A stretch of DNA of 64,000 bases from Pseudomonadota bacterium. Its GTDB lineage: Bacteria > Pseudomonadota > Gammaproteobacteria > Burkholderiales > Burkholderiaceae_C. Each line of letters opens with the position of its first letter. The stretch's first letter is position 1. A model generated the notes under the pieces. The model was not told the origin of the DNA. It searched no databases and was given only the letters and a program-made list of their open reading frames with translations. A program made the translations under genes and the position numbers. Positions 1 to 64,000 of the stretch are shown piece by piece. The DNA is taken from positions 30,372 through 94,371 of the forward strand of contig JAZKFQ010000022.1 of assembly GCA_040386375.1 (NCBI GenBank), in the 5' to 3' direction.

Positions 1-143
1 GGATCGCAGGATCCCGGCCCCTGTGGCTTTTGGGCGTCGGTGCGCGGGCCGGGTGCGGGTGGTCGGCAGGTGCCGTGGAGGCAGGCCGTGCAGCAGGTGG
101 GGTCGGGGACGGCGCGCCCTTGGCGCGCCTGGCGGATGCCGCG

Positions 144-1568
144 TCAGTCGACGGTGGCCGGGGCCACACTGCCGTGGCCCGGGCGGCGGCGGATCAGCGG
201 TGCCATGGCCACCAGGGTGGCCAGCAGCAGCAGCACTTCCAGGCTGTAGACGGCGATGTAGCCGGTGGCCGGGCCGCTCCAGGCCGCTGGCAGCCAGTGC
301 TGCTCGGCGGCGGCCTGCACCAGGTCGCGGCCGATGCCGCCCAGGGCCACCGCCACGCCGGCCGCGCTGGCCTGCACGGCACCCCAGGCGCCCAGGGCCA
401 GGCCGGCCTGGTCCTTGGGCGCCAGGTTCATGGTGGCGGTCAGCGTGCCATGGCCGAACAGGCCGCCACCGAAGCCGATCAGCAGAACACCGGCGCCGAA
501 CAGCAGCGGGGATTGCAGCGAGGCCGCGGTGATCACCGCCAGAAAGGCCAGCACGCCGCACATGGCGCCGTGGCTGGAGATGCGGAAGGCATCGGCCCCC
601 TTGCCCAGCACCCGCGAGGCCAGCCAGAAGCCCAGCAGGCCGCCCATGGCCAGGGTGGCGGTGAGCACAGTGGTGGCGCTCACGCTGAGCTGCAGCACCC
701 GCCCGCCATAGGGCTCGAGCAGCACGTCCTGCATGCTGAAGGCCATGGTGCCCAGGCCCACCGCGGCCAGCCGCCGCAGCGCACTCTCGCCCTGGGTGAA
801 GCTGCCCCAGCTTTCGCGGAAGCTGGGCTGGGCGGGGGGTGCCGCACCGCGCAGCGGGCGGCGCAGCTCCTGTTTCCACAGCGCCAGCATGTTCAGGGCG
901 ATGGTGGCCACCGCCGCGCCCTGGATCACCTCGATCAGCCGGCCGGGGCTGAAGTCCTGCAGCAAGGCGCCGAACAGCAGGGCGCTGACCATGCTGCCCA
1001 CCAGCAGCATCACGTACATCAGGCCGACCACCCGCGGGCGGGATTCTTCGGGCGCCAGGTCGGTGGCCAGGGCCAGGCCGGCGGTCTGGGTGATGTGCAG
1101 GCCCGCACCCACCAGCAGGAAGGCGAGGCCGGCGCCGGCGTTGCCGATCCATGACGGCCACTGCGCCGCATTGCCACCGCCGGACAGCACCAGCAGCGCA
1201 AACGGCATGATCGCCAGGCCGCCGAACTGGATCAGGGTGCCCTTCCAGATGAAGGGCACACGCCGCCAGCCCAGCGCCGACTGGTGGGTGTCGGACTTGA
1301 AGCCGATCAGCGCCCGGAAGGGGGCAAACAGCACCGGCAGCGAGATCATCACCGCCACCAGCGAGGCCGGCACGTCCAGCTCGACGATCATCACCCGGTT
1401 GAGCGTGCCCACCAGCAGCACCAGGGCCATGCCCACCGACACCTGGAACAGCGACAGGCGCAGAAGCCGGCCCAGCGGCAGCTCGGGGGTGGCGGCATCG
1501 GCAAACGGCAGGAAGCGCGGGCCGGCATCGGCCCAGGCGCGCATCAGCTTGCGGCTCAGCGGTGTCAC
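144..1568 (-). CDS. lhaA: PucC/LhaA family MFS-like light-harvesting complex assembly protein
   Basis: RFLPFADAATPELPLGRLLRLSLFQVSVGMALVLLVGTLNRVMIVEL and SDTHQSALGWRRVPF motifs, many TM helices; GTG at 1568 overlaps the ispH stop (GTGA). lhaA versus pucC assignment is not certain. Confidence 0.85.
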   Translation of the reverse strand: MTPLSRKLMRAWADAGPRFLPFADAATPELPLGRLLRLSLFQVSVGMALVLLVGTLNRVMIVELDVPASLVAVMISLPVLFAPFRALIGFKSDTHQSALGWRRVPFIWKGTLIQFGGLAIMPFALLVLSGGGNAAQWPSWIGNAGAGLAFLLVGAGLHITQTAGLALATDLAPEESRPRVVGLMYVMLLVGSMVSALLFGALLQDFSPGRLIEVIQGAAVATIALNMLALWKQELRRPLRGAAPPAQPSFRESWGSFTQGESALRRLAAVGLGTMAFSMQDVLLEPYGGRVLQLSVSATTVLTATLAMGGLLGFWLASRVLGKGADAFRISSHGAMCGVLAFLAVITAASLQSPLLFGAGVLLIGFGGGLFGHGTLTATMNLAPKDQAGLALGAWGAVQASAAGVAVALGGIGRDLVQAAAEQHWLPAAWSGPATGYIAVYSLEVLLLLATLVAMAPLIRRRPGHGSVAPATVD

Positions 1569-2551
1569 GGCGTGGCGAGGTCGGGTGCCGGTGCGGCCTG
1601 GCCGCGGGCCTCGGCCAGGCCGTGCGGCAGGCGGAACTGCACGCTCTCGGGCTTGCCGGGCAACTGGCGCACTGCGCCGGCGCCCAGGGCGCGCAGCCGT
1701 TCGCACACACCTTGCACCAGGTGTTCGGGGGTGCTGGCGCCGGCGGTCACGCCGATGCAGCGTGCCCCCTGCAGCCAGTCGGGGTCGATCTGGCTGGCGT
1801 CTTCCACCAGCCAGGCCGGCACGCCCTGCTGGGCACCCACCTCCCGCAGGCGGCTGGCGTTGCTGCTGTTGTGTGCGCCCACCACCAGCAGGCGGTCCAC
1901 CCGCCGTGCCATCAGGCGCACCGCGGTCTGGCGGTTCTGCGTGGCGTAGCAGATGTCGGCCAGGGCCGGCCCGACGATGTCGGGAAAGCGCTGCTGCAGC
2001 ACCGCGATGATGCCGCGTGTGTCGTCCACGCTCAGCGTGGTCTGGGTGACATAGGCCAGGGCGGTGCTGGCAGGCAGATCGAGCGCACGCGCGGCCTCGG
2101 CCGTGGGCACCACATGGGCCGGGCCCTGGATGCGACCCAGCGTGCCCACCACCTCGTCATGCCCGGGGTGGCCGATCACCAGCACCGTGCGCCCGGCCTG
2201 CGCATAGCGCTGGGCCTGCAGCTGCACCTTGGCCACCAGCGGGCAGGTGGCGTCGATCACCCGCAGGCCACGCGCGCTGGCCTGGTCGACCACCGCCTGC
2301 GACACGCCATGTGCGCTGAAGATGGTGACGGCCTGCGGCGGGATCTGGTCGATGCGGCCCACGAACACCGCACCACGCTGCCGCAGCTGCTGCACCACAT
2401 GGCCGTTGTGCACGATCTCGTGGAACACGTAGACCGGCGCGCCGAACAGGTCGAGTGCCTGCTCCACCACGTCGATGGCGCGCACCACGCCGGCACAGAA
2501 GCCGCGTGGCTGGGCCAGCAGCAGTTCGGCAGCGGTCACGCGCATGTCCAT
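1565..2551 (-). CDS. ispH: 4-hydroxy-3-methylbut-2-enyl diphosphate reductase
   Basis: LAQPRGFCAGVVRAI, DATCPLV, DICYATQNRQ (three cluster Cys), NSSN, GVTAGASTP; ATG at 2551 within ORF 1565..3217. Confidence 0.95.
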   Translation of the reverse strand: MDMRVTAAELLLAQPRGFCAGVVRAIDVVEQALDLFGAPVYVFHEIVHNGHVVQQLRQRGAVFVGRIDQIPPQAVTIFSAHGVSQAVVDQASARGLRVIDATCPLVAKVQLQAQRYAQAGRTVLVIGHPGHDEVVGTLGRIQGPAHVVPTAEAARALDLPASTALAYVTQTTLSVDDTRGIIAVLQQRFPDIVGPALADICYATQNRQTAVRLMARRVDRLLVVGAHNSSNASRLREVGAQQGVPAWLVEDASQIDPDWLQGARCIGVTAGASTPEHLVQGVCERLRALGAGAVRQLPGKPESVQFRLPHGLAEARGQAAPAPDLATP

Positions 2552-2586
2552 GACGCTGCCCCCATGGCGCCCGTGCTGGCGTGGTG

Positions 2587-3714
2587 TCAGCGCTTGGCAG
2601 GCGCTGCCGGATTGGCCGCCATCACCTCGGCCACTTGTGCCACGGCCGCAGCCGGCACGGCAGTGGCAGCGGGCGATGCAGCCGCCGTGGTCGCCACCGA
2701 GCCCCAGGGGCCGGCCAGCGCCGGGTGGTCCTTGAGCATGGGCGCGCCCTTCAGCGGCTTGTTCAGGCCCTGGTGGCAGGTGGCGCAGCTGACCTTGGCC
2801 ACGTCGCCCAGCACGCCCAGCCGGTTGGCCGGGAAGCTGGGGGTGAGCGGCAGCATGTAGGCGTTGTTCAGGTCGCGCGCCATGTTGATGCCATGGAAGG
2901 CCTTGGTGCGGGTGAGCGGGCTTTCCGGCCATTCGGCATGCGAGCGGGTGTTGTGGCAGTGCGTGCAGTTCACGCCCAGCGACTTGCTCATGTGCACCAT
3001 CAGGCCGAAGGTGGCCTCGGTCTGCTGCATGCTGGCCACATGGCCGGAGGGCAGGGCGCTGGGGCCCGCCACGCGGATGTTGGCATTGCCCAGCAGGTAG
3101 GGCGTGAGCGGGTCGGTGCCCAGCGAGGTGAGCCCGGCTTCCAGCGACGGATGGTTCTGGCCGCGGGACTCGGCCGTGGTGCCCCCGGCCGAGCGGTGCA
3201 GCGGCTCGGTGAACCACACCTTGGCCGGCACCGGCTCACCGCGGTGGCAGGTGTAGCAGGTGACGCCGGTGGGCGCGACGTGGTTCTTCCAGTCGGCGTT
3301 GATGTGGCGCGTCATCGCGATCATCTTGCGCGCCACCACCTTGGTGTAGAGCTTGTCCGAGGACAGCGCCTCGCCCGGTGCATGGCAGTAGGCGCAGCCC
3401 TGCTTGGGCGACACCCAGGCGGTGATCGCCAGCATGGTGCGGGTGAGCTCGGTGGCAGGCAGGTCGCCCAGCACCTGCACGTTCTGGTAGGTGTCCTTGG
3501 ACAGCGGCGCGCCGGCGGCCACCGGGATGGCCGGAATGGCTGCGGGCAGGACCGGCTCGGCATCCAGCGGGCCGGCGATGCGTGGATTGACCACCGCACC
3601 CATGGCCGTGCCGCGGTAGCCGGTCTGCGTGGTTTCCATCGGCGGGCGTTCGCAGCCGGCGAGCAGTGCCGCGCCCAGCAACAAGGCGGGCAGCATGGTG
3701 TGGATGCGCGTCAT
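2587..3714 (-). CDS. pufC: Photosynthetic reaction centre tetraheme cytochrome c subunit
   Basis: Lipobox LLAGC then ERPP; four CxxCH motifs (CAYCH, CYTCH, CTHCH, CATCH); follows pufM. Confidence 0.96.
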   Translation of the reverse strand: MTRIHTMLPALLLGAALLAGCERPPMETTQTGYRGTAMGAVVNPRIAGPLDAEPVLPAAIPAIPVAAGAPLSKDTYQNVQVLGDLPATELTRTMLAITAWVSPKQGCAYCHAPGEALSSDKLYTKVVARKMIAMTRHINADWKNHVAPTGVTCYTCHRGEPVPAKVWFTEPLHRSAGGTTAESRGQNHPSLEAGLTSLGTDPLTPYLLGNANIRVAGPSALPSGHVASMQQTEATFGLMVHMSKSLGVNCTHCHNTRSHAEWPESPLTRTKAFHGINMARDLNNAYMLPLTPSFPANRLGVLGDVAKVSCATCHQGLNKPLKGAPMLKDHPALAGPWGSVATTAAASPAATAVPAAAVAQVAEVMAANPAAPAKR

Positions 3715-3758
3715 GCGGATCACCTCTAGGCGTTGGTGGGGGCGGGGGACCGGCAGGC

Positions 3759-4730
3759 TCACTTGGTCAGCATCGGGTCGGGGCCGCTGGGGTAGACGGC
3801 GGGGTAGGACGGCGCCACGCCGTGCTGCACCGCCCACAGGTACCAGTTGTCGACAACGGTGCCGGTCAGCAGGATGCCGATGCCGCCGGTCAGCGGCGTG
3901 AGCACCGCGAACCACCAGGCCCAGCGGTGGATGGATTCCATGGTGGCGTTGAAGCCCATGGTCCAGCGCCAGAACAGGGCGGCCCGCTCGCTGGCCGTGC
4001 CGCGGTCGTAGATCTGCTCGATCTCGCGTTCACCGCCGAAGCGGGTGACCGCCAGGATGGTGGCGCCGTGCATGGCGAAGATCAGCGCCGACCCGTAGAG
4101 GAAGGCGATCGACAGCATGTGGAAGGGGTTGTAGAACAGGTTGCCGTAACGCAGCGAGAACGCGGCCGTCCAGTCCAGGTGCGGGAAGATGCCGAAGGGC
4201 ACGGCCTCGCTCCAGCTGCCCATCATCACCGGGCGGATGAAGCCCAGCACCAGGTAGAGCCAGATCGCCGCGGCAAAGGCCCAGGGCACATGGGTGCCGA
4301 TGCCCAGCGCCTTGCTGCGCCGGTACATGCGCAGCCACCACAGCAGGATGGACAGCGTGAGGAAGAAGCCGGCGATCAGCCACCAGCCGCCCTTGGCCAG
4401 CGGTGGGATGCGCAGGCCGTATTCGGCCGCCGGTGGCTCCAGCCCCAGCCAGAACAGCTGGCGCACGAACTGGATCGGGTCCCAGTTCACCTGGGCCAGC
4501 ATGTTCAGGCCGATGATCTCGAAGGCGATGAAGCCGCAGATCAGCGACACCACACCCAGCCAGCCCAGGTAGATCGGGCCCAGCTGCGCATCACCGATGC
4601 GCCCCAGCAGGTGGATGTGCAGCGGCCCGCCCTGGCGTTGCTGGTTCTCGCCCGGATAGGGCAGGGACACGCCCGGGTAGGACGGCCCGTGCACTTGCAC
4701 CCGGGTGAAGATGTTCTGATATTCAGCCAT
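3759..4730 (-). CDS. pufM: Reaction centre M subunit
   Basis: [48 protein letters not shown]. Confidence 0.99.
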
Positions 4731-4765
4731 CGCAGGCTCCTAACTCAAAAGATACGCGCAACGCA

Positions 4766-4848
4766 AACCAAGCAGGCGCCGCGGAACCGGCTTTGCCGGA
4801 CCGCCGGGGCCGCCCCCCTGGGGGGAGCGCCGCAGGCGCTTCGGGGGG
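4766..4848. repeat. REP/MITE-like palindromic element between pufL and pufM
   Basis: Stacked GC palindromes CCGGC-TTT-GCCGG, CCCCCC-T-GGGGGG, AGCGCC-GCA-GGCGCT; same architecture as the element at 43691-43753. Confidence 0.6.
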
Positions 4849-5673
4849 CTATCTCCAGACCGGCAGGCTGAGCCACCAACCCCACCACTCGGGCCAGCCG
4901 CGGGTCCAGAAGGGCCCGCTGATGATGATGCAGACCGCACTCCAGAACGCGGCCGACAGCGCCAGGAACAGGCCCAGCCGGTGGATGCCCAGCGAACCGA
5001 TGGAGTAGCCCACGGCATCGCGGAAGAAGGTGTTCTCGTGCTCGGGCGTCTTCACCGGCTCACCTTTCTGCGGGTTGGTCATCGCCAGGATCAGGCCGCC
5101 GTGCATGGACAGCGCCAGCGCGTTCGTGAAGAAGAACGTGATGGCCAGCATGTGCGCCGGGTTGTAGTGGAAGTGCAGGTACTGGTAGCCGGTGTTCGAC
5201 ACCCAGTCCAGGTGGCTGAGGATGCCGTAGGGGAAGCCATGGCCCCAGGCGCCCAGCAGCAGCGGACGGAAGATCACCAGCGTCACATAGGCCAGGATGG
5301 CCACGCTGAAGGCGATGGGCACATGGAAGCCCATGCCCAGCTTGCGGCAGATCTCCACCTCGCGCAGCGCCCAGGAGACGAAGGCGCCGGTGGCACAGAT
5401 GGTGATCACCTGCCACAGCCCGCCTTCGGCCATGGGCGCCAGGCGCAGGCCGTAGCTCAGGTCGGGCGGCGCGATGTTGATCTGCCAGATGTTCCAGGTG
5501 GTGCCCATGCTGGCACCCCAGACGATCAGCAGCGTGCCCAGGATCGCGAAGAACGCCGAGGTGACACCGAAGAAGCCCACGTAGAACGGCCCGACCCAGA
5601 AGTCGAACAGGTCACCCCCGAGCAGGGTGCCGCCGCGCACGCGGTATTTCTTTTCAAAGCTGAGCATGGCCAT
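4849..5673 (-). CDS. pufL: Reaction centre L subunit
   Basis: [52 protein letters not shown]. Confidence 0.99.
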
Positions 5674-5697
5674 CGCCGGCTCCCGGTTGGCGGGCCC

Positions 5698-5777
5698 CTG
5701 TCACCCAGGTCGGGTGGCAGGCGGCCGGTCGTGCAAATTCTTGGCAGCCAGCAGGGCGGTCAGGCCCCGCTGGTTGC
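5698..5777 (-). other. Two intercistronic stem-loops between pufA and pufL (likely mRNA stabilisers)
   Basis: Imperfect inverted repeats at 5698-5720 and 5744-5777, in the position where puf operons carry decay-blocking hairpins. Confidence 0.55.
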
Positions 5778-5809
5778 GGGTGTGCGTGGTCGCACTGCGG
5801 ACAGGGCAC

Positions 5810-5995
5810 TCAGGCCCGTGGCGGCAGCACTTCCATCTGCACGGCAGCCGTCTTCGGCTTCTTGGCACCATCCAGCCAGTTGAACTTGTCGGTGCTCAGC
5901 AGGATGAAATGGATCAGGATGGCCAGGCCGAACAGGAACGTGCCCATCGCGACCAGGATCCGGCGCGGATCAAACAACAACCACAATCTCCACAT
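5810..5995 (-). CDS. pufA: LH1 alpha subunit
   Basis: [16 protein letters not shown]...[15 protein letters not shown]; SD AAGGAG upstream. Confidence 0.97.
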
Positions 5996-6006
5996 GGAAG
6001 ACTCCT

Positions 6007-6228
6007 TCAGGGGATGTAGGACATGAAGGTGTAGACCGCTGACTTGACGCCCGCGATCAACGACCCCTCTCCCTCGGCGCCTGGCAACCAGGTCCGCCAG
6101 CGCATGGTCAGCATCTGGGCGATGAGGGCGATCACCAGAAACACGGCAAAACCGACGCAAAACACCAGCGGCGACAGCGCGTGGCTGCCAGGGTGTTGCA
6201 CATCGGACTTGAGTGTTGAAGCTGCCAT
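6007..6228 (-). CDS. 73-aa single-TM protein of unknown function between pufB and pufA (possibly PufQ-like)
   Basis: SD AAGGAG 6 nt before ATG; hydrophobic stretch [20 protein letters not shown]; its stop TGA overlaps the pufA SD (TGAAGGAG). Confidence 0.8.
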
Positions 6229-6271
6229 GGTTTGCTCCTTGTTGAGCGGGTGCGACGCAGGTGCTAGCGGC

Positions 6272-6421
6272 TTACAGCCACGAGCGCCAGTTCCACACCA
6301 GGACGTGCGCGACGATCGCGATCACGGTGAAGCCGATGAAGCTGCTCACGAACATGCCGTGAAACTCCCGCGCTTCCTGCTCGGTCAACCCGGACAGCGA
6401 GCCTTGTCGGTCGTTTGCCAT
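6272..6421 (-). CDS. pufB: LH1 beta subunit (49 aa, absent from the ORF track)
   Basis: Hand translation [49 protein letters not shown]; SGLT..EA.EFH and AH...W.WR.W motifs. Confidence 0.97.
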
Positions 6422-6480
6422 GACGTCTTTCCTTTTTCAATGGGCCTCGCGGCCTGGATTGGCCTTGCGGCCGCCGTCGA

Positions 6481-6524
6481 CCACCCGGCCCGCCATGGCC
6501 GCGAGGCCATGGCGGGCCGGGTGG
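6481..6524. other. Perfect 20-bp stem-loop between bchZ and pufB
   Basis: CCACCCGGCCCGCCATGGCC-GCGA-GGCCATGGCGGGCCGGGTGG. Confidence 0.8.
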
Positions 6525-6603
6525 CCTTTACCGCGCTGTGCCCGCGCGGTTGGGTTGGCCCGGCGCACGTCACCGTGCGCCGGATCAAGGGGGTGGTGCA
6601 CCG

Positions 6604-8082
6604 TCATGCGGGTGCTCCTGAGCTGAGTGCGCTGCGTGCACGTGCCACGCGCTCGGCGGTGATGCGGGCCTCGCCGGCCTGGCGCGCGTCGGCCTCGGCG
6701 CGGTCGCGCAGGCGCTTGGCGGCCGAGATCTGCACCAGCACCGGCTGGGCGCTGACCAGGTCGTTCAGCAGCTGCTGGGCGTCGTCGTCCCAGGGGCTGG
6801 TGGTGGCTTCTTCCAGGCGCGATGGCGTGGCCGGTGCGCGGTCCAGGTCGGTGCCCAGCGGCAGCACATGGAACAGCGCGTCGAACAGCGCGTTGCAGTA
6901 CTCCTGCAGCACGTAGGTGGCGCCGGCATAGCCCATGAACGGCGTGCCCGTGGCGCGGCGGATGATGGCGCCGGGGAAGGAGGCCGGGATGTAGCTGGGC
7001 CGGGGGCCATGGCCCGCGCCGGCTTCGGCCAGATACATGCGCTCGTTGTAGCTGCCGAACATCACCAGCGGCGGCTTGTCGTGCGTCATCTGCCGGATGG
7101 CGGCGTTGTCGGTCTTGGCGCCCGGGATGCGTGGCACGGCGAACTGGCAGGGCAGGCCCAGCTCGTCTTCCAGGTAATGCCGCAATCCCCGTGTGTAGGT
7201 TTCTCCGGCCACCACCGCAAAGCTGGCGGTGCCGAAAAAATCCTGCGTCACCGAGCGCCACAAATCCCACAGGGGCTTGACTGTGGTGTGCTTTTCGCGC
7301 TCGATGAAAGGCTCGGGATCCAGCCCCAGCAGGTTGCCCATGCTGCGCAGAAACTTGGTGGTGCTGTGCAGGCCGATGGGCGCCTGCAGCCAGGGCCGCT
7401 CCAGCGCTTCGCACAGCAAGGGCCCGTACTCGCGGTACAGGTTGATGTTGAGGTCGGCGTCGGCCAGCTGCTGCACATCGGCCAGGTGGCTGCCCAGCGG
7501 GAAGACCATGTTGATCTCGGCGCCGATGCCCTCGACCAGGCGGCGGATCTCGTGCAGGTCACTGGGCAGGTTGAAACTGCCGTAGCAGGGGCCGATGATG
7601 TTCACCCGCGGCTTGCTGCCTGCGGGCCGATCGGCCAGCGGCTTGCGTGCCGGGATGTGGCGCAGCCCGTACTGGGCCCAGAGCCAGAACATGGCGCGGT
7701 TGGCGCACTGCCACTGGTCTTCGTCGATGGTGCGTGGCAGGAAGCGCTGCAGGGCCGTGCCCTCGGGCGTGACGCCGCCGCCGATCATCTCGGCGATGCT
7801 GCCGGTGACCACCACGCTGGGCAGGTCCGGGTCCAGCACCGCATGGGCGCGCTTCATCGCACCTTCGGTGCCTTCGCGGCCCAGCTGCTCTTCGGCCAGC
7901 CCGGTGACGACGATGGGCAACTCGTGCGGCGGCAGGGCGTCGGTGTAGTGCAGCACGCTGGTGACCGGCAGGTTCTCGCAGCCCACCGGGCCGTCGATCA
8001 CCACCTGCAGGCCCTTGATGGCGGTGAACACATAGACGGCGCCCCAGTAGCCGCCGGCACGGTCGTGGTCGAGGACTAGCAT
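6604..8082 (-). CDS. bchZ: Chlorophyllide a reductase subunit Z
   Basis: [42 protein letters not shown]-terminal PCP-red-like WDDDA...[11 protein letters not shown]. Confidence 0.97.
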
Positions 8083-9602
8083 CAGATCATGGCCTCCGCC
8101 TTGCGCTTGGCATGCAGCTTGATCACCTGGCGCTTGAAGTCGGCGCGGAACTCCGGCCGGTCCTTGGGCGTCTCGGTCCAGACCCCCGCCTTGTCGCCCT
8201 GGCCGGCATCGCCGAAGAAGGCGCTCATGGCCTCGAAGCGGTGCTTGTTGGCGATGGCGGCGTTGATCACCGCCGCCAGCGAGCCGGCACCGGCCGGGCC
8301 CATCAGCGGCCGCGCCGAGATCAGGTTGGTGAAATACAGGCCGGGGATGCGCGCTTCCTTGGCGGCCTGCACCACCGGCGTGGTGCCGATGGCCAGGTCG
8401 GGCTGGAATTCATGCATGGCCGCGATGTCCTGTTCCAGGCTGGCCCGGTACTGCACCCGCACACCCTTGGCCTCCAGCCACTGGCGGTCGGCATCGCTCC
8501 AGGGCGTGCGGGGGCAGGCCGTGCCCACGTAGCGCAGGTCGGCGCCACTTTCCACCAGCAGGCGGGCCACGATCAGCTCGCTGCCCTCGTAGCCCGACAG
8601 GGTGATGCGGCCCTTGATCGGTGTCTTGGCCAGCGCCCCGCGGATGGCCGGAAGGATGCGGTTCTTGGCCGCGTCGATCAGGGCCTGGGGCACGTTGGCC
8701 GCGCTGCCGATGGCCTGCAGCCAGGCCTCGGTGCCGTCGTGGCCCACCGGGGCCGAGCCGACGATGGGCCGGCCGGCTGTCTGAAACTCGCGGATGCTGG
8801 CGGTGTAGAACGGGTGGATGGCGGCGACCACGCTGCCGTCCAGCGCGGCATACAGCTCGCGCCACTCCCGGGTGGGCACCACCGGGCCGGCGGCCAGGCC
8901 CATGGGCTCTAGCATCATGCCCAGGATCACCGGGTCGGCCGGGAACATCTCGCCCAGCAGGGTGACCGTGGGCTTGCTGCTGCGGCCGCCCTGCGGCGCC
9001 TGCACCGGGCCGGCTTCCACCTCGGTGCGGGCGTACTTCAGCATGGCGCCGGCCAGCACGTCCTTGGCCTCGGCATGGGTGGGCACGCCGAAGCCCGGCA
9101 CGTCGATGCCGATGATGCGCACGCCGTTGATCTGTTTGGGCAGCAGCTGCAGCGGCACGCCGCTGGCGGTGGGCACGCACAGGTTGATCAGCACGATGCT
9201 GTCGTACTTGTCCGGGTCGGCCAGCTTGAAGGTGGCCTCCCGGATGTCCTCGAACAGCTTGCCGGTGACCAGGCTCTCGCTGTTGAAGGGCACATAACCC
9301 ACGCTGCGGCGCGCGCCGTAGAAATGGCTGGTGAAGGTCAGTCCGTAGACGCAGCAGGCCGAGCCGCTCAACACCGTGGCCGTGCGCTTCATGCGCAGGC
9401 CGACACGCAGTGACCCGAAAGCCGGGCACATGCTCTGCGGCTGGTCGTGCGGGCCCTTGGGATAGTCCTGCGCATACTGCTGCAGCACCTCGCTCTTGCC
9501 GGCGGTTTTCGCGGCGGCCAGCATGGTCTCGGCGCCGGAGTGGCAGCCCAGGCCGTCCTCCTTCAAGGCGGCAGGCACGGCGACGTTCGGTGTGGCGTCC
9601 AT
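8082..9602 (-). CDS. bchY: Chlorophyllide a reductase subunit Y
   Basis: [41 protein letters not shown]. Confidence 0.97.
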
Positions 9603-9609
9603 GGGCAGC

Positions 9610-10638
9610 TCAGATTTCGTCGTAGACGACTTCCAGCGTGGGCTTGACCAGGTCCGCCTTGCCCACCATGTCGAACAAGGTGGCCGGCTCCATCTTGAAG
9701 TCGCGCCCGGTCACCTCGGCCGAGAACAGGCTCAGCAGCTGGTCCTGCGTCTGCGGCTTGGGCCGCACCGGTGGTGCGCTGGCCACGTTGCTGGCCAGTT
9801 CCTCGAACAGCGGCGCCCACTGCGTGCCGGGCCGGCCGATGATCTCGTAGCTGGCGCTCTTGCGGCGGATGTCTTCATTGGCCGGGATGGTGGCCAGCAC
9901 CGGGATGCCGGCGTGCTCGGCAAACACCTTGGCTTCGCCGGTGCCGTCGTCGCGGTTGATCACCATGCCGGCCACACCCACGTTGCCGCCCAGCTTGCGG
10001 AAATACTCCACCGCGCTGCAGACGTTGTTGGCCACGTACAGGCTTTGCAGGTCGTTGCTGGCGACCACGATCACCTTCTGGCACATGTCGCGGGCGATCG
10101 GCAGGCCGAAGCCGCCGCACACCACGTCGCCCAGGAAGTCGAGCAGCACGAAGTCGAAGCCCCAGTCGTGGAAGCCCAGCTTCTCCAGGGTCTCGAAGCC
10201 GTGGATGATGCCGCGCCCGCCGCAGCCGCGGCCCACCTCGGGGCCACCCAGCTCCATGGCGTAGACACCGTCGCGCTTGAAGCAGACGTCGCCGATGGCA
10301 ACGGCTTCACCCGCCAGCTTCTTCTTGCTGCTGGTCTCGATGATGGTGGGGCAGGCCTTGCCGCCGAACAGCAGGCTGGTTGTGTCGCTCTTCGGGTCGC
10401 AGCCGATCAGCAGCACCTTCTTGCCCTGCTGGGCCATCATGTAGCTGAGGTTGGCCAGGGTGAAGCTCTTGCCGATGCCACCCTTGCCGTAGATGGCGAT
10501 GATCTGGGTTTCCTTGGTCACCGGGCCGGTGGGCACGGCATCGGGTTCGATCGCGGCCTCGGCCCGCAGCTGCAGGTCGCGCAGGATCTGGATCGGTGCG
10601 CTGGCGGGACCCTGGGGGCTGTTGATGCTGTGGGTCAT
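9610..10638 (-). CDS. bchX: Chlorophyllide a reductase iron protein X
   Basis: YGKGGIGKS, GCDPKSDT, GGPEVGRGCGGRG, DFLGDVVCGGF. Confidence 0.97.
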   Translation of the reverse strand: MTHSINSPQGPASAPIQILRDLQLRAEAAIEPDAVPTGPVTKETQIIAIYGKGGIGKSFTLANLSYMMAQQGKKVLLIGCDPKSDTTSLLFGGKACPTIIETSSKKKLAGEAVAIGDVCFKRDGVYAMELGGPEVGRGCGGRGIIHGFETLEKLGFHDWGFDFVLLDFLGDVVCGGFGLPIARDMCQKVIVVASNDLQSLYVANNVCSAVEYFRKLGGNVGVAGMVINRDDGTGEAKVFAEHAGIPVLATIPANEDIRRKSASYEIIGRPGTQWAPLFEELASNVASAPPVRPKPQTQDQLLSLFSAEVTGRDFKMEPATLFDMVGKADLVKPTLEVVYDEI

Positions 10639-10639
10639 G

Positions 10640-11602
10640 TCAATGTGTCCAGTCGAGAACCATCTTGAGACAGGCCACATCGCCGAAGGCGGTGCGGTAG
10701 GCGTTGTCGGCCTGTGCGGAGGGCGCGTGGTGGGTGATGAGCCCGTCCAGCGTCAGCAGGCCGTTGGCGATCAGCGCCTGCACGGCCAGCAAGTCGGGCC
10801 GCTGCCATTCGGCGGCAGCACGCAGGCGGGCTTCACGCATGAAGGCCGGTGCGAAATTGAAGTGCAGGGGCTGGCTGTAGAAGCCGGCCAGGATCACTTC
10901 GCCACCAGGCGCCAACCGGGCAATCAGGGTGTCGAGCAAGTCGGAGTCGCCGCTGACATCGCAGATCACGTCGTAGTTGCGGCGGGCGTCGGCGTCGGGG
11001 TGCAGCACGGTGTAGCCCTGGGCGCCGGTGGCGCGCACCGGGTTGGTCTCCCAGACCACGGTGTCGGTGCAGCCGGCGGCCACGTTCAGCCGGGCCAGCA
11101 GCCGGCCCAGCACGCCATGGCCCACGATCAGCTGCGGTGCGCGTGGGTGCTCGATGCGCCCGCCGCCCGACACCGCGTGGTAGGCGGTGGCGGCCAGGGC
11201 CAGCAGCACGGCCTGTTCACCCAGGGCCTCGTCGACCGCGATCACCCGCCGGCCCGGCACCACCAGGCGCGAGGCCGAGCCGCCGAACAGGCCACGCACC
11301 GGCTGCCCGTCCAGCGGGCCGAAGCAGTTGGCACCGGGCACGAAGACCTGCTGGCCGATTTCCAGGCCACTGGCCTCACCGGCCTGCACCACGCGGCCCA
11401 CGGACTCATAACCCGGCACCAGCGGATAGCCCATGCCGGGGAAGCTGGGCATGCGGCCGGTGAACAGCAGCCGTTCGGTGCCGGTGGAGATGCCGCTCCA
11501 GTGCACGTCCACCACCACGTCGTCGGCGGTGGGCTCGGACAGCTGCAGGTCGGCCAGGCCGATGTGCTCGGGGCGGCTCAACAGCACGGCGGTGGTGTTC
11601 AT
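10640..11602 (-). CDS. bchC: Bacteriochlorophyllide a 3-hydroxyethyl dehydrogenase
   Basis: WSGISTGTERL, GYPLVPGYESVG, FMREARL, CLKMVLDW. Confidence 0.96.
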   Translation of the reverse strand: MNTTAVLLSRPEHIGLADLQLSEPTADDVVVDVHWSGISTGTERLLFTGRMPSFPGMGYPLVPGYESVGRVVQAGEASGLEIGQQVFVPGANCFGPLDGQPVRGLFGGSASRLVVPGRRVIAVDEALGEQAVLLALAATAYHAVSGGGRIEHPRAPQLIVGHGVLGRLLARLNVAAGCTDTVVWETNPVRATGAQGYTVLHPDADARRNYDVICDVSGDSDLLDTLIARLAPGGEVILAGFYSQPLHFNFAPAFMREARLRAAAEWQRPDLLAVQALIANGLLTLDGLITHHAPSAQADNAYRTAFGDVACLKMVLDWTH

Positions 11603-11673
11603 GCCGGCGTGGCGCCAAAGGCGCGTTCAGAGGGTTGGTTGATGCAGGTCATGCGGTGGGTGTCTGGCTTGAG

Positions 11674-11717
11674 TGTCACTTTACGCATACTTGATAAAGT
11701 GTCAAGCAAAACTGACA
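11674..11717 (-). promoter_or_regulatory. bchC promoter with two PpsR/CrtJ boxes 8 bp apart
   Basis: TGTCAAGCAAAACTGACA (11700-11717, perfect TGT-N12-ACA) and TGTCACTTTACGCATACT (11674-11691, one mismatch); minus-strand TTGACA-16-TAAAGT overlaps them. Confidence 0.85.
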
Positions 11718-11767
11718 CAGGGTCATCACCAACGCACAACAACGGGGCGCATGGCAGGCGCACGGCA

Positions 11768-12976
11768 TCAGCCCGCCGCCGGCCGTGCCAGCAGCACCTG
11801 GGTCTGCAGCGGCATGGTGGTGTGCAGCAGCCGCGGTGGGCCGAAGCCCGCGGCCTGCAGCAGGGCCCCGAGCCGGGCCACGCTGCGGGGCTGGCCGCTG
11901 CCCATGGCCCAGAGGTAGAGGCCGAAATAGGCATCGCCCATGGCCTGGGCGCCGGCGGTGCCGGCCATGGGCTCGGCCAGCAGCAGCACGCCGTGCGGCG
12001 GCAGTGCTCGGCGCACCGCCTGCAGCAGGGCCAGCACACGGTGGTCGTCGTGGTCGTGCACCACCCGCACCAGGCTGATCACATCGGCGCCGCTGGGCAG
12101 TGCATCGCTGCAGAAGTCGCCGCCCACCGCGGTGGCGCGGCCGCTCAGGCCCAGCGCCGCCAGCCGGCCCTGGGCGCGCCGCGCCACCTCGGGCAGGTCG
12201 AACACCAGCAGCTGCAGATGGGGCCAGCGCTGGCCTGCCGCGGCGGCGAACACACCCTCGCCGCCACCCACGTCCATCAGGCACTGGTGGCGCTGCAGCG
12301 GGTAGGCATCCAGGATCTGGTCGGCCACCAGCGGCTGCGAGGCCGCCATCAGCGCCGAGTAGTCGGCCACCTGGGCCGGCGCCAGGGTGTGCGGCTGCGG
12401 GCTGCGGGCATAGGCCCAGTAGCGCGCCAGGTCCCCCTGGCCGGGGGGGGCGCGCAACAGGGCCAGCGGGTCGGCCAGGTCGGCATACAGCAGCTGGTGG
12501 TGCTGCACCATCGCGGCGATGGCGGCATTGCCCACCATCGGCGCGCCCAGCGGGCCCAGGCGGTAGACGGCCGGCAGCGGGCCATGCTGGCGGCGGGCCA
12601 GCAGGCGCAGGGCCACGGCGGCATCCAGCAGGCGGCGGCAGGCCTCCAGCGGCAGATGCAGGGCGGGGGCCAGGGCCTCGGCGGTGGCAGCGCCCTGGGC
12701 CAGGCGGTCGAACAGCTTGAGCTGCACGCAGGCCAGCAGCACCTGGCTGTAGCTGAAGCCGGCCACCAGGTCGAACAGCTGGCTGGCGCGGCGGCGGGCG
12801 ATGGGCCGGGTGAGCGGGAAGCGCTCGGCCCAGCGGCGGAAGGCCGGGCTGGCCACCCGTTGCGTGGCCCAGTGCTGCAGGGCGTCGCGCCAGCGGGCGA
12901 ACAGGCCGGTGCTGGGCGTGGACTGCAGGGGCAGGGCTTCGGGCCCTGCCTCGGGCACCGATGGCAGCGTGGCCAT
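11768..12976 (-). CDS. crtF: Hydroxyneurosporene O-methyltransferase
   Basis: FQRWA-like FRRWAERFPLTRPIARRRA, LFDLVAGFSYSQVL, SAM motif MDVGGGEG, VRVVHDHDD. Confidence 0.93.
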   Translation of the reverse strand: MATLPSVPEAGPEALPLQSTPSTGLFARWRDALQHWATQRVASPAFRRWAERFPLTRPIARRRASQLFDLVAGFSYSQVLLACVQLKLFDRLAQGAATAEALAPALHLPLEACRRLLDAAVALRLLARRQHGPLPAVYRLGPLGAPMVGNAAIAAMVQHHQLLYADLADPLALLRAPPGQGDLARYWAYARSPQPHTLAPAQVADYSALMAASQPLVADQILDAYPLQRHQCLMDVGGGEGVFAAAAGQRWPHLQLLVFDLPEVARRAQGRLAALGLSGRATAVGGDFCSDALPSGADVISLVRVVHDHDDHRVLALLQAVRRALPPHGVLLLAEPMAGTAGAQAMGDAYFGLYLWAMGSGQPRSVARLGALLQAAGFGPPRLLHTTMPLQTQVLLARPAAG

Positions 12977-12999
12977 GCCGGGTCCGGACGGGCCGGTGC

Positions 13000-13905
13000 T
13001 CAGGCCACGGCCCGCACGTGCGGCATGGCGTGCGCCTGGCTGAGCTGCCGGCACAGCGCGGCCGGCACCAGGCGCTCGGATTCGGCCCGCACCAGGGCGC
13101 GCAGCCGTGCCGCACCGCGGCAATCGGGCACGGCGGCGGCGGCATGGTCCACCAGCTGCTGGAAATGCGCCACCGCGCCCAGCAGGCCATGGGCGGCGGC
13201 CATGCTGGGCCGGCCCAGGGCCTGGTCACGCCCCACCGGCTTGCCCAGCAGCAGCGGGTCGGCCGCCACGTCGCGGATGTCGTCGGCCACCTGGTAGGCC
13301 TCGCCCAGCCATTCACCCAGCGCACGCCAGGGCGCGGGAGGGGAACCGGCGGCCTCGGCGCCGGCCATGGTGGCGGCGGCGAACAGGGCGCCGGTCTTGG
13401 CACGCTGGTAATCACGCAGCGACACCTGCGGTTCACATTCCCAGGCCTGGCCGGCCACGATGCCATGCGGCTGGCCCACGCCGCGTGCCACCAGGCCCAG
13501 CAGGCTGGCCAGGCGCTGCGGCTGGCGGCTGGGCGCGCCTGCCAGCGCCTGGAAGGCCAGCACGATCAGCGCGTCACCGGCCAGCACCGCCAGACGCTCA
13601 CCGTAGGCGCTGTGCACCGAGGGCACGCCGCGGCGCAGCGGTGAATCGTCGAAGCAGGGCAGGTCGTCATGCACCAGGGAGGCACAGTGCAGCAGCTCCA
13701 GCGCGGTGGCGGCGGCATCGGTCAGCACCGGATCGTCGTCGCCGCAGGCCAGGGCCACCGCCACGCACAGGCGCGGCCGCACCCGGGCGCCGCCCGGGAA
13801 CACGGCATGCCGCACCGCCGCCGCCAGGCGTGGCGGGCCACCAGGCAGCTCGGTGCCGGAGAGTGCGGCCGACAGCGCCTGCTCGATGCGTTGCATGGGA
13901 TCCAT
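13000..13905 (-). CDS. crtE: Geranylgeranyl pyrophosphate synthase
   Basis: GGARVRP, ELLHCASLVHDDLPCFDD..LRRG, AGQAWE, KTGALF, AYQVADD. Confidence 0.96.
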   Translation of the reverse strand: MDPMQRIEQALSAALSGTELPGGPPRLAAAVRHAVFPGGARVRPRLCVAVALACGDDDPVLTDAAATALELLHCASLVHDDLPCFDDSPLRRGVPSVHSAYGERLAVLAGDALIVLAFQALAGAPSRQPQRLASLLGLVARGVGQPHGIVAGQAWECEPQVSLRDYQRAKTGALFAAATMAGAEAAGSPPAPWRALGEWLGEAYQVADDIRDVAADPLLLGKPVGRDQALGRPSMAAAHGLLGAVAHFQQLVDHAAAAVPDCRGAARLRALVRAESERLVPAALCRQLSQAHAMPHVRAVA

Positions 13906-13950
13906 GGCTCCTCCGTTGAACGCCGGGCAAACCCCAGGCACAAAACCCGG

Positions 13951-13994
13951 TGTCACTGCGGCATTACAATATGATGTGTCATGCAGGATAGACA
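13951..13994. promoter_or_regulatory. Two perfect PpsR boxes 8 bp apart in the divergent crtE/crtD promoter
   Basis: TGTCACTGCGGCATTACA (13951-13968) and TGTCATGCAGGATAGACA (13977-13994). Confidence 0.9.
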
Positions 13995-14054
13995 CGTGAA
14001 CCGGAAGCGTCAACTCTGGTTGTCACCTTGGCCCGGTGTGGCAGGTGGTGTGGC

Positions 14055-15623
14055 ATGCCCCCGGTGATCGTCGTCGGCGCCGGCATCGGCGGCCTGGCGG
14101 CGGCGGTGGCCCTGGCCGCACAAGGCCAGGCGGTGCGGGTGATCGAGCGGGACAGCGCCCCCGGCGGCAAGCTGCGGCCGGTGCACATCGACGGCCTGGC
14201 GCTGGACGCCGGCCCCACCGTGATGACCATGCGCGATGTGTTCGACGGCCTGTTCGCCCTGGCCGGTGAACGGCTGGACGACCACCTGCAGCTGACGCCG
14301 CTGCGCACGCTGGCGCGCCACACCTGGCCCGATGGCAGCTGCTTCGACCTGCATGCCGACCGGGCCACCACGCTGGACGCCATCGGCCGCCTGGCGGGCG
14401 CGGCGGCGGTGCGCCAGTACGCGGAGTTCTGCGCCCGATCACGCTCGATCTACGAGACGCTGAACCAGCCCTATCTGCGCAGCAGCCGGCCCAACCCGGT
14501 GTCGCTGGCCTGGCGCTGCGCGCGGGGTGGCCTGGCGCAGTGGCTGGCGCTGGCGCGCATCTCCCCGTTCCAGACCCTGTGGCGCGAACTGGGCCGGCAG
14601 TTCAGCGACCCGCGGCTGCGACAGCTGTTTGCGCGCTATGCCACCTATGGCGGCTCGTCGCCGCTGGCCGCGCCGGCCACGCTGATGCTGATCGCCCATG
14701 TGGAGCAGGCCGGCGTGTGGAGCGTGCAGGGCGGCATGCACCAGCTGGCGCAGGCCCTGGCGCAGCTGGCCAGGCGCCTGGGCGTGACCATCGATTGCAA
14801 CCGGCAGGTGGCGCGTGTGCTGCTGCACCAGGGCCGCGCAGCGGGCGTGCAGCTGCTGGATGCCGATGGCATGCCGGGCGAGAGCCTGCCGGCCGCGGGC
14901 GTGGTCTTCAACGGCGATGCCGCCGCCCTGGGCGCCGGCCTGCTGGGCGACGCGCTGCGCCGGGCGGTGCCGCCGCGGCCGCCGGCCAGCCGCTCGCTGT
15001 CGGCCCTGACCTGGAATCTGCGCACCCCGGCCCAAGGCTTTCCGTTGTTGCGCCACACGGTGTTCTTCTCGGGGGACTACCCGCGGGAGTTCCAGGAGCT
15101 GTTTGCCCAGGGCGTGCTGCCCACCGAGCCCACGGTCTACATCTGCGCCCAGGACCGCACCGACCTGCCGCTGCCCCCTGGCAGCCCGGCCGAGCGTCTG
15201 CTGTGCCTGGTGAACGCCCCAGCCCGTGGCGACCGTGGTGCCCCCACCGACGAGGAGATCGCCGCATGCGAACAACGCAGCTTCGCGCACCTGGCCCGCC
15301 TGGGCCTGCAACTGCAGCCCGACAGCCCGGGCCGGCTGCGGCAGAGCCCGGCGCACTGGGCGCAGCGCTTTCCGGCGACGGGCGGGGCGCTGTACGGCCA
15401 GGCCACCCACGGCTGGCAGGCGTCGTTCAGCCGGCCGGCGGCGGCCACGGCGGTGCCGGGGCTCTACCTGGCCGGGGGCAGCACCCACCCGGGGGCGGGT
15501 GTGCCGATGGCGGCGCTGTCGGGCCTGCTGGCGGCCCAGCAGGTGCTGGCCGAGCGCCCTGGCCGGATTTCGACCTGGCCGTGGCGCCCGGTGGTTATGC
15601 CTGGTGGTACCTCGACGCCCTGA
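14055..15623 (+). CDS. crtD: 1-hydroxycarotenoid 3,4-desaturase
   Basis: VIVVGAGIGGL, DAGPTVMTM, LFARYATYGGSSP, GLYLAGGSTHPGAGVPMAALSG. Confidence 0.94.
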   Translation: MPPVIVVGAGIGGLAAAVALAAQGQAVRVIERDSAPGGKLRPVHIDGLALDAGPTVMTMRDVFDGLFALAGERLDDHLQLTPLRTLARHTWPDGSCFDLHADRATTLDAIGRLAGAAAVRQYAEFCARSRSIYETLNQPYLRSSRPNPVSLAWRCARGGLAQWLALARISPFQTLWRELGRQFSDPRLRQLFARYATYGGSSPLAAPATLMLIAHVEQAGVWSVQGGMHQLAQALAQLARRLGVTIDCNRQVARVLLHQGRAAGVQLLDADGMPGESLPAAGVVFNGDAAALGAGLLGDALRRAVPPRPPASRSLSALTWNLRTPAQGFPLLRHTVFFSGDYPREFQELFAQGVLPTEPTVYICAQDRTDLPLPPGSPAERLLCLVNAPARGDRGAPTDEEIAACEQRSFAHLARLGLQLQPDSPGRLRQSPAHWAQRFPATGGALYGQATHGWQASFSRPAAATAVPGLYLAGGSTHPGAGVPMAALSGLLAAQQVLAERPGRISTWPWRPVVMPGGTSTP

Positions 15624-16510
15624 GCGACGACGGCCGCCACGGCCTGGTGCTGATCGCCTTCATCGGCAGCGTGTTCTCGCCCTACTACGCCTGGGCGCGG
15701 GCGCGCCAGGGCGGCCTGGCCGACGCGCAGCAGCATGTGGCCATCAACGTGGCGCTCTACACCCCCGGGGGTGGCCCGGGTGCACGCTGGGCCATGACCG
15801 AGCGTGGTGCCGGCGCCCTGCAGCGCAGCAGCCACCGCCTGGCCATCGGCCCCAGCGCCCTGCACTGGGACGGCAGCGCGCTGGACATCCGGCTCGACGA
15901 ACGCTGCGTGCCGCTGCCGCGCCGCCTGCGTGGCCGGCTGCGCCTGCATCCGCAGGCCCTGGGCGCGCCGGCGCCGCTGGCGCTGGACAGTGCCGGTGTG
16001 CACCAATGGTGGCCGATCGCGCCCGGCGCCCGCATCGAGGTCGACCTGGCCGAACCCGGCTGGCGCTGGCAAGGCCCGGCCTACCTGGACAGCAACCGCG
16101 GCGCTGTGCCGCTGGAACACAGCTTCGCCAGCTGGCAATGGGCACGTGCCACGCTGGACGCCCGGCGCAGCGCCGTGGCCTACGACGCGGTCGAGGTGGA
16201 CGGCTGCGGCCGCCACATCGCGCTGCAGTTCGATGCCCGGGGTGGCAGCCGGCCGTTCGACGCTTCACCGCTGCAGGCCCTGCCGAAGTCGGCGGTGTTC
16301 CGCCTGCCGCGTGCCATGCGCAGCGACGGCGGCCAGGCGCCGACCGTGCAGCGCACGCTGGAGGACACACCGTTCTACAACCGCAGCCTGGTGGCGGCGC
16401 GCTGGGATGGCCAACCGGTGCTGGCCATGCATGAGAGCCTGGACCTGGCCCGTTTCCGCCACCCGCTGGTGCAGGCCATGCTGCCGTTTCGCATGCCGCG
16501 GCGGGGCTGA
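15266..16510 (+). CDS. crtC: Carotenoid 1,2-hydratase (start uncertain: ATG 15266 or GTG 15581)
   Basis: PGGYAWWYLDALSDDG, IAFIGSVFSPYY, EDTPFYNRS, MLPFRMPR; overlaps the 3' end of crtD. Confidence 0.9.
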   Translation: MRTTQLRAPGPPGPATAARQPGPAAAEPGALGAALSGDGRGAVRPGHPRLAGVVQPAGGGHGGAGALPGRGQHPPGGGCADGGAVGPAGGPAGAGRAPWPDFDLAVAPGGYAWWYLDALSDDGRHGLVLIAFIGSVFSPYYAWARARQGGLADAQQHVAINVALYTPGGGPGARWAMTERGAGALQRSSHRLAIGPSALHWDGSALDIRLDERCVPLPRRLRGRLRLHPQALGAPAPLALDSAGVHQWWPIAPGARIEVDLAEPGWRWQGPAYLDSNRGAVPLEHSFASWQWARATLDARRSAVAYDAVEVDGCGRHIALQFDARGGSRPFDASPLQALPKSAVFRLPRAMRSDGGQAPTVQRTLEDTPFYNRSLVAARWDGQPVLAMHESLDLARFRHPLVQAMLPFRMPRRG

Positions 16511-16516
16511 CGGCGC

Positions 16517-16660
16517 TCAGCCCCGGTCGACCTCGGCGTCGGCATGGTCCTGGCGCTGCTGGCGTTCGGCGGCCCGGCGGTCACGCCGCAGCACATGCAG
16601 CTGCCAGCCGCCCCACAGCAGCGGGGCGCCGAAGAACAGCACCAGCTCCCACCAGATCAT
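16517..16660 (-). CDS. 47-aa small membrane protein of unknown function (absent from the ORF track)
   Basis: Hand translation MIWWELVLFFGAPLLWGGWQLHVLRRDRRAAERQQRQDHADAEVDRG; host-like codons; fills the gap 18 nt after the crtB stop. Confidence 0.65.
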   Translation of the reverse strand: MIWWELVLFFGAPLLWGGWQLHVLRRDRRAAERQQRQDHADAEVDRG

Positions 16661-16678
16661 GGCCGCAGCCGGCGGGGG

Positions 16679-17797
16679 TTATTCCGCACCGCCGGCCATG
16701 GCATTGCCGTCGGCCAGGGTCCAGCCACGGTCGCGCCGCTCCAGCCGGTCGAACAGCGCGACCACGCCGGCCAGGCGCCGCGGCGCCGGGGCCACGAAGT
16801 GGCCGGCGTGCAGCGGGCCGGTCACCGCCTCCACCAGGTAGCGTGTGGCCGGCAGCGGTGGCTGCGGGCGCCAGCTGTCGTCGGGCAACAGCGTGAGCAG
16901 GGCGCGCAGCAGGCTGGTGGCCTTGCGCCGGCGGCTGACCACGGCGCGCCGGTCCACCGCATTCAGGCCCTGGCGCTCCACCTCCAGCCCGATCTGGGCA
17001 TACAGGAAGCGCGCCGCGTTGATGCCGGGCCGGCAGCCCAGCGGCAGGGCCGCCACGCCGGCGTCCACCCGGGCATAGAGGGCATCGGCCTCGCGCAGCA
17101 GGCGCTGCACCACCGCACCCAGCGCCGGGCTGTGGCGCGGCGCTGCCAGCCAGGCGTCGGGGCAGATGCCGGCCTCGTGCAGCCACTGGCGCGGCAGGTA
17201 GAGCCGCCCGAGGCGGGCGTCCTCGCCCACGTCGCGGGCGATGTTGGACAGCTGCATCGCCACGCCCAGGTCGCAGGCGCGCGCCAGGCCGGCGGCGCTG
17301 CGTACGCCCATCAGCAGGGCCATCATCGCGCCCACGGCGCCGGCCACGCGTGCGGCATAGGCCTGCAGCTCGTGCAGGCTGTCGTAGCGGCGGCCGGCGG
17401 CATCCCATTCGAAGCCCTCGATCAGCGCCTGCGGCAGCTCGGCCGGGATGTCGAAGCGCCGCACCACCACGGCCAGGGCGCGGTCGGCCGCCTGCGGGCC
17501 CGGGCGGCCGGCGTAGATCTCGGCCAGGCGCTGGCGCAGCCGGCCCACGGCCTGGCCGGCAGCGGCATCACCGGCCGCCCGCGGTGCGCCGCCACCGGTC
17601 TGGCCGTCGACCTCGTCGTCGGCCAGGCGGCAGAAGGCATACAGCGCGCAGGCCGGGTCGCGCACCGCGCCGGGCAGCAGCTTGCTGGCGGCCAGGAAGG
17701 TGCGCGAGCCATTGGCCAGCAACTGCTTGCAGGCCGCCAGGTCGCGGGCTTCGTCGGCCGCTTCAGGCGTGTGCGTTGGCTGTGACTTGATCACCAT
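16679..17797 (-). CDS. crtB: Phytoene synthase
   Basis: GSRTFLAAS, LYAFCRLADDEVD, YAARVAGAVG, LGVAMQLSNIARDVGEDARLGRLYLP. Confidence 0.96.
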   Translation of the reverse strand: MVIKSQPTHTPEAADEARDLAACKQLLANGSRTFLAASKLLPGAVRDPACALYAFCRLADDEVDGQTGGGAPRAAGDAAAGQAVGRLRQRLAEIYAGRPGPQAADRALAVVVRRFDIPAELPQALIEGFEWDAAGRRYDSLHELQAYAARVAGAVGAMMALLMGVRSAAGLARACDLGVAMQLSNIARDVGEDARLGRLYLPRQWLHEAGICPDAWLAAPRHSPALGAVVQRLLREADALYARVDAGVAALPLGCRPGINAARFLYAQIGLEVERQGLNAVDRRAVVSRRRKATSLLRALLTLLPDDSWRPQPPLPATRYLVEAVTGPLHAGHFVAPAPRRLAGVVALFDRLERRDRGWTLADGNAMAGGAE

Positions 17798-19337
17798 GGG
17801 GAACCACCGTGTCGAGGATGCGGGCGGAGGACAGCACGCCGGGCAGGCCGGCACCGGGATGGGTGCCGGCACCCACCAGGTAGAGCCGGCCGATGTCTTC
17901 GCTCTGGTTGTGCGGGCGGAACCAGGCGCTCTGCGTGAGCACCGGCTCCAGGCCGAAGGCCGCGCCGCGGAAGGAGGAGAGCCGGTCCTGGAAATCCAGC
18001 GGCGTGATCATGTGCGAGCTGACCACCTCGCTGGACAGGCCCGGCAGCAAGGTGCTCTCCAGCCGCCGCATGATCTTCTGGCGGTAGGGCTCGGCCGCGG
18101 TGGTCCAGTCGGCATCCCCCTGCAGGTGCGGCACCGGCGAGAGCACGTAGAACGCGTCGCAGCCGGGTGGCGCCAGCGATGGGTCGGTGGCGGTGGGGCG
18201 GTGCAGGTAGAGGCTGAAGTCCTCGGCCAGGTGCTTGCGGTCGAAGATGTCGGTCAGCAGCCCGCGGTAGCGCGGGCCCAGGGCGATGGTGTGGTGGGCC
18301 ACTTCCGGGTACTGGCGCTTGGTGCCGAAGTACCAGACGAACAGGCTCATCGAGTACCGGGCGCGCTCGATCTTGGCATCGGTCCAGCGCTTGCGGTGTT
18401 CGGGTGCCACCAGCTTGCGGTAGGTGGTGGCGGAATCCGCATTGGAGACCACCGCGTCCGCCGCCAGGCGCTCGCCGTTGGCCAGCAACACGCCGCAGGC
18501 CGCGCCATCCTTCACCAGGATCTGCGCCACGCTGGTGTTGCAGCGCACCACGTTGCCCTGGCCTTCGATCAAGCCGACCAGGCCGGTCACCAGCGCACCG
18601 GTGCCGCCGATGGCGAAGTGCACGCCGAAACGCCGCTCCAGGAAGGCGATCAGGCAGTACACCGAGGTGGTGGCAAACGGATTGCCGCCCACCAGCAGCG
18701 ACTGGAAGGTCAGCACCACACGCAGGCGCGGGTCCTGCACATGCTTGCAGGCCAGCTGCCACACGGTGCGCCAGGCTTCCAGCTTCAGCATCGCCGGCAG
18801 CACCCGGGCCATGTCGGTCCAGTGGCTGAAGGGCTTGTCGCCCAGCTGCTCGAAGCCCACCTTGTAGATCGCGGCGCTGGCCGCGAGGAAGTTCTCGTAG
18901 CCCTGCACGTCACCCGGCGCGAAGCGGCCGATCTCGGCGCGCATCTGGGCCGGGTCACCGGTGTAGTTGAACTCCTCGCCGCTGTCGAAGCGCACCCGGT
19001 AGAAGGGGCTCACCGGCACGATGGTCACGTCGTCGGCCAGGCGCTTGCCGCACAGGGCCCACAGCTCTTCCAGCAGGAAGGGCGCGGTGATGACGGTGGG
19101 GCCGGCGTCGAAGGTGAAGCCGTCCTGCTTGTAGACATAGGCGCGGCCGCCGGGGGCGTCCAGCTGCTCCAGCACGGTGACGCGCCAGCCGCGGGCGCCC
19201 AGCCGCACCGCCGCGGCCAGGCCGCCGAAACCGCTGCCGATCACCACCGCATGCGGTGGTGCCTTGCCGCGGGCAGTGCCGGCGGCAACGGGCGGGATCT
19301 GGGGGGCCGCCTGCAGGGGCAAGGTATGTGTCAACAT
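17763..19337 (-). CDS. crtI: Phytoene desaturase
   Basis: VIGSGFGGLAAAVRL, FTFDAGPTVIT, LVGAGTHPGAGLPGVLSSA. Confidence 0.97.
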   Translation of the reverse strand: MLTHTLPLQAAPQIPPVAAGTARGKAPPHAVVIGSGFGGLAAAVRLGARGWRVTVLEQLDAPGGRAYVYKQDGFTFDAGPTVITAPFLLEELWALCGKRLADDVTIVPVSPFYRVRFDSGEEFNYTGDPAQMRAEIGRFAPGDVQGYENFLAASAAIYKVGFEQLGDKPFSHWTDMARVLPAMLKLEAWRTVWQLACKHVQDPRLRVVLTFQSLLVGGNPFATTSVYCLIAFLERRFGVHFAIGGTGALVTGLVGLIEGQGNVVRCNTSVAQILVKDGAACGVLLANGERLAADAVVSNADSATTYRKLVAPEHRKRWTDAKIERARYSMSLFVWYFGTKRQYPEVAHHTIALGPRYRGLLTDIFDRKHLAEDFSLYLHRPTATDPSLAPPGCDAFYVLSPVPHLQGDADWTTAAEPYRQKIMRRLESTLLPGLSSEVVSSHMITPLDFQDRLSSFRGAAFGLEPVLTQSAWFRPHNQSEDIGRLYLVGAGTHPGAGLPGVLSSARILDTVVPHGDQVTANAHA

Positions 19338-19372
19338 TTGTAGATAGTATTTGTGTCCACTTTGATTGACAA
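19329..19372 (-). promoter_or_regulatory. crtI sigma70-type promoter overlapped by PpsR boxes
   Basis: Minus strand TTGTCA-17-TACTAT; perfect box TGTCCACTTTGATTGACA (19354-19371) and one-mismatch box TGTCAACATTTGTAGATA (19329-19346). Confidence 0.8.
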
Positions 19373-19505
19373 TAGGGTTGCCCTCCTTCCCTGCTGGCCG
19401 GTCTGCGCGGTGGTGATGCGGTAAAGTCCATGCTCCGTGCCGTGCCTTTGGTGCTGCCAGTCAAAGGAGTGTGGTGGCAGCGAACCAGAGAGAAGGGAGA
19501 CTGGC

Positions 19506-20966
19506 ATGAGTCCAAGCCCTCCTGAGATGGCTGATCTGGGCGCATTGGCCGGGCTGGCGCCCGAGCTGGCGAACACATTCGCCTCACTCGCCAGCGACAT
19601 CGCGCTGGTGATCGACGCTGCCGGCGTGATCCGCAACGTGGCCCTGGGCGACAACGCCGTCGGCCACCGTGCCGACCAGTGGGTGGGCAGTGCCTTCATC
19701 GACACCGTCACCCAGGACACCCGCGGCAAGATCGCATCGATGCTGCAGGAAGTGCAGCGCACCGGTGTGTCGCGCCGGCGTGAGGTCAACCTGCCCGGGC
19801 CGGGCGACACCAGCATCCCGGTGGTGTTTGCCGCCATCCGCCTGGGCGTCGACGGCCCGGTGCTGGCCGTGGGGCGGGATCTGCGCGCCATCGCCGCGAT
19901 CCAGCAGCGCTTTCTCGACGCCCAGCAGGCGCTGGAGCGCGACTACTGGCAGCAGCGCCAGACCGAATCCCGCTACCGCCTGCTGTTCCAGGTGGCCACC
20001 GATGCGGTGCTGGTGGTCGATGCCGCCACGCTCACCATCATCGAGGCCAACCGCGCCGCGGCCGAGCTGTTCGGCCATGCGCCGGCGCAGATGGCCGGCC
20101 AGCCGGCGGTGGTGGGCATCGACCCGGCCTCGCGCCCGGCGGTCGAGGAGTTGCTCAGCGCCACCCGCGCAAGCGGCAAGCCGGCCGAGATCCGCGCCCG
20201 CCTGGGCGGGCCCGCCGGCCTGCCGGGCCTGGCCCTGGTGGATGTGTCGGCGACGCCTTTCCGGGCCACGGCCGACGGCGCCAGCCAGCTGCTGCTGCTG
20301 GTGCGGGTGCGCAGCACCGAGCGGCCGGGCAGCGATGCGGCCCGCCGCCTGGCTGAATTCGTCGAGCAGACACCCGATGCGGTGGTCATCACCGACAGCA
20401 ACGGCCGGCTGCAGATCGCCAACCCGGCCTTCCTGGCGCTGTGCCCGCCCGGTGTGCAGGAGACGCACTTCAAGGGCCGCACCCTGGGCGATCTGCTGGG
20501 CGACCCCGGGCACCGCCTGACGGCCCTGGTGGCCGAGGTGCGCCGCAACGGCATCGCCAACCAGGTTCGGGCCCCCATCGGCCCGCTGCGCTCACCCTGG
20601 GCCGGCGCCCGGGCGCAGGAAGTGGAAGTCTCGGCCGCCCTGCTGGCCGAGGGTGACCAGGAGTGCATCGGCTTCATCCTGCGCCGCCACACGCCACGGC
20701 AGGAGCAGCTGCTGCAGCCGGTGGACGGCCTGGCCGCGGCGATCGAGAACCTGGCGGCCCAGTTGGGCCGTGTCTCGCTGCCCGAGCTGATGCAGGAGGC
20801 CACCCACCTGGCCGAGTACCACCTGATCCGCAGCGCGCTCGAGCGTGCTGGCGGCCATGCGGCGACGGCGGCCAACTGGCTGGACATCACCCCCGAGAGC
20901 CTGAGCCTGCGCCTGGCGCGCCATGGCCTGGTGGCCGATGGCGGCACCCCGCCGCTGCTGAACTGA
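19506..20966 (+). CDS. ppsR: PpsR-family PAS-domain regulator (paralog with degenerate C-terminal HTH)
   Basis: SDIALVID N-domain, Q-helix GRDLRAIAAIQQRFLDAQQALERDYW...SRYRLLF, two PAS domains, LGRVSL.EL..E.T region; SD GGGAG upstream. Confidence 0.88.
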   Translation: MSPSPPEMADLGALAGLAPELANTFASLASDIALVIDAAGVIRNVALGDNAVGHRADQWVGSAFIDTVTQDTRGKIASMLQEVQRTGVSRRREVNLPGPGDTSIPVVFAAIRLGVDGPVLAVGRDLRAIAAIQQRFLDAQQALERDYWQQRQTESRYRLLFQVATDAVLVVDAATLTIIEANRAAAELFGHAPAQMAGQPAVVGIDPASRPAVEELLSATRASGKPAEIRARLGGPAGLPGLALVDVSATPFRATADGASQLLLLVRVRSTERPGSDAARRLAEFVEQTPDAVVITDSNGRLQIANPAFLALCPPGVQETHFKGRTLGDLLGDPGHRLTALVAEVRRNGIANQVRAPIGPLRSPWAGARAQEVEVSAALLAEGDQECIGFILRRHTPRQEQLLQPVDGLAAAIENLAAQLGRVSLPELMQEATHLAEYHLIRSALERAGGHAATAANWLDITPESLSLRLARHGLVADGGTPPLLN

Positions 20967-21041
20967 CACCAGCGCGCACGCCAGCGCAAGCCCGGGATTG
21001 CCGCTGCTGCGGCGGCCCCGTGCTGCGGTAACCTGTCCACC

Positions 21042-23240
21042 GTGGACCACAGCCCCGCCTTCGGTCAGGCCGATCTCAGCAATTGCGAGCGTGAGCTCAT
21101 CCACCTCGCCGGGTCGATCCAGCCGCATGGTGTGCTGCTGGTGCTGCGTGAGCGCGATGGCCTGGTGGTGCAGGTCTCGTCCAACTGCGCCGCGCTGCTG
21201 GGCCTGCCCGCCGAGCGGCTGCTGATGCGCCCGCTGTCCCTGCTGGGCGGCGACCTGGAGGCGCGGGTGCAGCTGCTGGCGGCGGCGCCCGACCTGGCCG
21301 ATCCGCGCCCGCTGCCGGCCCACACCACCGTGGCCGGTGTGCCGCGGGAATGGTCGGCGGCGCTGCACCGGGTGGCCGCCCAGGGCGTGCTGGTGCTGGA
21401 ACTGGAGGCCTGCGACGGTGGCGAGGCCGGTGTGCTGCTGCCGGGCCAGCCGGCGCTGATGCAGCGGCTGTCGGATGCCGTGCAGCGCTTCGGCCAGGCC
21501 GCCAGCATCGGTGTGCTGTGCGACGGCATCGCCCGCTGCGTGCGCGACCTCACCGGCCACGACCGCGTGATGGTCTACAAGTTCGACCCCGACGGCCACG
21601 GCAAGATCATCGCCGAGGCGCGCGACCCGCGGCTGGACACCCTGCTGGGCCACCAGTACCCCGCCACCGACATCCCGCAGCGTGCGCGCCAGCTCTACCT
21701 GGCCAACCGGGTGCGGGTGCTGGTGGACGTGCACTACCAGCCGGTGCCGCTGCAGCCCGTGCTGCTGCCGGCCGACCCGGCGGGCGGCCGGCCCGAGCCG
21801 GTGGATCTGGACATGTCGATGTGCGCGCTGCGCAGCATGTCGCCGCTGCACCTGCAGTACCTGAAGAACATGGGCGTCACCGCCACCCTGGTGGTGTCGC
21901 TGGTGCGCGAGGGCCGGCTGTGGGGCCTGATCGCGGCCCACCATGACAGCCCGCGCGCCATCAGCCCCGGCCTGCGTGCCGCCTGCGATCTGCTGGCCGA
22001 GGTGGCGGCCACCCGCATCGCGGCGATCGAGAACTATGCCCACGCCCAGGTCGCCATCCTGGTGCGGCGGCTGGAGCAGCGCCTGGTGGAGGCCACTTCC
22101 ACCGAGGGCGACTGGCGCCTGGCGCTGTTCCGCAACCCGCGCACCCTGCTGCAGCCGCTGGAGGCCACCGGCGCGGCGCTGTTCCACGCCGGTGAATGGC
22201 TCACCTCCGGCGAGGTGCCGTCCACCCCCGAGCTGCGCCAGCTGCTGCACTGGGTGGATGCGCACTACACCGACGCGCCGTTCGCCACTGCCGCGGTGGG
22301 CCGGGCCGACCCCGCGCTGGAGTCGCTGACGCCCATGGCCAGCGGCGTGCTGGCGGTCAAGCTGTCCAGCCAGCGGCCCGATTACCTGATGTGGTTCCGC
22401 AAGGAGCAGCTGCACACCGTCACCTGGGCCGGCGACCCGGCCAAGCCCACGGTCAACGATGACCCGCTGACCTTGTCGCCGCGCCGCTCCTTCGCCGCCT
22501 GGAGCGAGATCGTGCGTGGCACGGCACTGCCCTGGAGCGCCGCCGAGCTGGCGCTGGGCCGTGCCGTGGGCGCCTCGCTGGTGGACATCATCGTGCAGGT
22601 CAACGCGGTGCGCCTGCTGGTGGCCGAGCACCAGCTGGCCGGCGTGCGGGCCACGGTGCAGAGCTCGCACGAGCCGGTGGCCATCGCCGACGGCCAGGGG
22701 GTGATGCTGTTCAGCAACCCGGCCTTCGCCAGCCTGCTGGGGCGCGCCCCCGGCAGCCTGGGCACGCTGGACGCGCTGGCCACCGTCTTCGACGAGCCGG
22801 CCCAGCTGCAGGCGGGCCTGGACTCGGTGCGCCGCCTGCACCAGGCCTGGCGCGGTGAGCTGGGCCTGCTGCGCAGCGGCGACGAAGCCGAGGCCCTGCC
22901 GGTGGGGCTGCGCATCGAGCTGGTGCCCGGGCGCGACGGCCAGGTGCTGGGCTACATCCTGATGCTCAGCGACCTGAGCGACAGCCGCCGCGCCGCCGCG
23001 GCGCGCCGCCATCTGGAAGACGCGCTGCAGCAGGCCGGCCGCGGTGGCCGCACCGACCGGCCAGGCAGCCCGGCCGACCAGGTGATCAGCGCCATCCTCA
23101 CCAATGCCAGCCTGGCCGCGATGGACATCGCCGACAGCAGCGGCGGCCCGGGCGTGGCACCGCTGCTGGAAGAGGTGGAGGCCTCGGCCCGGCGCGCGGC
23201 GGTGCTGTATGGCCGCATCCGCCAGCACTTCAGCAACTGA
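21042..23240 (+). CDS. bphP: Bacteriophytochrome, PAS-GAF-PHY-PAS-HOS type, no histidine kinase
   Basis: DLSNCERE (biliverdin Cys), SIQPHG, GHDRVMVY, TDIP, MSPLHLQYLKNMGV, PRRSF, C-terminal ILTNASLAAMDI; no H-box or ATPase boxes. Confidence 0.95.
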   Translation: MDHSPAFGQADLSNCERELIHLAGSIQPHGVLLVLRERDGLVVQVSSNCAALLGLPAERLLMRPLSLLGGDLEARVQLLAAAPDLADPRPLPAHTTVAGVPREWSAALHRVAAQGVLVLELEACDGGEAGVLLPGQPALMQRLSDAVQRFGQAASIGVLCDGIARCVRDLTGHDRVMVYKFDPDGHGKIIAEARDPRLDTLLGHQYPATDIPQRARQLYLANRVRVLVDVHYQPVPLQPVLLPADPAGGRPEPVDLDMSMCALRSMSPLHLQYLKNMGVTATLVVSLVREGRLWGLIAAHHDSPRAISPGLRAACDLLAEVAATRIAAIENYAHAQVAILVRRLEQRLVEATSTEGDWRLALFRNPRTLLQPLEATGAALFHAGEWLTSGEVPSTPELRQLLHWVDAHYTDAPFATAAVGRADPALESLTPMASGVLAVKLSSQRPDYLMWFRKEQLHTVTWAGDPAKPTVNDDPLTLSPRRSFAAWSEIVRGTALPWSAAELALGRAVGASLVDIIVQVNAVRLLVAEHQLAGVRATVQSSHEPVAIADGQGVMLFSNPAFASLLGRAPGSLGTLDALATVFDEPAQLQAGLDSVRRLHQAWRGELGLLRSGDEAEALPVGLRIELVPGRDGQVLGYILMLSDLSDSRRAAAARRHLEDALQQAGRGGRTDRPGSPADQVISAILTNASLAAMDIADSSGGPGVAPLLEEVEASARRAAVLYGRIRQHFSN

Positions 23241-23307
23241 GGTGGCCCACGCCCGATGCCCGGCGCTGCCGGATCCGCGGTGCCCATCGGCTGCCGACGG
23301 GGGTGAG

Positions 23308-23955
23308 TCAGGCGGCGTCGGTGCAGGGGCGCGCCAGTTCCTCGAACAGCCGCGCATGCTGGGCGAAGGCCCATTGCGCCTCTTCCACCAGGGCCTGGGC
23401 GCCGGCCTCGTCCAGCGGCAGGGCGTCCAGGGCCTGGCGCAGGCCCTGGCTGAGCTGGCGCACCAGCGGCGGCGGGCCGAAATCGAAGAACCGGGTGCCG
23501 GCGTCGCCGGCCAGCTGGTAGGCCTGCTGCGCCACCCGGCGCAGTGCCTGGCCGCCGGCCAGGTCACCCAGGTAGCGCACATAGGCATGGGCGACCAGCA
23601 GCGGCGGCTGCTGCTGCGCCAGTTCCTGCAGGCGCTGGGCATAGGCGCTGGCCGCCGCGGTCACCGGCAAGGCGGTGGCCCACAGCGGCCCGTGCAGCAC
23701 GCCCAGATCGGCCTGCAGGGCCTGGCAGCGTGCCAGCGGGCCCAGCTGCAGCGGCGCCAGCAGGGGGTGGCCGGCATGGCTGTGCAGGCCGGCTTCCAGC
23801 GCCTGGTAGATGCTGAACAGGTTGCGCTGCAGGCGCTGGAAGCCGGCGGCCGGCAGCTGGCCGCGCAGCAGGGCCGGCATGATGCCGGCGCGTTCGGTGG
23901 TGGTGTGCAGGGCCCAGGTGCCCTCGCGCAGGCGCTGGGCCAGACCCATGCTCAT
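23308..23955 (-). CDS. bphO: Biliverdin-producing heme oxygenase
   Basis: LREGT..LH...E, AHAYVRYLGDLAGGQ, RFFDF; next to the phytochrome. Confidence 0.93.
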   Translation of the reverse strand: MSMGLAQRLREGTWALHTTTERAGIMPALLRGQLPAAGFQRLQRNLFSIYQALEAGLHSHAGHPLLAPLQLGPLARCQALQADLGVLHGPLWATALPVTAAASAYAQRLQELAQQQPPLLVAHAYVRYLGDLAGGQALRRVAQQAYQLAGDAGTRFFDFGPPPLVRQLSQGLRQALDALPLDEAGAQALVEEAQWAFAQHARLFEELARPCTDAA

Positions 23956-24017
23956 GTGTGTGCTCGTCGTGGCCGGGGACAACTGCCGGCTCTGCGAACG
24001 ATGATAGCGAGCCGCCC

Positions 24018-24926
24018 ATGACCGGCGCGCTGGAATGGTCGCGTGACGGCGCGCACTGGCCGCACCGCGCCGCCAGCCGCTTCGTCGATGCCGGTGGCTG
24101 CCGCTGGCATGTGCAGGTGCTGCCGGGCGCGCCGGGCCAGCCGGTGCTGTGGCTGCTGCATGGCACCGGCGCGGCCAGCCATTCCTGGCGCGCGCTGGTG
24201 GACCGGCTGGCGCCGCAGGCCACCCTGGTGGTGCCCGATCTGCCCGGCCATGGTTTCAGCGGGGCGCTGCCGCAGGTCTCGCTGCCCGCCATGGCGCAGG
24301 CACTGGCGGCGCTGGCCCTGGCCCTGGGCCTGCCGCCCACGGTGCTGGTCGGTCACTCCGCCGGCGCCGCGCTGGCGCTGCGTGCGGTGCTGGACGGCCG
24401 GCTGGCACCGGCGCAGCTGGTGGGCATCAATGCCGCGCTGCTGCCGTTCGAGGGCCTGGCCGGCCGGGTGTTTGCGCCCATGGCGCGGCTGATGGCCCGC
24501 CAGGCCTGGGTGCCCTGGCTGTTCGCCCGCCGCGCCGGCGATGCCGCGGCGGTGCAGCGCCTGGTGGCGTCCACCGGCTCCACGCTGGACGCCCAGGGCC
24601 TGGCGCTCTATGCCCGGCTGATGCGCAGCCCGGCGCATGTGGCCGGTGCCCTGGCGATGATGGCCGACTGGGACCTGGAGGCGCTGTGGCATGACCTGCC
24701 CGGCCTGCAGCCGCCGCTGGCCCTGCTGGTGGGCGGGCAGGACCGCACGGTGCCGCCGTCCCAGGCCCAGCGTGTGCGGCTGAAGCTGCCTGCCACCCGG
24801 GTGCAGCTGCTGGACGGCCTGGGCCACCTGGCGCATGAAGAGGCGCCGCAGCGCCTGGCCGATGCGCTGCTGGCGCTGGGCATCGCCGGTGCAAGGTCGC
24901 AGCAGCCGCCGCGCCGGGTGGCCTGA
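24018..24926 (+). CDS. bchO: Alpha/beta hydrolase, magnesium chelatase accessory protein
   Basis: WPHR..SRFV, LLHGTGAASHSW, PDLPGHGF, GHSAG, GHLAHEE. Confidence 0.88.
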   Translation: MTGALEWSRDGAHWPHRAASRFVDAGGCRWHVQVLPGAPGQPVLWLLHGTGAASHSWRALVDRLAPQATLVVPDLPGHGFSGALPQVSLPAMAQALAALALALGLPPTVLVGHSAGAALALRAVLDGRLAPAQLVGINAALLPFEGLAGRVFAPMARLMARQAWVPWLFARRAGDAAAVQRLVASTGSTLDAQGLALYARLMRSPAHVAGALAMMADWDLEALWHDLPGLQPPLALLVGGQDRTVPPSQAQRVRLKLPATRVQLLDGLGHLAHEEAPQRLADALLALGIAGARSQQPPRRVA

Positions 24927-24940
24927 CACCGTTGCCAGCC

Positions 24941-25252
24941 TCAGCGGCTGTCGGGGGGCAGCACCCGGCCCTGCGCATCCAGCGCCAGCCTGCACTGCCG
25001 CCGGCCGAAGCCCAGCGGGTCGTCCACCAGCACCACGCCCGGCGCCACCGTCGCCAGCACATAACCGCGTTCCAGCGCGGATGCCTGCACCTGCTGCAGC
25101 GCCGTGCCGGGCGGCTGCCCGGTGCAGAAGGCCTGCAGGTTGCGGTTGGCGGCGATGAAGGGCCAGAACGCCAGCAGCACACCGCCCAGCATCAGCGCCA
25201 GCATGCCGCCGAAGACGGTGAGGCGCAGCCGGCGGGTGGAGGACAAGGCCAT
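24941..25252 (-). CDS. 103-aa membrane-anchored protein of unknown function
   Basis: ATG 14 nt after the bchD stop; N-terminal TM helix; two Cys in the soluble part. Confidence 0.7.
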   Translation of the reverse strand: MALSSTRRLRLTVFGGMLALMLGGVLLAFWPFIAANRNLQAFCTGQPPGTALQQVQASALERGYVLATVAPGVVLVDDPLGFGRRQCRLALDAQGRVLPPDSR

Positions 25253-25266
25253 GGCAGGGTGGCTGC

Positions 25267-27252
25267 TCAGGTGGGCGCCGACAGGGCGCGGGCGGCGCGG
25301 GACAGCTTGGCTGCGTCCATCTGCGGCAGCGGCAGGTAGAGCGCACCCAGGGCATCGGCCAGCAGGCGTGCCGGCGTGGGCTCGGCGGCGGTCGCGCCCG
25401 CCCCCACGCCGGTGCGGCCGCTGCCGGGCGCGGTGTCGACCATCAGCATGCCCAGGCCCAGCGCGCGCAGCCGCCGCGCACTGGCCAGGGCGTCGCTGCT
25501 GGCCAGGCCACGCCCCGGCTGGCCGTTGCGGGCGATGTTGGCGCGGGCGTCGCTCAGCAGCACCAGCACCGGCGTGCCACCGCGGCGCAGCAGGCTGGTG
25601 GCCAGTTCGGCGGCGCTGTCCAGCGCCAGCGCCAGTGGTGTGCCCCCGCCGCCGGGCAGGCCGGCCAGGGCGCGCTTGGCGCGCACCAGCGAGCGTGTGG
25701 GCGGCAGCACCAGCTCGGCGCCGGCGCCGCGGAAGGCCAGCAGCGCCACCCGGTCGCGCCGCACGTAGCAATCGGCCAGCAGCAGCTCCACCGCGCCCTT
25801 GGCCTCGGCCAGGCGGTGCAGCGCGGCCGAGCCGGAGGCGTCGACCACGAACAGCGTGGTGGTCTCGCGGCGCTGGGCGCGGCGGCTGATGTGGAAATCC
25901 TCGGCCCGCACCAGCACCCGGCGCCTGGGCGCGCCGGCATCGGCCAGCGCCGCCTCGCGCTGGCGCAGCGGCTGCCAGGGCGCGGCGGCGCGCAGGGTGG
26001 CGATCAGGTCGAGCCGGGCGCCGCCGCGCAGCTCGCCGCGGCGTGCGCCCAGCGGCCGGCCACGCGGCCCACCCGCCTGCAGCGCGCCCACACGCCCGGC
26101 CGAGGGGGCCGCACTGCGCTGCCGGGCGCCGGCCTTCAGCTGTGCCAGCAGGCCGGCAGGCATGGCGGCCAGGGCGGCTTCCAGCACCACCTCGTCCAGC
26201 GGCTGGCCGGGATCGGGTGGTGGAGGTGGGTCGTCGTCGGCAGGTGGCTCGGCCGTGGTGGCATCGGCCGCGGGTGGCGGTGCGGCATCGGCAGGCGGCT
26301 CGGACGGCGCAGGCGCGGGCTGGGCCGGCTGCTCTGGAGGCGGTTCGGCCTCGGCGGGTGCCGGCCAGCGCGTGGCGCGGGGGCCCAGCACCAGGCGGGC
26401 GGCCAGCGCCGCATCGTCGGGCTGCACCGTGTCATGGCCTTGCAGCGCGGCGGCGGCGCAGGCTGCGCGCAGCGCCAGCCAGGGCGCGCGCAGCGAGTCC
26501 ACACCCAGCGCCGCCGCAGCGCGGCACAGCGCGGTGATGGTGCTCTCGCCGCTGGCCACCCGGGGCAGCTGGGCACGGGCCGCGGCCACGTCGGCGGCGC
26601 TCACCGCCAGCAGGGCGTCCAGTGCGGCGGGCTCGCCGGCAGCCGCAGCCACCCCGCTGGCCGCGCCGCTGCGCGGGCCCGGCCCGTGGGCGGGCAGGCC
26701 TTCGAGCAGCAGGTGGAAGGCCAGGCGGTCGGCCAGGGCCTGCGGGGCCGATTCGCCACCGCCGGCCCCGTCGTCCAGCCCCTCGTCCAGCGCCACCACA
26801 CCGATGCGTGCCGGCTGGCGCAGCGCCAGGCCGTCCCGCTCCACCAGCACCTGGCCACTGTCCAGCACGGCAGCCACCCGGGCGGCGGTGCCGGGGCTCA
26901 GGCGCTCGGCCATGGCCAGCAGCACCAGGCCGCCATCGGCCTCGGCCAGCACACCACGCTGGGCCACCGGCCGGCCGGCCTGCAGGGTGGCGGTGAGGTC
27001 CAGCCCGCCCAGCAGGCGTTCGTCGGCAATGCCGTGCGGCACCCGCCGCATCGGCACGCCGGCCGGCAGGCTGTGCTGCAGCGCCGCCAGCCACAGCGCA
27101 CGCTGCGGGCCGGCATGGGCGCGCACCAGGGCGCCGCCCAGGCCCACCGGGTCCACCGCCAGCAGGGCCGCGGCGGTCAGTGCGTCGGCCCAGAGCGCAT
27201 CAGTGTCGGTGCGGGTGTCGGCGTCGCTGTCGACGCCCGGCTCGGCTGTCAT
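25267..27252 (-). CDS. bchD: Magnesium chelatase subunit D
   Basis: ERLLGGLDL..TL..G, Pro-rich linker, vWA FVVDASGS, GGGTPLA, LSDARAN. Confidence 0.95.
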   Translation of the reverse strand: MTAEPGVDSDADTRTDTDALWADALTAAALLAVDPVGLGGALVRAHAGPQRALWLAALQHSLPAGVPMRRVPHGIADERLLGGLDLTATLQAGRPVAQRGVLAEADGGLVLLAMAERLSPGTAARVAAVLDSGQVLVERDGLALRQPARIGVVALDEGLDDGAGGGESAPQALADRLAFHLLLEGLPAHGPGPRSGAASGVAAAAGEPAALDALLAVSAADVAAARAQLPRVASGESTITALCRAAAALGVDSLRAPWLALRAACAAAALQGHDTVQPDDAALAARLVLGPRATRWPAPAEAEPPPEQPAQPAPAPSEPPADAAPPPAADATTAEPPADDDPPPPPDPGQPLDEVVLEAALAAMPAGLLAQLKAGARQRSAAPSAGRVGALQAGGPRGRPLGARRGELRGGARLDLIATLRAAAPWQPLRQREAALADAGAPRRRVLVRAEDFHISRRAQRRETTTLFVVDASGSAALHRLAEAKGAVELLLADCYVRRDRVALLAFRGAGAELVLPPTRSLVRAKRALAGLPGGGGTPLALALDSAAELATSLLRRGGTPVLVLLSDARANIARNGQPGRGLASSDALASARRLRALGLGMLMVDTAPGSGRTGVGAGATAAEPTPARLLADALGALYLPLPQMDAAKLSRAARALSAPT

Positions 27253-28277
27253 GCCGCAGGCAGATCCGCCAGCGCCCTTTCGACACGCACGCTGGAGCCG
27301 GCATCGTCCAGCGGGTCACGCCGCAGGCGGTGGCGCAGCGCCGGCGGGCCCACCCGTTTCACATGGGCGATGGTGACGGCCTGGTCGCCCTCGAACGCGG
27401 CCAGCGCGCGGGCGGCGCGCATCACCGTCAGCTCGCCACGCAAGCCGTCGGTGCCCAGGGCCATGCACAGCCGGGCCGTGTGTTCCAGCACCGCGTCGCT
27501 GACCACCACCTGCGGCAGCAGGGCACGGCCGGCGACGATGCGCTTGCGGATCTTGGCGTCCTCCTTGGCCCAGGTGGCGGTGAAGGCCAGCGGATCACGC
27601 TCGAAGGCATCGCGGCGCTTCACCACCTCGATGCGGGATGCCAGGTCCTGCGGCGTGCTGACCTCCACGCTCAGGCCGAAACGGTCCAGCAGCTGCGGCC
27701 GCAGCTCGCCTTCCTCCGGGTTGCCGCTGCCCACCAGCACGAAGCGCGCGGGGTGGCGCACGCTCAGGCCCTCGCGCTCGACCACGTTTTCGCCCGAGGC
27801 GGCCACGTCGATCAGCAGGTCCACCAGGTGGTCTTCCAGCAGGTTGACCTCGTCGATGTAGAGAAAGCCGCGGTGGGCGCGCGCCAGCAGGCCGGGTTCG
27901 AAGGCCTTGACACCATCGGCCAGGGCACGCTGCAGGTCGAGGGCGCCCACCACCCGGTCTTCGGTGGCGCCCAGCGGCAGGTCGACCACCGGCACCGGCA
28001 CGCTGTGGGTCTTGGGCTTGGCCTTGCCGGCCTTCAAGGTGGCGCACTGCTCGCAGGCGCCGGGTGCGGCGGCCGGGTCGCAGTGGTAGCGGCAGCCCAG
28101 GGTGGCCAGCATGGGCGGCAGCAGGGCGGCCAGGGCGCGCACCGCGGTGCTCTTGCCGGTGCCGCGGTCGCCGAAGACCAGCACACCGCCGATGCCGGGG
28201 TCGACCGCGGCCACCAGGATGGCCAGCTTCATCTCGTCCTGGCCGACGATGGCGGAGAAGGGAAAGGCAATCGCCAT
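27249..28277 (-). CDS. bchI: Magnesium chelatase subunit I
   Basis: FPFSAIVGQ, GDRGTGKST, LPLGATEDRVVG, YIDEVNLL, TDGLRGEL. Confidence 0.98.
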   Translation of the reverse strand: MAIAFPFSAIVGQDEMKLAILVAAVDPGIGGVLVFGDRGTGKSTAVRALAALLPPMLATLGCRYHCDPAAAPGACEQCATLKAGKAKPKTHSVPVPVVDLPLGATEDRVVGALDLQRALADGVKAFEPGLLARAHRGFLYIDEVNLLEDHLVDLLIDVAASGENVVEREGLSVRHPARFVLVGSGNPEEGELRPQLLDRFGLSVEVSTPQDLASRIEVVKRRDAFERDPLAFTATWAKEDAKIRKRIVAGRALLPQVVVSDAVLEHTARLCMALGTDGLRGELTVMRAARALAAFEGDQAVTIAHVKRVGPPALRHRLRRDPLDDAGSSVRVERALADLPAA

Positions 28278-28313
28278 GCGGGAGAACTCCGGGATCGGGT
28301 GCGGTGTGGGTGG

Positions 28314-29708
28314 TCAGTGGAAGCTGCGGCTGCCGTCGTTGCCATGGGCGCCATCGTCGGCGGCGATGCGGCGGTGCACCCGCTGCAGCACCAGCCAGGC
28401 GCCCAGCCCCAGCACCGGCACGGCGGCGCCGGTGACCAGGTCGGGCGACAGCGGCAGGCCGGCGGCCTTCAGCGCCTTGGCGCCGTAGCCCACCAGGCCG
28501 GCCAGGTAGTAGACGATGGCGGCCACCGACAGGCCCTCCACCGTCTGCTGCAGCCGCAGCTGCAGCTTGGCGCGGCGGGCGGTGGCGGCCAGCAGGGCCT
28601 GGTTCTGGCGCTCGCGGGCGATGTCGACCCGGGTGGACAGCAGGTTGCTGGCCTGCGCCACCCGCTCGCTCAGGTCGTGCAGGCGCCCGCTGGCGGTGGC
28701 GCAGGTGGCCATGGCCGGGTTCAGGCGCCGGGTCATGAACTCGTCGATGGTCTGCAGGCCCTGGATGCGCTGTTCACGCAGCTCGCCGATGCGGGTGGCC
28801 ACCAGGGCGTGGTAGGCCCGGCTGGCGCCGAAGCGTGCCTGGCTGGCGGCCAAGGCGCTCTCGACCTCGGCGGCCAGGGCCATCAGCTGCTGCAGCAGGG
28901 CTTCGTCCTGGGTGGCGGCGGCCTGGCCACCGGCCTGGGCCGCGGCGCCACCGGCGATGCGCGCGGTCAGCTCGGCCAGGGTGCGCTCGATGGCCTGCAG
29001 GCGCGGCCACAGGCCACGCGCCACCGGCAGGGCCAGCAAGGCCATCATGCGGTAGGCCTCGATCTCGAACAGCCGCTGCAGCATGCGGCCGGCCTGGCGC
29101 GCCGTCATGTCCCGGTCCAGCAGCAGGAAGCGGGCGAAGCCGTCGGGGTGGATCACGAAATCGGTGAAGGCCATGCCGGCGCCGTCACCGATGCCCGCAC
29201 CCACCACCACGTTGCTGCCGAAATGGGCGGCCAGCTGCTCCGCCGAGGGCGCGCCGGACGGGCCTGCCGCCGCATCCACCGCCGCATCCACCAGCAGCGC
29301 CGCCGCGGCCAGCTTGGCATGGGCGGCAAACACCGTGTGCCCCGGCACGCCGGCCAGCCAGCCGGGGGGCAGCATGGCCGCCACCGGCTCGGCAAACGGC
29401 TGGCTGCTGAGGCCGGCGGTGAAGAAGGTGTAGCTGGAGAACTCGCCGTGGCGCTCCCACTTGAAGCGCAGGGCGCCCAGGTTGGCTGCCCACTGCGTGC
29501 CACCGGCCGGCGGCGGCGCCACGCCGGTCACGCGGCACAGCGCCTCGATGTGGGCCAGCTCGGCGGCACGCGCCTCGGCGTCGATGCGCACCGCCACGTA
29601 GCTGGCGCGGCTGGGCGCGCTCAAGGGCTCCGGCGGCCGGGCATGCACCTCGGCGGCCAGGCTGGCGCGGTCGGGGTGGTCGGGGGGCAGCAGGGGCGTG
29701 GCGGGCAT
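28314..29708 (-). CDS. DUF3422 family protein
   Basis: HPDR..LAAEVHARP, KWERHGEFSSYTF, RLFEIEAYRMMALL, RLQQTVEGLSVAAIVYY. Confidence 0.85.
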   Translation of the reverse strand: MPATPLLPPDHPDRASLAAEVHARPPEPLSAPSRASYVAVRIDAEARAAELAHIEALCRVTGVAPPPAGGTQWAANLGALRFKWERHGEFSSYTFFTAGLSSQPFAEPVAAMLPPGWLAGVPGHTVFAAHAKLAAAALLVDAAVDAAAGPSGAPSAEQLAAHFGSNVVVGAGIGDGAGMAFTDFVIHPDGFARFLLLDRDMTARQAGRMLQRLFEIEAYRMMALLALPVARGLWPRLQAIERTLAELTARIAGGAAAQAGGQAAATQDEALLQQLMALAAEVESALAASQARFGASRAYHALVATRIGELREQRIQGLQTIDEFMTRRLNPAMATCATASGRLHDLSERVAQASNLLSTRVDIARERQNQALLAATARRAKLQLRLQQTVEGLSVAAIVYYLAGLVGYGAKALKAAGLPLSPDLVTGAAVPVLGLGAWLVLQRVHRRIAADDGAHGNDGSRSFH

Positions 29709-29802
29709 CGGGGTTGGACGGTGTCTGGCACGCCGGACCGGGATGTGGAAGCTTAAGCCACCGCCGGCCCGGCTTGCCTCGCCGGTTACCCCGAGTGTCG
29801 TG

Positions 29803-31047
<1,245 letters not shown>

Positions 31048-31086
31048 TCAATGCACACAACAGGCATACGCTTGCACAATTCGAAC

Positions 31087-32004
31087 ATGCCACGCCGCGC
31101 CGTCCGCTCGCCTGCCAGCACCACGCCCGGGGCCTTGCCCACCTATGCGCTGTACGGCGAGCCCGGCCGCACCCAGGCCACCGACTGGCTGCACTGCGAG
31201 CGCATCGCCGAGCGCAGCCAGCGCCACGATTGGGAGATCCGCCCCCACCGGCATGCATCCCTGCTTCAAATTCTGCACATCGCCCAGGGCAGGGCCGAGG
31301 CCTGGCTGGACGGCCAGGCCCAGACGCTGGCCGGCCCCTGCGTGCTGCTGCTGCCGGCCCTGGTGCCGCATGGCTTCGTCTTTGCGCCCGACATCGATGG
31401 CACGGTGGTCACCGTGCTCGACCAGCACCTGGCGCGCCTGCTGGCCGGCACGCCGGCGCTGGCGGCGCAGCTGGGCCAGCGCCAGCTGCTGCAGGCCGGG
31501 CCCGACGAGGCAGTGGCGCTGGACGAGGCGGTGGCGCGCCTGCGCGGCGAGTTCGGCACCACCGGCGCCTGGCGTGAGCTGGCGCTGGACGCAGCCCTGC
31601 TGCAGCTGGTGGTGCTGCTGGGTCGGCTGCTGCCGGCGCCGGTGGCCGCCGATGCCGCGCCGGCGGCCACCGGCGCGCGCGCGCTGGTCCATGTGCGCCG
31701 CCTGCGGGCGCTGGTGGAGGCGCAGTACCGCCAGCAGCCGGGGCTGGCGGCGCTGGCCGCGGCCCTGGGCATCACGCCCACCCAGCTCAACCGGGTCTGC
31801 CACCAGGTGCTGGGCCACTCGGCCCTGGGCGTGCTGCATGGGCGCCTGGTGCTGGAAGCCCAGCGCGACCTGGCCTACACCACGCTGTCGGTCAAGCAGA
31901 TCGCGCTGGGCCTGGGCTTTGCAGATGCCGGCTACTTCAGCCGCTTCTTCCTGCGCCAGACCGGCCACACGCCCAGCGCCTGGCGGGCGCTGGCGGCCCG
32001 GTAG
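31087..32004 (+). CDS. pobR: AraC-family regulator PobR
   Basis: PTYALYGE, HDWEIRPHRH cupin, AraC HTH (IALGLGFADAGYFSRFF); divergent from pobA. Confidence 0.88.
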   Translation: MPRRAVRSPASTTPGALPTYALYGEPGRTQATDWLHCERIAERSQRHDWEIRPHRHASLLQILHIAQGRAEAWLDGQAQTLAGPCVLLLPALVPHGFVFAPDIDGTVVTVLDQHLARLLAGTPALAAQLGQRQLLQAGPDEAVALDEAVARLRGEFGTTGAWRELALDAALLQLVVLLGRLLPAPVAADAAPAATGARALVHVRRLRALVEAQYRQQPGLAALAAALGITPTQLNRVCHQVLGHSALGVLHGRLVLEAQRDLAYTTLSVKQIALGLGFADAGYFSRFFLRQTGHTPSAWRALAAR

Positions 32005-32051
32005 GCGCCCGGCAGCCCGGTGTGCGGTCCGTCACGGACGGCGGCCGCGGT

Positions 32052-32079
32052 TCAAGTTCGGGCCCCGGTTTGCCGAAAG
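32052..32079 (+). promoter_or_regulatory. Putative sigma28 (FliA) promoter of the c-di-GMP gene pair
   Basis: TCAAG-N15-GCCGAAAG, spacer one base longer than consensus. Confidence 0.45.
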
Positions 32080-32136
32080 TCATGCCAAGCGGGCTCCGGT
32101 CCGCGCCTCTGACCCCTTGCCGGAAGACCACAGGCC

Positions 32137-33432
32137 ATGTCGCAGACGGTTGTCATCGAAGACTTGCAAGTCGGGATGTTCGTGCATCTCGACCTGGGCT
32201 GGTGGGCGCACCCGTTTGCGCTGTCGAGCTTTCTCATCACCAGCCCGGAGCAGATCGTCACCATCCGCGGCCTGGGCCTGAAGACACTGCGCTGGAGCCC
32301 GGAGAAGAGCCGCCTGGCCGATGCGCCGCAGGCCGCGCCTGCCACCGGTGCCGTGGCCGGGCCCGACCCGGTGCAGCCCGAGGTGGCCACCGGCGTGGTC
32401 GCCACGCTGCCCCTGGTACCCGCGCCGCAGGATCCATTGTCGGCCCAGCATGCCGCCCGTGTGCTGTGCGAGCAGCAGTACGGCGAGGCCGGCCGCGCCT
32501 GGCACGAGGCCCAGCGCCTGGTGCCGGTGGCGCCCGAGCAGGCGCGCACCGTCACCGAGGGCCTGACCCGCTCGCTGCTGGACAAGCTGATGGTGGACCG
32601 CGAGATGTGCGTGCGCGTGATCAGCGACGTGGGCGGCGACCGCGTCTCCGGCCATGCGCTGAACGTGGCCGTGATCGCCCTGCTGATGGGACGGGTGTTC
32701 GGCTTCGGCGAGGCCGACATGCTGGACCTGGGCGTGGGCGCCCTGCTGCACGACGTGGGCAAGCTGGAGCTGCCCGAGCGTGTGCGCCATGCCGACCTGC
32801 CGCTGAACCCGCGCGACCTGCAGGCCTACCGCGAACATGTGAACCTGGGCGTGGGCCTGGGCCAGCGCATGGGGCTGAGCGAGGGCGCGCTGAGCGTGCT
32901 GGCCCAGCACCACGAGATGGCCGACGGCAGCGGCTTCCCGGCCCGCCTGAACCTGGACCGCATGGCCATCGGCGCGCGCATCGTCTCGCTGGTCAACCGC
33001 TACGACAAGCTCTGCAACCCGGCCCAGCTGGCCAGTGCATTGACGCCGCACGAGGCCTTGTCGCTGATCTTTGCGCAGAGCCGCACCAAGTTCGACGCCA
33101 CCATGCTGAACGCCTTCATCCGCATGATGGGCGTGTACCCGCCCGGCTCGCTGGTGCAGCTGACCGACGACCGCTATGCCACCGTGGTCAGCTGCAATTC
33201 CAGCCGGCCGCTCAAGCCCCGGGTGCTGGTGTGCGACACCAAGGTGCCGGTGGACCAGGCGCTGCTGCTGAACCTGGACGGCCAGATCGACCTGGGCATC
33301 CGCCGCAGCCTCAAGGCCACCCAGCTGCCGGCCGCCGCACGCGACTACCTGTCGCCGCGCCAGCGCATGGTGTATTTCTTCGAACCCGTGCCGGCCGATG
33401 TGCTGGGCACCGTCGAGGCGCTGGCCGCGTGA
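32137..33432 (+). CDS. DUF3391/HD-GYP domain protein
   Basis: LQVGMFVHLDLGW..HPF N-terminus, LLHDVGK, HHEMADGSGFP. Confidence 0.88.
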   Translation: MSQTVVIEDLQVGMFVHLDLGWWAHPFALSSFLITSPEQIVTIRGLGLKTLRWSPEKSRLADAPQAAPATGAVAGPDPVQPEVATGVVATLPLVPAPQDPLSAQHAARVLCEQQYGEAGRAWHEAQRLVPVAPEQARTVTEGLTRSLLDKLMVDREMCVRVISDVGGDRVSGHALNVAVIALLMGRVFGFGEADMLDLGVGALLHDVGKLELPERVRHADLPLNPRDLQAYREHVNLGVGLGQRMGLSEGALSVLAQHHEMADGSGFPARLNLDRMAIGARIVSLVNRYDKLCNPAQLASALTPHEALSLIFAQSRTKFDATMLNAFIRMMGVYPPGSLVQLTDDRYATVVSCNSSRPLKPRVLVCDTKVPVDQALLLNLDGQIDLGIRRSLKATQLPAAARDYLSPRQRMVYFFEPVPADVLGTVEALAA

Positions 33433-33487
33433 ACCCGCCGGGCCATCCCCTGGGCCAACACCGCCGGGCGCAGCCCGAAGGGTGCCC

Positions 33488-35608
33488 ATGACCTCGCCGC
33501 CCGTGCACGATGCGCTGGTCGGCTGGCGGGCGCTGCTCGACGCCCTGGGCGAGCCCGCCTGGCTGGTGGACGCGCACGACCAGCAGGTGCTGGCCGTCAA
33601 TGCCGAAGCCCTGACCTTGCTGGGCCTGGACGCAGCTGCGGTGCTGGGCCAGGCCGCCGACGGCCTGATCGCCACGCCCGAGGACCTGGCCTTCTGGGAC
33701 GAGGCCCGCGCCGCGGCCGACCTGCCCTGGCAGCAGGGGCCGGGCACCCTGCTGTCGGACACCACCCTGGTCAACGCCGCCGGCCGCCTGGTGCAGGTGA
33801 CGCGCCGCATCCGCGCCCTGGGGCCGGCCAGTGCCGCACCGCAGGCCTACCTGGTGGTGGTGCACGACCGCAGCGCCGCCCAGCGCGAGGCCGACGAGCG
33901 TGAGCAGCTGCTGTCGGAGCTGCAGGCCACGCTGGAATCCACCGCCGACGGCATCCTGGTGACCGACCTGGCCGGCCGCATCCGCGCCTTCAACCGACGC
34001 TTCGCCCAGATCTGGGGCCTGCCCGAGAACCTGCTGACCGAGCGCCGGGACGACGCCGTCTGGGACTGGATGCGCCGCAGCGTGGTCGACCCCGAGGCCT
34101 ACAGCCGGCGCCTGGAGCAGATCCACGAGGCCACGCTGCTGCAGGCCAGCGAGCGCATCACGCTGCACTCGGGCCAGGTGCTCGAACGTGTCACCCAGCC
34201 GCAGCACAGCCGCGGCCGGCCCTGCGGCCGGGTCTGGGCCTTCCGCGACCACACCGAGCTGGTGAGCGCCGGCGCGCGCATCGAGGCGCTGTCGTCCACC
34301 GACGCGCTGACCGGCCTGTTCAACCGCCGCCAGATGGGCGAGGCGGTGACCGAGGCCATCCGCCAGGCGCGGCGCAGCGCCGGCAGCCTGGCCCTGCTGC
34401 TGCTGGACCTGGACCGCTTCAAGCAGATCAACGACAGCCTGGGCCACGAGGTGGGCGACCAGGTGCTGCTGGACTGCGCCGACCGGCTCAAGACCTGCCT
34501 GCGCCAGGGCGACGTGGTGGCGCGCATGGGTGGCGACCAGTTCGCCCTGCTGGTGCACGAGGCCGACGAGCGGGGCGCCGAATCCACCGCGCGCCGGGTG
34601 CTGGACGTCGTGTCCAGCCCCTGCTCGGTGGAAGGCCTGCAGTTCACCCTGACCTGCAGCGTGGGCGTGGCCCTGTTCCCCGCCGACGGCACCGACGCCG
34701 AGCAGCTGGTGCGCCATGCCGAATCGGCGATGCAGCGCGCCAAGCAGGGCGGGCGGGCCAGCTTCCGCTTCCACCAGGCCCACCAGGACGCCGACATGCG
34801 CCAGCGCATGCGGCTGGACCATGCCATGCGCCAGGCCCTGGCCAGCCAGCGCTTCCGCCTGCACTACCAGCCGCAGGTCGAGCTGAAGACCGGCAACGTG
34901 GTGGGCGCCGAGGCGCTGATCCGCTGGCGCGACCCGGAGCTGGGCGAGGTCTCGCCCGGGCAGTTCATCCCGGTGGCCGAGGAGACCGGCTTCATCATCG
35001 CCATCGGCGACTGGGTGCTGGAGCAGGCGGTGCGCCAGGCCGCCCGCTGGCGCGACGACGGTTTCCCGCTGCCGGTGTCGGTGAATGTCTCGGCGCTGCA
35101 GTTCCAGCAGGCCGGCTTCATCGACCGCGTGGCCAGCGTGCTGCGCGAGCACCAGCTGGCCGGTGAGCTGCTGGAGCTGGAGCTGACCGAATCCATCCTC
35201 GTGCACGATGCCAACGAGGCCCTGGCCCGGCTGAGCCGGCTGTCGCAGCTGGGCGTGCGCCTGGCCATCGACGACTTCGGCACCGGCTATTCCAGCCTGT
35301 CCTACCTGAAGCGCTTTCCCATCGACCGGCTGAAGATCGACCGCAGCTTCGTCAAGGGCCTGCCGGCCGACGAGAGCGACGGTGCCATCGTGCGCGCCAT
35401 CGTGCAGCTGGCCCAGGCGCTGTCGATGAAGGTGATCGCCGAGGGCGTGGAGACCGAGCCGCAGCGCGCCTTTCTGCGCGAGCTGGGCTGCGACGAGTTC
35501 CAGGGCTTCCTCTACGCCCCGGCGCTGGACGCGCTGAGCTTCGAGGAGCGGGTGCGCCCCGCCCGCAGCGGCCGCGGCCGCCCGCGGCTGAGCCTGGTGC
35601 TGCGCTAG
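33488..35608 (+). CDS. PAS-PAS-GGDEF-EAL protein
   Basis: DALTGLFNR, DLDRFKQINDSLGH, GGDQF, AEALIRW, DDFGTGYSSL, AEGVET. Confidence 0.93.
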   Translation: MTSPPVHDALVGWRALLDALGEPAWLVDAHDQQVLAVNAEALTLLGLDAAAVLGQAADGLIATPEDLAFWDEARAAADLPWQQGPGTLLSDTTLVNAAGRLVQVTRRIRALGPASAAPQAYLVVVHDRSAAQREADEREQLLSELQATLESTADGILVTDLAGRIRAFNRRFAQIWGLPENLLTERRDDAVWDWMRRSVVDPEAYSRRLEQIHEATLLQASERITLHSGQVLERVTQPQHSRGRPCGRVWAFRDHTELVSAGARIEALSSTDALTGLFNRRQMGEAVTEAIRQARRSAGSLALLLLDLDRFKQINDSLGHEVGDQVLLDCADRLKTCLRQGDVVARMGGDQFALLVHEADERGAESTARRVLDVVSSPCSVEGLQFTLTCSVGVALFPADGTDAEQLVRHAESAMQRAKQGGRASFRFHQAHQDADMRQRMRLDHAMRQALASQRFRLHYQPQVELKTGNVVGAEALIRWRDPELGEVSPGQFIPVAEETGFIIAIGDWVLEQAVRQAARWRDDGFPLPVSVNVSALQFQQAGFIDRVASVLREHQLAGELLELELTESILVHDANEALARLSRLSQLGVRLAIDDFGTGYSSLSYLKRFPIDRLKIDRSFVKGLPADESDGAIVRAIVQLAQALSMKVIAEGVETEPQRAFLRELGCDEFQGFLYAPALDALSFEERVRPARSGRGRPRLSLVLR

Positions 35609-35685
35609 CGTCTGTCAAAAGAGCCCCGACAGGGGCCGGTGCACAATTGCCGACTGCCCCGCCTGCGCCGGGGCCAGAGGTGGCG

Positions 35686-36009
35686 ATGATCTACAAATTC
35701 AAGAGCAAGGCCAGCGGCGACATCATCATGATGGGCCCCACCGGTGACGCGCTGCTGCGTGCCATCGGTCGCGAGCCGGCGCCCTCGGGCATCATCGAAC
35801 CCGCGGCCATGGCCGCCGCCATGGCCGCCATCGAGCAGGCCGTGCTGGCCGACGAAGCCGCCCGTGCCGAGGCCGAGCGCGAGGCCGCCGGCCGCGGCGA
35901 GCGCCTGGCCCCGCGCGAGGGCGTGGCCCTGCGCCAGCGGCTGTGGCCGATGCTGGACATGCTCAAGCGCTCGGGTGCTGCCGGCGAGCCGGTGGTCTGG
36001 GGCGTCTGA
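35686..36009 (+). CDS. DUF1840 family protein
   Basis: MIYKFKSKASGDIIM...LRQRLWPMLDML...VVWGV. Confidence 0.85.
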   Translation: MIYKFKSKASGDIIMMGPTGDALLRAIGREPAPSGIIEPAAMAAAMAAIEQAVLADEAARAEAEREAAGRGERLAPREGVALRQRLWPMLDMLKRSGAAGEPVVWGV

Positions 36010-36031
36010 GACCCCCTGCCGGAAGCAAGCG

Positions 36032-36661
36032 ATGAAGATCTGGAGCGACGCCTGGAGCAATGGCGAAGCCATTCCCCAGCGCTTTGCCGCCGGACGGCTG
36101 GCCGAGGACGGCAGCGTGGCCTTCTCCGACAACCTGAGCCCGCCGCTGGCCTGGAGCGACCTGCCGCCGGGCACGCGGTCCCTGGTGCTGGTGTGCCACG
36201 ACTTCGACGTGCCCAGCAGCGTGGCCGACGTGAACCAGCCCGACCGCGAGGTGCCGGTGGACCTGCCGCGGGTGGATTTCTTCCACTGGCTGCTGGTGGA
36301 CCTGCCGCCCAAGGTGAGCGGCTTTGACGAGGGCCAGTGGAGCCGCGGTTTCACGCCGCGAGGCAAACCCGGGCCGGCCACTGGCGGCCCGGCGCGCCAG
36401 GGCCTGAACGACTACACCGGCTGGTTCGCCGGCGATGCCGCCCACGCCGGGCGTTACTTCGGCTACGACGGCCCGTTCCCGCCGTTCAACGATTCACTGG
36501 TGCACCACTACCTGTTCGCCTTGTATGCGCTGGACGTGCCGCGCCTGGCGGTGGACGGCGACTTCACCGGCACCCAGGTGCGCGAGGCCCTGGCCGGCCA
36601 TGTGCTGGGCGCGGCCACGCTGTCGGGCACCTACACGCTGAACCGACGCCTGCGCGGCTGA
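36032..36661 (+). CDS. YbhB/YbcL family (PEBP/Raf kinase inhibitor-like) protein
   Basis: NLSPPLAW, CHDFDVP, FFHWLLVD, YDGPFPP, HHYLFALYALD. Confidence 0.9.
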   Translation: MKIWSDAWSNGEAIPQRFAAGRLAEDGSVAFSDNLSPPLAWSDLPPGTRSLVLVCHDFDVPSSVADVNQPDREVPVDLPRVDFFHWLLVDLPPKVSGFDEGQWSRGFTPRGKPGPATGGPARQGLNDYTGWFAGDAAHAGRYFGYDGPFPPFNDSLVHHYLFALYALDVPRLAVDGDFTGTQVREALAGHVLGAATLSGTYTLNRRLRG

Positions 36662-37299
36662 TGGACGCCACCCGCCTGGTGGCCATCCGCCACGGCGAGA
36701 CCGCGTGGAACGCCGCGCAGCGCCTGCAGGGCCACCGGGACATCCCGCTCAATGCGCTGGGCCGGCGCCAGGCCGCCACCCTGGGTGCGGCCCTGGTCGA
36801 CGAAGGCCTGGTGGCGGTGGTGGCCAGCGATCTGCAGCGGGCCTGGCAGACCGGGCAGGCCCTGGCCGGCGCGCTGGGCCTGCCGCTGGTGGCCGAGCCC
36901 GGCCTGCGCGAGCGTGGCTTCGGCATGCTGGAAGGCCTGACCCATGCCGAGATCGAGGCGCAGTGGCCGCTGCAGGCGCGGCGCTGGCGCACCCGCGAGC
37001 CCGGCTTTGCGCCCGACGGCGGTGAGAGCCTGGTCGACTTCCAGGCACGCTGCCTGGCCACGGTCGACCGGCTGGCGGCCGCCTACGCCGGCCAGGCCAT
37101 CGCCTTGGTCTGCCACGGTGGTGTGCTCGACGGCCTTTACCGCGCCGCCACCCGTGTGGCGCTGGACCGGCCGCGCAGCTGGGCGCTGGGCAATGCCAGC
37201 ATCAACCGCCTGCTGCACACGCCGCAGGGCCTGAGCCTGGTGGGCTGGGGCGATGTCGCCCACCTCGCCGGCGTGGCCCGTGACGACGCCTCGGCGTGA
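36661..37299 (+). CDS. Histidine phosphatase family protein
   Basis: RHGETAWN, SDLQRAWQT, LRERGFG, CHGG. Confidence 0.9.
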   Translation: MDATRLVAIRHGETAWNAAQRLQGHRDIPLNALGRRQAATLGAALVDEGLVAVVASDLQRAWQTGQALAGALGLPLVAEPGLRERGFGMLEGLTHAEIEAQWPLQARRWRTREPGFAPDGGESLVDFQARCLATVDRLAAAYAGQAIALVCHGGVLDGLYRAATRVALDRPRSWALGNASINRLLHTPQGLSLVGWGDVAHLAGVARDDASA

Positions 37300-37474
37300 G
37301 CGGTCAGGGGCCTGTCTCACGGTGAAGCGGCCTCGTCGGGCAGCTGGACCTGCGGTTGGCGGGCCGACCCCGGTCTGGCCCTTCGCGCGGGCCTGCGGGA
37401 TTGGCCGCTGCGTGCGCAACAAGCCTGGTGCCAAACAAATCACGAACTGCGGCGCCTGAGCCCGCCACGTGGCA

Positions 37475-37501
37475 TCAAGCGCCAGCCAGAGCGGCCGATA
37501 A
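37475..37501 (+). promoter_or_regulatory. sigma28 (FliA) promoter upstream of the pilin cassette
   Basis: TCAAG-N14-GCCGATAA, exact consensus spacing and -10. Confidence 0.75.
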
Positions 37502-37773
37502 ACCGACCACGACCTCCGAGAGGATCTTGGGCCAGGGTCGCAACTCACGCCATGTGACCAGCTCTGGCTGGCGCATGCGCTCGGCTTGTCTCACCACCTT
37601 TGTCCCGTCCCGCCATGAAGCCGTTCAGTCATCTGGAAATGTCGACCCCGGCAGCGCGCGCCACGATCGCGGCATTGCCTGGACTCCGCCGACCCCATGG
37701 AGAAGCTGTCGCGTGCGGCGGCTGCAACCCGGCGCTGCAGACGGGGCGCGGTCATCTCGCGCCTTTGCAGGCT

Positions 37774-38217
37774 GTGCGGTGGGTCAGCCGCGCCAGGCGT
37801 GGGTTCACGCTGATCGAAGTCATGGTCGTGGTCGCGATTCTGGCCATCCTGTCGGCCATCGCGCTGCCGGGATACGGGTCCTACATCACCCGGCAGAAGC
37901 TGGTGGCTGCGCAGAGTGATCTCCAGGCGCTCTCCATGAACATGGAGAACTATCTGCAGAACACCACGCAATATCCGTCGGCATCGGGCAGCATCGACTC
38001 AACGGCCGCGCTGAAAACCACGCTGCCGGGCTGGAACCCTGCAGCCAGCGCTGATTTCCGCTACCAGGTCACGGCGGTGTCCAACAGTGCCCAGCCTCCG
38101 ACCTATACCCTGCAGGCCATTGGCACGACCGGCAATGTGTCGGGCTGTGTGGTGACATTGAGCAGTGCCAACCTGCGCACGTTGGCTGGCTGCAGCGTCG
38201 GCGGCTCCACATGGTGA
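37774..38217 (+). CDS. PilE-like type IV pilin (start uncertain; 37615 or 37639 possible)
   Basis: RRG|FTLIEVMVVVAILAILSAIALPGY; C-terminal Cys pair. Confidence 0.88.
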   Translation: MRWVSRARRGFTLIEVMVVVAILAILSAIALPGYGSYITRQKLVAAQSDLQALSMNMENYLQNTTQYPSASGSIDSTAALKTTLPGWNPAASADFRYQVTAVSNSAQPPTYTLQAIGTTGNVSGCVVTLSSANLRTLAGCSVGGSTW

Positions 38218-38723
38218 CAGGCCCCGTGACGGGTTGCGACGAGCCACAGGCGCGGGTTGCGCGCCGCGCGCATGGATGGACGCTGGTCGAGCTGGCGGTG
38301 GTCCTGGGTGTGGCAGCCTTGTTGTTGGCGTCGGTGGGGCCGATGGGCGTGGCCTGGGTGGACAACGCGAAAAGCCTGAACGCACGGGCGACCTTGCAGA
38401 CTGGCTTCTCGGCCGCGCGCGCGCTGGCACTTCAGAACCCTGGGGGCATCACGCTGAACGGCCCGGCGGCGATTTTGTGCCTGGCCGGCTCCGGTTCGGT
38501 GCGTGTGTATGTCGGCGGATCTTGCCCTGGATCGGGCGCCGCCGTCTGGCAGGGCTCGATGCCGTCCGGCACACAGCTGACGATCGGCGGCGTGTTGTGG
38601 CCACCCTGCATCAGCCTGAACAACCGGGGGCAGCCGATGGCAGGCGCTTCCGGCTGCAGTACAAACCTTCAATTCACTCTGACAGTGGGACAGGCCAATG
38701 TCGCGAACACCACGCTCTACTGA
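38211..38723 (+). CDS. FimT/FimU-like minor pilin
   Basis: AHG|WTLVELAVVLGV, ARALAL motif, FNxxG-like LNNRG. Confidence 0.8.
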   Translation: MVTGPVTGCDEPQARVARRAHGWTLVELAVVLGVAALLLASVGPMGVAWVDNAKSLNARATLQTGFSAARALALQNPGGITLNGPAAILCLAGSGSVRVYVGGSCPGSGAAVWQGSMPSGTQLTIGGVLWPPCISLNNRGQPMAGASGCSTNLQFTLTVGQANVANTTLY

Positions 38724-39114
38724 CCGGCGCCGAGCCATTGCGGGCTTCATGTTGATCGAAGCCGTGGTGGGCACGGCGGTTGTCGGTCTCGTCTGTGCCG
38801 CGTCGGTCTATGCGGTCGGCCGCAGCGCCAATGCACAACACAACGCCGACCTGCGCGCCCAGGCGGTGGAGCAACTGGCGAACCGGCTGGCAGCCCAGGG
38901 TGTCGCCTTGTGCAACACATCGTCCGAGACCATCACGGTTGCCGGCCAGGTTGGCACGGTCTCGGTCACCTGCTCGCAGCAAAGCGCCACGGTGACCTTG
39001 CCCGGCGGCGGGCTTGCGCCGGTGGTGTTGTCGGGGCAGTTCCTGATCCAGGCGGCCGTCGACATGCCGTTGCTCGGTGGCCGGATCACTGTCTCGTCGG
39101 CCGGGGGCAGCTGA
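38698..39114 (+). CDS. PilV-like minor pilin
   Basis: IAG|FMLIEAVVGTAVVGL, RAQAVEQL. Confidence 0.75.
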   Translation: MSRTPRSTDRRRAIAGFMLIEAVVGTAVVGLVCAASVYAVGRSANAQHNADLRAQAVEQLANRLAAQGVALCNTSSETITVAGQVGTVSVTCSQQSATVTLPGGGLAPVVLSGQFLIQAAVDMPLLGGRITVSSAGGS

Positions 39115-39118
39115 GACC

Positions 39119-39769
39119 ATGGACAGACAGCGCGGCATGTCTCTGGTCAGCCTGATGGTCGGCATGCTCATGCTGATGGGCTCGGCTGGGGCGTTGATGG
39201 TGTCCTACCGCTCCGTGGTGCAGAACGGCGTGGCCGCGTCTGCGAACGCCAAGCGCAGTACCGAAGTGGCGAGTGGCCTGCTGGCGGCCATGTTTGAGCT
39301 GCGACAGGCAGGATTTGGGCAAGGTGCCAGCAATGCCAAGCCCGGCGGCGCGGTCAACGTCAACCTCGTCTTGCTCAACGGCGCTGCGATGTCAGGGGCG
39401 TCGCTTGCAGGCGCGGCCCAAGCCGTCGGCACCACGGTGGTTTCTGGGAATGCGCTGGTCTGGGACACCGGCATCAACGGATCGGTCCAGTGCAGTGCGC
39501 TGGTCGGCACCGCAGCGGGCGCGTTGCTGCGCCTCGGCCCTGTGCCCTGTGCCCAAGCCAGCGCCTGGGGCAGCCTCAACTGGGGCAGCCCCACCCAGAT
39601 CATCACGATCGGGGCTGGTGCGGTCTCGATGCAGGTGCAAAAGACCAGCTGTTGGCCCTATGGCCTTGCCCCGGCTGCCAGCGCATCGATTCCGAGCCTT
39701 GTCCAGGTCACGGTGGTCGGCACCGGCACCGGTGCCGCGTCCGCCTGCCTGGCCAGCCTGCCCAACTGA
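39119..39769 (+). CDS. PilW-like minor pilin
   Basis: QRG|MSLVSLMVGM, ELRQAGFG. Confidence 0.78.
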   Translation: MDRQRGMSLVSLMVGMLMLMGSAGALMVSYRSVVQNGVAASANAKRSTEVASGLLAAMFELRQAGFGQGASNAKPGGAVNVNLVLLNGAAMSGASLAGAAQAVGTTVVSGNALVWDTGINGSVQCSALVGTAAGALLRLGPVPCAQASAWGSLNWGSPTQIITIGAGAVSMQVQKTSCWPYGLAPAASASIPSLVQVTVVGTGTGAASACLASLPN

Positions 39770-39785
39770 GTCAGCGAGCGCAATC

Positions 39786-41462
39786 ATGCAGAAGTTTCAA
39801 TGCCACACCACTGTTGCCAAGCGCCGACGCCAGCGCGGCGCAGCCTCGCTGCTGCTGCTGCTGCTGGCGGCGATGGGCCTGATGTCGGCCACCTTCAGCA
39901 TGATGGCGTCGACCCGCAATCAGCAGAAGATGCAGTTCGCTGCCCACACTGCGACGCAGGCCCACATGCGGGCCTGGGCCGGCGTGACGGCGATCTCGCA
40001 GGCGGTCAAGGGTGCACTGACCCAGTCCGGCGTCACATCGTCCAACCTGGCCACCAAGTTGGGCACGGCAGGTTCCCCCGTGTCGGTCAGCGGTCTGACG
40101 GGCGTGTCTGCCCTGTACCGCGGCGCTGATGCCAACGGCTACCTGCTGTTCGATGTCACCGGGGCCAGCGCCGGCGCCACCGGCACGCTGCGGGTCGCGA
40201 TCCATCTGCTCGGTGGCGCTGGCACGTCGTCAGCAACGTTGTCCGGGCCGTTGCAATTGACAGGCAACACCACCGTCAGCGGCAGCGCGTCCTTCACCGG
40301 CCTGAACACGGCATTGGCCAACATCACAGTCAAGAGCGGCACGCTGAGCCTCAGCGGCTCAGCGAGTGGGTTCGGCACGATCTGTTCGACCGGCGACCTG
40401 ACGATCTCGGGCTCGGTCGACGTCGAGACGGCCTGCAGCAACAGCAATGTCGCGGTGAGCGGCAGCTCCTACGCCAAAACGGCCGTTGCCTCCGGCACCA
40501 TCGACGCCAGCGACAAGAACGTGACGACCCGGACCATCAGCAGCGGACCGGCGTTCCCTCCCCCGCCGTTGCTGGCCATCGACGCCTACGTGCTGCGCTC
40601 GCAGGCGAACCTCACCTTCACCGGGGTCGACGCGGCAGGCAATGTGATGGTCACCGCCCGCAAGATCGCCGGTGTGACCGACGGCGCCTACTTTCTGGCC
40701 AGGAGTGCTGGCGCCCCCGATTTCCTGTGCGCCAGCGTCGCCGGCACGAACTGTGTCAATCCGATCACGCGGGTGTGCTACGGCGCCAATCCCAGCAACA
40801 GTTGCTTTGCCTACAGCAGCAGTGGCGGGCAGTGGACAGTGACCGCGCAGTCGATGCTGCGGCTGGCAGTGGCCTTCAACGGGTCGTTGCAGCTGTTGGA
40901 CGGCCGCTTCATCAACACCATGATCGCCACTGGCGACATCGCGGTGGCCACCGGGGTGACCGTCTATGCGCCCAACATCGTGGGCGACGGGGCATGCCAG
41001 GGTGCCGGCTATGCGGGCAGCGAAGGCAGCGCCCCGGTGGGTACCCTGACCAGTTACCAGCTGTCTACGACCTACATTCCCACGCAGCTGTGCACCGGAT
41101 CGGGCGCGTCGGCGGTGTCGTCGGCCAGCTCGCTGAGCAATGTGGCGCTGTACGCGGGCGGCTACTCGGGCGCCAACCAGACCGGCTTCACGGGCGGCAA
41201 TGTCAGCTTGTCGGGCAATGCCGAGGTGTATGGCAATGTGCTGGCCGGCCAGTACATCTCCGCCGGTGCCTCCACGATGATCAGCGGTTCCATCGTGTCC
41301 GGGCAGCAGGGCGGGGCCACCAGCACCGGCAATGTCCTGGGCGGCCATTCCAAGGTCAGGAACTTTGGCGCCACCTCGTTCAGCCACATCAGCGTCCCTT
41401 GCGTGGCCAGCAGCTGCGCCACGCCAGCGGCCTACAACATCGCGTGGGTGGCGCCGATCTGA
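39786..41462 (+). CDS. PilX-like prepilin fused to a long Ser/Gly/Thr/Cys-rich putative adhesin region (558 aa)
   Basis: RQRG|AASLLLLLLAAMGL lacking Glu+5, A...AWAG, then repetitive LSGNAEVYGNV-type strands and 10 Cys in the mature part. Confidence 0.75.
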   Translation: MQKFQCHTTVAKRRRQRGAASLLLLLLAAMGLMSATFSMMASTRNQQKMQFAAHTATQAHMRAWAGVTAISQAVKGALTQSGVTSSNLATKLGTAGSPVSVSGLTGVSALYRGADANGYLLFDVTGASAGATGTLRVAIHLLGGAGTSSATLSGPLQLTGNTTVSGSASFTGLNTALANITVKSGTLSLSGSASGFGTICSTGDLTISGSVDVETACSNSNVAVSGSSYAKTAVASGTIDASDKNVTTRTISSGPAFPPPPLLAIDAYVLRSQANLTFTGVDAAGNVMVTARKIAGVTDGAYFLARSAGAPDFLCASVAGTNCVNPITRVCYGANPSNSCFAYSSSGGQWTVTAQSMLRLAVAFNGSLQLLDGRFINTMIATGDIAVATGVTVYAPNIVGDGACQGAGYAGSEGSAPVGTLTSYQLSTTYIPTQLCTGSGASAVSSASSLSNVALYAGGYSGANQTGFTGGNVSLSGNAEVYGNVLAGQYISAGASTMISGSIVSGQQGGATSTGNVLGGHSKVRNFGATSFSHISVPCVASSCATPAAYNIAWVAPI

Positions 41463-41530
41463 CAACTTCAGCGCCCCGTGGCGCGCTGCAGCCGCTCCGA
41501 TCCACAAGGGCCGCGCCAGGACGCTTGACG

Positions 41531-41986
41531 ATGTACCGACCGATCCGATCGATCCGCCCCGGCCACGCCGCAGGCTTGCACCGCCGCGGCTTCACCTTGA
41601 TCGAGTTGCTGATCGCCGTGGCGGTGGCGTGCTTGCTGGCAGCCCTGACCTACCCCAGCTACCAGTCGCAGCTGGCCAAGGGCCGGCGCGCCGACGCCAG
41701 GCAGGCGCTGCTGGAGCTGTCGCAGAAGATGGAGCGCCACCACACCGAGCGCGGCACTTACCTGGGCGCCGCCGTGGGTGCGGGCGGCCTGTATCCGGGC
41801 CTGAGCAGCGGCGGCCACTACAGCCTGGCCATCAGCGCACAGACACCGGACGGTTTCATGCTGCGTGCCACGCCGCGCGGCGGACAGGCCGACGATGCAT
41901 GCGCCAGCTTTCTCTATGACCAGCTGGGCGAGCAGCGGGTGAGCAGCGAGGCCCGGCTCAGCGCGGCCAGTTGCTGGCAGTCGTAA
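41531..41986 (+). CDS. pilE: PilE type IV pilin
   Basis: RRG|FTLIELLIAVAV, YPSYQSQLAKGRRADA, QADDACASF, CW C-terminus. Confidence 0.9.
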   Translation: MYRPIRSIRPGHAAGLHRRGFTLIELLIAVAVACLLAALTYPSYQSQLAKGRRADARQALLELSQKMERHHTERGTYLGAAVGAGGLYPGLSSGGHYSLAISAQTPDGFMLRATPRGGQADDACASFLYDQLGEQRVSSEARLSAASCWQS

Positions 41987-42000
41987 CGGCCGAGAGCGCC

Positions 42001-43068
<1,068 letters not shown>

Positions 43069-43105
43069 CCAGTGATTGTCCACCGAACCGGTGGTGCCGG
43101 CGTGC

Positions 43106-43678
43106 TCAGGTCAGCGACTTCATCGCCAGCTTGATGCCTTCGCTGACGCCGACATCGGCCGGCAGCTTGCGCAGCGCCGCCGCCGCATCCTTCTCGCTGT
43201 AGCCCAGGGCCACCAGCGCCTGCACGATGTCGGCCTGGGCGTCGCTGGTGATGGCCGCGCCGGCTGCGCCGATGTCGGGGGCGAGCTTGCCCTTGAGTTC
43301 GAGCAGCAGGCGCTCGGCCGTCTTCTTGCCGATGCCCGGCACCTTGACCAGGCGGCCGGCCTGCTGCTGCGCCACCGCCTGCGACAGCTCGGTCACGCTG
43401 AGGCCGGACAGCAGGGCCAGCGCCATCTTCGGCCCGATGCCGCTGATGCGGATCAGCAGCCGGAACGCGGCGCGCTCGGCGGCGGTGAGGAAGCCGTAGA
43501 GCAGCTGGGCGTCCTCGCGCACCACGAAATGGATGAGCAGGGTCACGCGCTCACCCAGCGCCGGCAGGTTGTAGAAGCTGCTCATGGGCACGTCGACTTC
43601 GTAGCCGACGCCGCCCACATCGATCAGCACCTGCGGTGGGGTCTTCTCTGCCAGCTGGCCAGTCAGTCGTCCGATCAT
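43106..43678 (-). CDS. ruvA: Holliday junction branch migration protein
   Basis: [42 protein letters not shown]. Confidence 0.98.
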
Positions 43679-43690
43679 CTCGGGCCCGCC

Positions 43691-43753
43691 CGGCCGCCCG
43701 AAGGGCTCGAGGCGCCCCCTCGGGGGGCAGCGAACAACGTGAGCGTGGGGGCC
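43691..43753. repeat. REP-like palindromic element in the ruvA leader
   Basis: GCCCCC-TCG-GGGGGC followed by AGCG...GAGCGTGGGGGCC; related layout to 4766-4848. Confidence 0.6.
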
Positions 43754-43779
43754 GTCATCCGGACGATTGTGGCCTACCG

Positions 43780-44427
43780 CTATCGGCGGAACAGGCCCAG
43801 GCGCTGCGCCTCGAGAGCCGCCTCGGCACGCGAGCTCACGTTGAGCTTGCGGTAGATCTGCTTCACGTAGTCGGCGATGGTGTGGCGGGACAGGCCCAGC
43901 TGCACGCCGATCTCGGGCAGGGTGAAGCCCTTGGCCACGCGCAGCAGCACTTCGCTTTCACGCTCGGTGAGCGACACCGCCGGCATGGCATTGGCCTGCG
44001 GCTGGTTCTGGCTGGCGAAGTACTTGATCACCTTGCGCGCGATCGACGGCGACAGCGGCGGCTCGCCCTGGCTGATGCGCTGCAGCTGCTCGGTGATCAG
44101 CTCGCGCGACTGTTCCTTCAGGATGTAGCCGTAGGCGCCGGCCTGCAGCGCGGGGAACAGGTGCTCGTCGTCGTCGTGGATGGTGACCACCACGCACTGC
44201 GCCTCGGGCTGCACGTCGCGCAGCTTGGCCACCACGTCGGTGCCGCTGCCGTCGGGCAGGCCCAGGTCGCACAGCGCCAGGTCGAAGCGCAGGCTCTGCA
44301 CCTGCAGCAGGGCGTCCTGCACACGGGAACACTCGGTGATGCGGGCGTTAGGAAACACCTGCAGCACCAGGCTCTTGAGCCAGGCGCGGATCTCGGGCAG
44401 GTCTTCGAGCAGCAGGATGTTGTTCAT
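43780..44427 (-). CDS. NarL/LuxR-family response regulator
   Basis: [43 protein letters not shown]. Confidence 0.95.
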
Positions 44428-44482
44428 CACGGGTCAATCCATCGCGGCACGAGAGCCGCACCCGATGGATGCTAGCAGCGGG

Positions 44483-46369
44483 TCAGCGCCCTGTGGTGTG
44501 CTGCTCGAGCGGCAACGTGAGGCGTATCACGGTTCCGTAGCCTGGGCCCGACTCGACCAGGCATTGGCCCTGCAACTGCTTGGCCCGGCCCTTCATGCTG
44601 GCCATGCCGTGGCCCTTGTCCAGCCGGCCGTCCAACTCGGTGGGGATGCCCTTGCCGTTGTCCTGCACCACCAGCTGGAAATCGCCGTTGGCGATGGTGC
44701 AGCGCACGGTGCACTGCGAGGCGCCGCTGTGCTTGATGATGTTGCTCACCGCCTCGCGCAGGATGCGCGTGGTCTGCACATAGGCGCGCGAGGACAGGGT
44801 CTGCGGCACCTCGTCGTCCGATGGCGCGCTCCACTCGCCCTGCACACCTGATTGCTGCAGCCGCGACACCACCTCGGCGCGCCAGTCGCCCAGCGCATCC
44901 AGCAGCTTCACCGGCTTGCCGGTGAGGCCGCGCACCGACAGGCGCATCTCCTCCAGCGCCTCGCGCGCCAGGGTGCTGATGCGGGTGTCGTCGCTGGTGT
45001 GCACGATGGTCAGCAGCTTGGCGCCCAGGTCGTCGTGCAGGTCGGCGGCGATGCGCTTGCGCTCGCGGTCGGTCACCTGCTCCACCTTCAGCTCGGAGAG
45101 CTGGGCGAAGTTGCGCTCGATCTGCGCGGTGGCCTCGCGGATGCGCACTTCCAGCTCGGCACGGTTCTGCTCGGCACTCTGGAAGGCGCGGCCGTACTGC
45201 TGCACCAGGCGCAGGCCCAGCGCCAGAAAGCCCAGTGCCGGCAGCAGCGGCGCCACATGCAGCACCCGGCTGTCCAGCCGCCAGCCCAGGGCCAGCAGTT
45301 CCACCAGCAGCGATGCCGCCACCACCCCCAGCAGCGCGGCCATGGGCCACAGCTGGCGGCTGCGCTGGCGGCTGGCCTGCAGCAGGTAGAACACCGCGGC
45401 GGCCAGCACCTGGGCCGACAGCAGCACGTACCAGACGCCCGAGGCCAGGTACAGGCGCTGCGGCCCCAGCGCCAGCAGGGTGGCCGGCATCAGCAGGCAT
45501 TGCGCGGGCAGGGCGATGTCCAGCCAGCGCAGGCGCTGCTTGGCGTAGCGCATCAGGAACTGCACCGCCGCCAGCGTGATGAAGGCCATCAGCGCGGCCA
45601 GCGCGGCCTCGGTGGTGGCGTTGTCCACCGGCAGGTCGGCCGCCCACAGGCGCGACAGCAGCAGCGACCAGCCCACCATCAGCGCGCCGAAGTAGGCCAG
45701 GTAGCTCTGCGCCCGGTTGAACCAGCCCATCACGAACATGAAGCTGCCCATCAGCACCAGGGCGCCGCTCAACACCTCGGGCAGGCGGCTGGCGAACAGC
45801 AGGCGGCGGGCATGGTGCGTGGCCATGGTCTCGTAGGGCCCGAACTCCACCGCCGACAGGCCGCCGGCACGCTGGCGTGCGCTGACCTCGGCCAGGGCGT
45901 AGCCGCGCACACGCAGGTCCAGCGCGTTGTTGCCGGGCTGGAGCAGGGCCGCCGGCACGGCCACCAGCTGCGGCCGGTGGCAGTGGCGCGACACCGGTTC
46001 GTCGAAGCTGCCGCCATCGTGGATCAGCTGGCCGTTCAGCCACACCGCCATCACGCTGCAGGCGCGCTCCACGTACAGGCCGTACAAGCTGCTGGCGCCG
46101 GCCCCGGCGGCCGGCGCCGGCAGTGCCAGGCGGTAGGTCACCAGGCCACGCTGGCCGGGCCGGCTGGTGGCCCAGTCGTCGGGCAGGGCCACCGGCTGCG
46201 CGGTGGTCCAGTCGTCGGGCTGGCCGGCCTGGCGGGGCAGCAGCAGCGCCTGCTCGATGGTCAGCACCTGGGGCGCTGCCGCGGCCAGGCCGCTGGCCAG
46301 CAGGCAGGCGGCCAGCCAGACGGTCAACAGGGCGCGCAGCAGGCGGGCAGGCGGGGAGGTCCGGAGCAT
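44483..46369 (-). CDS. Membrane sensor histidine kinase (7TM-DISM-like, HisKA_3)
   Basis: Seven TM segments, [37 protein letters not shown]. Confidence 0.92.
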
Positions 46370-46462
46370 GGCGGCCGATTGTGCGGGATGCACCAGGCGG
46401 CCAATCGGCGGAGAATCCGCGGCCCAGCCCCACAGTCCCGCGCCTGGCGACGGGCCCACACC

Positions 46463-47443
46463 GTGATCCTGCGCCACAACTTCGAGCCCACCGACAACAC
46501 CCGTCTGGCCCATCTCAGCGGCGCCTTCGACGCCCACCTGCGCAGCATCGAGGCGGCGCTGGCGGTGCGCATCAGCCGGCGCGACGCCGCCTTCCGCGTG
46601 GAGGGCGGGCGCGCCGAGGTGGCACGTGCGATGGCGCTGCTGCAGGCGCTGTACGAACGCGCGGCGCGGCCGATCTCGGCCGAGACCCTGCAGCTGGCCC
46701 TGGTGGAGGCACGTGGCGCCGCGGCCGGCCAGAACGGCAAGGACGGCCCGGCCCTGCCGCCCGGCGCCGAGGCCATCAGCCTGCACACCCGGCGCGCCGA
46801 TCTGCGTGGGCGCACGCCCAACCAGGTGCAGTACCTGCACAACATCCTGAGCCACGACATCAGCTTCGGCATCGGCCCGGCGGGCACCGGCAAGACCTTT
46901 CTGGCCGTGGCCTGCGCGGTGGACGCGCTGGAGCGCAGCGGCGTGCAGCGGGTGGTGCTCACCCGCCCGGCGGTGGAAGCCGGCGAGCGCCTGGGCTTCT
47001 TGCCGGGCGACCTGGCGCAGAAGGTCGACCCCTACCTGCGCCCGCTGTACGACGCGCTCTACGACCTGATGGGCTTCGACCGGGTGCAGGTGGCCTTCGA
47101 GAAGGGCCTGCTGGAGATCGCGCCACTGGCCTTCATGCGCGGGCGCACGCTGAACCATTCGTTCGTGATCCTGGACGAGGCGCAGAACACCACGCCCGAG
47201 CAGATGAAGATGTTCCTCACCCGCATCGGCTTTGGCAGCCGCGCGGTGGTGACGGGTGATGTGAGCCAGATCGACCTGCCCAAGGGCATGGGCAGCGGCC
47301 TGGTGGATGCGGCGGCGGTGCTGCAGGGTGTGCGGGGCATCGCCTTCAGCCACTTCACATCGGCCGACGTGGTGCGCCACCCGCTGGTGGCGCGCATCGT
47401 CGAGGCCTATGACGCGGCAGGTCTGGCTGCGAAGAAGCCATGA
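46463..47443 (+). CDS. phoH: PhoH family ATPase
   Basis: [40 protein letters not shown]; GTG start. Confidence 0.95.
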
Positions 47444-47883
47444 TCCAGCGCGCCGCACTCAGCCTGTCCCTGCAGTTTGCCGACCCCGGCCTGCGGGCGC
47501 TGTTGCCGCGCCACAAGGTGCAGCGCTGGCTGTGCGCGGCGCTGGACGCGCCGGCCGAGATCACCGTGCGTTTTGTCGGGGACGCCGAGGGCCGGCAGCT
47601 GAACCACGATTTCCGCGCCAAGGACTACGCCACCAACGTGCTCACCTTCGACTACCAGCATGCGCCGGTGGTGGTGGCCGACCTGGTGCTGGCCGCCGGC
47701 GTGCTGGCGCGCGAGGCGGCCGAACTCGGCCTGCCGGTGGCCGACCACGCCGCCCACCTGCTGGTGCATGCCGCCCTGCATGCGCAGGGCCATGACCATG
47801 AGGACGATGAAGAGGCGGCCGCGATGGAAGCCCGTGAGAGCGCCATCCTGCTGGGCCTGGGCCTGCACGACCCCTACCGTTGA
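47440..47883 (+). CDS. ybeY: rRNA maturation RNase YbeY
   Basis: [29 protein letters not shown]. Confidence 0.94.
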
Positions 47884-47912
47884 GCCCCTCGTCCGGCGCT
47901 GCGCCGCGCGGA

Positions 47913-49056
<1,144 letters not shown>

Positions 49057-49062
49057 CGTATC

Positions 49063-49175
49063 GGGTGGCCGCTGCGAGGTGACCGCTCCCTGCTTTTCCT
49101 CCCTGAGCAGGTGCCTTGGCGTGATGACAGCGGCAAGGCTTCCCGCCCCAGTCTCCGTGACTGGGGTTCTTTTTT
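49063..49175 (+). ncRNA. Candidate ~110-nt trans-acting small RNA
   Basis: Own promoter, CU-rich CTTTTCCTCCCTG stretch, internal stem GCCTTG/CAAGGC, ends in an intrinsic terminator; no ORF inside. Confidence 0.6.
49145..49175 (+). terminator. Rho-independent terminator
   Basis: CCCCAGTC-TCCGT-GACTGGGG then TTCTTTTTT. Confidence 0.85.
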
Positions 49176-49237
49176 GGTCGCCCGCTCACTTTGGGCGTTG
49201 GGCCGCCAGGCGCCGCAGGCATCGTGATAATGGGCCC

Positions 49238-49678
49238 ATGAGCTCAGCCTACCTGTGGATCAAGGCCTTCCACATCGTCTTCGTGGCCAGCTGGTTCGCC
49301 GGCCTGTTCTACCTGCCGCGCATCTTCGTCAACCTGGCCATGGTGCCGGCCGACAGCCATGCCGAACGCGAGCGCCTGCTGCTGATGGGCCGCAAGCTCT
49401 ACCGCTTTGCCAACATCCTGATGCTGGTGTCGCTGGTGCTGGGCACCTGGCTGTGGCTGGGCTATGGCGCGGGCCGCTTCGCCGGCAGCGGCTGGCTGCA
49501 TGCCAAGCTGGCCCTGGTGGTGGTGGTGATTGGCTACCAGCATGTCTGCCGCGGCCACCTGCGCCGCTTCGAGCAGTTCAGCAACAAGCGCAGCCACCGC
49601 TGGTTCCGGGTGTTCAACGAGGTGTCGGTGCTGCTGTTCATCGCCATCGTGGTGCTGGCGGTGGTCAAGCCGTTCTAG
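49238..49678 (+). CDS. hemJ: Protoporphyrinogen oxidase HemJ (CopD-like)
   Basis: YLWIKAFHIVFVASWFAGLFYLPRIFV, WLHAKL, FRVFNE. Confidence 0.92.
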   Translation: MSSAYLWIKAFHIVFVASWFAGLFYLPRIFVNLAMVPADSHAERERLLLMGRKLYRFANILMLVSLVLGTWLWLGYGAGRFAGSGWLHAKLALVVVVIGYQHVCRGHLRRFEQFSNKRSHRWFRVFNEVSVLLFIAIVVLAVVKPF

Positions 49679-49693
49679 CGCGGGCACCGCGCC

Positions 49694-50812
49694 GTGCGCA
49701 ACAGCCCTGGCATTGCCCGCAGCTCGGCCGTGCCGCTGGCCTGGGCCTGGGCCGCGCTGATCGTCTACGCCAGCCTGTTCCCCTTCGATGGCTGGCGCTG
49801 GCCGCCCGGCGTGCCGGCCTGGCAGCTGCTGCGCCTGCCCTGGCCGCGCTACTTCATCCCCTTCGACATCGCCGGCAACCTGCTGGCCTATGCGCCGCTG
49901 GGCGGCCTGGTGGCGCTGGCCCAGCTGCGCCATGGCCGCGGTGCGCTGGCCGCCCTGGCCAGCGGCATGCTGCTGGGCCTGGGCCTGTCGTATGCGATGG
50001 AGCTGACCCAGCACCTGCTGCCCCGGCGTGTGCCCTCGCTGCTGGACTGGGTGCTGAACGCGGCGGGTGCCAGCCTGGGTGCGCTGGTGGCGCTGGCGGC
50101 CGGATGGCTGGGCCTGCTGCGGCGCTGGCAGGCCGCGCGCGACCGCTGGCTGGACCACGGCAACGCCGGTGCGCTGGCCCTGCTGTTGCTGTGGCCGGTG
50201 GCGCTGCTGTTTCCCACGCCGGTGCCGCTGGGCCTGGGCCAGGTGGGCGAGGTGCTGCGGGACGCCCTGGCCGCGCTGCTGGTCGACGTGCCCTGGGCGC
50301 AGCCGGTGTCCGACTGGCTGGTGCCCTCGCTGGAGGCGCCGGTGGCCCTGTCGCCCCAGGCCGATGCGCTGGCGGTGATGCTGGGCCTGCTGTCGCCCTG
50401 CCTGCTGGCGTTCTCGGCGGCGCGGCCGGGCTGGCGGCGCCTGGGCCTGGCGCTGGGAGCCGCGGCGATGGCCGTGGGTGCCACCACCCTGTCCACGGTG
50501 CTGAACTTCGGCCCCGACCATGCGCTGGCCTGGCGCACCCCCAGCACGCTGGCGGCCATGGGCGTGGCCTTGCTGCTGGCGCTGGCCTGCCTGTGGCTGG
50601 GGCCGCGCCTGGCCGGTGCGCTGGCCCTGGTGGCGCTGACCGGCCTGGTGGTGCTGGTGCATGGTGCGCCCACCGACCCCTACTTCGCCGACAGCCTGCA
50701 CGGCTGGGAGCAGGGCCGCTTCGTGCGCTTCCACGGCGTGGCGCAATGGCTGGGCTGGCTGTGGCCGTATGCGGCCATGGCCTGGCTGCTGGCGCGGGTG
50801 GGCCGGCGCTGA
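49694..50812 (+). CDS. VanZ family membrane protein
   Basis: LIVYASLFPF, DIAGNLLAYAPLG, ELTQHLLPRRVPSLLDWVLN. Confidence 0.85.
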   Translation: MRNSPGIARSSAVPLAWAWAALIVYASLFPFDGWRWPPGVPAWQLLRLPWPRYFIPFDIAGNLLAYAPLGGLVALAQLRHGRGALAALASGMLLGLGLSYAMELTQHLLPRRVPSLLDWVLNAAGASLGALVALAAGWLGLLRRWQAARDRWLDHGNAGALALLLLWPVALLFPTPVPLGLGQVGEVLRDALAALLVDVPWAQPVSDWLVPSLEAPVALSPQADALAVMLGLLSPCLLAFSAARPGWRRLGLALGAAAMAVGATTLSTVLNFGPDHALAWRTPSTLAAMGVALLLALACLWLGPRLAGALALVALTGLVVLVHGAPTDPYFADSLHGWEQGRFVRFHGVAQWLGWLWPYAAMAWLLARVGRR

Positions 50813-50873
50813 TCGCCGCGTGCCCATGTGCCGGCCCAGGGTTTCCCCGGGCGCTCTCTACAATCCAGGCCCC

Positions 50874-51200
50874 ATGAGTTACTACAAGCACCACATCTTC
50901 TTCTGCCTCAACCAGCGCAGCAACGGCGAGGCCTGTTGTGCCGACCATGGCGCGCAGGCCGGCTTCGACCATTGCAAGCAGCGGGTCAAGGCCGCCGGGC
51001 TGGCGGGTGTGGGTGGCGTGCGGGTGAACAAGGCCGGCTGCCTGGACCGCTGTGCCGGCGGCCCGGTGGCCGTGGTCTACCCCGAGGAGACCTGGTACAC
51101 CTTCGTGGACAACGCCGACATCGACGAGATCGTCGAGTCGCATCTGAAACACGGCAAGCCGGTGGAGCGCCTGCGCCTGGCGCCCGATGTCGGACGCTGA
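50874..51200 (+). CDS. Thioredoxin-like [2Fe-2S] ferredoxin
   Basis: HHIFFCLN...C, RVNKAGCLDRC..GPVAVVYPEETWY. Confidence 0.92.
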   Translation: MSYYKHHIFFCLNQRSNGEACCADHGAQAGFDHCKQRVKAAGLAGVGGVRVNKAGCLDRCAGGPVAVVYPEETWYTFVDNADIDEIVESHLKHGKPVERLRLAPDVGR

Positions 51201-51206
51201 CCCCGC

Positions 51207-51833
51207 ATGAAGCAGGACACCCAGCGCAGCAGCATCGCCGGACCCGCCGGCGCACTGGAATGCGCCACCGATCTGCCCGCCGGCAGCCCACGCGGCACGG
51301 TGGTGTTGTGCCACCCGCACCCGCTGCACGGTGGCACGCAGGACAACAAGGTGGTGCAGACCCTGGCACGTGCCTTTCTGCAGCTGGGCTACCGTGCCGT
51401 GCGCTTCAACTTCCGCGGTGTGGGTGGCTCGGCCGGCAGCTGGGACGAGGGGCGTGGCGAGATCGACGACGCGCTGGCGGTGGTCGCGGCCGAGCGTGCC
51501 GCCCATCCCGGCCTGCCACTGGCGCTGGGCGGCTTCTCCTTCGGTGGCTACGTGGCCGCGCAGGCGGCCGACCGCCTGCAGGCCGCTGGCAGCCCGGTGC
51601 AGCGCCTGGTGCTGGTGGGCCCGGCCACCAGCCGCTTCACCTTGCCTGCCACCGTGGCGCCCGACACCGTGGTCATCCACGGCGAGGCCGACGACGTGGT
51701 GCCGCTGGCATCCACACTGGACTGGGCGCGGCCGCAGGTGCTGCCGGTGATCGTGCTGCCCGGCGTCGGGCATTTCTTCCATGGCCAGCTCACTCTGCTG
51801 AAGAACCAGGTCGTGCAGGCCTGGCATCCCTGA
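51207..51833 (+). CDS. Alpha/beta hydrolase
   Basis: CHPHPLHGGT.DNKVV, RFNFRGVG, GFSFG, HGEADDVV, GHFFHG. Confidence 0.9.
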   Translation: MKQDTQRSSIAGPAGALECATDLPAGSPRGTVVLCHPHPLHGGTQDNKVVQTLARAFLQLGYRAVRFNFRGVGGSAGSWDEGRGEIDDALAVVAAERAAHPGLPLALGGFSFGGYVAAQAADRLQAAGSPVQRLVLVGPATSRFTLPATVAPDTVVIHGEADDVVPLASTLDWARPQVLPVIVLPGVGHFFHGQLTLLKNQVVQAWHP

Positions 51834-51866
51834 GCCGGCCTCCTCTTCCCTTTTTTCCGGATCCTG

Positions 51867-53030
51867 ATGAACCGCTTGCTGCTGAATCTGCTGGCCCTGG
51901 TGCTGGCCTGTGCCCCGTTGTTGCCCGCCCGCGCCCAGGCGCCCGTGCCACCCGAGGTGGCCGCCAAGGCCTATCTGCTGCTGGACGTGGGCAGCGACCA
52001 GGTGCTGGCCGAGCGCCAGGCCGACGTGCAGGCCGACCCCGCCTCGCTGACCAAGCTGATGACTGCCTGGCTGGTGTTCGACGCGCTGAAGGCGAAGAAG
52101 CTGACCCTGGAGCAGACCCTGCCGGTGTCGGTGCGCGCCTGGTCCGAGCGCAAGGGCGGCGGCTCGCTGATGTTCATCGACCCCAAGATGACCCCCAAGG
52201 TGGACGAGCTGCTGCGCGGCATGATCGCCGTCTCGGGCAACGACGCGGCGGTGGCGCTGGCCGAGGGCGTGGGTGGCTCGCTGGAGGGCTTCGTCGGCAT
52301 GATGAACCGCCAGGCCCAGGCCTGGGGCCTGAAGAACAGCCAGTTCAAGAACGTGACCGGCCTGACCGAGCCCGGCCACTACAGCAGCGCCCGTGACCTG
52401 GCGTTCATCGCCGCGCGCATCGTGCGTGATTTCCCGGAGCACTACGCCGCCTACTACGCACTGCGCAACTACAGCTTCAACAGCATCAAGCAGGACAACC
52501 GCAACATGCTGCTGGGCCGCGACCCGGCGGTGGACGGCATGAAGACCGGCTACACCGATGCGGCGGGCTACTGCCTGGTGGCCAGTGCCCAGCGTGAATT
52601 CCCCAACGGCAAGCGCCGGCTGATCAGCGTGGTGATGGGCACGGCCTCGCGCGAGGCGCGTGCCAGCGAGAGCCAGAAACTGCTGAACTGGGGCTACACC
52701 GCCTGGGACGCGGTGCGCCTGTTCGAAGGTGGCAAGGCCGCCGTCACCGTGCCGGTGTGGAAGGGCGCCCAGCCCAGCGCCGCCCTGGGCGCACTGCAGC
52801 CCGTGCTGGTGACCGTGCCCAAGGGCGAGGGCGACAAGCTCAAGACCGCCATCGCCCGCACCGACCCCCTGGTGGCGCCGCTCACCCAGGGCCAGCGTGT
52901 GGGCACGCTGGAGGTGAGCACCAGCAGTGGCGCCAAGCTGGCCAGCGTGCCCCTGGTGGTGCTGCAGGCCGTGCCCGAGGCCGGACTGTTCGGCCGGGCC
53001 TGGGATTCGATCCGTCTCTGGATCAAGTGA
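51867..53030 (+). CDS. D-alanyl-D-alanine carboxypeptidase (PBP5/6)
   Basis: PASLTKLM (SxxK), SGNDAA (SxN), KTG. Confidence 0.95.
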   Translation: MNRLLLNLLALVLACAPLLPARAQAPVPPEVAAKAYLLLDVGSDQVLAERQADVQADPASLTKLMTAWLVFDALKAKKLTLEQTLPVSVRAWSERKGGGSLMFIDPKMTPKVDELLRGMIAVSGNDAAVALAEGVGGSLEGFVGMMNRQAQAWGLKNSQFKNVTGLTEPGHYSSARDLAFIAARIVRDFPEHYAAYYALRNYSFNSIKQDNRNMLLGRDPAVDGMKTGYTDAAGYCLVASAQREFPNGKRRLISVVMGTASREARASESQKLLNWGYTAWDAVRLFEGGKAAVTVPVWKGAQPSAALGALQPVLVTVPKGEGDKLKTAIARTDPLVAPLTQGQRVGTLEVSTSSGAKLASVPLVVLQAVPEAGLFGRAWDSIRLWIK

Positions 53031-53112
53031 TCGGCGCCCGGGCAGGACACGGCCATTCCGCTAAGCTGGCCGTGTCCGCTTCCTGCATGCCCTGAACGCT
53101 GAAAGGCCCGCC

Positions 53113-53997
53113 ATGACCACTGCCGCCATGTTGCCCGACACCCTGTGCCACCTCAACGGCCAGACGCTGCCGCTGTGCGAGGCCAAGATCTCGGTGCTGG
53201 ACCGCGGCTTCATCTTCGGCGACGGCATCTACGAGGTGATCCCGGTCTATGGCCGGCGCTGCTTCCGCTTCGACGAGCACATGGCGCGCCTGGCGCGCAG
53301 CCTGGGCAAGCTGCGCATCACCAACCCGCACAGCCGCGACGGCTGGCTGGCCCTGGTGCGTGAGCTGATCGCCGCCCAGCCGGCCGACGACCAGCTGGTC
53401 TACATCGAGGTGACACGCGGCGTGGCCTTGCGTGACCATGTGATGCCCGAGGGCATCGAACCCACGGTGTTCGTGATGACCAGCGCCATGAAGCCGCCGT
53501 CGGCCGAGCAGCGCCACCAGGGTGTGGCCTGCGTCACCGCGCGTGATTTCCGCTGGGAGCGCGGCGACATCAAGAGCGTGTCGCTGCTGGGCAATGTGCT
53601 GGCACGGCAGATCTCGGCCGACCACGGTGCACTGGAGACGGTGATGTTCCGCGACGGCTGGCTCACCGAGGCCTCGGGCAGCAATGTGTGGGTGGTGCAC
53701 GAAGGTGCGCTGCTGGGCCCGCCCAAGAGCGAGCATGTGCTCGAGGGCATCCGCTACGACCTGCTGGCCGAGCTGTGCGCCGACGTGGGCATCGCCTACA
53801 ACCTGCGGCCCATCGCCGAGAGCGACGTGCACTCGGCCGACGAGTTGATCCTCACCTCCGCCACCAAGGAAGTGCTGCCCGTCACCCGGCTGGACGGCGA
53901 GCCGGTGGGCCATGGCGCACTGCGCGGCAAGCCGGGCCCGGTGTATGCCAGGCTGTACGAGGCCTACCAGCGCGCCAAGCTTGAACAGTCGATCTGA
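53113..53997 (+). CDS. D-amino acid aminotransferase
   Basis: LDRGFIFGDGIYEV, DIKSVSLLGNVL, LEGIR, LTSATKE. Confidence 0.92.
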   Translation: MTTAAMLPDTLCHLNGQTLPLCEAKISVLDRGFIFGDGIYEVIPVYGRRCFRFDEHMARLARSLGKLRITNPHSRDGWLALVRELIAAQPADDQLVYIEVTRGVALRDHVMPEGIEPTVFVMTSAMKPPSAEQRHQGVACVTARDFRWERGDIKSVSLLGNVLARQISADHGALETVMFRDGWLTEASGSNVWVVHEGALLGPPKSEHVLEGIRYDLLAELCADVGIAYNLRPIAESDVHSADELILTSATKEVLPVTRLDGEPVGHGALRGKPGPVYARLYEAYQRAKLEQSI

Positions 53998-54014
53998 AGC
54001 CCCACCTGTTGGCG

Positions 54015-54302
54015 ATGGCAACCGTTCCACCCCCCGTCCCGCCCGAGCAATCGCTGATCGAGTACCCCAGCGCCTTCCCGATCAAGGTGATGGGCGCGCA
54101 GGTGCCGGGCTACCTGGAGGCCATGGTGTCGGTGGCGCGCCAGTTCGACCCCGGCTTCGACCCCGCCACCATCGAGCAGCGCCCCAGCAGCGGCGGCAAG
54201 TACCTCGGCCTGACGCTGACCGTCACCGCCACCAGCCGCGAGATGCTGGACGAGCTGTACCGCACGCTCAGCACGCATCCGATGGTCAAGGTGGTGCTGT
54301 AG
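54015..54302 (+). CDS. ybeD: YbeD family protein
   Basis: [39 protein letters not shown]. Confidence 0.92.
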
Positions 54303-54312
54303 CGCCGCGGGC

Positions 54313-54981
54313 ATGCTGATCCGCCACCTGGGGCGCCGGCCCTATGCGCCCACGGTCGAGGCCATGCAGGCCTTCACCGCGGCGCGCACCGCCGACACGC
54401 CCGACGAGCTGTGGCTGGTGGAACACGATCCGGTCTACACCCAGGGCGTGGCCGGCAAGGCCGAACACCTGCTGAACCCCGGCGGCATCCCGGTGGTGGC
54501 CACCAACCGCGGCGGCCAGGTCACCTACCACGGCCCTGGCCAGGTGGTGGCCTACCCGTTGGTCGACCTGAAGCGCCTGGGCATCTACGTCAAGGAATAC
54601 GTCTACCGGCTGGAGCATGCGGTGCTGAAGGTGCTGGAAGCGCAGCAGATCACCGGCCACCGGGTGGCCGGGGCGCCGGGCATCTACGTGCGCTTGGCCG
54701 ACCCGCGCAGCCATGCCGCGCTGACAGGCCCGGCCCCGGGCGCCGACCCGTTCCTGGGCCTGGGCAAGGTGGCGGCGCTGGGCATCAAGGTCAGCCGCCA
54801 TTGCACCTACCACGGCGTGGCGCTGAACGTGGCGATGGATCTGACGCCCTTTGCCGGCATCAATCCGTGTGGCTACGCAGGCCTGCAGACAGTCGATCTC
54901 GCTAGACTCGGGGTTTCCACCGACTGGGCCACCGTGGCGCAGCAGCTGGGCAACCGCCTGGCCCTGCAGTTCACACGCTGA
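54313..54981 (+). CDS. lipB: Lipoyl(octanoyl) transferase
   Basis: [32 protein letters not shown]. Confidence 0.97.
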
Positions 54982-55010
54982 CCCTCCACCGCCCGCGGGC
55001 AAGCACCACC

Positions 55011-56003
55011 ATGGCCACCGACAACACCACCCGCGAAGCCCAGCCGGCCGCCGCCTACGACGCCACTGCCAAGCAGAAGGCGCAAGCCAAGACCGCGCGC
55101 ATTCCCATCAAGGTGGTGGCGGCCGAAACCCTGAAGAAGCCCGACTGGATCCGCGTCAAGGCCGGCAGCCCCAGCACCCGCTTCTACGAGATCAAGCAGA
55201 TCCTGCGCGAGCACAAGCTGCACACCGTCTGCGAGGAGGCCAGCTGCCCCAACATCGGTGAATGCTTCGGCCATGGCACGGCCACCTTCATGATCATGGG
55301 CGACAAGTGCACCCGGCGCTGCCCGTTCTGCGACGTGGGCCATGGCCGGCCCGACCCGCTGGACGCGGATGAACCAGCCAACCTGGCCAAGACCATCGCG
55401 GCGCTGAAGCTGAAGTACGTGGTCATCACCAGCGTCGACCGGGACGACCTGCGCGACGGTGGTGCCGGCCACTTCGTGGAATGCATCCGCCAGGTGCGGG
55501 AACAGTCACCCGCCACCCGCATCGAGATCCTGGTGCCCGATTTCCGCGGCCGCGACGAGCGGGCGCTGGAGATCCTGAAGGCGGCCCCGCCCGACGTGAT
55601 GAACCACAACCTGGAAACCGCGCCGCGCCTCTACAAGAAAGCCCGCCCGGGCAGCGACTACGCGTTCAGCCTGAACCTGCTGAAGAAGTTCAAGGCGCTG
55701 CACCCGGGCGTGCCGACCAAGAGCGGCATCATGGTCGGCCTGGGCGAGACGGACAACGAGATCCTGCAGGTGATGCGCGACATGCGCGCGCACGACATCG
55801 ACATGCTCACCATCGGCCAGTACCTGGCGCCCAGTGGCCACCATCTGCCGGTCAGGCGCTATGTGCATCCCGACACCTTCAAGATGTTCGAGGCCGAGGC
55901 GCAGAAGATGGGCTTCACCCATGCGGCCGTGGGCGCCATGGTGCGCAGCAGCTACCACGCCGACCAGCAGGCCGCGGGCGCTGGCGTGACCGCCACGCTG
56001 TGA
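55011..56003 (+). CDS. lipA: Lipoyl synthase
   Basis: [31 protein letters not shown]. Confidence 0.98.
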
Positions 56004-56025
56004 GCCGCCGCGCCGGGCGCGGCCG

Positions 56026-56541
56026 TCAGGCCTGTTCGGCCAGCAGCTTTTCCACCAGCGTGTGCAGCGCCGCGAAATCGGGAGCGCCCACGTAGCGCTT
56101 GACGATCTCCCCGCGCTTGTTGATCAGGAAGGTGGTGGGCGTGAGCTTGACATCGCCGAAGCCCTTGGCGATGGCGCCGGTGTTGTCGATGGCCACGCCA
56201 AAGGGCAATTTGCGTGTCTGCGCGAAGTTGGACACATAGGCCGGCGGGTCGTAGGCCATGGCCACGGCCACAGTCTGGTAGCCCCTGGTCTTGTACTTCT
56301 CATGCGTGGCCATGATCTGGGGCATCTCGGCCACGCAGGTGGTGCAGCTGGTGGCCCAGAAGTTCACCAGCACCACCTGGCCCTTGAGCTTGTCGGTGCT
56401 CAGTTGCTGGCCGTCGAGCAGGGTGTAGTTGACCTGCGGCGCCGGCGCATGCGTGGCGCTGCGGCCAAATGCAAGCCAGCCGGCTGCGGCAGCAGCCGCC
56501 AGCACGGCGGCGGTGGCAAGATGGCGACGGGACAGGGACAT
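56026..56541 (-). CDS. TlpA family disulfide reductase
   Basis: LVNFWATSCTTC, PTTFLI. Confidence 0.92.
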   Translation of the reverse strand: MSLSRRHLATAAVLAAAAAAGWLAFGRSATHAPAPQVNYTLLDGQQLSTDKLKGQVVLVNFWATSCTTCVAEMPQIMATHEKYKTRGYQTVAVAMAYDPPAYVSNFAQTRKLPFGVAIDNTGAIAKGFGDVKLTPTTFLINKRGEIVKRYVGAPDFAALHTLVEKLLAEQA

Positions 56542-56554
56542 GGGGAGACCTTCG

Positions 56555-57232
56555 ATGCAGCGCAGGGAGTTTACGTCAGGGGTGTTTTTCACCGGTTGGC
56601 TGGTGGTGGATCCGGTTCTGGCGGCCGGGTTCAGTGAATCGGATGCGGCCCTGGGTGTGCGCAGCGCACTGGAGCGTGGCGCCAACATCGCGGTCGATCT
56701 GCTGGGCAGGACGGACGGCTTTCTCGGCAACCCCAAGGTGCGCATTCCGTTGCCGGGCATCCTGAAGGACGCGGCCAAGCTGTTGAAGGCCACCGGCGGC
56801 CAGAAGAAGGTGGACGAGCTGGTCACCGCGATGAACCGCGCGGCCGAGGCTGCCGTGCCGCAGGCCCGCAGCCTGCTGGTGAACACCGCCAAGGCCATGT
56901 CGGTCGACGACGCCATCCAGATCGTGCGCGGTGGCGACACCTCGGTCACCGAGTTCTTTGCCCGCAAGACCCGCATGCCGCTGGGCGAGCAGTTCCTGCC
57001 CATCGTCACCCGTGCCACCGAGAAGGTGTCGCTGGCGGAGAAGTTCAACGCCGTGGCCGGCAGGGCCGCCAAGCTGGGGCTGATGAAGGGCGACGATGCC
57101 AACATCCAGCGCTATGTCACCGGCAAGAGCCTGGACGGGCTGTACCTGATGATCGGCGAGGAGGAGCGCAAGATCCGCAAGGATCCGGTGGGCACCGGCA
57201 GCGCCATCCTGCGCAAGGTGTTTGGCGCCTGA
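56555..57232 (+). CDS. DUF4197 family protein
   Basis: NPKVRIPLP, MNRAAEAAVP, LDGLYLMIGEEERKIRKDPV. Confidence 0.9.
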   Translation: MQRREFTSGVFFTGWLVVDPVLAAGFSESDAALGVRSALERGANIAVDLLGRTDGFLGNPKVRIPLPGILKDAAKLLKATGGQKKVDELVTAMNRAAEAAVPQARSLLVNTAKAMSVDDAIQIVRGGDTSVTEFFARKTRMPLGEQFLPIVTRATEKVSLAEKFNAVAGRAAKLGLMKGDDANIQRYVTGKSLDGLYLMIGEEERKIRKDPVGTGSAILRKVFGA

Positions 57233-57252
57233 GCGTGCCGACCTGCCGCCGC

Positions 57253-58422
57253 TCAGCCCTGGCTGGCGCGGCCGAGTTCCAGCACCAGCACCGGCAGCAG
57301 CATGTGGTGCAGGGCGTCGATGCCCAACTGCGTGACCGGGTTGGCACCCGGCACGCTCAGGTTGCAGTCGTCCCCGGCGGGCAGCAGTTCGATGTGTGTC
57401 ATGCCCGGTGCGCTGCGGCCCAGCTGGGCCTGCAAGGCTGCGAGTGCATCGCCGTTGAAGGCTGATTCGAACACCAGCACCTGGGGTGCACCGTCCTGGC
57501 AGAACAGGGCGGCATCGGCCACGGTCGAGACATAGTCGACCAGCAGATCGTGGCCCTGGGTGGCGTCACGCAGGCGCTGGCGGGTGCCGCGCTGTGAAGC
57601 CAGCACCAGCAGCTGGCAACCGGCAATGGCCTGGGCGCCGCCGTCGGCCGATGCCACCAGATCCACCGCCGCTGCGCCTTCCAGCGTGCCGTTGACGGTG
57701 TTCAGGAACTCCAGCGTCAGCAGCGTGTGGCTGGGCCCGTCCTGGCGCTGCACCACCACGCCGGCGATGTGGGCGGTGTAGGTCAGCAGCAGCCAGTCCA
57801 GCGTGTCCAGGCTGTTCTCGTGGTGGGCCGGGTCAGCGCCGTCGCCGTGCGGCGGCCGCGGGGACACATGGTCAGCGGGCCGGTGGGCGAAGCGGCACAG
57901 CACACGTGCCCGCACCGGCCAGGGCTTGACGTCGATGCGCCACTCCACGTTGGCCCGCGCCAGGGCGGCGCTCCAGTCGGCCGCAGCATCCAGCACGGCA
58001 TGCAGCAGGCTGGCATCGCCCAGCACCTCGGCCCTGGTGGGGGCGGGCGGCACGGCGATGGCCTGGCCATTTGCGTGCACGGCCATGCCATGCAGGACCT
58101 CACGCAGGCACAGGGTCAGGTCCAGACGCTCCACCGTCTGGCGCACCGCGCCGCTGGCCAGGCGCGCGATCTGCTGGCCACGCAGGCCCACCCGGCGCGC
58201 GCCGTCGATCTCGCTGCGCAGGGCCTGCAAGCCATGCCTGTCGATGCGGCCGCTGCTGGCCAGCGCCACCACGCGCTCCAGCGCTGCCGTGAGCGGGGCG
58301 GCCACCTCGGCGCCGATGCGTGCCACCACGTCGCCCAAGGTCGGAATGGCCCAGGTGGGCACAGGCGGCTTGGGAAGCGTACGGCGGGTGGTGGGCATGG
58401 GGCGGGGTTCGTCGAGCGTCAT
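57253..58422 (-). CDS. Degenerate histidine kinase-like protein with C-terminal receiver-like domain
   Basis: IGAEVAAPLT in place of the H-box, LGDASLLHAVL in place of the N-box, C-terminal LLVLA...PQVLVFES. Confidence 0.7.
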   Translation of the reverse strand: MTLDEPRPMPTTRRTLPKPPVPTWAIPTLGDVVARIGAEVAAPLTAALERVVALASSGRIDRHGLQALRSEIDGARRVGLRGQQIARLASGAVRQTVERLDLTLCLREVLHGMAVHANGQAIAVPPAPTRAEVLGDASLLHAVLDAAADWSAALARANVEWRIDVKPWPVRARVLCRFAHRPADHVSPRPPHGDGADPAHHENSLDTLDWLLLTYTAHIAGVVVQRQDGPSHTLLTLEFLNTVNGTLEGAAAVDLVASADGGAQAIAGCQLLVLASQRGTRQRLRDATQGHDLLVDYVSTVADAALFCQDGAPQVLVFESAFNGDALAALQAQLGRSAPGMTHIELLPAGDDCNLSVPGANPVTQLGIDALHHMLLPVLVLELGRASQG

Positions 58423-58580
58423 GGCAGGGTCAGGCCGGCACGCCGGGCGGTTGCGGATCTTCGGTGCCCGAATGTTGCCGCGGGCCATCGATGGATCAGC
58501 GGGTGATTTCCGGTGCTGATCCCCGCGCGTGACAAGCATCACGGCAGCCTTGCACGATTGGGGCCCGGATAATCGCGCCG

Positions 58581-59165
58581 ATGTTTCAAGTTTCCGACCC
58601 GCGCTGCCGATCACGCGCGAACCGAGCCGGTGCTGTTCAGGATGTGCTGCGTCGGATGGCGGCCGTGCTGTGGTCTGCCGCGGTGCTTGCCGGTTGTGCG
58701 CCCGCACTCGATTGGCGGCAATTCCAGCCCGAGGGCTGGCCGCTGGTGATGGCCTTGCCGTGCAAGCCGGCCAGCCAGCAGCGCCAGGTGGTCCTGGCAG
58801 GCCAGGCGGTGGCACTGCGCATGGTGGCCTGCAGTGCCGATGGCCACACCTTCGCCCTGGCCTCGGCCGATCTGGGCGACCCGTCGCGTGTGGGGCCGGC
58901 GTTGCAGGCGCTGGGCCAGGCGGCCCAGGCCAATGTGCGGGCCCAGGTCGAGAGCGAGCAGCCGGCCGCGGTGCCCGGCATGACGCCCAACCCTGAAGCA
59001 CGGCGCTGGCGCCTGCGCGGCCAGTTGCCCGATGGCCAGGCGGTGGCCGAGCAGGTGCTGGTGTTCGCTCATGGCACCCGGGTGTTCCAGGCCAGCCTGA
59101 TCGGTGCGCAGGCCGACGACGCACGCGCTGCGCCGTTCTTCGACGCCCTCCAGGTGCTGCCTTGA
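58581..59165 (+). CDS. Conserved hypothetical lipoprotein (start uncertain: 58581, 58644 or 58656)
   Basis: Lipobox VLAGC followed by APALDWRQ..., FFDAL C-terminus. Confidence 0.75.
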   Translation: MFQVSDPRCRSRANRAGAVQDVLRRMAAVLWSAAVLAGCAPALDWRQFQPEGWPLVMALPCKPASQQRQVVLAGQAVALRMVACSADGHTFALASADLGDPSRVGPALQALGQAAQANVRAQVESEQPAAVPGMTPNPEARRWRLRGQLPDGQAVAEQVLVFAHGTRVFQASLIGAQADDARAAPFFDALQVLP

Positions 59166-60424
59166 GCCCGGGCACGGGTACTGTGGGCTTGCAGCGTGCC
59201 GTGGCCATCTTCCTGGCTTTTGCCGTCGTCTACTTCTTCTCTGCCCTGGTGCGCGCCGTCACCGCCACGCTGGCGCCGGTGTTCAGCGCCGAACTGGGCC
59301 TGGCCGCCGGCCAGCTGGGCCTGCTGGCCGGCGCCTACTTCCTGGGTTTTGCGCTGATGCAGCTGCCGCTGGGCAGCGCGCTGGACCGCTGGGGCGCCAA
59401 GCGGGTGCTGCTGGCCTTCGTGGCGGTGGCCGTGCTGGGCTGTGCCGCTTTCGCCGTGGCGCGGGATCTGCCCGATCTGCTGCTGGCACGTTGGCTGATC
59501 GGCGTGGGTGTGTCGGCCTGCCTGATGGCGCCGCTCACCTGCTTTCGCCACCATTTTTCGGCGGGTGCACAGCTGCAGGCCAACGCATGGATGCTGATGA
59601 CCGGCTCGCTGGGCATGCTGGCGTCCACCCTGCCGGTGCAGTGGATGTTGCCCCTGCTGGGTTGGCGTGGCCTGTTCACCGCCGTGGCCATCGGCCTGGC
59701 GCTGGCCATGGTGGGTGTGGCGGTCCTGGTGCCGCGCGACGCAGTGGCCGGTCGCAGCGTGCAGCGGGCCGATGGGGCTGCTGGCGGCTACTGGCAGGTC
59801 TTTCGCCATCCCGCGTTCCTGCGCGTGGCGCCGCTGGGCTTTTTTGCCTACGGCGGCATGGTGGCGATGCAGTCGCTGTGGATCGGGCCCTGGCTCACCG
59901 AGGTGGGTGGCCGCAGCCCTGACGAAGCGGCGCAAGGGCTGTTCCTGGTCAACCTGTGCATGCTGGTGGCCTTTTTCTGCTGGGGCGTGGTCATGCCCCG
60001 GCTCACACGCGCCGGCTGGGCGGGTGATCGGCTCATCGCCCTGACCTGGCCGCTGGGTGTGGGCTTGCTGGCGCTGATCATCTGGCAGGCCGCGCAGGCA
60101 ACGGCCTGGATGTGGGCCCTGTGGTGTGTGTGCACCAGTGTCGTGTCGCTGGCGCAGCCGGCCGTGGCGCAGCAGTTCCCGCTGGCCCTGGCCGGGCGTG
60201 CGCTGTCAGCGTTCAATCTGGTGATCTTTGCCGGGGTGTTCGTGCTGCAGTGGGGCATCGGCCTGGGCATCGACGCCATGCGCGGGGCCGGGCTGGGCGT
60301 GGTACCGGCTTACCAACTGGCGTTCGGGGGCTTGGCGCTGGCGTGCGCGCTGTCGTTCCTGTGGCTCAATGCCTGGAGTTGGCGACAAGGCAGGGCGGCG
60401 GTGCCGCAGTCTGCGCGGAGATAA
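59162..60424 (+). CDS. MFS transporter
   Basis: About 12 TM helices, GSALDRWGAKRV motif A. Confidence 0.9.
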   Translation: MSPGTGTVGLQRAVAIFLAFAVVYFFSALVRAVTATLAPVFSAELGLAAGQLGLLAGAYFLGFALMQLPLGSALDRWGAKRVLLAFVAVAVLGCAAFAVARDLPDLLLARWLIGVGVSACLMAPLTCFRHHFSAGAQLQANAWMLMTGSLGMLASTLPVQWMLPLLGWRGLFTAVAIGLALAMVGVAVLVPRDAVAGRSVQRADGAAGGYWQVFRHPAFLRVAPLGFFAYGGMVAMQSLWIGPWLTEVGGRSPDEAAQGLFLVNLCMLVAFFCWGVVMPRLTRAGWAGDRLIALTWPLGVGLLALIIWQAAQATAWMWALWCVCTSVVSLAQPAVAQQFPLALAGRALSAFNLVIFAGVFVLQWGIGLGIDAMRGAGLGVVPAYQLAFGGLALACALSFLWLNAWSWRQGRAAVPQSARR

Positions 60425-60449
60425 TGCTGTCTTCGTTCTTGCGCCATCC

Positions 60450-60899
60450 ATGACCGGTCTGCTCATCATTGCCCATGCCCCGCTGGCCAGCGCGCTGCGC
60501 GAAGCTGCGCTGCACGCCTTTCCCGAGGCGGCCCAGGCACTGGCGGTGTACGACGTGCCGGCGACGGCGAGTGCCGAGCAGGCGGTGGCCGAAGCGGCCA
60601 GCCGGCTGGCTGCCCTGGGCGCGGACGAGACGCTCATCCTCACCGATGTCTTCGGCGCCACCCCCTGCAATGTCGCCCGCCAGTTGGCCGAGCAGCCAGG
60701 CGTGCGTGTGGTCGCCGGCGTGAACGTGCCCATGGTGTGGCGCGCCTTGAACTACCGCCAGAAGCCCCTGGACGAGATGGTGGCCCTGGCCCTGGCGGGT
60801 GCCACACAGGGCGTGATGCCGGTGGCTGTCACCCGACCCCAGAACCAGGCCCAGAAGCCCGCCAGTCATGATCCGATCGACCGCCACCATCAGCAATAA
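60450..60899 (+). CDS. PTS EIIA component, mannose/fructose type
   Basis: LIIAHAPLA, LTDVFGATPCN, GVNVPM. Confidence 0.92.
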   Translation: MTGLLIIAHAPLASALREAALHAFPEAAQALAVYDVPATASAEQAVAEAASRLAALGADETLILTDVFGATPCNVARQLAEQPGVRVVAGVNVPMVWRALNYRQKPLDEMVALALAGATQGVMPVAVTRPQNQAQKPASHDPIDRHHQQ

Positions 60900-61137
60900 G
60901 CTGGGCCTGCATGCCCGCGCGTCTGCCAAGCTCACCAAGTTGGCCGGCAGCTTCCAGTGCGAGGTGCACATGGCCCGCAATGGCCGCCGCATCAACGCCA
61001 AGAGCATCATGGGCGTGATGATGCTGGCCGCCGGCCTGGGCAGCGAGGTCGATCTGGAAACCGATGGTACCGACGAGCAGGCCGCCATGGATGCGCTGCT
61101 GGCCTTGATCAACGACAAGTTCGGCGAAGGCCAGTAG
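60868..61137 (+). CDS. ptsH: Phosphocarrier protein HPr
   Basis: NKLGLHARAS, NAKSIMGVMMLAA. Confidence 0.97.
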   Translation: MIRSTATISNKLGLHARASAKLTKLAGSFQCEVHMARNGRRINAKSIMGVMMLAAGLGSEVDLETDGTDEQAAMDALLALINDKFGEGQ

Positions 61138-61225
61138 CCACGGTCGCGTGCTGCCGCCGGCACCTGGGCCCTGGCACGGCGGGTGGCGTCGCAGGCCCGC
61201 GTAGGCGCGCTGCTAAAGTGGGCCT

Positions 61226-63001
61226 ATGAGCTTCCAGATGTTCGGTCAACCGGTCTCGCGTGGTGTGGCGATTGGCCGGGCCGTGCTGGTGGCGTCCAGC
61301 CGGGCGGACGTGGCGCACTATTTCATCGACGCCGCCCATGCGCCGGCCGAGGTGGCCCGCCTGCGCCATGCCCGCGATACCGTGGTCAACGAGATCTCCA
61401 CGCTGAAGAACGAACTGCCGCCCGAAGCACCGGCCGAGTTGGCGGCGCTTCTCGATGTGCACCTGATGCTGTTGAACGACCCCATGCTCACCGATGCCAC
61501 CCGGCACTGGATCGAGGTGCGGCACTACAACGCCGAGTGGGCCATGACTGCCCAGACCGACGTGCTGGTGCGCCAGTTCGACGAGATGGACGACGACTAC
61601 CTGCGCGAGCGCAAGGCGGACATCGAGCAGGTGGCCGAACGGGTGCTGCGTGCGCTGGCCAAGGAGGAATCCCTGCTGCCGCAAGTCAGCCATGCGCGTG
61701 ACCTGGACGGCGGTGATCCGCTGGTGCTGGTGGCCAATGACATCGCCCCGGCAGACATGCTGCAGTTCAAGGGCAGCGTGTTCAAGGGCTTCGTGACCGA
61801 TGTGGGCGGGCGCACCTCGCACACCGCCATCGTGGCGCGCAGCATGGACATCCCCGCCGTGGTGGGTGCACGCGAGGCCAGCCGCCTCGTGCGCCAGGAC
61901 GACTGGCTGATCATCGATGGGGATGCGGGCGTGGTCGTCGTCAACCCCACACCCATCGTGCTGGAGGAATACCGCTTCCGCCAGCGGGAAAGCGAACTCG
62001 AACGCGCGCGGCTGCACCGCCTGCGGCACATGCCATCGGTCACCCTTGATGGCCAGCCGGTGGAGCTGCTGGCCAACATCGAGCTGCCGGGCGATGCAGT
62101 CAATGCACTCGAGGCCGGCGCTGTTGGTGTGGGGCTGTTCCGCAGCGAGTTCCTGTTCATGAACCGCAACGGCGAACTGCCCGACGAGGACGAGCAGTTC
62201 GAGGCCTACCGTGCTGCCGTGCTGGCCATGGCCGGCCTGCCCGTCACCATCCGCACGGTCGACATCGGTGCAGACAAGCCACTGGACCGCATGGCCGTGC
62301 AGGAGCTGCGGCACGAGCATGCGCTCAACCCGGCGCTCGGCCTGCGCGCGATCCGCTGGAGCTTGTCCGAGCCCGCGATGTTCCGCCAGCAGTTGCGCGC
62401 CATTCTGCGGGCCAGTGCCTTCGGCAAGGTGCGGGTGCTGATCCCGATGGTGGCCCACCGCAGCGAGATCCTGGCCACGCTGGATGCGCTGGAGCGCGCA
62501 CGCCAGCAACTGCAGGATAGCGGCATCCCCTTCACCGACATCGAGCTTGGCGCCATGATCGAAGTGCCGGCCGCGGCCATGACCATGCCGTTGCTGCTGC
62601 AGCACTTCGACTTCGTCTCGATCGGCACGAATGATCTGATCCAGTACACGCTGGCCATCGACCGCGCCGACGAGGCGGTCGCCCATCTCTACGACCCCTG
62701 GCATCCGGCGGTGCTGCGCCTCATCGCCGATGTCATCGCGGCCGCGAACGCCGCGGGCAAATCGGTGAGTGTGTGTGGCGAAATGGCCGGTGATGTGGCT
62801 TTCACGGACCTGCTGCTGGGGATGGGCCTGCGCAGCCTGTCGATGCATCCCAGCCAGGTGTCGTCGATCAAGCAGCGTGTGCTGCGCGCCGACACCCAGC
62901 GCCTGGCCAAGTCCGTCGGCCCTGCGTTGGCCAGTGCGGATCCTGCTGCCACCTGGCTCGCCTTGAATGAGCGCTGGTCGCAGCGCAACCGGCCCGTTTG
63001 A
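61226..63001 (+). CDS. ptsI: PTS enzyme I
   Basis: GGRTSHTAIVARS, GLFRSEFLF, NPALGLRAIR, SIGTNDLIQY, CGEMAGD. Confidence 0.97.
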   Translation: MSFQMFGQPVSRGVAIGRAVLVASSRADVAHYFIDAAHAPAEVARLRHARDTVVNEISTLKNELPPEAPAELAALLDVHLMLLNDPMLTDATRHWIEVRHYNAEWAMTAQTDVLVRQFDEMDDDYLRERKADIEQVAERVLRALAKEESLLPQVSHARDLDGGDPLVLVANDIAPADMLQFKGSVFKGFVTDVGGRTSHTAIVARSMDIPAVVGAREASRLVRQDDWLIIDGDAGVVVVNPTPIVLEEYRFRQRESELERARLHRLRHMPSVTLDGQPVELLANIELPGDAVNALEAGAVGVGLFRSEFLFMNRNGELPDEDEQFEAYRAAVLAMAGLPVTIRTVDIGADKPLDRMAVQELRHEHALNPALGLRAIRWSLSEPAMFRQQLRAILRASAFGKVRVLIPMVAHRSEILATLDALERARQQLQDSGIPFTDIELGAMIEVPAAAMTMPLLLQHFDFVSIGTNDLIQYTLAIDRADEAVAHLYDPWHPAVLRLIADVIAAANAAGKSVSVCGEMAGDVAFTDLLLGMGLRSLSMHPSQVSSIKQRVLRADTQRLAKSVGPALASADPAATWLALNERWSQRNRPV

Positions 63002-63718
63002 GCAAGGCAAGCCAGGGCGAGTTGTTCCACCCGGCGCATCGCCAGCACGGGCATTGGCGCCAGCGTTGCGCCTGACAAGCGTGCCCGGGCGTCCCGGCTA
63101 GCCGCGCACTGCCGTCGCTGCTCGTTCGAGAGCGCCCGGCGTGTGCATCGAAATGATCGTGCTGTTGCGCCAGTGGCTGGGCGGCAGGGCTGCCATGACC
63201 GACACGCCACGGGCGCGAGCCTCTGGCCTTGGTGCTTTGGATGGTTCGCAGGCCTTTGTCGACTGCGGTGGCTGGTGAGCCGCATCCGGGTGCATCCACG
63301 CCGGTGGAGCAGCCTTGGCGATCTGTGGTGCGCAGATGTTCAGCCCGGTAGCGGGGAAGGTGATGGCGATGGACTCCATCAAGGAGCGCTGGCTCGGTGT
63401 CTGACGTGCTGGATGGGTGCGGGCCGAAGGCGTTGGCTGTCGCGGCGTGCGGCCGATTGCTCAGGTGCGCGAGCTCAGTGGCGGCCTGCACCGCCACGAT
63501 GTCTTCACAAGCGCAGGAACATGGGGCCGCTGCAGCAGTTCGGCTAGGGGATGCGCCGACCGGCGCCTCCTCGCGATCCTTCTCGATCAGCCCGGTGAAG
63601 GCCGCAGGCATGACCTCGACGACCCGCAGGGCTGTGTCTTGAGGGACCCAGAACCTGCGGCGGTTGTGGACCGGGCCTTGCGGACTGCGCAACCTGAGGC
63701 CTGCTCGATCACGCCGTG

Positions 63719-63941
63719 GTGGACGCGCCGGCGAACTCTGCTATAGTGGAGGGCTTCGCTGCTAGCGAACGGGGCGACACATAGCTCCTGCCGCTAGCAA
63801 GGAGCAAAAATTTTGGTTCAGGGGTTTACACGGCTTTCAGAGCGTGCCAGAATCAAAGGCTTCACCGGTGGCAAGCGGGCTGAAAGGCAGCGCAGAAACT
63901 AGTAAAAAGCGGTTGACAGGATTTTGAGAAGAATCCATAAT
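63719..63941 (+). promoter_or_regulatory. Tandem rRNA operon promoters
   Basis: GTGGAC-17-TATAGT (63719-63747), TTTACA-17-CAGAAT (63825-63853) and TTGACA-17-CATAAT (63913-63941), the last two preceded by A-tracts. Confidence 0.8.
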
Positions 63942-63984
63942 ATCGCTCCTTCGTTGAGGGCTGTAGCAAATTCAGCCGCAACAA

Positions 63985-63996
63985 GTTCTTTAAAAA
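63985..63996 (+). promoter_or_regulatory. rrn leader boxA antitermination element (16S gene expected beyond the window)
   Basis: GTTCTTTAAAAA just downstream of the last promoter. Confidence 0.75.
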
Positions 63997-64000
63997 TCAA

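Follow-up and report, generated by a model that had tools for sequence, protein, structure and literature searches.

The ppsR–bphP cassette and its operators

The window, a stretch of 64,000 nucleotides, contains a paralog of ppsR that lies directly upstream of a bacteriophytochrome gene, bphP, in the same orientation and at a distance of 75 bp. The cassette sits between crtI and bchO, in the half of the photosynthesis gene cluster without ppaA, and the region comprises the following features:

17763–19337, minus strand: crtI (phytoene desaturase), divergent from ppsR (TIGR02734, E = 5e-188)
19329–19371, unstranded: tandem predicted PpsR-type operator in the crtI/ppsR divergent promoter, TGTCAACATTTGTAGATA-N7-TGTCCACTTTGATTGACA
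19506–20966, plus strand: ppsR paralog ("class B" PpsR), 486 aa (TIGR02040, Pfam, 4HH2 alignment, AlphaFold2, Foldseek)
21042–23240, plus strand: bphP, RpBphP1-type bacteriophytochrome (Pfam PAS_2/GAF/PHY/PAS; 4GW9)
23308–23982, minus strand: heme oxygenase (hmuO/bphO; Pfam PF01126, E = 1e-50), with an uncertain start between 23946 and 23982

In purple bacteria, the photosystem genes are under the master repressor PpsR. The reading frame at 19506–20966 begins with an ATG that is the real start, since in a related locus (L001) an in-frame TAG lies five codons upstream. Its product has the domain order N-PAS, Q-linker, PAS1, PAS2, and a divergent Fis-type helix-turn-helix (HTH). It is a full-length PpsR by the NCBIfam model TIGR02040 (PpsR-CrtJ; 305 bits, cut-off 275.4), and Pfam recovers the PAS domains as well as HTH_8, the latter marginally (24.9 bits, cut-off 22). 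The initial annotation had described the N-domain, Q-helix, and both PAS domains as conserved, in agreement with an alignment to R. sphaeroides PpsR (4HH2; E = 1e-32) that spans the N-domain, Q-linker, PAS1, and PAS2 at 25–30% identity and with the same fold. R. sphaeroides PpsR also provides the top Foldseek matches of the AlphaFold2 model (mean pLDDT 89.7), in which helices 425–447, 452–458, and 463–472 form the HTH, predicted at pLDDT 90–95.

The neighboring phytochrome is of the BphP1 type, in line with the initial interpretation: its closest relative of solved structure is RpBphP1 (4GW9; E = 1e-168, residues 3–651, through PAS9). It is laid out as PAS2-GAF-PHY-PAS9, with its biliverdin-binding cysteine in LSNCERE and a C-terminal tail of about 80 aa at the position of the RpBphP1 HOS domain; the assignment of this tail is one of position and length only, since the 4GW9 construct lacks the HOS domain. 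A Pfam search of the product found no histidine-kinase domain (HisKA, HATPase). Heme oxygenase supplies biliverdin. Its gene, in the gap between bphP and bchO, was identified by Pfam, tblastx being uninformative in this high-GC DNA. The gene after the class B ppsR is bphP at each of the 17 class B loci examined (the window, L001–L010, the fragment L011, L013, L014, L020, L022, and L023). Every one of these annotated far enough, namely the window, L013, L014, L020, L022, and L023, includes a heme oxygenase gene, which is also found in L012.

Perfect TGT-N12-ACA boxes occur at 11700, 13951, 13977, 19354, and 29796, all in promoter regions of the photosynthesis cluster. Over the whole window the number of matches is close to chance (nine observed, 6.7 expected), and five of the nine fall within about 460 bp of promoter DNA, where about 0.05 would be expected. 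At three promoters (bchC, crtE/crtD, and crtI/ppsR) the boxes form tandem pairs 7–8 bp apart. Besides the crtI/ppsR operator, the sites are:

11674–11717, unstranded: tandem boxes upstream of bchC, 8 bp apart, of which one is perfect and the other has a single mismatch
13951–13994, unstranded: two perfect TGT-N12-ACA boxes in tandem, separated by 8 bp, in the divergent promoter of crtE and crtD
29796–29813, unstranded: single perfect box upstream of the DUF3422-bchI-bchD operon, overlapping the last codons of the pobA reading frame

The tandem operator between crtI and ppsR recurs in every one of the 12 class B loci with a crtI|ppsR junction, even where protein identity has dropped to 55%. Because the listed ATG of crtI overlaps its first box, the true start of crtI is probably further in.

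A PpsR subfamily with an altered DNA-reading face

The C-terminal domain of the window protein differs from that of canonical PpsR, hereafter class A, at three places:

20823–20825, plus strand: codon for L440, at the redox Cys position of canonical PpsR (ERLCI to EYHLI; column counts)
20859–20930, plus strand: HTH proper, residues 452–475 (helix limits from the AlphaFold2 model)
20949–20963, plus strand: conserved C-terminal tail PPLLN-COOH, a class B mark (C-terminal residue counts)

The HTH reads ...AANWLDITPESLSLRLARHGL and the translation ends in ...LAEYHLIRSALERAGGHAATAANWLDITPESLSLRLARHGLVADGGTPPLLN*, where the strings quoted in the initial annotation are all present. It consists of a helix (452–458), a turn (459–462, with D460), and the recognition helix PESLSLRLAR (463–472). 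Where canonical PpsR has the nearly unvarying recognition helix LGLSRQSLY(V)KLRR, the window protein has LDITPESLSLRLAR. According to column profiles, class A proteins have R463, Q464, and Y467 in 100% and R471 in 95% of sequences; the window protein has P, E, S, and A at these positions, and class B as a whole has P, E/D, A/S, and a variable residue. The departure from the canonical HTH that had been proposed thus extends to all four class A invariants. The first turn of the recognition helix carries P463 and lacks its basic residue, at a position that, from a manual alignment, we take to be that of the DNA-contacting residues Fis R85 and NtrC R456. Net charge over residues 452–475 falls from +4.0 in class A to +0.8 in class B and to 0 in the window protein, and HTH_8 scores are 40.5–41.8 bits in class A as against 14.5–29.7 bits in class B.

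Although all the substitutions listed in the initial annotation are present, most do not single out this protein. P463, E464, S/A467, and L440 are the norm in all 120 of its closest homologs, so that R>P, Q>E, and Y>S are subfamily-wide; only G460D is peculiar to the window protein, recurring in P0012 and P0015, and it is a minor idiosyncrasy. The same holds for the change of ERLCI to EYHLI, in which the cysteine is indeed replaced, by the leucine that is normal in the subfamily. In canonical proteins the redox-active cysteine lies in the helix before the HTH (CrtJ C420, PpsR C424). Of 304 class A sequences, 155 have C and 131 have F in the corresponding column, and L occupies it in 172 of 196 class B sequences; the Arg found there in RpPpsR2 is absent from all sequences of the class A/B set. 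The last residue separates the classes as well, 135 of 196 class B proteins ending in N as compared with 7 of 304 class A proteins, and the near clade of the window protein shows 88% identity in the PPLLN tail.

Taken together, R>P, Q>E, Y>S/A, R>A/M/V, and the absence of the cysteine define a PpsR subfamily, class B, which is widespread and previously undescribed. A neighbor-joining tree of 177 representatives, built on residues 1–420 and hence leaving out the HTH, separates class A from class B without mixing. The two classes also differ in what they conserve. In class A, no segment is better conserved than the recognition helix (79%); in class B, none is conserved less than this helix (33%), while conservation in class B exceeds that in class A in the N-domain (55% versus 39%) and in the Q-linker, the most conserved region of class B (63% versus 58%). 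The recognition-helix pattern is not intact in 38 of 99 class B representatives, some of which have truncated C-termini. Among 37 near relatives of the window protein, by contrast, the recognition helix is 85% identical.

Such erosion, together with the weak HTH score and the truncated C-termini of some relatives, might be read as the decay of a functionless duplicate. We find this very hard to credit. The reading frame is intact in all loci, the C-terminal tail is conserved, and synteny is maintained across an ancient, diverse subfamily. In the near clade, dN/dS is 0.36 for the whole gene, 0.26–0.32 for the HTH, 0.26 for the recognition helix, and lowest, at 0.18, in the Q-linker. Since the fold is kept and is under purifying selection, the HTH domain of the near clade still has a function. 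The strong constraint on the Q-linker is compatible with light-dependent binding of BphP, in its Pr state, at the Q-PAS1 region.

Could the recognition helix have been re-tuned, giving class B a new, lineage-specific DNA specificity and another set of promoters? Its conservation inside sub-lineages and its differences between them would fit such a history, which we nevertheless regard as improbable. No other conserved palindrome was found near the ppsR–bphP cassette, and the sole conserved operator upstream is of the classical type; a TGT-N12-ACA-like match at 21034, overlapping the start of bphP, is not conserved in relatives. The near-zero charge, the acidic residue at the second position of the helix, and the loss of the helix in many members speak against any reading of DNA by class B.

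A second, canonical PpsR

The initial annotation had also supposed that a canonical PpsR is encoded elsewhere. In L022, a class B gene and a canonical ppsR–ppaA pair reside in one locus on a single contig; the class B copy there ends in LLGISEQRIGGATGSDPSTPETF*, its recognition helix gone, and still precedes bphP. All sampled words (100%) of the Pseudaquabacterium pictum W35 locus are present in isolate run X24, where a further contig, 14 kb long, encodes a class A protein with an HTH reconstructed as EKRCIEAALELTRDNRASAAEILGLSRQSLYVKLRRYGL. Both paralogs therefore seem to be present in this cultured isolate. In the four metagenomes containing the window (X1–X4), a contig with the same reconstructed class A peptide also occurs, at depths of 62.6, 12.2, 6.45, and 5.81, respectively, which match those of the window contigs (about 50–71, 10–16, 5–10, and 4–8.5). 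Given this co-abundance in four metagenomes and the nearest isolate, the window organism probably has a canonical ppaA-linked PpsR as well. The class A protein lies in a ppaA-ppsR-bchG context in L018, L019, and L024. The contrast predicted between phytochrome-adjacent and ppaA-adjacent PpsR is accordingly seen directly in L022 and by inference in P. pictum and the window organism. Within the window, a tblastn match to the HTH at 1616–1723 is weak and lies inside a pucC-like gene, and is hence spurious.

L012 shows a different arrangement. Here the PpsR next to bphP has retained a canonical HTH; there is no ppsR after ppaA, nor any second copy within 10 kb. This pattern is the one expected if the HTH drifts freely only where a second reader of the operators exists. 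According to a supplementary table, Roseateles depolymerans has no phytochrome cassette and a single PpsR, encoded after bchF and after a hypothetical protein taken here to be ppaA; a PAS-only "ORF350" follows pufC.

The window protein shares its domain order and its passing TIGR02040 score with canonical PpsR/CrtJ of R. sphaeroides, R. capsulatus, and Rubrivivax gelatinosus, and differs from them in the missing cysteine, the non-canonical recognition helix, and the lower HTH_8 score (24.9 versus about 41 bits). R. gelatinosus PpsR is a DNA-binding protein (PMC4452267), which might seem to refute a loss of DNA binding in this family. A Rubrivivax-type sequence recovered via the expression primer of that study reads IEQLCIEAALELTRDNRASAAEMLGLSRQSLYVKLRRYGL, however, and belongs to class A; its DNA binding is therefore uninformative on class B. 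Homolog searches with this sequence and with P0132 named relatives in Rubrivivax only and in Gemmatimonadota only, respectively, so that neither linked a second PpsR to a class B genome through organism names.

The closest parallels are RpBphP1–RpPpsR2 of R. palustris and BrBphP with PpsR2 and PpsR1 of Bradyrhizobium ORS278. In these systems, too, ppsR lies immediately 5' of a type-3 phytochrome that has PAS9 and no histidine kinase, a heme oxygenase is adjacent, PpsR operators mark crt and bch promoters, and a second PpsR is linked to ppaA/aerR-bchF, as in L022. Unlike the partnered PpsR2 proteins, class B of the beta-proteobacteria lacks the SRQSLY..R residues of the recognition helix and has a conserved C-terminal ..LLN tail, and the window cassette is inserted between crtI and bchO, away from ppaA. 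Class B forms its own clade in a sequence set without alpha-proteobacterial PpsR2; a plasmid search returned only canonical ppsR genes of alpha- and gamma-proteobacteria and no alpha PpsR2. The PpsR2 partners of the phytochromes in Bradyrhizobium and R. palustris are reported to be DNA-binding repressors (Jaubert 2004; Braatsch 2006). Loss of the cysteine in a BphP-partnered PpsR was already known, as RpPpsR2 and BrPpsR2, like class B, lack it (PMC6899989, PMC4452267), and PpsR2 is bound by RpBphP1 (PMC6899989).

By analogy, class B might be an ordinary PpsR2-type repressor that acts on TGT-N12-ACA, perhaps more weakly or cooperatively, with BphP as its far-red antirepressor, as in R. palustris. 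The confidently predicted HTH fold, an HTH_8 score above threshold in the window, purifying selection on the near-clade HTH, and the conserved operator directly 5' of the class B gene all favor this possibility. S465, R469, R472, and H473 are also kept; these residues presumably correspond, by manual alignment, to Fis T87, K91, K94, and Y95, and could contact the DNA backbone. In addition, the gene order of L022 resembles that of the Bradyrhizobium cluster, which we take to be ppsR2-bphP...ppsR1-aerR-bchF. On the other hand, the four exposed helix residues invariant in class A are all replaced, one of them by an acidic residue, leaving a net charge of 0. That the recognition helix is the least conserved part of class B, and was repeatedly lost, is hard to square with an invariant operator, and the operators in the window can be explained by the coexisting class A protein. 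On balance, we consider that class B is somewhat unlikely to be a repressor of this kind.

A proposed model for light-signal relay by class B PpsR

We would give an even chance to the interpretation that class B is the phytochrome-partnered half of a two-PpsR system, acting through protein contacts and not by reading TGT-N12-ACA. We propose the following model. The canonical class A PpsR, with its redox cysteine and invariant LGLSRQSLYVKLRR recognition helix, would read the TGT-N12-ACA operators at bchC, crtD/E, crtI/ppsR, and the bchI operon. Class B retains the body used for PpsR oligomerization and partner binding (N-domain, Q-linker, PAS1, and PAS2) along with a folded C-terminal three-helix domain from which the surface residues of the class A DNA-reading face are gone; by itself, it would no longer recognize the operators and would act through contacts with other proteins. 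In far-red light, the BphP1-type phytochrome, charged with biliverdin from the adjacent heme oxygenase, may bind class B as RpBphP1 binds PpsR2. Its capture would alter the amount of free class B available for mixed oligomers with the canonical repressor, or for some other action on it, such that light quality would steer the expression of pigment and photosystem genes. Placement of the class B ppsR–bphP operon behind a PpsR operator shared with crtI could close a feedback loop.

A decoy or adaptor mechanism is plausible. More tentatively, and as a possibility that we would rate below an even chance, we suggest that class B is a paralog turned light-signal adaptor, a relay that does not itself read DNA and passes on to the ppaA-linked PpsR the far-red state of the BphP1-type phytochrome, via mixed oligomers or via its C-terminal domain and ..LLN tail. 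The resulting switch of three or four proteins (BphP, class B, class A, and PpaA) would be widespread in Burkholderiales phototrophs and their relatives. Since the C-terminal domain is conserved and not deleted in the window clade, it probably has a role of its own. One candidate is a four-helix-bundle contact with the HOS domain of the phytochrome, of the kind modeled in PMC6899989.

Precedents exist for modulating PpsR through protein contacts: AppA regulates PpsR by binding its Q-linker (PMC3949515), and AerR acts on CrtJ in a comparable manner, through protein contacts (PMC5362033). If the mechanism proposed here is right, class B would likewise modulate DNA-bound PpsR by light-responsive contacts. 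Unlike AppA and PpaA/AerR, it is a PpsR paralog and neither a BLUF/SCHIC nor a B12-binding protein, and it would receive its light information second-hand from the phytochrome. With HTH-defective, dominant-negative paralogs, as a general concept, class B has in common the retained oligomerization domains, the altered DNA-reading surface, and the presence of an intact paralog; it differs in that its C-terminal domain is conserved in the window clade and not deleted, and its interaction with the intact paralog is putative.

The BphP1–PpsR2 pair is a widely used near-infrared optogenetic tool. Should class B function as proposed, it would offer new BphP-binding partners that have a conserved Q-linker and lack DNA binding. 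The model would also represent a natural case of a repressor paralog recruited to regulate its own family. Experiments are feasible in P. pictum W35, which is in culture. If confirmed, the arrangement would provide a testable model for how freshwater aerobic phototrophs join far-red signals with redox and B12 signals.

Two kinds of PpsR

The window carries half of a photosynthesis gene cluster from an Aquabacterium/Pseudaquabacterium-like betaproteobacterium (watershed metagenome). Its order is pucC-like (-), pufC-M-L (-), bchZ-Y-X-C (-), crtF (-), crtE (-), then crtD and crtC (+), crtB and crtI (-), the three genes listed below, and last bchO (+) and bchD, bchI and DUF3422 (-), beyond which lie pobA and unrelated genes; crtC was assigned by position only, since no family matched.

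19506-20966, + strand: ppsR
21042-23240, + strand: bphP, encoding a phytochrome
23308-23982, - strand: hmuO, heme oxygenase, between bphP and bchO (Pfam PF01126, E 1e-50; start codon uncertain)

The ppsR reading frame is real: it opens at the ATG given in the initial annotation, and its translation contains exactly the strings quoted there. The protein scores 305 bits against the curated family TIGR02040 (cut-off 275.4), and its alignment with R. sphaeroides PpsR spans the N-domain to PAS2. In an AlphaFold2 model (mean pLDDT 89.7) the C-terminal helix-turn-helix (HTH) is confident, with helices at 452-458 and 463-472, and PpsR crystal structures rank first in a Foldseek search with this model. 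The bphP product has RpBphP1 as its nearest solved relative (4GW9, E 1e-168), the alignment extending through the PAS9 domain, and a domain search found no kinase domain in it.

When representatives at 50% identity were searched exhaustively, two kinds of PpsR emerged, which we named class A, with a near-invariant 'LGLSRQSLYVKLRR[YH]G' helix, and class B, without it. Across an alignment of 500 sequences, R463, Q464 and Y467 are each present in 100% of class A members and R471 in 95%; the corresponding columns of class B show mainly P, E/D, A/S/W and a variable residue. Leucine occupies the redox Cys position in 172 of 196 class B sequences. The two classes remain fully apart in a neighbour-joining tree built from residues 1-420 only, and class B is thus an old separate lineage rather than a recently damaged copy. 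The initial annotation was right that the window protein has a non-canonical helix, but of the altered residues only G460D, which recurs in the homologs P0012 and P0015, is unusual; the others are the rule among its 120 closest homologs (identity 52-100%), the nearest of which end in 'AA[DE]WLGITPESLxLRLxRHGL...PPLLN' and the farther in 'LLGIxx[DE]NLWLRLRHHGL...LLN'. The class B tail, ...PPLLN-COOH in the window (20949-20963), is strongly conserved: it ends in Asn in 135 of 196 class B sequences, usually behind two hydrophobic residues, as against 7 of 304 in class A. It may serve to bind a partner or as a degradation tag.

Constraint on the C-terminal domain

Of all segments, the recognition helix is conserved best in class A and worst in class B. 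An intact amphipathic helix is gone in 38 of 99 class B representatives, several of which end early, and Pfam HTH_8 scores are 40.5-41.8 bits in class A, 14.5-29.7 in class B and 24.9 in the window protein (cut-off 22).

Table. Mean pairwise identity by region (representatives thinned to <72% identity) and net charge
Recognition helix: class A 79%, class B 33%
HTH turn: class A 93%, class B 44%
N-domain: class A 39%, class B 55%
Q-linker: class A 58%, class B 63%
Net charge, residues 452-475: class A +4.0, class B +0.8, window 0

Within the window's own clade (37 proteins, at least 70% identity), the recognition helix is 85% identical, above the PAS domains, and its dN/dS of 0.26 lies between those of the Q-linker (0.18) and the whole gene (0.36). 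It follows that the C-terminal domain is functional there, and the selection data exclude a dead gene. The constraint on the domain is nevertheless unlike that on the reader of an invariant operator. DNA binding with a re-tuned specificity we regard as distinctly improbable. The main rival to the model proposed below holds that class B is still a DNA-binding repressor resembling PpsR2, working through the residual contacts S465, R469, R472 and H473; we consider it rather unlikely.

Operators, gene linkage and a canonical partner

PpsR-type TGT-N12-ACA boxes occur in tandem, 7-8 bp apart, at three promoters and singly at a fourth:

11674 (one mismatch) and 11700: bchC promoter
13951 and 13977: crtE/crtD promoter
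19329 (TGT-N12-ATA) and 19354: crtI/ppsR promoter
29796 (single): DUF3422-bchI operon

Class B genomes with protein identity as low as 55% retain every base of the crtI/ppsR pair, and the class B ppsR-bphP operon therefore itself sits behind a classical operator. Downstream of it, the ppsR leader (19372-19505) contains the conserved blocks 'ATAGGGTTGCC', 'GCGGTAAAGTCCA' and 'AAGGAGTNTGGTGGCAGCGAACC', likewise found at the related loci L001-L010 and L014; an in-frame stop in L001 marks them as non-coding, and they could be promoter, 5'UTR or another binding site. A perfect TGT-N12-ACA match over the bphP start codon (TGTCCACCGTGGACCACA, 21034-21051) is conserved in no related locus and probably arose by chance. 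The listed crtI ATG (19337) falls within the operator box that begins at 19329; since residue 30 is the first one covered by the family match, translation probably starts further downstream.

In all class B loci examined, bphP follows ppsR; these are the window, the loci of ten related genomes, the fragment L011, L013 from Ideonella sp. A 288, L014, L020, L022 and L023. A heme oxygenase gene adjoins wherever annotation reaches, that is, in the window, L013, L014, L020, L022 and L023, with L001-L011 outside this count. The window's hmuO, absent from the initial annotation, completes this conserved ppsR-bphP/hmuO cassette. By contrast, at L012 (10001-14381) a PpsR with a canonical HTH (P0132, 47% identical to the window's, with Gemmatimonadota PpsRs among its relatives) adjoins bphP and hmuO, while the gene after ppaA is bchG rather than a ppsR. 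HTH drift seems to have occurred only where a second DNA reader is available.

No second ppsR lies within the 64-kb window. The initial annotation had made its reading depend on a canonical PpsR elsewhere in the genome, and three lines of evidence show that the two classes coexist: one contig, one isolate run, and co-abundance in four metagenomes, which makes a class A partner very probable for the window's organism. L022 (313-kb contig, GCA_006365095.1, 8001-13646) reads bchG/ppsR(B)-bphP/hmuO-ppsR(A)-ppaA/bchF; its class A copy is canonical ('IEQLCIEAALKLTNDNRASAAEMLGLSRQSLYVKLRRFGM'), and its class B copy lacks any recognition helix, ending 'LLGISEQRIGGATGSDPSTPETF'. The isolate sequencing run X24 (6.3 Mb of contigs) contains 100% of sampled words of the Pseudaquabacterium pictum W35 locus. 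It also has a class A ppsR, carried apart from the class B locus on a contig of 14 kb; the HTH of this gene, reconstructed by introducing the listed base differences into L016, reads '...DLIEKRCIEAALELTRDNRASAAEILGLSRQSLYVKLRRYGLGD'. A contig with the same reconstructed peptide is present in the four metagenomes holding the window, at depths of 62.6, 12.2, 6.45 and 5.81, tracking window depths of about 50-71, 10-16, 5-10 and 4-8.5. PpsR of R. gelatinosus binds TGT-N12-ACA and is the sole PpsR in that genome (PMC4452267). We rejected it as a precedent for the window protein: the Rubrivivax-type sequence recovered with the primer from that study proved to be class A, and its relatives occupy the classical context bchF/ppaA-ppsR.

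The cluster stops at DUF3422/bchI, abutting pobA (28314-31047). In Roseateles depolymerans a bchP-bchG-ppsR-ppaA/bchF...puhA half comes before DUF3422; the window lacks this half, indicating that the cluster is split or rearranged. Beside the cluster (32113-35608, +) are genes for a PAS-GGDEF-EAL protein and for a response regulator that has a c-di-GMP phosphodiesterase-like domain, both of which might be linked to light or redox signaling. At 49087-49174 (+), the anti-hemB sRNA family of Rfam (RF02837) gives a match of 64 bits (E 1e-12), just upstream of hemB (47913-49049, -; tetrapyrrole pathway) and antisense to its 5' end.

A model for the phytochrome-partnered paralog

Building on the observed paralogy, linkage, coexistence and constraint pattern, we infer that class B has lost DNA binding, binds BphP and hetero-oligomerizes. 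We propose a two-PpsR system in which the phytochrome-partnered paralog has given up the canonical DNA-reading face in this lineage and has kept, even tightened, its N-domain, Q-linker and PAS1 body. Illuminated BphP would bind class B PpsR, which in turn would modulate the canonical repressor, through mixed oligomers or its conserved C-terminal domain. As a whole, this mechanism of protein contacts has, in our estimation, an even chance of being correct. This body is the oligomerization and AppA-binding region of PpsR (PMC3949515). According to the initial annotation, BphP1 also binds PpsR2 there, through the Q-PAS1 part. In PMC6899989 the PpsR2 HTH is modeled as packing with the BphP1 HOS domain into a four-helix bundle; such a contact would account for a class B HTH fold that is kept, and co-varies within lineages, without DNA reading.

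How does this system relate to known ones? The BphP1-PpsR2 interaction, Cys-less PpsR2 proteins and two-PpsR genomes are known in Alphaproteobacteria, and the two-PpsR systems of Bradyrhizobium and R. palustris are homologous in layout to the class A/class B system described here. The Arg of RpPpsR2 at the Cys position occurs in no sequence of the compared set, which suggests, as judged from this one position, that alphaproteobacterial PpsR2 lies outside the sampled class B. In full-text literature searches, neither a phytochrome-linked PpsR from Burkholderiales nor a PpsR subfamily without the recognition-helix residues turned up. The system is of real interest for photosynthesis gene regulation and near-infrared optogenetics, and is directly testable in a cultured isolate.

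Follow-up and report, generated by a model that had tools for sequence, protein, structure and literature searches.

In proteobacteria, the flagellar sigma factor FliA (sigma28) usually serves late flagellar genes, and pili are usually placed under RpoN/PilR, AlgR or Vfr; FliA itself is active only after the hook-basal body has been completed and FlgM exported. The sequence-only reading of the DNA analysed here started from much the same background (type IV pilus (T4P) genes typically controlled by sigma54/PilR or sigma70, FliA driving late flagellar genes), and this is roughly right in view of the described cases, with AlgR and Vfr acting in Pseudomonas aeruginosa and FliA set against RpoN2/PilRX in Xanthomonas. 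The minor-pilin (fimU) operon of P. aeruginosa is controlled by FimS-AlgR and by Vfr, FliA being unmentioned in that study (PMC8787478), and in a model for Xanthomonas oryzae the branch from FliA to fliC runs apart from the branch from RpoN2/PilRX to the T4P (PMC7170775).

Sigma28-family control of T4P is already known in Actinomycetota. The genus Rubrobacter is, to our knowledge, non-flagellated. In Rubrobacter radiotolerans and R. xylanophilus, a T4P cluster is controlled by WhiG, a member of the sigma28 family, and the predicted promoters are backed by mapped transcription starts (PMC8325347). These bacteria are unicellular and non-sporulating, WhiG acts there on pilus and c-di-GMP genes, and the sigma factor appears to have been repurposed, under RsiG and c-di-GMP (PMC8325347). 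WhiG regulons that include pili have also been predicted in other Actinomycetota (PMC13595943). In the zoospores of Actinoplanes missouriensis, T4P and flagella are both expressed via FliA-family sigma factors and the pili serve surface attachment (Kimura et al. 2019, PMC6597397, as summarised in PMC8325347).

The locus compared here with these systems lies in a 64-kb window, the term by which we mean the whole stretch of DNA that was analysed. Its host is a flagellated, puf-carrying (photosynthetic) betaproteobacterium with a GC content of 70%. The sequence-only reading had reported a perfect sigma28 motif, TCAAG-N14-GCCGATAA, at 37475-37501 on the + strand of an intergenic region, and both position and sequence are borne out. 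The -35 element TCAAG (37475..37479, +) equals the -35 consensus cTCAAG that 26 sites of the genome yield, the -10 element GCCGATAA (37494..37501, +) agrees with the classical sigma28 -10 at 8 of 8 positions, and the two are separated by a spacer of 14 nt, CGCCAGCCAGAGCG, leaving 13 of 13 specified bases intact. Written as TCAA-N15 (equivalently TCAAG-N14), the site has the commonest form in the genome, shared by 13 of 22 sites, and it is the sole match to TCAAG-N14-GCCGATAA in the window with up to 2 mismatches allowed. It lies inside a 474-nt gap (37300-37773) and is oriented toward a cassette of pilin-like genes; third-position GC (GC3) in the gap is 0.66-0.72 in all frames, as against 0.80-0.94 in the neighbouring genes, and no frame looks coding. 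The same reading's statement that a correctly oriented sigma54 site is absent also stands, there being no GG-N10-GC match of at least 7/11 on the + strand of 37250-37800. Neither a sigma70-like promoter nor a terminator or an Rfam match came up in scans of 37200-37900, promoter scans being unreliable at 68% GC, and no AlgR-box CCGTTCGTC with at most 1 mismatch is present in the focal gap (37300-37773). A DNA search of 37300-37800 in 40 relatives returned short spurious matches only: the short box is the sole conserved part of the gap, and it becomes visible only once the flanking genes are used as anchors.

Within the window, a statistical test of the motif is weak, as one or more matches with up to 2 mismatches turn up in 22 of 100 shuffles. 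At the scale of the genome (5.84 Mb, 70% GC), TCAAG-N14/15-GCCGATA occurs at 22 sites, 13 of them with N14 and 9 with N15. No matches are found genome-wide at spacings N10-13 or N16-19, four are found at spacings N20-40 taken together, and none is found with the halves swapped or in six simulated third-order-Markov genomes. Since 22 sites are observed against a chance expectation of about 0.4 (from the off-spacing controls) and none in the simulated genomes, a chance origin of any given exact site is very unlikely. We also built a position matrix (PWM) from 26 pattern-selected sites, the scores of which are partly circular inside that set; the spacing and simulation controls are free of this circularity. 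At 28.3 bits (rank 16 genome-wide), the focal site is indistinguishable by PWM from the promoters of fliC (28.9 bits), motA (29.7 bits) and cheY (26.6 bits). On these grounds the motif is very probably a genuine sigma28 promoter, as predicted from its sequence and its genome-wide company.

The TCAAG-type -35 is a variant typical of sigma28 promoters in pseudomonads and betaproteobacteria. The sigma28 consensus itself is given as TAAA / GCCGATAA (PMC8325347). The class 3 FliA promoters of Escherichia coli and Salmonella have the same GCCGATAA -10 and the TAAA/TCAA-N15-GCCGATAA geometry, and a fliA gene is present here as well: one strong FliA match is encoded in the genome (TIGR02479 FliA_WhiG, 276.7 bits with a cut-off of 189.6, at C54:43752-44420). 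Unlike those class 3 promoters, the focal site is aimed at a T4P minor-pilin cassette, is followed by a leader of 272 nt, and is FliA-dependent by prediction. Other TCAAG sites of the genome lie upstream of the flagellin gene, cheY-cheZ, a second cheZ and several chemoreceptor (MCP) genes, and also upstream of genes for GGDEF/EAL, HD-GYP, HD_5, ComFB-like and DUF1631 proteins, with looser T.AA variants before motA (TCAAC) and cheD (TGAAG). As fliA is present in nearly all reasonably complete genomes of the genus, co-variation of presence and absence between fliA and the site is uninformative.

Upstream, the locus is bordered by a histidine phosphatase gene (36661..37299, +; Pfam His_Phos_1, 6.3e-60). 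Downstream of the promoter, the + strand carries cassette genes only, and then meets the convergent gene at 42001..43083 (-), which from its translation we take to be ruvB. The cassette opens with g1 (37774..38217, +), a PilE-like pilin with the leader MRWVSRARRG/FTLIEV (N_methyl 2.8e-10, ComP_DUS 1.1e-8; GC3 0.81), followed by g2 (38211..38723, +), a FimT/GspH-like pseudopilin with G/WTLVEL, a weak N_methyl match and a class III signal found by regular expression, the start of which overlaps the stop of g1. Next come g3 (38698..39114, +), a PilV-like minor pilin with G/FMLIEA, a class III signal and no Pfam match, and g4 (39119..39769, +), a PilW-like minor pilin with G/MSLVSL (Ser for Glu at +5) and no Pfam match. 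The PilX-like g5 (39786..41462, +) encodes 558 aa with a long, repetitive, Cys-containing extension rich in Gly, Ser and Thr and has no Pfam domain; g6 (41531..41986, +) is again a PilE-like pilin (ComP_DUS 2.3e-22; GC3 0.88) and forms the conserved 3' end of the locus. Taken together, the class III signal peptide motif is found in g1, g2, g3 and g6 and the N_methyl domain on g1 and g6, weakly on g2; GC3 of g1-g4 is about 0.80, below that of the flanks, and there is no PilY1-like open reading frame between g1 and g6. The "six pilin genes" of the sequence-only reading are thus six co-directional genes as claimed, of which five are pilin-like and one is the 558-aa PilX-like gene. Like the fimU-pilVWXY1E operon of P. 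aeruginosa (PMC8787478, PMC5979040), the cassette gathers pilin-like priming and tip genes in one operon with pilE last; unlike that operon, it has a 558-aa PilX-like gene in place of PilY1 and no CCGTTCGTC box in the gap before it.

Every pilin-like gene in the genome was scanned for its best upstream sigma28 site, and further pilus units proved to carry one. The top-scoring site of the genome, TCAAG-N14-GCCGATAT (32.6 bits), belongs to a second minor-pilin cassette, which lies on contig C14 and consists of pilE-, fimT-, pilW-, pilX- and pilV-like genes; the end of the box is 8 nt from the ATG, and the transcript would therefore be leaderless or nearly so. A site of 30.1 bits heads a unit formed by a 130-aa open reading frame and, after it, an MshE-type ATPase (T2SSE with an MshEN domain), and an MSHA-like pilin gene has a weaker one of 15.8 bits. 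No sigma28 site was found at the major pilin gene pilA, at a third minor-pilin cluster (C6) or at the T2SS pseudopilin operon. Three of about 25 strong sites head pilus units, against about 0.1 expected (P of about 1e-4, a rough estimate from approximate counts of transcription units).

The position of the focal promoter can be followed across the genus, where the phosphatase orthologues (62-83% identity) have a minor-pilin cassette next to them and g6-type pilE orthologues (51-71% identity) are syntenic in 18 genomes. The pilE orthologue lies 4.2-6.9 kb downstream of the phosphatase orthologue, except in G007, where it follows directly with no cassette. What lies between the two varies: judged from the opening genes, which were the ones read, most cassettes start with FimT-/PilW-like genes, those of G002, G030 and G024 are of the C14 type, and the PilY1-less cassette of the focal genome is the rare type at this locus. 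Among the 14 relatives with a readable gap between the phosphatase and the first pilin, ten have the exact GCCGATAA there (G011, G005, G022, G025, G008, G028, G004, G015, G010 and G007), G013 has the near-match GCCGATTA, and G002 and G030 have the near-match GTCGATGA; five further relatives, with neither pilin nor box within the fetched flank, are outside the 14. By calculation, a 200-nt gap should hold about 0.0015 copies of an 8-mer of such composition. Nine relatives have the exact box together with a first pilin that can be recognised, and in these the box precedes the codon of the cleavage-site Gly by 67-99 nt, amid diverged surroundings; in G007 the box stands directly upstream of the g6 orthologue, no cassette intervening. 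The -35 region is more variable, being TCAGG in G008 and G015 (19.5 and 24.3 bits) and TTGGG or TTTGG in the others, where the PWM gives only 7-13 bits. A conserved block, TTGACGCAAAGCGTTACC, is found about 25 nt upstream at the relatives' syntenic locus, and its presence suggests that a further regulator might be involved there.

Such sites are likewise found before cassettes of other types in the genus. Of 15 orthologues of the C14-type cassette, 10 retain one that scores 14 bits or more and has a fixed position, 33-49 nt from the Gly codon, and in those ten the site is the best match in the 3.4-kb locus. Relatives within the genus also have, at the locus of the focal cassette, the FimT-PilV-PilW-PilX-PilY1 version, like that of P. 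aeruginosa, with a PilY1-like gene for example in G019. In the PilY1-type cassettes of G019, G012, G007 and G018, GGCTCAAG-N14/15-GCCGA lies about 95 nt before the ATG, and in G019 and G012 an exact ACCGTTCGTC is found upstream of the sigma28-like site.

The cassette type of the focal genome was traced through g5, which was not found in 36 genomes of the same genus. Its homologues are rare (29-44% identity) and always lie behind the same four pilin-like genes; g5 is a cassette-specific gene. Orthologous cassettes of five genes are present in two species of Silvimonas, a Rubrivivax MAG, Pelomonas nitida, two Herminiimonas MAGs, Comamonas aquatica, Tepidimonas, the genome G041 and the metagenomic contigs L058 and L062, and the closest relatives of cassette and flank belong to the Burkholderiales. 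Upstream of g1, a site is present in one of these 11 cassettes, that of L062 (TCAGG-N14-GCCGATAG, 20.5 bits, 42 nt before the ATG), where g5 is 44% identical and the DNA has no further similarity to the focal gap; the other ten have no site of at least 14 bits upstream of g1. Pelomonas and the Rubrivivax MAG, which hold the closest cassette orthologues, share an AT-rich TTGCAT..TAACA instead. Conservation of the motif upstream of orthologous cassettes, which the sequence-only reading had proposed as a check, is therefore seen in L062 and fails in the other ten; what is kept instead is the box at the syntenic locus of the genus. With the site in only one of 11 orthologous cassettes, the wiring does not travel with the cassette type, and the predicted promoter tracks the locus and the genus rather than the kind of cassette behind it.

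The main weakness of assigning the cassette to FliA is the long leader. By the usual sigma28 geometry, transcription would start at about 37508-37510, which predicts a non-coding 5' leader at 37508..37773 (+), and the -10 box lies 272 nt ahead of the probable start of g1 (GTG 37774). Most sigma28 sites of the genome lie 7-100 nt from a start codon, with 222 nt at fliC and 144 nt at cheY, and 272 nt is the longest distance among sites with an immediately assignable gene. An alternative start of g1 at ATG 37615, which would give a 63-aa leader, was rejected: the GC3 of the extension is 0.70, and the leaders of the orthologues are short. Because of this non-coding GC3 and these short leaders, GTG 37774 is the likeliest start. 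The RNA fold of the leader is no more stable than that of shuffled sequences (z = +0.78).

The promoter might be real and yet minor, with g1-g6 owing most of their expression to a promoter nearer g1, such as a sigma70 promoter under activators of the kind that AlgR and Vfr represent at fimU of P. aeruginosa, or to transcripts that run on from the phosphatase gene, and with the sigma28 transcript ending as a short leader RNA or being attenuated. A distance of 272 nt is indeed unusual for the regulon, no terminator follows the phosphatase gene, so that read-through is possible, the Pelomonas and Rubrivivax orthologues share TTGCAT..TAACA and have no sigma28 site, and promoter scans are unreliable at 68% GC. 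We nevertheless consider this explanation unlikely, given that neither a sigma70-like promoter nor a terminator, an Rfam element or an unusually stable fold turned up in the leader, that fliC and cheY have long leaders as well, and that the persistence of the box before the pilin genes in several species speaks for its serving them. Less likely again is that the promoter drives a small protein or a non-coding RNA within 37508-37773, with the cassette merely lying downstream: about 265 nt would hold a small RNA or a small open reading frame, and there is the in-frame ATG at 37615, but GC3 in the gap is not coding-like (0.70 for the extension from that ATG), the gap lacks an Rfam match, a terminator and excess folding energy, and a search of 40 relatives showed no conservation of the gap at the DNA level.

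Least credible of these explanations, and in our judgement very improbable, is that the motif arose by chance or is a decayed match without function. The loose matches in 22 of 100 shuffles of the window speak for it, and against it stand the 22 sites of the genome where about 0.4 are expected and none is simulated, the 13 intact bases of the focal site, and the retention of the box at a syntenic position in the genus. Transcription of g1-g6 by FliA from the focal promoter is the reading that we prefer, and it is likely, although predicted. The earlier claim that pilus genes are wired into the FliA regulon is supported on computational grounds by the PWM fit, the presence of fliA, the sites at other pilus units and the conservation of the box in the genus.

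Under transcription by FliA, events might run as follows. FlgM would be expected to act as the anti-sigma factor, and FliA would be freed once the hook-basal body is complete. FliA-RNA polymerase would start some 7-9 nt past GCCGATAA, near 37508-37510, and transcription would continue through the leader of about 265 nt into g1-g6, which overlap or are closely spaced. The products of g1-g6 would form a minor-pilin priming and tip set without PilY1, in which the PilX-like g5 would probably be a tip, distal or adhesive component, and the fibre and the motor would have to be supplied from elsewhere. The cassette would be co-expressed with flagellin, stator, chemotaxis proteins and c-di-GMP enzymes, and the pili of swimming cells would then be primed with the tip set of this cassette, the wiring deciding which tip complex the pilus machine bears in that state. 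Pilus parts are thus probably switched on together with swimming, to judge from the predicted promoters, and surface contact by swimming cells, the purpose suggested by the sequence-only reading, may be what this serves.

Tentatively, and with rather more doubt, we hypothesize that FliA selects the tip and priming set for a T4P machine that is expressed separately, and does not switch the pilus itself on or off. The interval between the phosphatase gene and pilE/ruvB might then be a hotspot of cassette exchange (holding the FimT-PilVWX-PilY1, the C14-type or the PilY1-less cassette, or none) at which the sigma28 promoter persists, and whichever tip has been acquired would be expressed in the swimming, surface-seeking state, along with the MshE-type (c-di-GMP-binding) ATPase and the c-di-GMP enzymes.

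The likeness to the WhiG system of Rubrobacter consists in a sigma factor of the flagellar clade with the same promoter specificity, acting (here by prediction) on pil genes and on several c-di-GMP turnover enzymes of one regulon. Unlike Rubrobacter, the present organism has kept the full flagellar regulon, and only accessory parts of the pilus (the minor-pilin cassettes and the MshE-type ATPase) have sites, the major pilin having none; the comparison with WhiG-RsiG concerns mechanism only, the host here being a betaproteobacterium. Flagella and T4P both have sigma28-family promoters here, as in Actinoplanes so far as that work is summarised, and their co-expression is in our case predicted. 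By the same summary, Actinoplanes differs in being Gram-positive, with several FliA paralogues and a whole pil cluster under such control, whereas here a Gram-negative bacterium with a single strong FliA match has sites before interchangeable minor-pilin cassettes. What appears to be new is that, in a betaproteobacterium with flagella, a predicted canonical FliA promoter points at minor-pilin cassettes that are interchangeable, and that it is kept with the locus, not with the cassette.

If this is true, it would give a swimming cell a simple transcriptional route to pre-arm its pili before the first contact with a surface. First surface contact is the step that is studied in the surface sensing of P. 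aeruginosa, Vibrio cholerae and Caulobacter. One promoter position in front of several swapped cassettes would moreover amount to a natural experiment on the diversity of minor pilins and pilus tips.

The highest sigma28 score of the whole genome, 32.6 bits on the position matrix built from 26 of its own sigma28 sites, belongs to a site outside the window on another contig, C14 (C14:78495-78521; 2496-2521 of the extracted locus L056), where a second minor-pilin cassette with pilE-, fimT-, pilW-, pilX- and pilV-like genes is found. The ATG of this cassette lies 8 nt past the end of the site, which implies that its mRNA would be leaderless or near-leaderless, and the site-to-gene arrangement is kept in position in the genus orthologues. 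On the reverse strand of contig C29, a sigma28 site of 30.1 bits (rc 7161) stands 8 nt upstream of a 130-aa ORF without a Pfam domain (rc 7196-7588), downstream of which is the gene for a 625-aa T2SSE ATPase (rc 7628-9505) with an MshEN domain of the c-di-GMP-binding type; this protein looks like a pilus extension ATPase belonging to the FliA regulon. A sigma28-like site of 15.8 bits, TCAAG-N15-TCCGATAA (C16:38628-38655), is placed in the gap upstream of the pilin gene of an MSHA-like pilus cluster (C16:36511-45848) that encodes an ATPase, a platform protein, the pilin, a 1444-aa protein and several pseudopilins. The window itself holds a further sigma28-like site, TCAAG-N15-TGCCGATCA (58586-58613, forward strand, 20 bits); about 40 nt downstream of it is a probable lipoprotein ORF with the signal-like MAAVLWSAAVLAGC, contained in the ORF 58581-59165.

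In the window's own pilin cassette, GC3 is about 0.80 in g1-g4 and 0.87 in g5 (37774-41462), versus 0.88 in g6, the conserved 3' pilE (41531-41986), and 0.92-0.94 in the flanking genes; the lower values are consistent with g1-g5 being a replacement cassette, more recently acquired or fast-evolving. The close relative G007 has no minor-pilin cassette between the phosphatase gene and the g6-type pilE (locus L106, G007:C31, oriented 2139-2730): the GCCGATAA box directly follows the phosphatase gene, and pilE, whose class III signal is degenerate (G|VTLPD), begins 12 nt beyond the box, with ruvB next.

The sigma28 site is missing from the orthologous cassettes of a Rubrivivax MAG and Pelomonas nitida (L098 3900-3960, L099 3850-3900), which share an AT-rich element upstream of g1, TTGCAT(G)TAACA(A)T(A)TGT, a candidate for a different promoter or operator. 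Among the genus relatives, the intergenic stretch that separates the phosphatase gene from the first pilin gene (loci L107-L121) contains a conserved block, CACA..TTGACGCAAAGCGTTACC, some 25 nt upstream of the -35 position that belongs to the conserved GCCGATAA box. An additional regulator may bind this block, which is absent from the corresponding gap of the focal genome. In two relatives (L026 of G019 and L030 of G012), an exact ACCGTTCGTC, which we take to be the AlgR-box consensus of P. aeruginosa, lies about 35 nt upstream of the sigma28-like -35. As both this box and TCAAG-N15-GCCGATGC stand upstream of the pilE-fimT-pilV-pilW-pilX-pilY1 cluster there, their co-occurrence suggests that the cluster would be under joint AlgR-like and FliA control.
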